A DNA stretch of 64,000 bases from Magallana gigas (lineage: Eukaryota), in NCBI RefSeq assembly GCF_963853765.1, contig NC_088854.1:39494001-39558000 (forward strand), read 5' to 3'. Both the position numbers and the translations under genes were made by a program. Shown in pieces: positions 1-64,000 of the stretch. Within the stretch, counting starts at the first letter, position 1. The number at the start of each line of letters is the position of its first letter. The notes beneath the pieces are model-generated. The model searched no databases and was not told the origin of the DNA. It saw only the letters and a list, made by a program, of their open reading frames with translations.

Positions 1-309
1 AATTGATAATATAAAGCAATTCGGAATTTGATATTTTAAGTGCCTTATGTTATGATACAAATTCAAAAGAGTTATACGTTCATTTAGAGCTCTAGAAATG
101 AAGATTATAATATTTGAAACATTTCAATATACTTTTTATACTTACTTAGCACGATGAGGCAGATATTTTGCACATACAAGAAGAAATGAATAGTATGAAG
201 TAAAAGGATCTTTGAATAATTGTTCCAAAACGAGTGTTGATTATCTTGCATGATGGTTTTTATCATAGGACTGTTGTTAAACCTATGTTACAATAATCAT
301 TTTTTTTAG

Positions 310-2681
310 ACTTGGCGAGTTGACAAGTGCTAATTCGATCGAGGAGAGTCATAATGTTGCTGATCTATATGATAAAAACTGTCCAAAAGATTTAGCAGAC
401 AATTTCTCAGAAACTTATGAGAATGAGTGGGCTGACGCCTTAATAGAATTGACTGATCAGAAAAGTTACGCAGAAGAAGAAGCAATTCGAATTCTTTTTG
501 ATATATTTCAGGTATTGAATCATAAATGTGTTCAATACACTGTGGAATGATTAGAATTAATGGAGGCTTAGTGTTGTGGTCTTCATGGGTAGTCATATAT
601 CAAGAAATTTGTCGCCGCTAATTTCAATGATTCCACAATAGTCTTCATGAAATGATAGTGCAAACAATGAAAATATACATAACTGAGAAAAGAAAATCAA
701 AGTTTGTTCATATATTGTAGTTTTCTTTGATTTGTCCTTGAAATTAATATGATATGATTTAACATTATCGATATAATTATTTTTTCAAACGTTTTATCTA
801 TTAAAATGTTTCGCTTTTTTCTTTTTTTAAGGATGCATATGGGTTTTCTAACAAGCAAGTAGCAATGTATTTTAATTCAGTGTCTGAAGGAATGAAAGTA
901 TTTGGACTCGACAATCATGAGGTACATCTACTATTCATGTAAAAAGAATTTATGAAGAAAATCATTGATTATTCCAATTTAAAAACTTTTAAAATCGAAG
1001 TTGATATTTTACTATGATACCTAAAGCACTACACTTTGTAAACAAAAATTTTAGAATCAAAATAAGATAAATAACTTACTGAACCCTAAATTCTTCTTAT
1101 GAACACTCATAAACTCAAATATCCCTTTAAGTTTTAATTGCCTTTATAAAATATTAAATTTAATTGTTTTTTATGTACAGAACTATGAACTCTGGAGTCG
1201 TAATAGTAGTCAGGGGGAAAGATAACTGTAGCAGATAAGATCACTTATTAAACAGTACACCTTTCCTTGGACATTATAGTCGATATACATGGATTTTTTA
1301 AAACAACAAAACTAAATATATAAATGCCAATCTTGCTTTTTCTAAATTTTGACAGAGTCTAGATAGATTTGAAAGATATATTAATGTGCTATGATACTGT
1401 ATGTTGAAATTCCTGTCGCATACAAGTCAGATCTTGCAGGTTCAGCAAAATTGAATCTTAAATTTTAGTATGCTTGCCTAGTCATACAGAAATTGTAACA
1501 CCTTACTACATGTATACAGAGAATATTACATCGGTTCAACGTCGCACTACTCATATGTCCTGTGGATTGAGATCAGGGTGAAGAGTGTTAAAGGTTATAG
1601 CTTAAACAATGTTATTTACATCTCATTGGCTTAGCCTTCATAGGATTTCACAAGTTGTAGCATAGTATCTGTTGTGAGGATTATTTGTTCAGTTCTAGAT
1701 GGTTTCCCCTTATTATTTTAGCGTGAACTTGGTAATTTACTCGAGCCTTCAATATAATCAATTAAATACTTGTAAAATCGTCCGCTTTATTTTACGTTAC
1801 AAGATATATTAACATCCAATAGATTATCACATCAGGGCGATCTTTTCGCACTGTATATCTTGATAAAATGTTATTAATGATTTATAGTTGGATACCTACA
1901 TACGAATGTATTTTTGTCCCTTTTTGACGTTCACCATTTGTCAGAGAATTACAATTAATAACAGTCTAGAAGTTACACTATATAATGAACTTTCTGGTGC
2001 AAATTGTTTTATCGTAAAGATTTTAGAACATTTGTTCTTTGATCCCGAATTTTTATTGTACACGTACCTCCATTGAAAACTCTTTGTTTCAACGATTGTC
2101 TCATAAAACTTGTTTTATTTAGTTTTCAACTTCTATTCGAAACATTGAGGATAGTTTTAATTTGAATAAATTTTACTTTAGAAATGGCCTCTTGGGGTGA
2201 CAAAGCTTGTCAAAGACCACATGAAATCCCTTTCAGTATTAGTTGCTGGGAATGTCAGTAAGGTAATTAAACCACTAATGGATCGACAATGTTTTCTTTA
2301 CCAATTACGAGGTATTTGTTGCTATAGAAAACGATCTCTGATAAAGATAAGAGCATTCAATATCGGATTAAAGACAATCAAACTGAATTAACCTTTCACT
2401 TCAATGGGTTTTTTTTTTAGGAATTCCTGAAAAATCAAAATGAAAATTATGGCAACGCAACATCCATATACGCAGAGGCATGTGCAGAGTTATGTTTGTT
2501 CATGTGTGTGCAAAGTCCTGCATTCTTTCTTGACTTTAGCACTCCAAAAGGAAAATTTGATAAGGAAAGGTTTACAGTTTACACAAAGTCTGGAGATGAA
2601 TACGCATTCCCTGTTTGGCCTCCTCTCTACCTTTACAAAGAGGGCCCCATGATTGGAAAGGGCATAGCTCAAGGATCATAA
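310..2681 (+). CDS. Mitochondria-eating protein (Mieap/SPATA18) C-terminal-domain protein, 3' part; the 5' exons lie upstream of the window
   Basis: Four phase-consistent AG/GT exons: 310-511, 832-921, 2182-2262, 2421-2681 (TAA). The translation includes ADLYDKNCPKDLADNFSETYENEWADALIEL...EEEAIRILFDIF and YAEACAELCLFMCVQSP...FDKERFTVYTKSG...VWPPLYLYKEGPMIGKGIAQ, which I recognise as the Mieap-type C-terminal motifs. Family call is from motif memory. Confidence 0.85.
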
Positions 2682-4588
2682 TAATTTAGGATTGGATATA
2701 TAAAACAATGTTTCGACAGACGTTGTATTGATATAAATTGTAATGATTCGCATTGCATTATTAGTATGTGAACCCTGAAAGCGGTTAAAATCTTTGATTT
2801 TTTTTCACATTAGTGATATTGGAAGGCAAATATTGACCAAGTCATTTAAATTAAAATCCATGTCATTAGCCATCTTTTGAACAATGATGAAAGTGAGGAT
2901 TAAAGTCGTGCATATTGTCTATCATAGAATTGTATATGGTACAATCAATTCAAAGTCGATTGAACTCCATCCTATATATTGCTTTGTGTTTTCACAAATC
3001 GATAAGTCGGACTAAGCAGCGCGATGATAAAAGGTTACGAACAAGTTGGTTTATTGGAAGTGCTATTAGGTCAATGAATATGTAAGGTAGGGTACGTTTA
3101 TTAAATAATTTTTATATAATTTTTGTCTGTTAATTGACTAAGTACGTTTTTTTCACTCTTTTTGTTTTGATATCGAAATTAAATTTAAGTTTTCTTTATG
3201 TGTATGACTTTAAAAGGACTTTTGTTACAATTGATCTTAATAAAAGTGAAAATACATTTATGTGAATTTTACCGTATTTATTGTAAAATAGTCGATATGT
3301 TGTAATTTTGTAATGAAGACATATACATGTATCTATGAAGACACTGTGTATTAGAATGATTACATGTATTTCTTATATTTGATTTTTTTTTAATCAATAC
3401 ATTTTCAAAAAATATTTCATTTTTGATCGACATGAGCCATTTGTTTTTATTGCATTCTGATTTGCGCACACATGTAATGACTATTTTTTTTCATGTAAAA
3501 AAAAGAACACATTTTGTAACTAGATAGATAGATTAATAAAAAGAAAGTAATTCTAAATTCATTTATCTTATATTCGATTAACATGATGTAACCAAATAAT
3601 TGATTTGTTTCTATACTTTCCTTTACTCATAAGTAAGTATAATCTATTTTTATCTCCGTATCCAATGTCGTAAAAATCCTGACAAAAATGGCGCATACGC
3701 TATGTTGAAATTGAAAAAGAAATGTACTCAGAATATACACCTTTATGCGACAAAATTGAAAATATAAAATGCAAAGTTTATAAAAATTAAAATTATTTAC
3801 AACATATTCAATTAAATGGGTAAAAATAGGAAATAACGTAACTTTACAGATCACACTGATAAGTATCTTTATACACCTTAATGTTTAAGGATTTGAAAGG
3901 GTGGATAATCAACTATTTAACCATCAGATCTTACTTAAATTTTAGAAATGATGTTTTGCGGTATGAACCTTTAAATTGTAGAAATATAAGACTTAAAAGG
4001 ATGACTGCACTTAAAGCCGTATTTTGGGTCCTTTTTGGGGTTACGCTTATTCCTCGCTCAATTTTACTTCGTTATTTATCATATAGTTTGGTCTGTTTCA
4101 AAAAGAAATGTATTGCCATAATGGTTTTAAACTACGTAGCATATAAAATAATTCGTTGTGTTGTGGTCTATAATTAGAAAAAGGGTACTATACATGGAAT
4201 TCATCATACTCTCTCTCTCTCTTTCTCTCTCTCCTGTTGCCATTTTTGAAAGGTTTCAAACCAAAGTATATGACTATCGGCCAGTACATGAAGCCATTGA
4301 TGATCGACAACCAGTTGGTTTAAGCAATTTACGTGTTTGAAAAGATTTAACAAGTAGATAATCGGTAACATACAGAACCGATAATCTCTTAAAGATATCT
4401 CAGAGAAATAAAGAAACCATCCCTAGATTTGAATGAAATGAAATAGGTATGGACTAATAGTATCGCTTAGGAATATGTGTGCTACTTAACACGTCACGTG
4501 ACGGGAGTCTTGTATTCACAAAGAGACATGAAGTTAGAAATCACGTGATGAATTATAATATTCAACATGTTCAATTACAAGAGAACGT

Positions 4589-4676
4589 GATCACAGGAAG
4601 AAATAGTTTTTGGTCTGTTTAACCATGAGCGCGATCACAGGAAGAAATAGTTTTTGGTCTGTTTAACCATGAGCGC
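4589..4676. repeat. Perfect 44-bp tandem duplication
   Basis: GATCACAGGAAGAAATAGTTTTTGGTCTGTTTAACCATGAGCGC at 4589-4632 and 4633-4676. Confidence 0.9.
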
Positions 4677-6347
4677 TTGTTTGTCTGTTGATCTCTTTTC
4701 AACATATTCTTTATAAATATACAATTATCACTAAAAGGAGAGCAATAGACAAACATGCGCTGACTATGTCTAAAGTATGTAAAAAAGTGGGCGTCCTCAT
4801 TATCCTATGGAGATTCAAGAAAAAGCAATGACATCTACCAATGAAAACGACTTTGTTCTTTGTAAATATGAACTTAATATAATTATTATTACATGAAGTT
4901 GCAGTAAGGACTTAGGTCATTCCTACAATTAAAAGAAATCTGTCCATTTTTAATCTTTATTTTCCCGCATTTTTTTTTATCCGTAAGTGCAGGCATTTTT
5001 TTTTAGTATTTTTGCCTACATCTATGAATAGAGCTAATCCTTTTATTGGGATCAATATAGTCCAAAAATGGCCACGGTCATCGAGTCTTCTTACCACTGG
5101 GTCATACCAACGCCTCTATCTTTGTTGACATAGATCAATAAATAAAATCAAATGTCAACGATATCAATACTGCAATTACTGATACATTGATATTCTAGAC
5201 ATGAAGCGAAAGAATGCTGTGTTGTCAAATTTCAAATGAACAACGGTATCTTTTAAAAAATATAAACTTAAGCCTATCAAAAACATAATAATAACAGCAA
5301 AGAATGCGTGGAGCGTCCTGATGCAGGAATGATGTGTAGTCAATGTTTATTTTTTATATACCTTTTTTCAGCGAAGCCTTACATTGCCTTTACCAAGTAC
5401 AATAACGTTTGTCTTTATATCTGTGCATATGCTAACTGTTATGTTATATTATGCTTTGTTAAAAGTAATGATGATGAAGAAAAGTTGTAGTAATTTGTGT
5501 TTCTAAAAATTTGAGTAGAGAAACCAAATACCATATTTTTATGAATAACTAAGAAGTATTTTTATATGTCCCTGTCAACTGCAATCTGTTTTACATGTAT
5601 AAATAGTGTTCTTGTAAGAATCAAATAATTTAATAATTTAACCTTCTGCCGTTTATTTTATATCATAATATACAACTCTTTCATGTATTATTTTCATAAA
5701 TGAATACATACAGTTATCTACTTGGATTGATTCTTACATGAATGCTATTCTGTTGAAAACAAAAACTACGGTTTACGTAACAAAATAAACGACCACCTTT
5801 ACAAATCGAATCAACTAAAAAATTCATAATGTAAAATCTAACTTTTTTAATTTAAATGAAAGGAGGGGAAATCACGAAAACTTGATTGTTAAGATGACAT
5901 AAAAGCAGGTACTAGGCAATGAATCAAATAGTTTTAAAGTGGATTAGCATTTAGAATGCAAAACAGTGAACGAAACAAACAGCATACTTTATTAGAATCG
6001 TTGACAGTGTATGATCAGTTTTTATCAGGGTTACAAATCAACAAGACTTTCATTAATATTAAGCATTTGATTTAATTGCGTTGCATCGTCGGATACCGTA
6101 AAAGGTTTCTTGAATTTACATAATTATTTTGTTTAACAAGTTTGAACCATTTAAACAAACGTTCACGAAGGTGGATAGAGCAAAATCCGACGCTTCAACA
6201 TACAAGCATGCAATACTCTAATATTTTTAAACAACATTATTGTATTCCATCATTTCCCGTCAAATAACACTTAATTTTTTTTTACAGATATGAAGGTTAA
6301 GTATCATTTAAAGTGGAAAGATTTTCGCATATGGTTCTGAATTCGTC

Positions 6348-9300
6348 ATGAACAAAGTCTACCCCGCAATTGTGCTTCTTTCTGCGTATTTAAGAGTAGC
6401 AAAAGTCGGTAAGTTCCTTTTTTCATTGCAATTTCGTTTAATGTTTAAAACACTTTTCAAATCATAAACTCACAGATTTGATTTTAAAAAACCATTAAAA
6501 TCAATTAGAATGCTTTGGCCAAGTTACTTCATGTGAAATGAGTCATTAATCATTTTCTGATGTCTGTACGGGGGTCAACACATAATCAAAATTGTTTTTG
6601 GAAAGTATAGCTTTATTTCAATATATCAAAACAACAGTGACTTTTTTCAGCATTGCAAATTGGGGGAACAATGCATTTGATTGAAGGAATTATATTGTTA
6701 ATTCCTGTTGCAAAAAGTTTATTTAGTATTTAAATTAATCAATTAATCAATTTTTGCAAACCTGTCCCAGTATTTGACTGGTAGTAATTTTTGTTAATTT
6801 AGTTTTGTTTGTTTTGGATTTAATAAAATACAACCAGTCCAATATTTGTCATGCTTATATAGTTCGCGTTTTTGCTATCCTTAATGAAAACTTTTTGGAT
6901 TAATGATATCATAGGAATTAATGTTATTCTTTATTCTTTGTGTGAAGTTACTTTCAAATTTCTTTATATATTAATGATTTTGACATATTTTGGAGTTTGC
7001 ATAACTGTTTGATTGTAGATCAAATTAATTGTTTTAGGTCGTTACAAACTGTTTAAGTTTGACTTGAAATAATAATAATTAATAATTGCAAGTTTTTATA
7101 TAGCGCTTTTAAAATTGGCGAACCATTTCTCAAAGCGCTTTACAATTATTACCCCAGCAGACCTTAAAGCATTCCAGAGCCTTCTCAGTGCGGCAGCCGT
7201 TAAGGCGCTCAACCACTCACATTCCGACAATATCTTTCACTGTCTATAACCAGGTACCCATTTTACACTTGGGTGGAGTGAGGAAATACATGTAAAGTGT
7301 CTTTCCCAAGGACACAACGTCGACTTGCCGCGGCCAGGATTCGAACCCACAACCTTTCGGTCATGAATACTGCACCTTAACCACTCAGCTACCGACGCTT
7401 CGACCGAGTCTAGACGATTAATGTTCATGGTTTTTTTTTTTCAAAAGCAATAGCATGCAACAACAGAATGTATACATTAATCTCAATTTTAAAATGGGTT
7501 TAATCTTACGACCATATTCATAGGATTATGAATGAATTCAGTGTACAATATAGTATTTTTGTAAGGAGCAAAGCTATATATGCTGGCCAAACATTTGTAC
7601 TGTGTATATTTTTGCAATATGATATTGGAATTTGCCGTCTATTGGATTTTATATTTGTAAAGGTATACTTGTTAAACTATCGATTGAATATATTTTTCTC
7701 TTTTTACTTGGTGTCAAGCACTTTCTATTTATCGTTGATTTTGAAATGATGGTTTAGCAATTTTAATTCATAACTGTAATTCAAAAGAGTGTCATCAGAA
7801 ATTGACAATATAGGTTTAATCCATTGAACAAGCATGAGGACTTTGTTTTTTTAAACAAATCTGAAGATCTTTTGTTATAGCAGTGCTTCATTTTCAGTAC
7901 ATCAGCTTTGTATCATTTAAATCCATAGTTACTTACTTTAATGAAAATCAATGCTATCCATTAAAAATAGTAGACAAGTCGCGATTTTGGTCAAATTCGA
8001 TTTTTTTAAGTTTATTGTTTACAATGCTCTAATAATGCAGTTCTAATGGTGAACTACAATTTGAGTGTCAGTCGTAGAGTTTTAAGAAAGATACAGAACT
8101 CACACTTTTCTGTTATTTAAACAGACTCAAGCTACGCTTTTTGACTGTAAAATTGGTTCAATAAATGGTAATAGTTTTTTTTCAAGCATCGTTTCCTAAC
8201 AATATGAGTCCATAAATTAGTCGGATTAAAATTAATATTGTTTTAGCTGCATCGTGTTCTACCGGTTGGACCCTCAACAGTGGCAATGGCCTTTGTTATC
8301 AGTTTTTCACGACTTTGAAGAATCACAACGAAGCCATTGACTACTGCTACACTTTAGACGCCCTACTGGCAACACCAAAAGATCTAGGTGAAGTCGATTT
8401 TATCGCAAACAACGTGATCAGGTATCGCTTTCAGTTAACAATTACTATATGTACAGGTTTTCTGGTAATTTATATAAAAAGAAAATATACATAGCAAAAT
8501 GTTATTACCATGTGATACTAAAATTTTGGTATTAAAACTTTGTTAACAAATTTACACAGTGCATATGGTCAGTATGCATGGATAGGACTTGTTAAGAGAA
8601 CAGATGGAGAGTCTTGGAAGTTTTTTGATGGGTTTACATTTGATTCAGGACAAGAGTCATGGAATTTATGGAGAACAGGTATACGAATAAAATAGAAGTT
8701 TTTTTAAGAAAGATTAATCTTTTAAAAATTTTTTTTTTATTGTTTTGAAATACTGAAAAAGTTGATTTTGTTTGATTGCGTGTCTTTAAAATTGTTGTTA
8801 TACTCCAATAATTTTAATGTACCGACGAGATAAACGATCGAATTTTTCTTTAAGAACATAATGCTAATTAAATTTTATCGACCATAGAATTTAAAGGTTT
8901 TTTTTTCTTCTCGGAAAAGTTATCGTCAGAACCCAAAGAAAATCATGACTCTTAAAAATATCTTCTCAATCATTTCAGGTTTTCCGTCAGCTGGTCAGAG
9001 ATGTGGACATTTAAAAGGCGAAGACATGAATTATAAATTTCAAACATCGCCTTGTGATTATGACTATAAATTTGTATGTCAGAAAAAAACAACCGCCCAT
9101 GGTAGGTTCCTTTGATAAGTAATGCCTTTTTATTGCATCTGTTTCTACAGTAAATTAGTTCATTATTTTCATGTATATTTTTACTTAAAATATTTTAATA
9201 ATATGCTGTATGGTTGCATTGATCAAGTTTTATACTCTATCGAACTGTACCATTTAAGTAATAAACATCTGTTAATATTTAAACCTGTTTTATGTAAATC

Positions 9301-12300
9301 GATCTTTAAAAAAAAATAAGACAAAATTAATGGGTATTAGGTGTAATTTTTGTGCATCATAGGAGGCCATTACAAAAACGTGATGCGACTCATTTTCTGT
9401 TATTCCGAAGCACTTAATTTATTGTGAACTAATTTAACACAGTTCATTTAAATGGAATTGAAAATGGCAAATTTTCATGAGACATCAACAGAGCAATTCA
9501 AATTTAGACGGTGTCATAATAATGATTAAAAACTGAAAATATGTACAACATTATAAACATGCGTCAAAACAACGTAGTAATAAATCTTATGCTGAAAAGC
9601 CTTTCCATAGAAGTCTTTTACTAGTCGGATACAATGTAAATAACGCAGGAACAGGATATACACTGTACAAAGCATGTCAAATGTCTTTGTATGAAACAAG
9701 TTCGTATAAGTCCATTTTTCCGTTAAATGTCGGATTTTGTGTAATTGCTAAAATAATCCTATTTTGTGAATACGTTTAAGTCAGAAAAAAATCAAGTGAA
9801 AAGAAAGAGCAAGTCCAGCAATTCAAAAGAAACTGAGAGATTCGAAAAGCCAAGAAAATAATAAATGCCCTGGCATTAATATTTACCCATAGAGTCAAAA
9901 TGAGTCAAATAAAAAAACATGTCAACCGATTTAGAAGCCCTACATGTTTTATTTTATTGATAAATAAGTCGTTTTGGTACATTGGACAAATTTTGACACG
10001 GTTTAGGTCGTGACTACATATTTGAAATCGCTAGTCAGTTATAAACACATATGAAATATGCTCGCTCAACAGCCTTTCAGCTGAAATATTTTAGTATAGA
10101 CTCTTGACCCAACCGTACATTAGAAACTTATGCAGAATAAAATGATGTGTTGATCATTTTATAATCCATAAATCTTACATGTTTTAAAATATGACCGAAA
10201 TCAAAGACTTTTGAATCATAATAAATACAGACCAAAAGATATTTTTACTGCATTTTAATCTATTTTTATCATTTGCTTCAAATGGACGATAGATAAGGCA
10301 TTCAACGCTGTTGTGCTTAAAGACCATTTCTTTTGAAGAATACATGAATGGCTTGCAGTTATCCATGTATAATATGCAATAAACTAATAAGCTCTAATGA
10401 AAAAATGGCGAAAGTGACCATACACTTTACCTTCGAAAATGGTCAAACGATCAAAACTTTCATGCTTTTTTTCATCAACCAATTGGGATTAGATTACCAC
10501 AACATATTTTATTAAAATATCTATGTTTTAAAACACAAATTAATTTTGTTTTTGCTCAGTTTGTCCATCAACTTGGTTTCGATCGCCATTTGGATCAATA
10601 TGTTACAAACAATATGGATTGTCATCTACCTTTCAAGAGACAGTGAATTTGTGCAATGACGATGGGACAGACATTCTGATGCCCCGACACTCGGGGAAAG
10701 ACATGTTTCTCAGCTGGTATTTCTCTCAGTAAGAGTTTTTTTTGAAAGCTTATTAATCGATCAGAATTTTACAGGTTGAAATACTATTAAAAGGTCCTTT
10801 CATAAAAATTTGCTTTGTACGATTTTTACTTTTACATTATATATATTTTTTGACAATTTGAAAGAAACCACCAATATGAGAAAGTGTGGATCGGCTATCA
10901 AGAACAGAATAATGTTTTTTCGTGGCAGTCTGGTGCTAAAACAACATTCACCAGCTGGGAAGACGGTAAATCCCCTTGCTATTTCTTTAAAACATATTTA
11001 CAAGTGTTTCATACAAACATGTCTGCGTGCAATCTGTTTTTACACCGTACGAACAACAGAACTGATTTACACTTAGGGGTCTAAAGTATATCACGACTAT
11101 ATTTCCTTTTCACTAATATTTTATTTAAAACTATCATTTTCCAATAAGATTTTCCAAAATCGCTTTTGTACCGTTACATTTTTGAATGCGTAACTACTTA
11201 CCATCCGCTAGACATGATAATAAAGTATTTCTGAACGCCCAATCAAAGTAAGATTGTAAGATTGTGGCGTTTGAAAAACCAAATTACAAATTGGTTGTCA
11301 GAAACTTTATGATAATTTAAAAAAAATGGCAAATGAAAACCGCATTTATCAATCCACATTTTTTAAAAGTACAATCGCGAAAAAATTGACAACAGAACAT
11401 TTTCTAAATAATCTTAAATGAAATATATAGTGAACAAATGACATACTTCTGAAATGTGATTGTAATAAGATCAATATAGGATGCTTACATTATATATATC
11501 GTATGATTAGGAGAACCGGATTCTATCGAAGATTGTGCAGCGTATGCTTTATCAGCTGGAAACTCTTACCATAAATGGTTCGGACTGCAGTGCTCACAAC
11601 CTGCTGCGGGATACTGTCAGGACACTAACTTCTATACATGGGGTAACTATGTAAAAAATCTTTATGATGTGCATATATACTGATATATATGTTAATGTTA
11701 CGAGTAGCTTTATATTTCTATCATTTCTTAACATTCATTGTTTTTTTAACATGAAAAGAACGAACATTTAAAGGAAATATGGAACAGCTCCATTTTTTAA
11801 AAGTTAAAACAATCAAGCATAATTTTTCATTTTTTTTACATGAGTTCAAATCCCGCTTGGGCTTTTATAAAATTATCATCTTTCGCAAAAAAATTTAGAA
11901 CATATATTAGGTCAAATATTGTAAGATTTGAAAATTCTCTACTGGTAAAAGTATTTCAATCATAGTGTATTTTTATCCACATTAATAATATTGACATGTG
12001 TCCTATACCACCTTAGGTGTCAAAGTGACATTTTACACGGAACGATAGACAATAGATAATTTAATCTTAACTTTGAAATTTTCAATTACAAGTTGCCTCC
12101 ACTACCCATGAAAGCACAACATACGAAATTACTACGGAGGTAACTACGAAAGTAACGACGGGCGTTACAACGGAAGTTACAACAGAGGCTACAACGGAAG
12201 TTACAACAGAGGCTACAACGGAAGTTACAACAGAGGCTACAACGGAAGTTACAACAGTAGTTACGGCTGAAGTAACTTCACCCTCTGTTATAACTGAGAC

Positions 12301-12661
12301 AACACCAGCCACCTCCTCCTCATTTCAAACAACGTCAAGCTCAAACATTATAACAACTACCGTTTCTGGATCCTTAAACAACACTTGTGCTTGTTTTTGT
12401 CTTAAAAACCATACGAACATCACGGCAGAAGAACTGGAGGAGAAAATATCACAAATCAAGAACAACTTGACCGTTGATGCAAAGTCATTAACGTCTGCTA
12501 TTCGACTACTGACCAGCGCCTACGATCCTCGGGCCTCGTCACAGAGCATAGGGAGTGTGGGGATAGCAGTCCTTGTATCCATCGGTTGTTTCTTGCTGGT
12601 GCTCGATTGTGTTCCTACAAATGGTTGCATAGGGAAAAAGAAGACATTTAATGTAAACTGA
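6348..12661 (+). CDS. Type I membrane C-type lectin receptor (signal peptide, 2 CRDs, Thr-rich mucin stalk, TM), 482 aa
   Basis: Eight coding exons: 6348-6408, 8247-8421, 8560-8678, 8979-9101, 10560-10728, 10865-10965, 11511-11642, 12093-12661. All are GT-AG, phases match, total 1449 nt. Signal MNKVYPAIVLLSAYLRVAKVA. CRD1: CSTGW...CYQF...AWIGL...FPS...C...FVC. CRD2: CPSTW...CYK...VWIGY...EPD...C...WFGLQC...GYC. TM: IGSVGIAVLVSIGCFLLVLD. Confidence 0.9.
7068..7402 (-). mobile_element. tRNA-derived SINE in intron 1 of the lectin gene
   Basis: On the minus strand: A-box-like GTAGCTGAGTGGTTAAGG, B-box GGTTCGAATCC, central CCTTGGGAAAGACACTT...CCACCCAAGTGTAAAATGGGTACC (conserved-domain type), LINE-like tail AAAGCGCTTTGAG...AAAGCGCTATATAAA and an (ATT)n end. 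Superfamily (CORE/Meta/V) not determined. Confidence 0.85.
12170..12262 (+). repeat. Coding minisatellite, 24-bp unit (TTEVTTEA), mucin-like stalk
   Basis: ACAACGGAAGTTACAACAGAGGCT repeated three times exactly, with degenerate flanking units, inside the last lectin exon. Confidence 0.9.
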
Positions 12662-14094
12662 CAACAATTTAGTTCGTGGTGTATAACCGTGATCCACGAA
12701 CGTATATTTTACATCAAGAGTTAATACAAATGTCAAACAACTCTTAAAGGCATTATTGGACAACTTTGTTGTCTTTATAGCTTTGTAACCATTGCAATGA
12801 TAACTTAAGTTATTCAGTATTCTTTCTTTAAGCATAAATTATCATGTAATTTTCATGGGGAAAATGTCTTTTTGTGTTGCTTTTTTTTCTTTTCGCAAAT
12901 GTTAGAATATGAATACCTGAATATGTAGAACGGTTCTTTTTATGGTAGACAAGTTAAAGAAATATTCCTTTATCATAATGTTACATATGAAACACTTCAA
13001 TTGAGACTAAACACACCAATATTTGAAAAATAATTACTCAACAAAGTATATAAAAATTTTCTATGCTGTGTTTTTCCTGAAATTTTTAGTTTGTTTGGGT
13101 TTTCTTTTTTTTTTTTTTTTTTTTTTTGGGGGGGGGGGGGTAATCGGGCCTTCCAGATTCTTCTTGTCAGTGTGAAAGTCATTGTTTGAGCATCTTATAA
13201 TATATAACGACGATTACTACGTTGATCAGAAAATGAAGTCCTTTTCAAAATTAAAATGATAATTATTATCCTGTTACACTTAAATGAAATCAAATTATTT
13301 TGTTTACAAAAGAAGTCTTAGATTTTTTTTACTTTATATAACAGTATTACATATTCAACAGATAGATCATTAAAAACTTTCTGAAGAAAACATATTATTA
13401 TAAAAGTATAACAACTTGTTTAGTAGAATATCGAGATCTTTGTTTTTTTTAACAGAATACTGGCATTTTTAAAATCTATAGGGTGCATATGATAACTTGC
13501 ATAAACTTGGTAGGTTAAATATGCCAACGGTAAGTCGGAAAGGAATAAAACTTTGAATATTGTATAACTTTTCTATTATGAAATGTTCATATAAATAACA
13601 CAATTTTTTTGTTTTGGAGTTGTTACACATTAAAAGAATCAGTTACCATAGTTACGTTCGTTTTCTTGCTTGTTTCGCTTGGAAATCAAAATCATTTAAA
13701 CCATTTGGCAGTTCCAATGTTTCTGCAGTAGTTACACCGTCTTTCATCATGTGACTTTGAGATCACGTGCGTTCTTTTTCAAAAACCCAATGAGGTTAGC
13801 ATTGATTAATTTTAATGTCGATCAAAGGTAAACAAATATGTAACAATAAAGCAAAAAGTACATTTTATTGTGATAGAATGATACAAGAACAAAGCATCCT
13901 TTTAGATTTTAAAAGATCAAAATAGCCTTCCCAGTGAAACAATAAGTGAAGTGGCAATTCCAATAACGCATGCATTATTCGAGTTATAAGTGACAATATA
14001 AATCTATAGTTGGATTCAATATTTTATTCGGGTCAGTTTTTTAACAAACTTTCCTGAGCCCGGGCAATATTGATCTGTTGATAAATTGTCTGTC

Positions 14095-21900
<7,806 letters not shown>

Positions 21901-37900: not shown

Positions 37901-40900
37901 AATAAAGTACCATGTAATGTAAACCTTATTACTTGTTAGTCAGCAATATCGCGTTTCTCAGCTCATTAGCAGTCATTTAAATTTCTCTTTCAGGTTTAAC
38001 GATAGTTTTTTGATTGCTTGCTTCGTGCATGAAGATAATGGCAATACACATGCTAATTGTATGAATAATGTAATATCTAATTCGTTTATTTGCTGTTGTC
38101 AAGCCATTACTTTTTAAAAAATTTAATTATCTATCAATTTCATTAACCGATTGATATATTATTCATTTGTTTCTTCTATAGCTATGATAGTGTGCAACAC
38201 ATTTTTATACATCATCATTTTTTCTATTATCAAGACTTAACAACCATCATTGGGTAATTATAAACAGTTCTGATACTGTGATGCAAAATCGCGTGCATTT
38301 CGCAATATAGTTTATGATGGCTCCAAATGTATCATCATTTGCAAAAACTGTAAAATGTACACTTGTCTAATTTCCCACTTGGAACCTCCATTAATATTAA
38401 AAGAATCGGATGGACTTTTGGTATACTTAAGTAATGATTTCTCGAATAGAATATAATTATACTAGTTTCCCACTTGGATCTCCTAATAATGTAACAGAAG
38501 ATTATAACTGTGAACCTTAGGTATACTGTTAGAACGATTTCACATTCTGAATTAAAAAAGCTTACGTTATTAATACACTTTTAAAAACTGAAAATCGAAC
38601 ATGTCAAGCGCTTGATGATCCAATTAGATACATTTTGTACCGACGTGAGAAAATGTGTGGAATTTTCGCCATCTGATGACCTGATCCGATAAAGTGGTGC
38701 CAAAACACTGCCTAGTCTTTCATCTGCTTGGAGACACTTCATTAAACTAAAAACTAACTATTGATCAAGCATCGACCGTCACCATCACGGTTTATCATCG
38801 GGCGTTCTATCCAGAACGTTATCCGGAGTTAAATTATTTTTTTTTCTTCAGTAGAAACGGGTCTTCCATTTGCTGTTTGAAAAAAAGACGTCTTATCTTA
38901 TTGATAAATGTCCTTGCTCTAGGAAATATTGGTGATGTTTGGGTGGAAATCAGTAACGTTTTTGCGATATCATGAATAATTATCTCTTCATTGACTGTTT
39001 ATAGTGTTCTATGTGTCTCTAAATAACAATGTGAAAAATCATCGTGTAACTATAACTACCCCAATAGTATATTATCCTGTAACCGGACGAAAGGGTTAAA
39101 GCAATATCATGTTATTTTGTGATATACCCATCTTCGTTTTATAAAGGTGCTGATAAACAACCAAAATGTAGGAACTGTGTTTTGCTCTTTTCCTATGTGA
39201 TAATATTGATTCCAAATTCCTCCACATCGTAAATTAATTTATCTTGTTGCATAATTACACTTAACGCTTCTTTGAGACCCCCTCCAGCAATCCATTTTCG
39301 GCAGACATCTTCGATATCACATGTCTACTATTGTTTCATATTAATGATTTCTGGCATTATTCAAAAAAACAAATATATCTGAATTATATATCTATATATT
39401 TTCTTGATATTAATTACAGGTCTCGGACAATGGTCAGATTGGTGGACGTATACAGGATTTTCAGGTAAGGGGGGGGGGGTAAAAATATTGCCAAAACTTC
39501 CTCAGTTCAAGTTCACTTACTGACGACAAGGTTCTGATATATATCCAACTCTTGTCCCAAAAGAGCAGAACCCCACATCATTAAGACTTATATTTAAACC
39601 AGACCGAGTGAATACAATTTATTTAACACGATCGTTTCCAACTTTAGGTCCGTCTAATTGGCGCATCAATAAAGACTGGATTCTATGCAGTGAGGGGAAA
39701 TTACAGTCCCCCATAAACATCTCGGCGGAGAGTCTGCTCTTCGATCCAGGGCTCAAAAACATCATTGTGACGGGAAATAAGGTAGCCAACCAAACTGAGA
39801 TTCCTCATTCCTCTGTCTTTTTCATTAAGGTGTTATTTTTTTCTCTCAAATCAAAGTACTGCTAAAACAGATAATTCAACACGTAGGAAGTTTTTCTGTT
39901 TATATACATCATAGATTTGATTTAATAGGTAATAAAGACAACTCTGTAGATTGAATGACGGTCAGTTTTTTAGGGTGGTCAGACAGTTGTATACCGGAAT
40001 TAAATGGAATATCGGGAATTTGACAGAAGAAAAAAGACAATGTATCACATTTGCATGATGAAACAACTCCAGCAAAATTCTGAACTCATTTATTCATTTA
40101 TATCTTTTCATAATACATAAACATGTGTACCATTATATAAAAAGTGCATGTTTGGGAGGGTAACAGTTGAAATTGACACCCCGAGGAAACCATTGTCAAA
40201 CGACGCGAAGCGGAGGTTGACAATGGTTTTCGAGGGGTGTCAATTTCAACTGTTATCCTCCCAAACAGGCACTTTTTATTTTATTATACTGAATGTCTTA
40301 ATTTTAGAGAATGTTTATATTGCTTTTATATAGAAATGACGTGAATTCTACGGCGAACCGTACGCGCATAATTTACGCGCATGTAGCAATTCGTTGTGTT
40401 ACCCGTTGCTAAGTGTGTTGCTAACGCTGAGGGTAATAGAACGGATTATCAACTGCGTCTAAACCAATCAGATTTCAGTATTTAACATGAAAGTATAATA
40501 ATATATAAATATAGTCTGTTTAGGGGGGTAACAGTTGAAATTGACACCCCGAGAAAACTATTGTCAACCGACGCGAAGCGGAGGTTGACAATGGTTTTCG
40601 AGGGGTTTCAATTTCAACTCTTACCCTCCTAAACAGGCACTATTTATTTTATTATACTGAATGTCTTAATTTTACCGAAAACTTTTTTTCTTTTATATAT
40701 AAATGACGTGAATTCTTTGGCGAACCGTACGCGCATAGTTTACGCGCATGTAACAATTCGTTGTGTTACCCGTTGCTAAGTGTGTTGCTAACGCTGAGGG
40801 TATTAGAACGGATTATCAACTGCGTCTAAACCAATCAGAGTTCAGTATTTAACATGAAAGTAAAATAAAATAAAAATGTCAACTCTATAGGTTTCTGGGA

Positions 40901-43900
40901 AATTGACAAACTTGGGAAATGACGTGACATTCTTCGTGAGCAGTACCGATTCTGTGTCTTTCTCTTTGGGCCCCCTGCCTTACGTTTATAAACTGTCACA
41001 GATTAAGTTTCACTTCGGTCGGAAGGACGGAATGGGAACAGAACACTCAATTGACGGGAAACAATTTGATGCAGAGGTATGATAGAGATCAATTCAATTC
41101 AATAATTAGATAGATCTATAATCACAACAACTGTTTTGAATTCTTCGGGCATTTGTCACAGCCTTGTAATTTAGTCAAATGAGCGATAATTACATGTTAC
41201 CTCTATAATTATTTTTTTTGATGATTAATGAAGCAGAAAACAACTACTAAGGCAACTCAACACAGATTATCTGCTGTTAAATTCGAGCTTATTTTCCAAA
41301 TCCATTCAACATCAACGCCTCTGCTACTGTTCATGGATGTCGAATTGTTATTGAATCTGAGTTATTCGATATCGTTCTAACCGTTTTTTCTTTGACGGGT
41401 AATCATCAACAGACTATTTATGTCACCTGAAATTAGTGTCAGTGCAACCTAACTGAACAACTGAACAATCCTAGCTATAGTAACTTAAGAAACTTTGGAA
41501 TCTCAGAGAAACCTAATATTTTAAGAATGCAAACTTTTTAGAAAAAGAAATCTAACGCTTAACGGTAATATTTAGCACCAAAACAAGATACATGAAAGAA
41601 ACATAATTTTTTTTAATGTTTCTTTAGAGGGAAGCAGGGCAAATTGTTTGCTTAATTTTATGTTAAAGAAAAGGATATGAATATACATATATATATAATC
41701 TTCTTCGTATTTCAATTTGATTTTATCTAAAAATTAATTTTTTTGTTTTTTAAAGTAATCCCTAGTCAGTAGTCTACAAAATTAGTTTCCCTTTTTACAA
41801 GTTTATATGATGCATAAAAAGGATGATAATGAAATCATTTCAACTTTTGATGAACTTGTATGCATGAAGTTTGTGTTTTTGGAGGCAACAATTTTATAAC
41901 TTGTCACACTGTTGCACTTGATCCAATCAATAGCACGCACTTTTTATGTCCAATTTATTAAAGGAATGTCAAATCATTTAATCGTAAAATATGTAGAGTC
42001 AATATCTTTAATAATTTAAGCATGAAAAAAAGCAAAATTTTCAATTTAATGTTCATTTAGTTACTTTGAGTTCTTGTTACTGTATGACAGCATAGTTACA
42101 TTGTGTCATAATCCGAATTCCGCACCAAAAGGATGCCTGTATTTTGTTTTTGCCGTCTTTATGACATTTGTCCATGTAAAACGCTAATAAACAACTAGAT
42201 TAAGGATTTATGTAACAAAACTACCGTTACATAATCTTGTAACCTTTTAGATCTTCCATTTTTTACAATACTGAAGGTCACATTTTGTTCCTTCTAGGTC
42301 CATCTAATGGCCTATAACTCCGATCTTTTTAAAAACTACACGATGGCCGAACGAGCGCCGAGGGGACTGACAATAATCTGTCTTTTTATAAAGGTACTGC
42401 ACTCACAATATTATTATTGTCTTTCAATTGCACTGCCGTTACGATGTTGTAAATTACTTTTTCTATCTATATATCTTTATCAATAGCAACACAATTATAG
42501 AATTAATGATATGGTTAAAATTTAGTCGTACTTCATGTGGTTCCCTTAAGTTTATTAAAGTTATTGATACGATAAAATACCTAAAACCTATTCAGCCTTT
42601 TTGAATAATGGCGTTCCTTACTTTCAGACTAGCAGAGATACAACTCATACAGAACTAAGCAAGATTACAAATATGGTCAGCAAAATTCAGTTCAGAGGCA
42701 AGTGTTATTTCAATTTCTATTTTTTTTTTTAATATAAGTAATCTACTATTTTCATTTTTTTTAAATTGACTTGATTTTGTTACAGGTAACACGACTGATA
42801 TCGATGAAATATCTATCCAGTCGATTTTACCTGCCAACCTCCAGTATATGACGTACGAAGGGTCGGTGACGCAACCCGGTTGCTATGAAACAGTCACGTG
42901 GATACTTCTTAACAAACCCGCCTTTGTTGGAGAACATCAGGTTTTTTGAAGAATTTTATTTCTACGATCAAAATTTTTAAAAGAAGTGAAAGAGCCTGAG
43001 TTTATTAAATAATTTCAAATGCGCATGTTTTTGCGAAGGTAATTATTTTCATGTTGTTGTCGAGAATTGATCATATGGGTTCTAATTACAAAATTACCAT
43101 TGCTGCAGACATTAATTATGTATGTTAGGATTTTCTGGGTTGTTTTTTTTTTAATATGAATTGGGTAAAATTCCAAACTCTCGTTGACAAATCAACCATT
43201 TTCCGGTAAGTTATTTACGGTTTAAGCGATCTAAACTGTTCTATTTCTTCACAGAATAGTATTTTAACATATAGCAATTTATACTATGTCGTGCTAAGTA
43301 AAAATAAGCTCAGTTCTTGGGAAAAAACCCAGATGGTCAACCTTTTAAAATTTAATCATTAAAGGACATTTACAATAGTCCATATTTATATGTGACGCAA
43401 AGAAAACCCCAATACTGCGGAAATACATGTACACATCAAATGATAACAAAGTGAAGCTACATGTAGGTCTATTTCCAATAAAATCCCATAGAATGCATTG
43501 TAAAAATTACGGTATTTGAGTTGAATCCCTCGGAAATTGAGGTAGTAAAACACTTTATTTTTTGAATAATTATTTTAAAAAGCCTTAAAAGAGTATGTGA
43601 GAAATGTTATTAAAAATATAGTGTAAAAAGAATTAGACTAGGTTTCATTAATGATAGCATAACATGTATTCGCCCCCCCCCCTTTTGTGTGTGCTGATTT
43701 ATTTTCGCAAATATGAAGTAAATCTATGATATCTGTTAATTTCCTACGTGATCCTACTTGATATTTTGAGAATGCAAAGTGTTATACACAGTGACTGATG
43801 TAGTTTTTTAAACGATTGGGAAATGATCGCGAAAATAACAGATATACTAGATAATTGTGAAAAATACCGGATATACGACAAAAAGTTCTTACTTCATGTA

Positions 43901-46900
43901 CAACAAACAAATTATCCTTTGACGGAAAATGACAAATGCTGCATGCATAATTTTCTCATACTAGAACAATTACTTTAATATAAGTATAATTACTTTACAG
44001 GTGTATATTATTTAGTAATAAGAATATATGTTTGTATACAGTTGAATGCACTGCGGACTCTGAGGATGGATACCCCCGACCACCCACAATTGTTCATGTT
44101 CGACAATGTCCGACCCATACAGCCTCTACACAGACGAACAGTCAGGACCAATATCAATACGGTATTTGGAAAAATAGTTTATCAAACTTTTATCTACAGA
44201 TGGTAAATGATCAATTTAAATGATTAATTCATGTGCTACTTGACAGAATTCGTTATGACTACGCACTTAATTCTCCAATGATGTAGAAACCCCATAATAT
44301 GAATGCTTTTCAATAATCGGCTCATACAAAATTTTTTTATCGCCGAGTTGTGAATTTATAATTTAATAAAGCTCCTTTAAAGCACATTTTGCTCCGAAAT
44401 TTACAAAAGGCAAATAATAGGCATTAAACTTATATATTTCCAATTCTATAACGAAAAACTTATAAATTATTTACAGACTTTCACTAAAATCAGACAATCC
44501 GGGATATCTCTTCTCTTTAAGAGAAAGTGTGGGATTATTGTTCATTGTTTAAAAGCAATAAAACATCGTTGAGTAAAGCTCCTAAATGCGATCGAAGGTC
44601 TTAATTGCATAAAGGGTGCTAGCACTGGAATGCCGATAGACTTATTTTGGGGCTTCTTTCAATGAGTGGGAGAACACCCTTGCACTGATTTAAGGATATA
44701 AAAATATGTTGTGACGTACTTTGGCAGAGTAATAATGTATCTTAGAACGCTATTGTCTTCATTGTCATCAAATCTCTTCTTTTTTTTATTTTGGATTTAA
44801 AACAATTGAACAAGATAATTACAAAAAAATCAGTCGCTTTTCTCTAATGGTTTTTAAATATTTAAATATGAATGAGAATACATACATGTACATCTAAATT
44901 CCAGTATGGTAGTAGAAATGATGTAGAACGCAAAAATCGGTCAATGATAACTACAAAGTAAATCAGCATTGTTTGAAATCAAATAGGGAAGACGCCTACA
45001 TTGTACAATGTACCGCAATTACACCCACACAATGTACACGTATTTTAAAGATTACACTACATGTATATAGCTGCTTTGATAAAAAACAAAACATTATGTG
45101 ATGAGATTAAGCTCCTTTTCCAAGCTAATTTTCACCTCCATCATAATTACGAAAAAACACGAGAAAATTAGGATGACATTTGATATACAATGTATTGTAG
45201 CTTCGGACTTCCTCCATGCACGGCTAACACGCACAGTCTTTAGTTGTTTTTTTTTCACCATGTCAACGACTGGCAACACTCCCCCAGCGGAAGACGCTGT
45301 TCTCTTGCCATAACATTTGTCAACCTCACAACAGCAATATCAAAAATGAATAAAAGTGACAACAAAGTAACAACAACAACAATACTTGTACTTTGCATTC
45401 AAAAAACCATGAAATTATAATATGAAACAAGTATCATGCAACCAGTGAATTTTCTTGGTTTGTAGATAATTTGTTTTTTTACGAACATTTTAGTGCAGTA
45501 TCATTATTGGCATTTTACTGAAATCAAAGGTATTGGGAATAGACGAACTTATAGCTTTATCTTTTATTTTACCCTTAAAGTCATATTTTGATTCTATAAC
45601 AAAAAAACATGCTGTAATTATGGAAAGAAAATTGTTAATGTGCCCAGAGAAATGACTGCCCTTTTGATTTTTTTTCTATTTTTTAACACATTTTGAAATA
45701 TTTTTTCAGGCATATATTTTTAAAAAAATATAAAATGTTTCATAAGATACATTTATTTTTACTAAAAGGTCAAGTAAATGGTTTAAGTACATGTACTTGT
45801 ATAACTATAAACCCCTTCCAACCCCTGGTACTTACACTTACACCTACATGTACATGTATAATCATACAATATAAATTGTTTGTAAAATGTCTGCTTAAAT
45901 TACAGGAGAAAATTTATACTGTTGGCTGCATGCTAATGAATTATGAAAGCTGTAAAATGAGATCATGTTTGAAAAGTTCACAATAGGGTAGTCAATTAAT
46001 AATGAATCGGGGTGAAAATTGAATTCAAATTGCATATATTTCTTGCAACATTACCCTATCCGCGCTGGCTTATGCACATTCATCATACAAGTTAGCAGGT
46101 GCGTGACGCTGCCATTAAATTAGATGAATGATACCCGCGACATGATTTACAACACAACAGACACACTTCCCTCAATGAACAAAAAAATAAAATAGTTAAA
46201 TAAACTAATAACCAAATAGTTAGACATTGAAAAACAAAAGAGCTCATTTTCAATGAATGAGTGAATTATATCAAAAAGGAAAATTGAAAACCCCACCCTA
46301 TGTCGAGTAGAGCTTTAAAAGCTTAATAATTAATAAGAGCAAGGATGCACCTATTGTACACGTCGAGTTTTAAAGAGTACATCATGATGTTGCATGTATT
46401 GGATATTTCTCTCCGCAATGCCTGCGATCTTATGTTATTTTTTTTATTCTAATACTTTTAATGCCAATATGATATTGTATATGTATTTTCTACACGTTCT
46501 TTTACCGACGCCACTAGTACTTTGCTCAATTATCCCCTAGTATTCAACCAAGGGTCGTTTACCTCACAACAGCTTAAATTAGAAGTCCATTAAAAACTCC
46601 AATATTGATATTTTTTAAAACGATTTCTACACGTTATCTCCTCCTAAACTCCATCTACAGCTTCCGTTTCCTTTTGTAACTCCGGGTACTCGATTACAAA
46701 TTGAATCCATTGTTACTCCTACAATTATATAAACTGTAACCTCGATTAACTATTTACAGCGCCAATACTGTATTTCGCAAACGTCCAATCTAGTCCTACA
46801 TTGTATGTTTGTTTTTTTTAGTTCCAATTATTCTTAGCAGCTTCTACGTGTATGCGTATACTCTATGACGTGCTGGGTACAATGTCGATTGCTTGGTCCC

Positions 46901-47964
46901 AAAAAATTGATTTCTCCGCGCTACGAACACAAACAGTGCAACTTATAGTCATTTTTGATTTGTTGTTTATTAATTAAACAAAGTGGTCACGCTAGGGTTT
47001 GATTAGATCAGATGCCACCCAGCTACGGGGTACAGTAATTACACGTCCCGAGACAGCTTCTGTTTCATCTTTGTCATTTATGTAGGACAGACCAATATTT
47101 TCCCTTGTTTTTTATTTAAACTTGTAAAAGTCGATGTCGGATTCCTCCTGATGATCAGAAAGATATCTTTGATGTAAGCAACAGACATCGCTGACACCTA
47201 TTCACAAGCGATGTTGATAGGAATCGAATTAATTAATCTGAAATCAAATTCAACAAATTCAAAGAATGATACAAAGTGCATGTACTATATTCAATTGAAA
47301 TGTTGTCTTTCGGGTTTTTCGGGGTTTTTTTATTCAAACTTGATATAAATAATAAATAATGATATTTTGTGAAAACCATTGAAGTAATTTTTCTTCTTAA
47401 CCATTAGAAATTAAGAATTATGTGTGATTTAAAAATTACCAATATTGAACGAGTTCAAAAAGCAATATTAATTTTGTATTATTAACAAGTTGCACTGCAT
47501 TTTACTTACGATCATAGGAGATGACTTTGGATAAATGAAAACCAGAAAGTATTCTATTATCTTAATATGACTTATTATAGATAAATCGTGCTGCAAAAAT
47601 ACTTTGTACCGAATGAGTTTGATGAACGCTATATGAATTGTAGAATTGACGAACAGTTTATTTTTTCTGTTCATGCGCAGATCTAACCAGGGTGGGAAGA
47701 AGGGCGTCCCAGACCCCAGGAAATATTTCTGGATCCTCGCATGTTTTTACACATTTATTACACCTAACGATATTTTTTAAAATTCACTTTCAGAATATCA
47801 AATGCCCAATCAAAAGAGAAATTCAGTACATGGGTAAGTATAATTTATATAAAAAAGAAGAAATCATGGACAGACATAATGTTATGTTTTACACAAATCG
47901 CAAGTTTTCTACCTCTTTAATTAACTCATCTATTGCAGTAAATAAGAATATAATCAAACAATAG
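34956..47964 (+). CDS. CA10: Carbonic anhydrase-related protein (CA10/CA11, CARP-A type), secreted, 313 aa
   Basis: Ten exons: 34956-35025, 39420-39464, 39648-39781, 40891-41076, 42298-42393, 42628-42697 (GC donor), 42786-42940, 44042-44161, 47794-47833, 47939-47964 (TAG). Total 942 nt. Motifs: WSDWWTYTGFSGPSNW, QSPINI..LLFDPGL, GTEH, YEGSVTQPGCYETVTWIL, DNVRPIQPLHRRTVRTNIN. His94 is replaced by Lys. The last two short exons are the least certain. Confidence 0.9.
40133..40867 (+). mobile_element. Head-to-tail dimer of a ~367-bp non-autonomous element with a long internal hairpin (Crypton-like by inference)
   Basis: Two near-identical units, about 40133-40501 and 40502-40867. Each has ~55-bp inverted arms around CGACGCGAAGCGGAG and ends ...CCAATCAGA(T/G)TTCAGTATTTAACATGAAAGTA. 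A third, inverted copy is at 56600-56965. Confidence 0.8.
47672..47743. mobile_element. Degenerate short MITE (CATGCGC(A)GATC...GATCC(T)CGCATG ends)
   Basis: Imperfect 14-bp terminal inverted repeats around a G/C-tract core, 50 bp upstream of CARP exon 9. Confidence 0.45.
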
Positions 47965-48092
47965 AAGAAAGGGATGTTACAACTAATTCTACCTCAGTCA
48001 CCGAAGCAATTAGTGTCCCAATTTACCAAGGTAAGAGAAAGAATGAAGAATTTATCATATATATTTATATAAATTGCGCTTGATATGGTTAT

Positions 48093-48380
48093 ATAAGGAA
48101 TAAGGAATCATTCTTTGAGTATTATGAGGTGATAATTTTGGTCAGGGCGTTATCAAATCCAATAAAGCCGACCGAAATTATCATCTCATAATATTCAAAG
48201 AATGATTCCTTATTACTTATATTTATATAATTTTAAGCCATCGTATGGTTCAATATTTAAATATAAATAAGCAAACCCCGCTGGCGCCTCAATTTGGCGT
48301 CATTTGTATTATGGGTTATATAGTACAAAATCGATACGTAGTGTTATCACAGGCAAAGACACTGGAAAATGTAAATATAC
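48093..48380. mobile_element. Hairpin-bearing non-autonomous DNA element
   Basis: Arms of about 50 bp: ATAAGGAATAAGGAATCATTCTTTGAGTATTATGAGGTGATAATTTTGGTC and GACCGAAATTATCATCTCATAATATTCAAAGAATGATTCCTTATTACTTAT (48093-48220). The right boundary is approximate. Confidence 0.6.
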
Positions 48381-49741
48381 TTAGTTCATTTTGATTTCTT
48401 TTCTCAGACATAGTAATATTTGATATTCTCGATACATTTTAACTTCAAATTGCTATAAAAACGTGCATGTAAGTCTCGTGTTTACTGTTATTCGGTTTAA
48501 ATGCATTTTGCGACTGCTCATGTTGTAATTTTCGTGTTTACTCTCATTCGTTATATACAATCATGTATTTCATCTCTGTGTATATTTCAGGTGAAGTCCC
48601 ATCCTTGTCTTTCCGCCAGATGCCAAATATTGTATATATCCACGATTTCCGCCGCCGGTGACCTTCTGATCTGTCATTCAATTTCAATTTGGTGCTATAT
48701 TTTACATGCATATTTTTTTTAATTTTCATTTCACTTTGGAGCTCGTGATTATACCCTATGTTACAATTTTATGTTAGGATATCTATGTTTATGTACACGT
48801 AGTAATAACAGAAATTGAATAAAAAATTATGAAAAAACACCGTTTTGCGTTACCATTTTAGGCAGATGCTTTAATGGCATGTCATTCCCCGGATGATAAC
48901 CAAATGTTATAGATCGCTGAGCTGTGCTGCTGTGTTTGTAGCCAAATTTTCCCTTTTGTTAACTGAATGAGAGCCGTATGGGATGCCGATAAAAATTTAG
49001 TGCTAATATCTGTCACTTCCTTTCTGATTACACTTATCTCATCACGGACGCTTCCGATAACCATCGGAAATTAAAAGCTCGAAAAAGTGAGACGAAAGAA
49101 TTCCCGATTTGAATTAAAACCATCACTAAGGGGAGAAATCTCGATTGGTCACAAAGAGGAGCGTGAAAATAGTCTATAGAAAACCCAGTACTCAATTATT
49201 CTTTTCTTCGCCCCCCAAGACAATCTGATGTGTGCCGATCACCATGTCTTCCAGTTAATTTGATTTCTAACAGACAACTCTATTCAATCTTTTTTCGCAT
49301 AAATACATCTTAAGAGTCATTTTTATACGGTAGATTAGACAATCCACAGTGTTGCTGACCTTAGCAATGTGTCGATCTTAAGAACGTGGTTCAGGCTTTG
49401 CAATACCTACTCCTGTTATCAAGAGTAAAAAATCACTCCGCAACTACATCATTGTCAAAAGTACCAGTCAATCACGTGATTTATTGCGCTCACTCTATCG
49501 ACCCGGCGAGCACCGTCTTGACATCCCGGAGATTTATACGAAATTATGACTCGATCCCGTGTCTGCCGGTAGTGTACAAGAAGAAAACGGGTCAGTGTTC
49601 AATATTTGATGATTGATAATATTAATTAATGTTATCTCATCGATTATTTATTTGGTTTTTAATTAATTGGACTTGTCATATTTCCATTCCGATGATACCA
49701 TGTGTTTCTCTCGTATCCTCATATACTAAGTAGTTAGTTTA

Positions 49742-49818
49742 CATCTTCGACAACCAAGGGTTTACTATTCATTCCGCTCCTCTCGGAGTGGACCGTAAAC
49801 CCTTGGCTAGCGATGATG
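49742..49818. repeat. 77-bp fold-back related in its ends to the one at 29719
   Basis: CATCTTCGACAACCAAGGGTTTAC pairs with GTAAACCCTTGGCTAGCGATGATG; there is an inner stem TTCCG/CGGAG. Confidence 0.75.
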
Positions 49819-49844
49819 CGTAGTTTACTGCATGTACACTAATA

Positions 49845-49848
<4 letters not shown>

Positions 49849-49912
<64 letters not shown>
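49849..49912. repeat. (AG)n microsatellite
   Basis: Seen directly in the sequence. Confidence 0.95.
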
Positions 49913-49916
<4 letters not shown>

Positions 49917-49923
49917 ACAAATG

Positions 49924-50054
49924 AAATGCTTTTTTGCTGCATCAAAATATTTTTTTTAATTTTTTATGCGGTATTTTCTATACGCAATATACGTGTGTAT
50001 AGAGAATACCGTATATAAAATTTCAATAATTTTGATGCAGCAAAAATACATTTT
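49924..50054. repeat. AT-rich fold-back, ~55-bp imperfect arms (MITE-like)
   Basis: TTTTTGCTGCATCAAAAT...TATGCGGTATTTTCTATAC pairs with GTATAGAGAATACCGTATA...ATTTTGATGCAGCAAAAA. Confidence 0.7.
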
Positions 50055-51564
50055 ATTGTAAAGTATATGTACATGTGTATTTAATTATAGAAATATTAAA
50101 TTTGAAAAAGTCCGAAGGGGGGAAATCATGAACTGTATTCGTGTGGATAAACCATTGCTGATAAATGCATGCAGTAAAATTGCAGTGATACATTTATGCT
50201 ATTAATTATAATACATACCAGGGGCTGGACAACGGCCACCGTCCCTCCAAAAAAAAATAACTCTAATATATTTATTATAATCTATATAAAAGGCGATATA
50301 TGATCATTGAAGCGGCGACTACGTGTACAACTTCTGGAGTCAAGGGAGCAAGGAGGTGTGAACTCTATATTGCTTACACTAGCGCCAAGTGGGGCTAACC
50401 CAGGAAGATACCCATAAATATGCCTTGTGTATGTTTGTATTAAATAAATTCATCTACGCAGTTATTGCAACTTTTCAGAAATCTTTATATAATTGTATGA
50501 AAATCAGTCGATTAGGGTACAATCAATACTCGTTTAACGTTATGCATGTGTTAAGAAACATATCAAATTGGTGAAAGAACTATAATATATATGATAAGGA
50601 CTGAAAATGCCACCTAATATTAAAAGATGATTTTATCTATTTTACAAATAAGTTTTTTACTATACATGTGAAGTTTTTATATAACTTTCATTTTGATCCA
50701 AAGCGGCTTTTCTAAAGGTTCATTGTGCGCAGGCTCGAACAAACAAGTATTTTCACTCAAGATTTGTCCATCCAAGACTAATACCTGACATAAAGAGTTT
50801 GCTTGTTCAAAGCACGCTCCATATTTCAACTTAAAAAAAGATCGGAGAAAAATGTCCACATTTGATTTATTTTTATTAAGTTCTAAATAAAACGTCAACT
50901 CAGCCAGCGAGTGAAATAAAATGAGCTAATTTGATGAAATATATATTTCATACCATAGACTCTTCACACTCTTGATACACCTGAAATGTTTTAAAAATGT
51001 TCAATCATCGTGGCCAAATTTAACTCTTATCATATACAACCCTTTGCCTTTTTTTTTATAACAACATAGTATTTTTCAGAAACATAGGTGTTATGTAAAT
51101 TAGATACCGGTATACCGGTATGATTAAACATTTTTTATCAGTATCACTTCCTTCCCCTTTTAGCCCCACCCATCTTTCAAAATATGCATTCCCTTCCCGA
51201 TCGAACCCCACCCCCTTTAAACAAAAAGGATTTAACTCCAAGCTCGCTACTTCTATTTACTTTTAGATTCGCCTCTCCAATATTGAATACACTTTCGACA
51301 CCCCTGCTAGAACAGGATTAGGCTAAATTGAAGTAAATTCCCTGCATTTTACATGTAGCTATTGAAATAAGCCCTCTTTTTGAATGGTTACATTGACACT
51401 AAAAGCTAAACAATGATTATTTGTGACCAATCTCTATCTTTACAACACATTTTCCCAGTATAGAGTACTCAACATGCCACCCGTTGTCATCAAATTATCG
51501 GGTAGTTAGAGTATTTGCCTCGTTTTAGCTCAGACCTGTAGTCGTGTTTACAAGTACATGTATT

Positions 51565-53096
51565 ATGGCGAAGTCCGCAGAAGTAACACTGGCGGAGATT
51601 AAACTCTTTAAACATGATGGAGGAACTACAAATGGAGCGGACATATTACCTTCAGGACCAATGAAATATTCTCTTCTTGTATTCCTTCGGAATTTTGCAT
51701 GAATAGGGTGGTAAGTTGTATAACTCGCGTCGAAATCATTTTCTAACTTGAGTTATCGTTCTCTCGTCATTACGCAATATCTCTTAAAGCTCAGTACAGT
51801 GTATGTTCAAAAATAGTTGACAGGGTTGGGTCGAAATGTTTCATTTAAAAAATTACTCTAAAAATAAAGTTTTAATTAGTTTCACGAAGTTGATTAAAAT
51901 TTGATGTGTTTATTCTTTTTTCATGTATGTTCTTTTATGTTTCGTTGATATGAAATGAAGGTATTTTTGAGATATTCATCATTACTGTATAATATATAAA
52001 TTCATTTTACTCCTGGTATGCTCATTGCAATTGGTTTAAAAATGGATTGATTTGTGTCCATATATTTCAGTCAGCTGAAAATGCAGGCCTTATCTCCTTT
52101 AGCGGACAAGCTTAAGGAGCATCACACACGGCTTGTGTTTGTCGGCTCGTCCACTGTGGACCAGATGGAGGAATTTATGCGCAGTCCAACGGTCCTTATG
52201 TCTGGCGAACTATACTCGGACCCCACTACTTCCCTTTACAAAACATTCCACATGAAGAGAGGGCGATTTCGCTCACTTGTCATGCCGATTTGGAACAGCG
52301 TGTCGAGATATGGATGGAGCGGGGCTGTGGAAGGTAAGCGAAAGTACATCTTTTTCACTTATAATTGGCATGTATTTGCAAACATCGTGGTATACTATCA
52401 TATGTTGGTTGATGACTACAACTTTAAATGCTGCAGTTTATTCGGGAAAAAACCCACAAGGAAACAATATAAAAAAAACGCAGATCAAAACTTTTTAAGA
52501 CTTTTTTGTCATTTATAAATCTACATGTACCATATGATATTCATTAGTCCTGCAAATCTGTGATTAAATATCTGTGTTTTAAGCTCAGATATGGAAACCT
52601 CAGAGGCAGCGAACGGTGTTAGATTGCTATACATGTATATAGAATTGCGTTATATTTTCAGGAGTAAAACTGGGTTTAGAAACATCGCACCTTGCAGGGG
52701 ACTCTTGGATACAAGGGGGTACTATTTTATTGGACCAAGATGGAACTATTTTGTATCAGGTACAGTGTATTAGAAATGTTTAAACAGACATCAATTCTTG
52801 CTACTAGCTCTTTATAGTAAATTGCGTGTTTTGAAATTGTTGTTTCATTGCAATGACAATAATCACGTGGTGCTTCGCGATTATTGGCTCTGGGCCAGCA
52901 GTTTTAAAAAAATTATGAACATGTATGAATTTGCAATATGCATGATATACTTTTTTTTTAGCACCAGGAAGAGCACCCTGCTGACTGGCCCGATATGACC
53001 GAGGTATTACGAATGGTTGGCTTCACTGAAGTACCTGTGGATTACGATAGAGCTGTTTCCGAATGGATGCATGCAAGACAAAACGCTCGGAAATAG
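51565..53096 (+). CDS. Selenoprotein of the AhpC/TSA-2 (PRXL2 / SelU-SelL) thioredoxin-fold family, most like PRXL2C/AAED1; 213 aa with Sec46 (UxxC)
   Basis: Exons 51565-51710, 52071-52333, 52662-52759, 52962-53096 (TAG); 642 nt; phases 2, 1, 0. In-frame TGA at 51700-51702 in LVFLRNFA-U-IG-C. Downstream family motifs: ELYSDPTTSLYKTFHMKRG, GDSWIQGGTILLDQDG, HQEEHPADWPDMTEVLRMVG. SECIS present in the 3' UTR. Confidence 0.92.
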
Positions 53097-53135
53097 CACA
53101 GCTAGATGATGAATAAAGTGTTTATTTGTTGTCTG

Positions 53136-53207
53136 ATGGTTAGATGAAATCATGACGAACTTTGTGTTAAATGCTTATACAAGCGAACCGAAGTTCTGAG
53201 CTAACAT
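53136..53207 (+). promoter_or_regulatory. Type II eukaryotic SECIS element
   Basis: Helix I GTTAG/CTAAC; core ATGAC...TGAG (tandem GA); helix II GAACTTTG(T)GTT/AACCGAAGTTC (11 bp plus one bulge); apical AAA (53169-53171); mini-helix TGCTT-ATAC-AAGCG. Folded by eye. Confidence 0.9.
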
Positions 53208-54728
53208 TATCCAACACACAGACACATATGAACTTTTATTTTCATTTTATCAAAGCAATTTTTTTGTGGTGTTGATTTCACATGTTATCAACCAGTCATT
53301 TAACTTTATAGAATCATGTTCATAATATAATATTTACATTAATTTGTACAAATTCTACAAATATCCACTATTTTATACATTTTAACTTTGAAATTAAAAC
53401 GGTTTTAAATTGATCTGTTACATGTATTTCATTCTGCATGTCAAGTGTTCAAAATGAACGAAGAAAACACCATACATTTAATCGTAGGGCTGTTTTTAGT
53501 ATGATGTAGTTATAAGATTGCAAAAAAATATTACACCGAAGACTGTCTTGATTTTTCAGAAATTTCAAAAACTATATATACCACTACAAAATAGTCCCCA
53601 ATATTGAATTTGTATTTTTAACTTTGACGACATTGCAATCCCCATATTAACAGGTTTTTAAGACGAGAGACCATGGGATTCAGATAGTATAATGTATTGA
53701 AATTACAATAAAACACAGAATGCATGCATGTAGTTGCTGTATATTATTCCATATAGATAAGTCGGGTGCGATCATATGTTGTATGAACACCGCTCTATAT
53801 ATTTTTCCTCCATAGAGTCAACAAAAATAAGTGACAGGTGCAAACTAAATGTATACCAGCATACTCTGATTGTTCTAAACACAGTATTAATAATAATGTA
53901 TTTAAGAAGGAATCGGGAATTACTCTTATTATTATAATTATAAAAAGAGAAACATTATATATTTCAAAGTGGTTCATTCGGTAGACATTGCCGTGTCAAT
54001 CCGGAGGTTTTCTTGCTTCATTTTTTAAGATCTAAATTATGACATTTTCAGAAACAGTTTTGTACATGTAACAACTGAAGCAACCGTGTCTCATTATTTT
54101 CAACTATGACAGCCAGTTGTTGCATGAATTTTCAGATAACTTTGAAACTTAAGTTAATATTACTTTTTGGCGTCCGTTTTGAAAAATTTCCAACGTTATA
54201 CATAATTTTATCGATAATTAATTCTTTTTCTGTAATTTCATAGGTTTGTGTTGGTAAAAAAAACAAAAATTATTTTTCCAATTTAAATTTGAGGTTGAGA
54301 CAGGCCCATCACGACTGACCGAAAAAAAGAGACACATGTGCATGTTTATTGACCCAGAGGACGAGACCACTACCCTCCCTAGTTATACCGTCTCGCTAAT
54401 CTAGTTCCAATGATATGCATTGGGACTGATATTTTAAGAGGTATTTGATACTATGAGCTATGTAGCAACCTCTAATGATACAACGTCCACTAATGATATA
54501 ATGTTTCATTAGTGGTCAGGATGTTGACCACTAATGATATAATTTTATCATTAACGAACAACCTAACCGTCCGCTAATGATATAATTTCAGATTTGTATC
54601 ATTAGCGGTCAAAAACCGTAACCTCTAATGATATGGAAAAAAACTGAGAAATAAGTACTACCTTGACCACTAATGATATACATTTGCACACATTTTCAAT
54701 TGCATTAGTGGATGGATTTGAAACATTT

Positions 54729-54872
54729 NNNNNNNNNNNNNNNNNNNNNNNNNNNNNNNNNNNNNNNNNNNNNNNNNNNNNNNNNNNNNNNNNNNNNNNN
54801 NNNNNNNNNNNNNNNNNNNNNNNNNNNNNNNNNNNNNNNNNNNNNNNNNNNNNNNNNNNNNNNNNNNNNNNN
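54729..54872. other. Assembly gap (N run)
   Basis: 144 N. Confidence 1.
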
Positions 54873-55001
54873 ACTGTAAAACATAAGCGCTTTCATTGTT
54901 AAAAATCTTCAGACGTCTGAAGATTTTTAACAATGAAAGCGCTTATGTTTTACAGTTAGTGTTGCTTTTTTTCTTTTATTATATTTTTACCGGACACTGA
55001 G

Positions 55002-55172
55002 NNNNNNNNNNNNNNNNNNNNNNNNNNNNNNNNNNNNNNNNNNNNNNNNNNNNNNNNNNNNNNNNNNNNNNNNNNNNNNNNNNNNNNNNNNNNNNNNNNN
55101 NNNNNNNNNNNNNNNNNNNNNNNNNNNNNNNNNNNNNNNNNNNNNNNNNNNNNNNNNNNNNNNNNNNNNNNN
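55002..55172. other. Assembly gap (N run)
   Basis: 171 N. Confidence 1.
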
Positions 55173-57157
55173 GAACAACAAGGAATATCAATTAAAGTTG
55201 GTTGAATTAAAACTACTTAAACAATATGGATCATGTCGTTGTAACAAAGAATATTGGCCCGCGTTTCATTTTTCAACATTGATTATTGATTCGGGGAGGG
55301 GTGGGGTGGGGGTGGGGGGCTTTTTTAACGTTGAAAACTGAGACCAAAAGTCGTGAAATGTATACCCGGATTTCATTTTTCAACATTAATTATTGATTTG
55401 GGATATTGGGGGCGGGGGGGGGGGGGAGGGGCGGGGGCTTTTCTAACGTTAAAACTGCGACCAAACGTCATTTTCAACAGCTCAAAAAAGTTTTTTTTTT
55501 CTAATCTCTGATGACCTCACGTTGAAAATTGACCAACTACAGGTTTTTGAACTGTCTCTGAAATGGAACTTGCTCTACCCTAATTATTTTGTATCTGATA
55601 AAAAATTTCAGCTCCATGTTTTAATTCCTAATATTGTCCGATATTCATGCCGATATGGATTTTTGTTTTTGTTTGGGTTTTTTTTCCCGATAGCAACAGT
55701 TTGTTATTAAGACTAAGAACTCTGTCTCTTGTTGTTAAACTGTGTAGATAGAGCTAAAAGGAATATATGTCAAACAACATCGTCTCAAGCCATGGTCCGG
55801 TGTCCGTTTATATATATATCTCTCTCCACCATGATCGTTCATGTTGACCGTGGTTTGCTAAGATTGTCAAACCAATACCGGCCGTTTATGTTATATTTCC
55901 GGTAAATCGCTTCAACTTTAATTTATTTTGAGAAGTCATGATAATTAACTGACAGCACAATAATGAGCAGTTTTTATATTTTTATCAGACAAGTCGCGAT
56001 CAGTGATTATTTAATTAATTCAACTTAACAATAACTTTTCTTAAACTTGCAAGATTAACAAAATTATGATTAATAAGCTACTTATCTTGATTTGACAGAA
56101 AAAAATATTGTGTTCAATACAGATACAAACACTACACAGAAACTTTTTCGTGGGTGTGTTTAGGGAGTATTGGACATTTATGACGCATTCGCCGGCGTAA
56201 CGAGGAATCTTGACCCGGGTTGAAATTTGACCCGGATATCATTTTTAAACGTTGAAAAATTGATACCAAAAGTCGTGAAATTATACCTGGGGTCAGTTTT
56301 CAACAGCTTGAAAAATATTTTTCAAACTTCTAAGGACATCGACACGTTTAAAACTGACCCTGTTGAAAATTGACTCCGACTTCAGAGTTTTGAACTGTCT
56401 TTGAACAGAAGTGTAACTTCCTCTTCACAGTTTAATTGTACATGTGTGTACTTAAAAGTTTCGGTTTCAAAACTTTAACTCTTTCATACTATCCGCTATA
56501 TTTGCCGTCTTGGGTAATTTGACATTTCAAAGGTTGATTTTTCTGACTTCAATCATTTAATATTTCATTTGACTGAAAACGTGGTATGTAGCAACCTCTT
56601 TTATTATACTTTCATGTTAAATACTGAAATCTGATTGGTTTAGACGCAGTTGATAATTTGTTCTATTACCCTCAGCGTTAGCAACACACTTGGCAACGGG
56701 TAACACAACGAATTGTTACATGCGCGTAAATTATGCGCGTACACTTCGCCGTAGAATTCACGTCATTTCTATACAAAAACAGAAACATTTCTTTAAAATT
56801 AAGACATTCAGTAAATTAAAATAAATAGTGCCTATTTGGGAGGATAACAGTTGAAATTGACACCCCTCGAAAACCATTGTCAACCTCCGCTTCGCGTCGG
56901 TTGACAATGGTTCTCTCGGGGTGTCAATTTCAACTGTTACCCTCCCAAACAGGCACTATTTATATAATGATACACTGTCCACTAACGATATAATGTTGCA
57001 TTAGTGGACAGAATGTTGACCACTAATGATATAATTTTATCAAACCCGGGTCAATTTTCAACCCGGGTTAACATTTTTTGTTACACTGACATAATCACCA
57101 TTGTTGAAGTAGTTTTAATTCAACAAACATTATTTCATATTCTTTGTTGTTCTAAGG
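55173..57157. mobile_element. Inner element with ~60-bp inverted ends and ACCCGG/TTCAACGTTGAAAA sub-repeats
   Basis: GAACAACAAGGAATATCAATTAAAGTTGGTTGAATTAAAACTACTT (55173) is the inverse of AAGTAGTTTTAATTCAACAAACATTATTTCATATTCTTTGTTGTTCTAAGG (ends 57157). The left end is cut by a gap. Confidence 0.6.
56600..56965 (-). mobile_element. Third copy of the ~367-bp hairpin element, inverted, inserted in a TIR fragment
   Basis: Reverse complement of the 40133-40501 unit. It splits TGTAGCAACCTCT (56587-56599) from AATGATAC...CCACTAA (56966-57041). Confidence 0.85.
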
Positions 57158-60100
57158 TATAATTAACAAACCCACATATTCAACTTAACGATAAATTAGT
57201 GATTCAATTGTGCTACAGACCATAATAGCAAACAGTCTTGTGTTGTCTATGGTTTAATTTTAAAATTCTTCAGAAATATTTTTTTTACAAGCTAACCACT
57301 TTGAGATTAATATACCCGGTAATCATTTTTGGTACAAGTTAACTATATCTGGTCAATCACTCACTTCCTGTCAGCCTTACTGACCAGTCCGGTCTCACTT
57401 TGTCAATCGTCTTCAATCTTGTTAGATGCGTGCTTCGAACCACTAAGTAAGTCTTTTTTATTGAAGTAATTGCTCAAATTTGTTAGTATTAAATTGTATT
57501 TTTGAAGTATAGTTACAGATGGAAATTTATTTTACAGATAAAACATTCTTAAAAGTATGGCACACCATTATGGTCTTTAAAGTAAATTACATATTTTCCT
57601 ATTTAGTAATTTGTTATTTCTATTTGTTGTAGTTTTTTACCAATATTATTCATGACGGCAACGTTTCCACACAAAATAAAATATGAAACCCGTGTGACTT
57701 TTGTTTGCGTTGTGCAAGGTTAGCTATCTGCCTGCACCAGGCAGAATAAGTCTTATGAATTGGACCTTTTTCATGTTAATAAAATCCCGCTTAAAGTTTA
57801 TCAATAATGTTTTAATATCGTAAAATTGCTTTTCTTCAAACTTTCTTCAACTAAAAATATTTAGCACAACTCCTTTTTGATTAATGATAATCAATTTGGA
57901 TCTTCAAGTAAACAGACGAAGTCATAAATGGTATGTATTTTGTCTGTATGCGACTATTTCAGTTCAAGTAAAAAGGCAAAATATCAGGGTAATGTCAGAA
58001 TGGTGTATTTTAAAGGACAAAATACATGTATATGATCAAATAACGCCCCCCCACCAAAAAAAAATAAAAATTAACCAATTCTTATGCAGTATCGTATGAA
58101 AATCAAATCAAATATATATATATAATCTTATATTAAATAATATCATATTATATCATTAAAGGTTGCAATTCCATCCACTAATGCAATTAAAAATGTGTAT
58201 CATTAGTGGTCAAGGTAGTCCTTATTTCTAATTTTTTTTCCATATCATTAGAGGTTACGGTTTTTGACCGCTAATGATATAAATCTGAAATTATATCATT
58301 AGCGGACGGTTAGGTTGTTCGTTAATGATAAAATTATATCATTAGTGGTCAACATCCTGACCACTAATGCAACATTATATCATGAGTGGACGTTGTATCA
58401 TTAGAGGTTGCTACAGAGCTACATGATTTTTAGTTGACCTAATATGGTTTAACCGAGGTCAGTAAAATCCATATGGAATTTCCTGATCAGGTATAAACTA
58501 GGTCAACTGCAAACCATGTAATGATTATATCTTACCGACTGCCTTGAATGAATGACCACGATAATCAAGCAATGAAAATCAAAGTAACAAGTTGCAATTT
58601 GGGTACAAATCCTGACGTCATAATACTCTTAGAATGACAACATAATGCTCAAAAGGAGGAAGTAATATTTCGTACTGACTGTGTATGGACTATACATGGT
58701 TTCCAGGTGACTGCTGTTAGCTAGCCAATGAAATTAGCTACAAATTAACAAGAGGGAAGATGAGGTATTTACCAAATTCAAACTTTATTATCATTCGGTT
58801 AGAAAGTTTATTGGCACGAGATCAAACGTCCAAGGCGTTCTAGTCTACAAAAACAGAAGGACACCATGTCATTGTTATAAAACGAATTCATTTAATAGGT
58901 AATATTTATTTATTTAGATAGTGCAAAGTTTTATCTAATAAATAAACTCTCTGAGCAACAAAGGCTTTATCAACTTATATGACAAATAGTACCATATAAC
59001 CTTTTTAAACAGAAAAATCCAGTGTCACAACAAAGGTCTACAGCTAAACATTGTCCTCTACCAGGAAGTTCATTCTCCACCTTTATCAGATCGTTTCTGC
59101 CAGACATCTGCTAATGTCAGTCGGACATTTTAAACCAACTTCTTCGCACTTTTCTCATAGAAAAGACCTATTCAAAAGATCGGGCTGTTCACTCGTTATC
59201 TAATTGGTTATACAACCTGTCGTGTTCAACTGACTGTTCAATGCCCGGCAGTTGAAATGGTTTTGAAACATGTGAAAGTTGATACATGAATACATGTCAT
59301 TTAAACGGTCAATATCGCTGTAAGCTTAAGAATTTTATTCATGTAAAACAAGGGCCGTTTTTCTACAATTACAGTCTCTCACATATCTAATATACATTAA
59401 AAAAAATCCAACATTTTTTAAAATGTATCGCCGGTACTCAAAAATCATTCTTTATATCATCAAAATCACCAATTTCTCAGAGTTTTATTTGCTGAAACAA
59501 TCTATTTCATTGTAGTTACAGCTAAAAAAAATTATGAAACAATTCATTTTTAGGCTGTACCTAATAGTGTTAACACTACGGTCAGGACCAACCTCAAACT
59601 TTAACTTACGTAAGTTTTGTACTGACGTAATCGACCAGGTATTTTATGGCCAAAATGACAAATTGTGCAACTCATTTCATTTCTTTATTACAAAAGTCAT
59701 ACATCTTATAACATGGTTATTATTAACAAGACGATGAAGTGATAAAAAATAGACATAAAATCGGACGGTCAGTCCTTATAAATCTCCATCTTATACATGG
59801 ATATACATGTAAGGCGATCATAATTTGATTTTTAGTTTTACGGATCCGCCGACTCTAAAAATTTGCATTTAAAAAAAAAAAAAAAAATCGAAAATTTTCA
59901 AGCTCTGAAGTTCAAGCTGCTTGAGGCAAACTCGTGTTTTATAATAGGAAATCACTGAGACATTTAAATCTGGATGTAAAAATGCTTGCAGAATGATTGA
60001 GGAAGGGCAAGGTGTTGCAGAACATCGTTGGATTGGTTTCATTGTGTTCAAATGGGGAGACTTGGGCGAAATAGTCGCTTTTTGGTCGGTAACTTCACCA

Positions 60101-61594
60101 GAATTTCCTCCAAAAGAAAAGTTGGAATTCGCCCTGTATTATGAGTTCACAATCGTCTAAATTAACCAAAAAGGCAATAAAATAATAATTAACTTATTCT
60201 AAAGACGTTTTCACAGCTTCAGTTAACCCCTGTTGTGATTAGGATAATATTACTGAGACTTTCTTATCTTTAGGGGTAGGCCTAATATAAGGATGATGCA
60301 ACCACATACTGTGCAACCGATGTTTATTTCTTTTAGTGTTGATGCTACAATTAGGTGGCAACTTGTAATTAGTTAATAACTTATTAATGCTTAAATAATC
60401 ATAAAACCCTTTGTTTACAGTTATCTTTAAAAAAAAAAAAATAAGCCCTCTATATAACGGTTGTAATTGGGTCAAAGGGTTGTACTAATACCCCCAAAAT
60501 ACACAAAAATACAGAAACTGTCACTGTTATTTGTCATTTAACACAATTACAACACATTTAATCTTTTTAATGTTTTAATTATTAAAAGTTTTTTTTTATT
60601 GACTTGCTTCTAATCTAATTTAAATTATTAAAGGTTAAATCTGTGTATATCATCATTAGCGTTATGCCATTGTAAAGTAATGGAAGTCTTCCTGATTTCT
60701 CAAACTTCTCCCTATTTTCTGTTAGAGAGAATTTAAGTCTCCCAAAAATTTTGCTCTAGGTTGGTCCCTGCAGTGTAACTACACTTACAAACCAATTCAT
60801 CCAATGCAAAACAACCCTCAGACCTACATGTAGTGTCTGCATGCAATGCGCACAGTTGGATTCCTCACAATTGGAGGTGGTAGTAATTTATGGCAGCAAG
60901 AGTTGCCTCAGAGTACCCGGGCCAGCAGCTGACATGTCTTTTTTTTTTTTTTTTTTTTTTTTCGTCCTCCGACTTGACTTTTCTTGGAAAAAAATCCGTA
61001 AAACTAAAAATCAAATTATGATCGCCTAAACCCATGTTAACAACATTCCTAGATTATATATGGAGAATGACTTACAAATTAATGAAAATTATAACACTCA
61101 CATAGAAAACAAATCACGCATGCAACAATAGATGTTTAGGGCAATGGCATTAGATACATGTATGACTTTTGCCAAATTACACAATTCTTTGATCTGTTTA
61201 CTTTAAAAAAAAATATATCAATTTGTACATCTTCTCAATAACTTCGTATTTTCAAAGGAATATCATCAAACTCGTGTGTGGATAAAAGTGTATGAAATTC
61301 AAAACAATTCTTAATTTTTGCAAAGATATATCATTATAGCCAAACGTTCGACAAATTTCATCTTCAAGAAATGCAAGTAAATAGGGTATGCCATTTGAAT
61401 CTAGTACTCTTAATTATGATTACAAACCATTTTGATATCGATATTTGTTGATTTTTGTTTTGATTCAAGAGATCCTAGAATGGTGGACAAAAAAACCCGC
61501 AGTTTTGCACGCGACTGTAACATGGATCATTATCTTATCTTTCTATAAATTCTGCCGGCTTTTGGTCGGCAGATCATTGTAAGAGTGAACGACC

Positions 61595-62765
61595 ATGAAA
61601 TCACGTATCTTTGTTTTGACAATCATAGGTTTGGAATTTGGATATACCAATATACATATTGTTTTGTTTCATAAGTATCATTATACTTTTTTCTTCTTAG
61701 AAAAATTTTAAATTAGTGTTAACTATCTTGAAATACTCTTCAAACTTTAACATTTCATTTCAGGGTTTCTAATACCCTATTGTGCTGCACTTGAAAGGGA
61801 CAAAAAAGGTAATTAAATCATGCCTCAATAATGTTAAAATGAAAAATATTATTATTGATAGGTCATTTAAAATAGAACCCGCTTAATATAATAGTTATTT
61901 TGTCAGGAAATATTATTATATAAACCGGACTATTATGATAACCGACCCCAGCTAAATTCAATCTGTACATGTATGATATATGCCTATTCTCGTCATGTTT
62001 TATTACCATCTATTTCTAAACAATGTGATTTCCACAATAATTGATGATTTCTTTTAAAACTTTACTTTTAATGCTTTAAAAAGATTAACTACCAGTATTA
62101 CACACTGAGAAAATTGCAAGATCCAACAATATGCTTCAGATGTAGGCCTACTAGTTAAATTTACTTTATCTAACTTTGAATTATTTGGTTGTTGCTTTTT
62201 ATTAATCAACAGCCGTACAATCATGTTATGAGTGTTCCAACATTGCCGACCCATCACAGTGTACACGAGTAGTAACATGTAGAGCTAATGAGGTAAACAA
62301 ACCCATAGTATGAAAATAAATTAAACAACGAGCACCTGAATGCATATATAACTCAAATCAAATACCAAATGTAATGACGTCCATATTGGATTTTGCAGGT
62401 CTGTTATACGGAGGCTCATTCGACGTCATCAATATTCCAGTCCACAGTGTACTCGTTGGGATGTCGAGCATCAACCGTAAGATCGAGTCAAATTACCCAT
62501 TAAAAATACAATCGACTCTCCTCGATTGTAATCGTTCATTTCCGAGCGAATACGAATTAAAGCCTGCGAAGAGCTTCAGATGTTCAATATAAGAAAATGG
62601 TGTGCAACATACTTGTATTTGATGTTATTTTTGAAAATTTTCAGTTATGTGACGCAATATCCCATGGTGGTGGTGTGGTTGGAAGAAAAAGAAACGTGCG
62701 TCAATTGAACACGCACTGTAACAGCTGCTGCCGAACGAACAACTGTAATAGAAACCTTTGTGGAG
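61595..62765 (+). CDS. Secreted Cys-rich Ly6/uPAR (three-finger)-like protein, 5' part; continues beyond the last exon I could find
   Basis: Exons 61595-61628, 61764-61808, 62213-62292, 62399-62476, 62645-62765, all GT-AG with matching phases. Translation: MKSRIFVLTIIGFLIPYCAA-LERDKKAVQSCYECSNIADPSQCTRVVTCRANEVCYTEAHSTSSIFQSTVYSLGCRASTLCDAISHGGGVVGRKRNVRQLNTHCNSCCRTNNCNRNLCG. It has a CxxC start and a CCxxxxCN end. Ends in a phase-1 donor. Confidence 0.85.
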
Positions 62766-62853
62766 GTAAGGTTTACTGCGACTGTAAGGTAAACCCATTC
62801 ACGGAAAGGAATATTATTACAGTAAATGTTTCTAGTTGATGTGGTTTACATTT

Positions 62854-63014
62854 TACTACAATATACAGGGTTATTTTCGCCCCGTGTTGCGTCTTGAATT
62901 TGCCCAGACACAGTTTTGTTTAAAGAGAGATCATTTGGGTCATTGGAATTCGCCCTCTGTCAACGAGGGCGAAATGGGGGGGGGGGGGGGGGAATCATTT
63001 CCCTGTATACAGTA
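62854..63014. mobile_element. Short MITE with TAC(TG)TATACAGGG-type inverted ends
   Basis: TACTACAATATACAGGGTTATTTTCGCCCC at the left and CATTTCCCTGTATACAGTA at the right. Confidence 0.5.
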
Positions 63015-64000
63015 TATATGTTTTTCAGTGTCTATGTTTGTGAAAATGTTGCAATCTTAACGTTTAGTTCAATAAAGTTCATCAGTGACGCGAATGACGT
63101 ACTGTTTAAGTACAAGCGGTGTTCGCATAAAATTGATATGCAAATTGAACATAACATAAACATGGTAATGTTTCATTGTACAGTTATTGAAAACTATTTC
63201 AATATAAGCAATAAGGTATTATTCTTTGAGTATTACATGGAGATAATTATGGTCAGGACGTGGTCTAATCGGCATTCTGGCTTTCTTGGATTTGATCTTG
63301 CTGGGTCCAGATTATGACCCCATAATACTAAAAGAATGATTCATTCTAAAAAAAATTTTGTTAATACAATCGACATTACGATTTCAAAGCGGTAGTTGTA
63401 TCAATTCATCAGTGTTTAAAAATAGTCAGTAGTATATGTATAAATTGTGATTTTGAAGGAAAGTAAGTTGGTTACCTTAAGCACAGATTGCATGAACATG
63501 TAGATAGTAGTCTTTATCAGTGATTATAAATACAACAAAGTCACCCAAAGATCAGCTCTTGCGTAATGGAAAGCCCGTCACAGACAGTTTAACCTTTTTA
63601 GTCTTATTTGATAAAAAAAAAATACTTAAAGTGCATATACATGTTCCCTAATTTTGTAACTACAAATAGATATTTAAATCCAAATACATATGTAGTTGAT
63701 TTAAAAAAAAACCCACATCTGTGCAGAAAAAAAACCCGGTAACAAAAAGTCCCAGATTTCTCTTTTATGTGACCCCTAGGCCTCTTTTAACACGAAAAAA
63801 TCGACAAGAGTGAAATTAAAATTATTATTGGATTTATGATAAAAAAAAAAGTAGGACGTCTTCTAAACATTTGACCCTCGCACAGTATTTATCAACATTA
63901 TCATCTACATGTAAGTACTAGTACTTCCATGGCGTTTTCAAAAATCACCGTAAAACATACTCTGTATTTTAAACAGCGTCTTTCAACCAGACGAAATAGA

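What the first reader, a model, noticed from the sequence alone, without database searches (positions are those of the whole stretch)
51565..53207. Hidden selenoprotein: in-frame UGA in a UxxC motif of a PRXL2C/SelU-type thioredoxin-fold protein
Seen: exon 1 reads M-A-K-S...LVFLRNFA-TGA-ATA-GGG-TG|T, so the UGA sits exactly where the first Cys of the family CxxC redox motif lies. The frame continues cleanly through three more exons (213 aa), and a SECIS follows the true TAG. Established: Sec is encoded by UGA plus a SECIS. AhpC/TSA-2 proteins include SelU (UxxC in some lineages), PRXL2C/AAED1 (CxxC in vertebrates) and SelL (UxxU). Inference: motifs HMKRG, QGGT-LL and VL-MVG resemble PRXL2C/AAED1 most, so this may be a Sec-containing member of a subfamily that uses Cys in vertebrates, or a separate molluscan lineage. 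Automated annotation would probably truncate it or start it in exon 2, as the ORF track does.
Basis: partly seen in the sequence, partly recalled or inferred. Interest (0 to 1): 0.9.

Follow-up and report, generated by a model that had tools for sequence, protein, structure and literature searches.

The report
Oyster SelU-family selenoprotein gene
This is a real, expressed four-exon oyster gene for a small thioredoxin-fold redox protein whose in-frame UGA very probably encodes selenocysteine; the kind (selenoprotein U / PRXL2 family) is well known, but this copy sits on a fourth branch of the family that public annotation routinely cuts short.

Summary
Exons 51565-51710, 52071-52333, 52662-52759 and 52962-53096 give a 213-codon frame with one in-frame TGA (51700-51702) in the motif FA-U-IGC. 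RNA contigs from three studies show all three junctions and the unchanged TGA.

A type II SECIS-like hairpin lies 47 nt after the TAG, at 53143-53211. It scores below Rfam's cut-off.

In seven relatives the same column is TGA: a sibling oyster, a mussel, a gastropod and four unidentified metagenome or metatranscriptome sequences. The protein is conserved on both sides of it. The six relatives other than the mussel, plus the C. virginica orthologue (whose first exon was not recovered), carry a SECIS-like element in the 3'UTR; the mussel gave no hit. Two relatives have Cys at the column. The genome has tRNA-Sec.

The subfamily call is not supported. This genome has separate orthologues of all three named subfamilies:
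- PRXL2C: Cys form, 40% identical to the human protein, against 25% for this gene.
- PRXL2B: Sec form.
- PRXL2A: Sec form.

The window gene belongs to a fourth clade (support 93/92).

Sec-containing SelU genes in molluscs were reported in 2012, so this is a new member of a known kind. Public records of its orthologues are all cut off at the UGA.

The parts
51466..51564 (+). 5' untranslated part of exon 1 (minimum extent)
   Evidence: The RNA contig of run X6 starts at 51466, and those of X3 and X7 at 51546 and 51561. The true transcription start was not determined.
51565..51710 (+). Coding exon 1: Met1 to the first two bases of Cys49, including the Sec codon
   Evidence: Gene model. The donor G|GTAAGT and the joint 51709/10 to 52070/71 are seen in 3 contig runs and 1 raw read.
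51700..51702 (+). In-frame TGA, codon 46, read as selenocysteine (motif FA-U-IGC)
   Evidence: Unchanged in RNA contigs of three studies. The same column is TGA in seven other sequences (L005, L006, L007, L008, L010/L011, L030, L031), with conserved protein on both sides. It is Cys in P0011 and P0014.
52071..52333 (+). Coding exon 2, core of the AhpC-TSA_2 domain
   Evidence: Pfam PF13911 at E 8.6e-11. Joints are in RNA.
52662..52759 (+). Coding exon 3, with the conserved HLAGDSWIQGG stretch
   Evidence: Pfam PF13911 at E 0.0025. Joints are in RNA.
52962..53096 (+). Coding part of exon 4, ending in TAG at 53094-53096
   Evidence: The joint 52757/59 to 52960/62 is seen in the X7 and X3 contigs.
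53143..53211 (+). SECIS element, form 2: helix 1, AUGA 53152-55, a 12-column helix 2 stack (11 pairs, one unpaired base), AAA bulge 53169-71, mini-stem, GA 53198-99
   Evidence: Rfam SECIS_1 scores 18.8 bits, below the cut-off of 35. The fold z-score is -3.7. It is the only hit of my SECIS scanner in the 3' region, against a background of 0.031 per kb per strand. C. virginica has an alignable element at the same place.
53097..53400 (+). 3' untranslated region (runs on beyond 53400; end not determined)
   Evidence: RNA contigs of X7, X3 and X6 run to the end of the stretch laid.

Best explanation
The locus is a functional selenoprotein gene of the selenoprotein U / peroxiredoxin-like 2 (AhpC-TSA_2) family.

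Its mRNA carries UGA at codon 46. About 560 nt downstream, 47 nt past the TAG stop, the 3'UTR carries a form-2 SECIS hairpin. I infer that the SECIS recruits SBP2, eEFSec and Sec-tRNA(Sec), so that UGA is read as selenocysteine and a 213-residue cytosolic thioredoxin-fold protein is made.

Sec sits where the family's first redox Cys lies, at the start of helix alpha-1, three residues before the resolving Cys (U-I-G-C). The protein most likely works as a thiol/selenol oxidoreductase that cycles through a selenenylsulfide. Its substrate is unknown.

It is not the orthologue of vertebrate PRXL2A, PRXL2B or PRXL2C. It belongs to a fourth, old paralogue clade found in bivalves, gastropods and unidentified or protist eukaryotes. 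Every full-length member I could read in that clade has Sec.

Shown: gene structure, expression, conservation of the UGA, presence of SECIS-like elements, family membership, and paralogy. Inferred: actual Sec insertion, the catalytic cycle, and absence of the clade from vertebrates.
For: 1. Gene model and RNA. There are four GT..AG exons and one internal TGA. All joints and the TGA are seen in RNA contigs of three studies plus a raw polyA read whose orientation fits a + strand RNA.

2. Comparative signature of Sec.
- Transcripts or genes from a sibling oyster (L005), a gastropod (L006), a marine metatranscriptome (L007), two intronless genomic contigs (L008, L031), another metatranscriptome (L010/L011) and Mytilus trossulus (L030) all have TGA at the same column.
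- The surrounding consensus is [LV]RN[FYL]A-U-[IVL][AG]C, and the reading frame is conserved upstream of the TGA.
- Mytilus even shares the split-codon intron, TG|GTAAGT.
- Relatives P0011 and P0014 have Cys at the column.

3. SECIS.
- The window element has every consensus feature.
- My scanner finds exactly one such element in the 3' region of six of the seven TGA-bearing relatives and of C. virginica (L029), with no hit in Mytilus. Background in the window is 0.031 per kb per strand.
- The L008 element reaches 33.9 bits, E 2.4e-4, with Rfam SECIS_1.
- Across oyster species 83% of cells pair in the proposed structure, against 33-56% when partners are slid.

4. Sec machinery. tRNA-Sec scores 77.3 bits, and ARAGORN calls it tRNA-SeC(tca).

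5. Family. PF13911. The only PDB relative is prostamide/PGF synthase (PRXL2B) at E 2.5e-9, aligned from the Cys of the motif onward. The AF2 model (pLDDT 79.6) hits PRXL2C, PRXL2B and PRXL2A.

6. Paralogy.
- The C7 gene product P0128 is 40% identical to human PRXL2C.
- A single 45-residue exon of the C3 gene scores 35.5 bits to PRXL2B, against 40.5 bits for 167 residues of this gene.
- The C4 gene groups with named PRXL2A proteins.
- In the tree the window clade has support 93/92, A 100/99, C 100/100, and joining the window clade to the B-type gene alone gives p-AU 0.028.
Against: - No direct evidence that selenium is inserted: no proteomics, ribosome profiling or labelling.
- The Rfam SECIS_1 score of the window element is well below the gathering score (18.8 against 35). 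The C. virginica element scores 19.5.
- No compensatory double changes were seen in the SECIS, because only four alignable sequences were available.
- The common allele in the RNA runs has T>A at 53194, which puts an A.A mismatch in helix 2.
- No SECIS passed my scanner in the Mytilus 3' region.
- The trees hold no vertebrate PRXL2B or PRXL2C sequences, because I could not fetch them. Their place is inferred through the oyster orthologues, and the B-type is a single hand-assembled long branch.
- Deep branching is unresolved: window clade plus C gives p-AU 0.34, and window clade plus A plus B gives 0.47.
- The taxonomy of the non-mollusc members is unknown.
Confidence: 0.86

Rival explanations
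1. It is the oyster orthologue of vertebrate PRXL2C/AAED1 (SELENOU2) that has kept Sec.
For: Human PRXL2C is nominally the top Foldseek Swiss-Prot hit (25% identity, E 2.1e-4). The nearest named Atlas cluster is 'C9orf21 protein'. NCBI names the Mytilus and Pomacea orthologues PRXL2C or AAED1. A sister relation of this clade to the C clade is not rejected (p-AU 0.34).
Against: The same genome has another gene (C7; product P0128, motif CFIC) that is 40% identical to human PRXL2C over 228 aligned residues (E 1.7e-21). Its Saccostrea counterpart is named PRXL2C, while the Saccostrea counterpart of the window gene is left uncharacterised. PRXL2B scores almost the same as PRXL2C against the window gene (24%, E 3.7e-4). 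The C clade is closed at 100/100 without it.
Confidence: 0.04
2. It is a diverged extra copy of the PRXL2B / prostamide-PGF synthase type. That type is the 'SelU3' reported as a selenoprotein in Lottia, Capitella and Nematostella in 2012.
For: PRXL2B is the only PDB relative (E 2.5e-9). C. virginica annotation calls the orthologue 'prostamide/prostaglandin F synthase-like'. Jiang et al. list one Sec SelU3 in a mollusc.
Against: A much better PRXL2B orthologue lies on C3: its 45-residue exon scores 35.5 bits without gaps, and it has its own TGA and SECIS-like element. Joining the window clade to that gene alone is disfavoured (lnL -14.5, p-AU 0.028). PRXL2A is closer to PRXL2B (62 bits) than the window gene is (40 bits).
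Confidence: 0.05
3. The UGA is a genuine stop. The mRNA gives a 45-residue peptide and/or a 161-residue protein started at Met53, without the redox motif, as public annotation implies.
For: Database ORFs of that shape exist in many samples (P0017 has 73 members). The SECIS score in Rfam is below threshold. There are no protein-level data.
Against: The frame upstream of the TGA is conserved as protein from molluscs to distant eukaryotes. The TGA itself is kept at one column in seven other sequences, and its replacement where seen is Cys. The residues xxC after it are conserved, and a SECIS-like element accompanies the gene in nearly every case. Several relatives lack a Met near the start of the truncated ORF, so gene callers used GTG or TTG right after the TGA.
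Confidence: 0.03
4. It is an assembly or sequencing artefact, or a decaying pseudogene.
For: None beyond the presence of a stop codon in the frame.
Against: The same TGA appears in RNA contigs of three studies and in DNA-type runs holding 74-85% of the words. There are clean splice sites, steady expression and no other frame defect.
Confidence: 0.01

Closest known systems
Selenoprotein U family sensu lato (SELENOU1/PRXL2A, SELENOU2/PRXL2C, SELENOU3/PRXL2B; Pfam AhpC-TSA_2, PF13911)
   Same: Same Pfam domain and same thioredoxin-type fold. The redox motif U/CxxC sits at the same place. It has a eukaryotic form-2 SECIS in the 3'UTR. Sec/Cys interchange occurs among relatives.
   Different: It falls outside the three named subfamilies in my trees. 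It is only 20-25% identical to the human proteins. It has its own flanking signature, RN[FY]A-U-x[AG]C-Q, where the oyster paralogues read RRPG-U-SMC (A), RRFG-U-PFC (B) and RHFL-C-FIC (C).
Invertebrate Sec-containing SelU2/SelU3 genes of Jiang et al. 2012 (PMC3473315), e.g. Lg.SelU3 of the limpet Lottia gigantea
   Same: A mollusc SelU-family gene with UGA in the redox motif and a SECIS, in a subfamily that vertebrates do not use with Sec.
   Different: I could not see their sequences. By their description (prostamide/PGF-synthase-like), the oyster gene that fits their SelU3 is the C3 gene, not this one. Whether their data set held a member of this clade is unknown.
Prostamide/prostaglandin F synthase (PRXL2B), PDB 9us9/9usa
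   Same: It is the only solved relative. The alignment runs from the motif Cys to near the C-terminus at E 2.5e-9, with shared GELY.D...LYK and GD....GG stretches.
   Different: About 24% identity. The oyster has its own closer orthologue on C3. No evidence links the window protein to prostaglandin chemistry.
Selenoprotein L (UxxU)
   Different: The window gene has one Sec and a Cys (UxxC), not two Sec. It appeared in no search result here, and membership was not tested further.

Membership tests
Eukaryotic selenoprotein gene | In-frame UGA at a position conserved as UGA or Cys in homologues, with coding conservation on both sides | tested here: met
   TGA at the same column in L005, L006, L007, L008, L010/L011, L030 and L031. 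Cys in P0011 and P0014. The upstream frame is conserved.
Eukaryotic selenoprotein gene | SECIS element in the 3'UTR (AUGA / AA / GA core, helix 1 and helix 2) | tested here: inconclusive
   All consensus features are present and the fold z-score is -3.7. It is the sole scanner hit in the 3' region, and it is conserved in C. virginica. Rfam SECIS_1 gives only 18.8 bits against a cut-off of 35, and no compensatory changes were seen. SECISearch3 was not available.
Eukaryotic selenoprotein gene | Host has the Sec machinery | tested here: met
   tRNA-Sec at 77.3 bits, called tRNA-SeC(tca) by ARAGORN. Two paralogues with TGA plus SECIS-like elements exist. SBP2, eEFSec and SPS2 were not searched.
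Eukaryotic selenoprotein gene | Selenium actually incorporated at the UGA | not testable with these tools
   Needs 75Se labelling, mass spectrometry or ribosome profiling.
SelU / PRXL2 (AhpC-TSA_2) | PF13911 domain above the curated cut-off | tested here: met
   Exon 2 alone scores 42.7 bits against a cut-off of 27.
SelU / PRXL2 (AhpC-TSA_2) | U/CxxC motif at the N-terminus of helix alpha-1 of a thioredoxin-like fold | tested here: met
   The motif is U-I-G-C. The model of the part after Sec starts with helix 2-19. The motif Cys aligns to Cys47 of PRXL2B in 9us9.
PRXL2C / AAED1 (SELENOU2) orthogroup | Closest relative in this genome of vertebrate PRXL2C | tested here: not met
   The C7 gene product P0128 is 40% identical at E 1.7e-21. 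The window gene is 25% identical at E 2.1e-4. The C clade is closed at 100/100 without it.
PRXL2B / prostamide-PGF synthase (SELENOU3) orthogroup | Closest relative in this genome of vertebrate PRXL2B | tested here: not met
   A 45-residue exon of the C3 gene scores 35.5 bits, gapless. 167 residues of the window gene score 40.5 bits. The AU test gives p 0.028 against joining them alone.
PRXL2A (SELENOU1) orthogroup | Groups with named PRXL2A proteins | tested here: not met
   The A clade is 100/99 and contains the C4 gene, not the window gene. Foldseek to PRXL2A gives only E 8.5e-2.

The most novel reading that the evidence does not exclude
The window gene represents a fourth, ancient subfamily of the SelU/PRXL2 family (a 'SELENOU4'). 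It is distinct from SELENOU1, 2 and 3. It is present from protists to molluscs and absent from vertebrates, and it is essentially always Sec-containing. It has escaped notice because every public gene model is truncated at the UGA and is then named after whichever vertebrate paralogue scores best.
Probability: 0.4. Interest if true: 0.5.

Novelty: new member of a known kind. Interest (0 to 1): 0.35.

Why it matters
It adds one well-supported gene to a bivalve selenoproteome. It also shows a systematic annotation fault: RefSeq and UniProt entries of the orthologues in Crassostrea virginica, Saccostrea, Mytilus, Littorina and Pomacea all lack the N-terminal strand and the catalytic Sec. Any functional or evolutionary inference from those entries is therefore wrong.

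This one oyster genome carries four SelU/PRXL2 paralogues, three of them with Sec. That suggests the family's history, currently told as three subfamilies with Sec mostly in SELENOU1, is richer outside vertebrates. For selenium biology in aquatic animals this is a modest but concrete refinement. It does not change any principle.

Tried and rejected
- Searching with exon 2 alone found only the gene itself in its own genome and only 15 library hits, most of them truncated.
- The first word-indexed search gave only near-identical Logan ORFs.
- I could not bring vertebrate PRXL2B or PRXL2C sequences into the session. The third protein search, seeded with exon pieces of the paralogues, returned mollusc PRXL2C and many PRXL2A proteins but no vertebrate B or C. 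The trees therefore rest on the oyster orthologues as stand-ins.
- Three rows I first labelled bacterial (P0141, P0148, P0149) turned out to be truncated PRXL2A-type proteins and were relabelled.
- MAFFT/RNAalifold could not align the SECIS elements of distant orthologues and missed helix 2 even among oysters. I therefore counted pairs on a structure I supplied.
- Rfam found no SECIS at E<10 in the pooled transcript loci.
- The other three hits of my SECIS scanner in the window (3024, 16057, 16383) do not fold as SECIS, and two of them are copies of one repeat.
- The paper on the Pacific oyster selenoproteome (Baclaocos et al. 2019) is not held, so I could not check whether this very gene is among its 32.
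- The Atlas shape search added nothing.
- Complex prediction was not used: no binding claim is made.

Full report
**Observation.**
- An ATG at 51565 opens exon 1, which ends ...GCA TGA ATA GGG TG|GTAAGT.
- Exon 2 begins with T at 52071, completing a Cys codon, so the motif is U-I-G-C.
- With exons 52071-52333, 52662-52759 and 52962-53096, all GT..AG, the frame is 642 nt, or 213 codons.
- There is one internal stop, TGA at 51700-51702, and the frame ends in TAG at 53094-53096.

**RNA evidence.**
Public runs hold 30-34% of the sampled words of the 2-kb stretch, about what the exons make up. I laid four runs on it.
- RNA contigs of three different studies show exactly the three predicted joints and no others. 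A raw polyA read shows the first two.
- Contigs cover 51700-51702, and no difference is listed there.
- The raw reads lie with the first mate on the minus strand. In the usual stranded libraries that means a plus-strand RNA.
- The transcript continues past 53400.

Assembly error, pseudogene decay and splicing around the TGA are thus excluded.

**Family.**
- Exon 2 alone matches Pfam AhpC-TSA_2 (PF13911) at 42.7 bits, and exon 3 matches weakly.
- The only relative with a solved structure is prostamide/prostaglandin F synthase, PRXL2B (9us9). It matches at E 2.5e-9, and the alignment starts at the motif's Cys.
- An AlphaFold model of the part after Sec (pLDDT 79.6) begins with a long helix, as expected for the helix that carries a CxxC motif in a thioredoxin fold.

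**Is the UGA read as Sec?**
The strongest evidence is comparative.

Database relatives are almost all cut short. Some start at the exon 2 Met. Others start with a GTG, TTG or ATG right after the stop.

I fetched the DNA behind several of them and read the frame upstream. The following all have TGA at the same column:
- a sibling oyster transcript (L005)
- a gastropod transcript (L006)
- a marine metatranscriptome contig (L007)
- two intronless genomic contigs (L008, L031)
- another metatranscriptome pair (L010/L011)
- the Mytilus trossulus genome (L030)

The signature around it is [LV]RN[FYL]A-U-[IVL][AG]C, and the protein is conserved for some 10-45 residues upstream. Mytilus also shares the intron that splits the Cys codon. 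Two relatives (P0011, P0014) have Cys at the column. This is the classical signature of a Sec codon. A true stop would not preserve the upstream frame over such distances.

**SECIS.**
The hairpin at 53143-53211 has these parts:
- helix 1
- an internal loop with AUGA (53152-55) facing GA (53198-99)
- a 12-column helix 2 (11 pairs and one unpaired base)
- an AAA bulge (53169-71) and a mini-stem, which together make it a form 2 element

Its strength is mixed.
- Rfam's SECIS_1 model gives only 18.8 bits against a cut-off of 35, so that match is weak alone.
- A simple scanner I wrote for the core features finds it as the only hit in the 3' region. Background in the window is 4 hits in 128 kb of both strands. 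The other three do not fold as SECIS.
- The same scanner finds exactly one element in the 3' region of L005, L006, L007, L008, L010/L011, L031 and both C. virginica copies. It finds none in Mytilus.
- The L008 element reaches 33.9 bits, E 2.4e-4, in Rfam.
- Among four oyster sequences, 83% of cells pair in the proposed structure, against 33-56% with slid partners. No double compensatory change is seen.
- The allele common in the RNA runs has T>A at 53194, which gives an A.A mismatch in helix 2.

The genome has a tRNA-Sec at 77.3 bits, called tRNA-SeC(tca) by ARAGORN.

**Which subfamily?**
Current nomenclature is SELENOU1 = PRXL2A, SELENOU2 = PRXL2C and SELENOU3 = PRXL2B (PMC13134290).

Foldseek of the model against Swiss-Prot puts human PRXL2C (25%, E 2.1e-4) and PRXL2B (24%, E 3.7e-4) level, with PRXL2A far behind.

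The same genome, however, holds three more family genes.
- **C7 (minus strand):** its product P0128 has the motif C-F-I-C. It is 40% identical to human PRXL2C over 228 residues (E 1.7e-21).
- **C3:** reads LRRFG-U(TGA)-PFC. Its next 45 residues align without gaps to PRXL2B at 35.5 bits, and a SECIS-like element follows about 420 nt after the stop.
- **C4:** reads RRPG-U(TGA)-SMC-RE. It groups with named PRXL2A proteins and also has a SECIS-like element.

So all three named subfamilies already have their oyster orthologue, and the window gene is a fourth paralogue.

In maximum-likelihood trees:
- The window gene and its 16 relatives form one group (93/92).
- The A group is supported at 100/99 and the C group at 100/100.
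- The C3 gene joins A (95/94 in the first tree).
- Joining the window clade to the C3 gene alone is disfavoured (p-AU 0.028).
- A sister relation to C (p 0.34) or to A+B (p 0.47) cannot be told apart.

Caveats:
- No vertebrate PRXL2B or PRXL2C sequences could be brought into the tree.
- The B-type row is one hand-assembled long branch.
- I left out P0014 and P0101 as long branches in the second tree.

**Range of the clade.**
- Named members come from Crassostrea virginica, Saccostrea, Mytilus, Littorina, Pomacea, Babylonia and Batillaria.
- Further members come from marine and other metatranscriptomes, from a 2.4-Mb contig of an unidentified eukaryote in which the gene has no introns, and from two EukProt entries.
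- Many of these carry a C-terminal hydrophobic tail that the mollusc proteins lack.

I did not find a vertebrate member, but I could not test for one properly.

**What is known.**
- Jiang et al. 2012 (PMC3473315) reported more than ten Sec-containing SelU genes in six invertebrates. These included SelU3 in the limpet Lottia, Capitella and Nematostella, and SelU2 in Trichoplax.
- SELENOU is among the most widespread Sec proteins in algae (PMC7539508).
- The Pacific oyster selenoproteome was put at 32 genes (Baclaocos et al. 2019, as cited in PMC8557442). That paper is not held, so I cannot say whether this locus is on its list.
- A 2026 vertebrate-centred study finds Sec only in the SELENOU1 branch and speaks of three subfamilies.
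- I found no mention of a fourth.

**Earlier notes of this scan.**
They report SelJ and MsrA selenoprotein genes elsewhere in this genome. I did not test them. They agree with an active Sec system.

**Verdict.**
This is a genuine selenoprotein gene of the SelU/PRXL2 family, correctly spotted. The PRXL2C label is wrong, and the alternative of a separate lineage is right but too narrow. The kind is known, so I class it as a new member of a known kind. The added points are a possible unrecognised fourth subfamily and a systematic truncation in public annotation.

Noticed in passing
L012 (G000:C4:52124000-52132000), + strand; Sec codon at L012 2838-2840; SECIS-like element at 5352-5393: The SelU1/PRXL2A-type paralogue of the same genome also has TGA in its redox motif (RRPG-U-SMC-RE), with a SECIS-like hairpin about 1 kb after the stop. 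The database ORF P0129 starts at the Met inside the motif, so it too is truncated. The limpet Patella has Cys here (P0138).
   Followed up: partly
L018 1450-1722 (-) and L020 (G000:C3:41161000-41172810), minus strand: A PRXL2B / prostamide-PGF-synthase-type gene with TGA in LRRFG-U-PFC. It has four exons by my hand model and a SECIS-like element about 420 nt after the stop. The PF13911 scan of the genome missed it; a search with a vertebrate PRXL2A protein found it. It is probably the counterpart of the 'SelU3' selenoprotein reported in Lottia.
   Followed up: partly
L013 (G000:C7:25952000-25961999), minus strand: The true PRXL2C/AAED1 orthologue. It is a Cys form (C-F-I-C), and its full product P0128 (231 aa) is 40% identical to human PRXL2C.
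   Followed up: yes
L029 (Crassostrea virginica CM130313.1, 3863946-3872655): C. virginica appears to have two tandem copies of the orthologue, about 3 kb apart, each followed by a nearly identical SECIS-like element (1774-1818 and 4747-4791). Exon 1 with the TGA was not found within the fetched stretch.
   Followed up: partly
window 53125, 53194, 53201: All three RNA contig runs carry T>C, T>A and C>T here relative to the assembly. The change at 53194 makes an A.A mismatch in SECIS helix 2 and weakens the predicted fold from -26.4 to -23.0 kcal/mol. It could be a natural allele affecting Sec insertion efficiency.
   Followed up: partly
L008 4001-4564, L031 4001-4582, L010 194-781: Non-mollusc members of the clade are intronless (L008, L031) and end in a hydrophobic, tail-anchor-like segment that the mollusc proteins lack. 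In L008 and L031 the SECIS starts only 11-22 nt after the stop. The host organisms are unidentified, and ankyrin-repeat genes lie nearby.
   Followed up: no
P0011 (141 aa) versus P0042 / L031: P0011 is a close relative of the Sec-containing L031 gene but has Cys (YA-C-VSC), several odd substitutions and an early end. It is either a Sec-to-Cys paralogue or a decaying copy.
   Followed up: no
L021 1501-1587 and 2681-2766 (G000:C3:53009624-53012709): Two tRNA-SeC(tca) genes lie about 1.1 kb apart. Only the first was reported by the Rfam search, at 77.3 bits.
   Followed up: no
window 16040-16160 and 16366-16490: Two copies of a repeat (local alignment score 100 of 120) lie about 330 nt apart. Both tripped my SECIS scanner but do not fold as SECIS.
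   Followed up: partly
window 54729-54872 and 55002-55172: Two runs of N lie downstream of the gene. The end of the 3'UTR was not determined.
   Followed up: no

What the first reader, a model, noticed from the sequence alone, without database searches (positions are those of the whole stretch)
53136..53207. Well-formed type II SECIS 40 nt after the stop codon
Seen: all SECIS parts pair by eye. These are helix I (GTTAG/CTAAC), the AUGA/GA quartet, an 11-bp helix II with two strands matching by Watson-Crick or GU pairs, the unpaired AAA and an extra apical mini-helix. This independently supports the Sec reading and argues against a pseudogene.
Basis: partly seen in the sequence, partly recalled or inferred. 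Interest (0 to 1): 0.75.

Follow-up and report, generated by a model that had tools for sequence, protein, structure and literature searches.

The report
Genuine SECIS of a SelU-like gene
The hairpin at 53136-53207 is very probably a working selenocysteine-insertion signal in the 3'UTR of an expressed mollusc thioredoxin-fold (PRXL2/SelU-type) selenoprotein gene. This is ordinary biology, but standard gene annotation misses it.

Summary
They lie 40 nt after the stop codon (TAG 53094-53096) of a four-exon gene. That gene has an in-frame TGA (51700-51702) in a U-x-x-C redox motif.

RNA-seq contigs confirm every splice junction. One contig carries both the TGA and the hairpin, so the element sits in the mature 3'UTR. 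The in-frame TGA is kept in the orthologues I could read in oysters, mussels, Haliotis, Pomacea and unnamed contigs, and a distant homologue has Cys at that position.

SECIS-like hairpins lie in the 3' regions of the orthologues. Across seven sequences the lower 8 bp of helix II pair in 96% of cells, and all 8 pairs show double-sided changes. AUGA, AA and GA never vary. Part of this covariation is circular, because some candidates were chosen for pairing.

Rfam SECIS_1 hits the element below its threshold (18.8 bits against 35). It also hits the orthologous sites in another oyster (19.4), Haliotis (25.7) and Mytilus (29.2).

Weak points: helix I as drawn is not conserved in the closest relative, and one RNA allele breaks a helix II pair.

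Verdict: a real type II SECIS and a new member of a known kind. Interest is modest.

The parts
51565..51710 (+). Exon 1 coding part. ATG is at 51565. The exon ends with TG of a Cys codon that is split by intron 1.
   Evidence: Read from the sequence. The splice joint 51710|52071 is seen in RNA contigs of 3 runs and in one raw read. The peptide is conserved in orthologues.
51700..51702 (+). In-frame TGA, read as Sec at residue 46 in the motif F-A-U-I-G-C.
   Evidence: The TGA is kept at the same codon in L004, L008, L009, L011, L012, L013, L014, L015, L019, L022 (Mytilus), L023 (Pomacea) and the spliced contig L003. The homologue P0011 has C-V-S-C there.
52071..52333 (+). Exon 2, the core of the thioredoxin-fold domain.
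   Evidence: Pfam PF13911 AhpC-TSA_2: E 8.6e-11, 42.7 bits against a cut-off of 27. Splice joints are seen.
52662..52759 (+). Exon 3.
   Evidence: Splice joints 52333|52662 and 52759|52962 in RNA contigs. Weak PF13911 match.
52962..53096 (+). Exon 4 coding part, ending with stop codon TAG at 53094-53096.
   Evidence: The spliced CDS is 642 nt, giving 213 residues including Sec.
53097..53400 (+). 3'UTR, transcribed at least this far. One run's contig continues to 53667.
   Evidence: RNA contig record 9 of run X6 runs without a break from exon 1 (51619) through all three splice joints to 53400. X1 also covers up to 53400 and X7 up to 53667.
53136..53207 (+).
53139..53143 (+). Helix I, 5' arm GUUAG (tentative).
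   Evidence: It pairs with 53201-53205 in this sequence. It is not conserved in L013, where it reads GUUCC.
53152..53155 (+). AUGA of the SECIS core (5' half of the non-Watson-Crick quartet).
   Evidence: Invariant in all 7 aligned elements. Aligned to the AUGA of Rfam SECIS_1.
53157..53168 (+). Helix II, 5' strand, with U 53165 bulged.
   Evidence: Folds. RNAalifold predicts it independently.
53169..53171 (+). Unpaired AAA (the AAR motif).
   Evidence: AA is invariant in all 7 elements. It begins 13 nt after the A of AUGA.
53172..53185 (+). Apical mini-helix UGCUU/AAGCG with loop AUAC. This makes the element type II.
   Evidence: Folds. In L013 a C-to-U change keeps the pair as U-G and the loop changes. 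Comparable mini-helices occur in L004, Haliotis and Mytilus.
53186..53196 (+). Helix II, 3' strand.
53198..53199 (+). GA of the SECIS core (3' half of the quartet).
   Evidence: Invariant in all 7 elements.
53201..53205 (+). Helix I, 3' arm CUAAC (tentative).
   Evidence: The RNA allele C53201T keeps a G-U pair.

Best explanation
The stem-loop at about 53136-53207 is the SECIS element of a four-exon, single-copy gene (51565-53096, + strand). The gene encodes a 213-residue thioredoxin-fold protein of the PRXL2/SelU (AhpC-TSA_2) family.

Inferred mechanism, from established knowledge of eukaryotic Sec insertion:
1. In the mRNA, AUGA (53152-55) and GA (53198-99) form the kink-turn-like non-Watson-Crick quartet that SBP2 binds.
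2. The 11-bp helix II places the unpaired AAA at the canonical distance.
3. The mini-helix caps the element, making it form 2 / type II.
4. The SBP2 - EFsec - Sec-tRNA(Sec) complex then recodes the UGA about 560 nt upstream (codon 46) as selenocysteine.
5. The result is a U-I-G-C redox centre in place of the family's CxxC.

Shown here: the sequence parts, their folding, transcription and splicing, conservation of the UGA and of the hairpin architecture, and presence of tRNA-Sec genes.

Inferred, not shown: quartet geometry, SBP2 binding, and actual Sec insertion.
For: - **Anatomy and chance.** All parts are present and fold as described. My first descriptor found this site alone in 128 kb of both strands at 10 bp or more. 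The corrected one adds a single probable chance hit inside exon 1. Random sequence gives 0.3 hits per 128 kb at 11 bp or more.
- **Rfam on the window.** SECIS_1 aligns end to end at 53143-53211 with 18.8 bits. E is 0.82 for 601 nt times 4227 families, so about 2e-4 for this one family by my division.
- **Rfam on orthologues.** The same model hits the orthologous 3' regions: L004 19.4 bits, Haliotis asinina 25.7 bits with E 0.012, Mytilus trossulus 29.2 bits with E 0.004.
- **Expression.** One RNA contig (X6, record 9) joins exon 1 from 51619, the three GT..AG-spliced junctions and the 3'UTR to 53400. It therefore contains both the UGA and the SECIS. Two further runs show the first two joints and cover the 3'UTR, and the polyA raw-read run has single reads across those joints and reads over the SECIS.
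- **The UGA.** It is in frame and kept in every orthologue read, with synonymous variation beside it (GCA, GCG, GCC, GCT before it). The spliced metagenome contig L003 reads A-U-L-A-C-Q straight through. P0011 has Cys there. Exon 1 upstream of the UGA is conserved as protein: E 1e-16 to L004 and 9e-9 to Pomacea.
- **Covariation.** RNAalifold on 5 sequences predicts helix II, with 8 of 9 pairs changed on both sides. On 7 sequences, 96.4% of cells pair against 59.5% in shuffles. All 8 pairs show double-sided changes, and sliding the partner drops pairing to 54% or less.
- **Sequence-alignable relatives.** In the two oysters that align by sequence, the changes are structure-preserving: G-C to U-G and U-A to A-U in helix II of L004, and C-G to U-G in the mini-helix of L013.
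- **Machinery.** Two tRNA-SeC(TCA) genes are in the genome, the better at 77.3 bits.
Against: - No match reaches Rfam's gathering score: 18.8 against 35 bits, and the gathering scan of the window is empty.
- Helix I as drawn loses two pairs in the closest relative, L013, without compensation.
- The allele T53194A is the main allele in RNA contigs of runs X6 and X7. It breaks the A53159-U53194 pair of helix II with no compensating change.
- The Haliotis, L011 and Pomacea elements were picked by a scan that demands pairing, and the Mytilus one by a covariance model. Their contribution to the covariation counts is therefore partly circular. Rfam gave no hit for the L011 and Pomacea candidates.
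- No SECIS was found within 2 kb of the stop in a second mussel (L015).
- The fold z-score is modest, -2.2.
- Sec insertion itself is untested.
Confidence: 0.9

Rival explanations
1. It is a chance AU-rich hairpin that merely looks like a SECIS. The TGA is then a true stop, or the gene is a pseudogene or has its real start at the Met after the TGA.
For: - The Rfam score is below threshold.
- The fold z-score is only -2.2.
- The window is AT-rich, about 33% GC, which favours ATGA/AAA/GA motifs.
- Public gene models of the orthologues do start at the Met after the TGA.
Against: - The descriptor hit rate gives about 7e-4 for a 300-nt UTR.
- The same architecture recurs in the orthologous 3' regions, with compensatory changes and Rfam hits in three other species.
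- Exon 1 upstream of the TGA is conserved as protein, and the TGA codon itself is conserved from oysters to gastropods.
- A homologue has Cys at that position.
- The gene is spliced and expressed.
Confidence: 0.05
2. It is a conserved 3'UTR hairpin with another role, such as mRNA stability, localisation or a protein-binding kink-turn, and does not direct Sec insertion.
For: Conservation and covariation show a constrained structure but not what it does. Kink-turn motifs (tandem G-A pairs) also occur in other RNA-protein complexes; that is established knowledge, not tested here.
Against: - The invariant parts are exactly the SECIS-defining ones: AUGA, AA at the canonical distance, and GA.
- The element travels with a conserved in-frame UGA at a redox Cys position.
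- An mRNA with such a UGA needs a SECIS, and no other candidate exists in the 3'UTR.
Confidence: 0.03
3. The region encodes a C/D-box snoRNA-like RNA. A C-box-like AUGAUGA lies at 53106-53112 and a D-box-like CUGA at 53196-53199.
For: Rfam snoU43 matches 53106-53195 with 21.9 bits and E 0.69.
Against: - The score is far below that family's gathering score of 45.
- The stretch lies in an exon (the 3'UTR of a spliced mRNA), not in an intron.
- The AUGAUGA box is absent from the orthologous region of L004, while the SECIS parts are kept.
- There is no convincing terminal stem (by eye).
Confidence: 0.02

Closest known systems
Eukaryotic SECIS element, form 2 / type II (Rfam RF00031 SECIS_1)
   Same: - AUGA and GA core.
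- A helix II of 11 bp.
- Unpaired AAA 13 nt after the core A.
- An extra apical mini-helix.
- Location in the 3'UTR of an mRNA with an in-frame UGA.
- Full-length alignment to the Rfam model.
   Different: - It scores 18.8 bits, under the gathering score of 35.
- The AAA is a pure 3-nt bulge with no unpaired base opposite.
- Helix II carries one bulged U.
- Helix I is short and poorly conserved.
- It starts only 40 nt after the stop codon.
Selenoprotein U / PRXL2 family (SELENOU1/PRXL2A, SELENOU2/PRXL2C, SELENOU3/PRXL2B; Pfam PF13911 AhpC-TSA_2)
   Same: - PF13911 domain.
- U-x-x-C where family members have C-x-x-C.
- The best PDB match by sequence is prostamide/prostaglandin F synthase (PRXL2B), E 7.5e-7.
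- The best Swiss-Prot fold matches are human PRXL2B and PRXL2C, both 27% identical (from a low-confidence model).
- NCBI names the orthologues 'peroxiredoxin-like 2C' and 'AAED1'.
- Sec-containing SelU proteins of invertebrates, including one in the mollusc Lottia, are already reported (PMC3473315).
   Different: - Only about 27% identical to the human proteins.
- phmmer with exon 2 found just 15 representatives with E of 0.001 or less among 1.84 billion proteins, so this is a narrow, divergent clade.
- The subfamily (2B-like or 2C-like) is unresolved here.
- PMC13134290 reports that, in its mainly vertebrate data set, all Sec forms belong to the SELENOU1 branch.
Orthologous elements in Mytilus trossulus (L022:10651-10711) and Haliotis asinina (L002:4355-4421)
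   Same: The same gene with the same in-frame TGA (seen in Mytilus; the Haliotis locus did not reach exon 1). The SECIS lies in the 3' region, with AUGA, helix, AAA, mini-helix and GA. Rfam SECIS_1 scores are 29.2 and 25.7 bits.
   Different: The helix II sequence is almost entirely different (compensatory). Distances from the stop codon are about 280 and 346 nt instead of 40-56 nt.

Membership tests
Eukaryotic SECIS (Rfam RF00031 SECIS_1) | Conserved AUGA on the 5' strand and GA on the 3' strand, able to form the non-Watson-Crick quartet. | tested here: met
   AUGA at 53152-55 and GA at 53198-99. Both are invariant in 7 aligned elements. The quartet geometry itself cannot be tested.
Eukaryotic SECIS (Rfam RF00031 SECIS_1) | A helix II of about 9-14 bp separating the core from an unpaired AA(R) motif. 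| tested here: met
   11 bp plus one bulged U. The AAA at 53169-71 begins 13 nt after the core A. The lower 8 bp are supported by covariation.
Eukaryotic SECIS (Rfam RF00031 SECIS_1) | Score at or above the family's gathering threshold (35 bits). | tested here: not met
   18.8 bits, and the gathering scan of the window is empty. Over the whole genome the search scored 129 first-look candidates and listed one match, 37.9 bits, over the cut-off. The model therefore looks insensitive here. I treat this as a limit of the model, not as exclusion.
Eukaryotic SECIS (Rfam RF00031 SECIS_1) | Located in the 3'UTR of an mRNA that has an in-frame UGA. | tested here: met
   A single RNA contig spans the UGA, all splice joints and the element. 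The UGA is 559 nt upstream in the mRNA.
Eukaryotic SECIS (Rfam RF00031 SECIS_1) | A basal helix I below the internal loop. | tested here: inconclusive
   GUUAG/CUAAC pairs in the window. The 5' arm is GUUCC in L013 with no compensation. Other orthologues have helix I stems of their own.
Eukaryotic SECIS (Rfam RF00031 SECIS_1) | Binds SBP2 and directs Sec insertion at UGA. | not testable with these tools
   This needs a reporter assay, a binding assay or selenopeptide detection.
Type II (form 2) SECIS | The AAR motif lies in an internal loop or bulge, with an additional mini-helix above it. | tested here: met
   The 5-bp mini-helix 53172-76/53181-85 appears in the minimum-free-energy and centroid folds. 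It is kept in L013 through a C-G to U-G change.
SelU / PRXL2 (Pfam PF13911 AhpC-TSA_2) | Domain match above Pfam's gathering score. | tested here: met
   Exon 2 alone gives 42.7 bits against a cut-off of 27, E 8.6e-11.
SelU / PRXL2 (Pfam PF13911 AhpC-TSA_2) | Redox motif C/U-x-x-C at the N-terminal end of helix 1, with Sec aligned to Cys in homologues. | tested here: met
   U-I-G-C in the window. U-x-x-C in all orthologues read. C-V-S-C in P0011.
SelU / PRXL2 (Pfam PF13911 AhpC-TSA_2) | Assignment to one subfamily (PRXL2A, 2B or 2C) by phylogeny. | tested here: inconclusive
   Human PRXL2B and PRXL2C tie at 27% identity in a fold search made with a model of mean pLDDT 61. No tree with vertebrate sequences could be built.

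The most novel reading that the evidence does not exclude
The gene and its SECIS mark a mollusc-wide, Sec-containing clade of the PRXL2B/2C-like branch of the SelU family. Public annotation truncates every member I saw (the Haliotis, Mytilus and Pomacea models begin just after the Sec codon), and current selenoprotein surveys may not list it. If so, Sec use in the SelU family outside the SELENOU1 branch is maintained across a whole protostome phylum.
Probability: 0.3. Interest if true: 0.35.

Novelty: new member of a known kind. Interest (0 to 1): 0.3.

Why it matters
It establishes that the upstream TGA is a selenocysteine codon, so the gene is neither a pseudogene nor a gene with a downstream start. 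The true product is a 213-residue protein with a U-x-x-C redox centre.

The orthologues in Haliotis, Mytilus and Pomacea are truncated or flagged low quality in public records, so the result points to a systematic annotation error. It also adds a well-supported invertebrate SECIS that the Rfam model scores below threshold, which is useful for improving SECIS models.

It does not change how Sec insertion is understood.

Tried and rejected
- **Rfam gathering scan.** The scan of the whole window found nothing; only the permissive scan shows SECIS_1.
- **Own covariance model.** Model R1, built from five elements, re-found only its training sequences. It found no SECIS in the Mytilus, Pomacea, L003 or L014/L015 loci, and all other hits scored 17 bits or less. 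It added no independent evidence.
- **Descriptor bug.** My first descriptor scan was over-greedy and missed the Pomacea candidate. I corrected it.
- **Unsupported candidates.** Rfam gave no SECIS hit for the L011 and Pomacea candidates, so I treat both as tentative.
- **Second mussel.** No SECIS was found within 2 kb of the stop in L015. The 3' regions of the two mussels share no alignable block.
- **L003.** This contig ends 204 nt after its stop and shows no SECIS.
- **Paralogues.** The gene is single copy in the genome, so there is no paralogue comparison.
- **Subfamily assignment.** The AlphaFold model of the Haliotis orthologue is poor (pLDDT 61), and the fold search ties PRXL2B with PRXL2C. 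A profile search returned no vertebrate PRXL2 proteins.
- **Literature.** The paper describing the Pacific oyster selenoproteome (Baclaocos et al. 2019, cited in PMC13134290) is not held. I could not check whether this gene is already listed. Searches for SelU or AAED1 together with oyster or selenocysteine found nothing.
- **snoRNA reading.** Rejected; see the rival explanations.

Full report
**1. The observation**

- Helix I: GUUAG (53139-43) can pair with CUAAC (53201-05).
- Core: AUGA (53152-55) faces GA (53198-99).
- Helix II: GAACUUUG-U-GUU (53157-68) pairs with AAC-CGAAGUUC (53186-96). That is 11 Watson-Crick or G-U pairs if U53165 is bulged.
- AAA (53169-71) is unpaired.
- Mini-helix: UGCUU/AAGCG closes on the loop AUAC (53172-85).

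ViennaRNA reproduces helix II, the AAA bulge and the mini-helix in both the minimum-free-energy and centroid folds. Energy is -19.7 kcal/mol and z = -2.2. The stop codon is TAG at 53094-96, so the element begins 40 nt after it.

To test chance I wrote a SECIS descriptor: ATGA-N, a helix of at least 10 bp with at most one defect, AA at 10-14 nt, then N-GA. Its first version hits this site alone on both strands of the 64-kb window. A corrected version adds one site inside exon 1. Random first-order sequence gives 0.3 hits per 128 kb at 11 bp or more.

**2. The gene it belongs to**

Upstream on the same strand lies a four-exon gene:
- Exon 1: 51565-51710
- Exon 2: 52071-52333
- Exon 3: 52662-52759
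- Exon 4: 52962-53096

Exon 1 holds an in-frame TGA (51700-02). The next Cys codon is split over intron 1 (TG|T), so the mRNA reads F-A-U-I-G-C. The spliced CDS is 642 nt, giving 213 residues with Sec at position 46.

Exon 2 matches Pfam AhpC-TSA_2 (PF13911) at E 8.6e-11, above the curated cut-off. The gene is single copy in the 564-Mb assembly.

Contigs of three RNA runs show the GT..AG joints exactly where predicted, and a polyA raw-read run has single reads across the first two. One contig (X6, record 9, 892 nt) runs from exon 1 through all three joints to 53400. The UGA and the hairpin are therefore on one mature transcript, about 560 nt apart. Another run's contig extends to 53667.

**3. 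Is the TGA a Sec codon?**

phmmer with exon 2 against 1.84 billion representatives found only 15 proteins with E of 0.001 or less. I fetched their contigs. tblastn shows all four exons in:
- a close relative (L013, 96% identical in exon 2);
- a second oyster-like species (L004-L008, about 70%);
- an unnamed mollusc-like contig (L011);
- Mytilus trossulus (L022) and mussel-like contigs (L014, L015, L019);
- Pomacea canaliculata (L023).

L016-L018 have exons 2-4. L009, L010, L012, L020 and L021 are partial. Haliotis asinina (L002) has exons 2-4 only, because its locus did not reach exon 1.

In every locus that holds exon 1, the codon after ...F-L-R-N-F/L-A is TGA, followed by x-x-TG|gt. The flanking Ala codon varies synonymously. 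The spliced contig L003 reads A-U-L-A-C-Q in one frame. The homologue P0011 has C-V-S-C at this place. Exon 1 upstream of the TGA is conserved as protein out to gastropods (E 9e-9), so translation does not start after the TGA.

The genome carries two tandem tRNA-SeC(TCA) genes. The Sec reading is therefore well supported apart from the hairpin.

**4. Is the hairpin a SECIS?**

Rfam results:
- SECIS_1 aligns to 53143-53211 over its full length with 18.8 bits. This is below the gathering score of 35.
- E is 0.82 for 601 nt times 4227 families, so roughly 2e-4 for this one pre-specified family by my division.
- The same model hits the orthologous 3' region in L004 (19.4 bits), Haliotis (25.7 bits, E 0.012) and Mytilus (29.2 bits, E 0.004).
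- Over the whole genome, the search scored 129 first-look candidates and listed one match, which exceeds the cut-off. The model therefore looks insensitive here, and a sub-threshold score does not disqualify the element.

Evidence from the two relatives that align by sequence:
- In L013, helix II is identical, the flanks and the apical loop differ, and a mini-helix C-G becomes U-G.
- In L004, helix II has 11 contiguous pairs. G-C becomes U-G and U-A becomes A-U relative to the window, and it keeps its own AAA and mini-helix.

Haliotis has the same plan: 8 bp, a one-base bulge, 2 bp, GAAA, then mini-helix UCCU/AGGA. Its helix sequence is almost entirely different.

Covariation:
- RNAalifold on five sequences predicts helix II on its own, with 8 of 9 pairs changed on both sides.
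- On seven sequences, 96.4% of cells in the lower 8 bp are paired against 59.5% in shuffles.
- All 8 pairs show double-sided changes, and sliding the partner by one to three columns drops pairing to 54% or less.
- AUGA, AA and GA are the invariant columns.

This covariation is partly circular. The Haliotis, L011 and Pomacea elements were chosen by a scan that requires pairing, and the Mytilus one by a covariance model. Rfam gave no hit for L011 and Pomacea.

**5. Weak points**

- Helix I as drawn (GUUAG/CUAAC) is not conserved. L013 has GUUCC with the 3' arm unchanged. Other pairings below the core are possible.
- In RNA contigs of two runs the main allele is T53194A. It breaks the A53159-U53194 pair without compensation.
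- C53201T keeps a G-U pair in helix I.
- A second mussel (L015) shows no SECIS within 2 kb.
- None of this outweighs the concordant evidence, but function has not been shown.

**6. Rival explanations**

- A chance hairpin or pseudogene is contradicted by expression, by conservation of the UGA and of exon 1, and by the recurrence of the element.
- A C/D-box snoRNA reading (snoU43, 21.9 bits) fails for three reasons. The stretch is exonic, the score is far below threshold, and the C-like box is missing in L004.
- A non-SECIS regulatory hairpin cannot be excluded formally. However, the invariant bases are exactly the SECIS-defining ones, and the mRNA needs a SECIS.

**7. Comparison with what is known**

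The element is a form 2 (type II) eukaryotic SECIS. The protein belongs to the PRXL2/SelU family:
- The best PDB match is prostamide/prostaglandin F synthase (PRXL2B), E 7.5e-7.
- The best Swiss-Prot fold matches are human PRXL2B and PRXL2C, both 27% identical. The model behind that search has a mean pLDDT of only 61.
- NCBI names the orthologues 'peroxiredoxin-like 2C' or 'AAED1'.

Sec-containing SelU proteins of invertebrates in all three subfamilies, including one in the mollusc Lottia, were reported in 2012 (PMC3473315). A 2026 vertebrate-centred survey found Sec only in the SELENOU1 branch (PMC13134290). I could not resolve the subfamily. I also could not read the oyster selenoproteome paper.

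The public models of the Haliotis, Mytilus and Pomacea orthologues begin right after the Sec codon or are flagged low quality. The family is therefore routinely mis-annotated.

**8. Verdict**

It is a new member of a known kind. It is valuable for annotation and for SECIS models, but it is not surprising biology.

The scan's own companion note on the gene (s1-382347) agrees with what I found.

Noticed in passing
L002, L022, L023 (proteins P0008, P0019, P0026): Public gene models of the Haliotis asinina, Mytilus trossulus and Pomacea canaliculata orthologues start at the Met just after the Sec codon, or are flagged 'LOW QUALITY PROTEIN'. Exon 1 with the in-frame TGA lies upstream in the Mytilus and Pomacea loci.
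   Followed up: partly
window 51614-51691 (+): This is the only other hit of my SECIS descriptor in the window (11 bp, one defect). It lies inside exon 1 coding sequence, ending 9 nt before the UGA. The span is 78 nt with a very large loop, so it is probably chance.
   Followed up: no
window 53106-53112 and 53196-53199 (+): C-box-like AUGAUGA and D-box-like CUGA give a sub-threshold snoU43 match (21.9 bits against 45). The AUGAUGA is kept in L013 and absent in L004.
   Followed up: partly
window 53194 and 53201: Two RNA-contig alleles fall in the element. T53194A breaks a helix II pair and is the main allele in runs X6 and X7. C53201T turns a helix I G-C pair into G-U.
   Followed up: partly
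G000:C3:53011124-53011209 and about 1.2 kb downstream (L024:1501-1587, 2681-2766): Two tandem tRNA-SeC genes with anticodon TCA. The better one scores 77.3 bits against Rfam tRNA-Sec.
   Followed up: yes
proteins P0010, P0015, P0024: Some distant homologues of this family end in a hydrophobic C-terminal stretch that looks like a tail anchor. The window's protein lacks it.
   Followed up: no
G000, whole genome: Of 129 first-look candidates scored with Rfam SECIS_1, one match was listed (C2:56415651-56415717, 37.9 bits), and it is over the cut-off. The general model looks insensitive in this genome.
   Followed up: no
window 49850-49920; 54729-54872; 55002-55172: An (AG)n microsatellite that translates as RERERE in all frames, and two runs of N. 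I left the N runs untouched.
   Followed up: no
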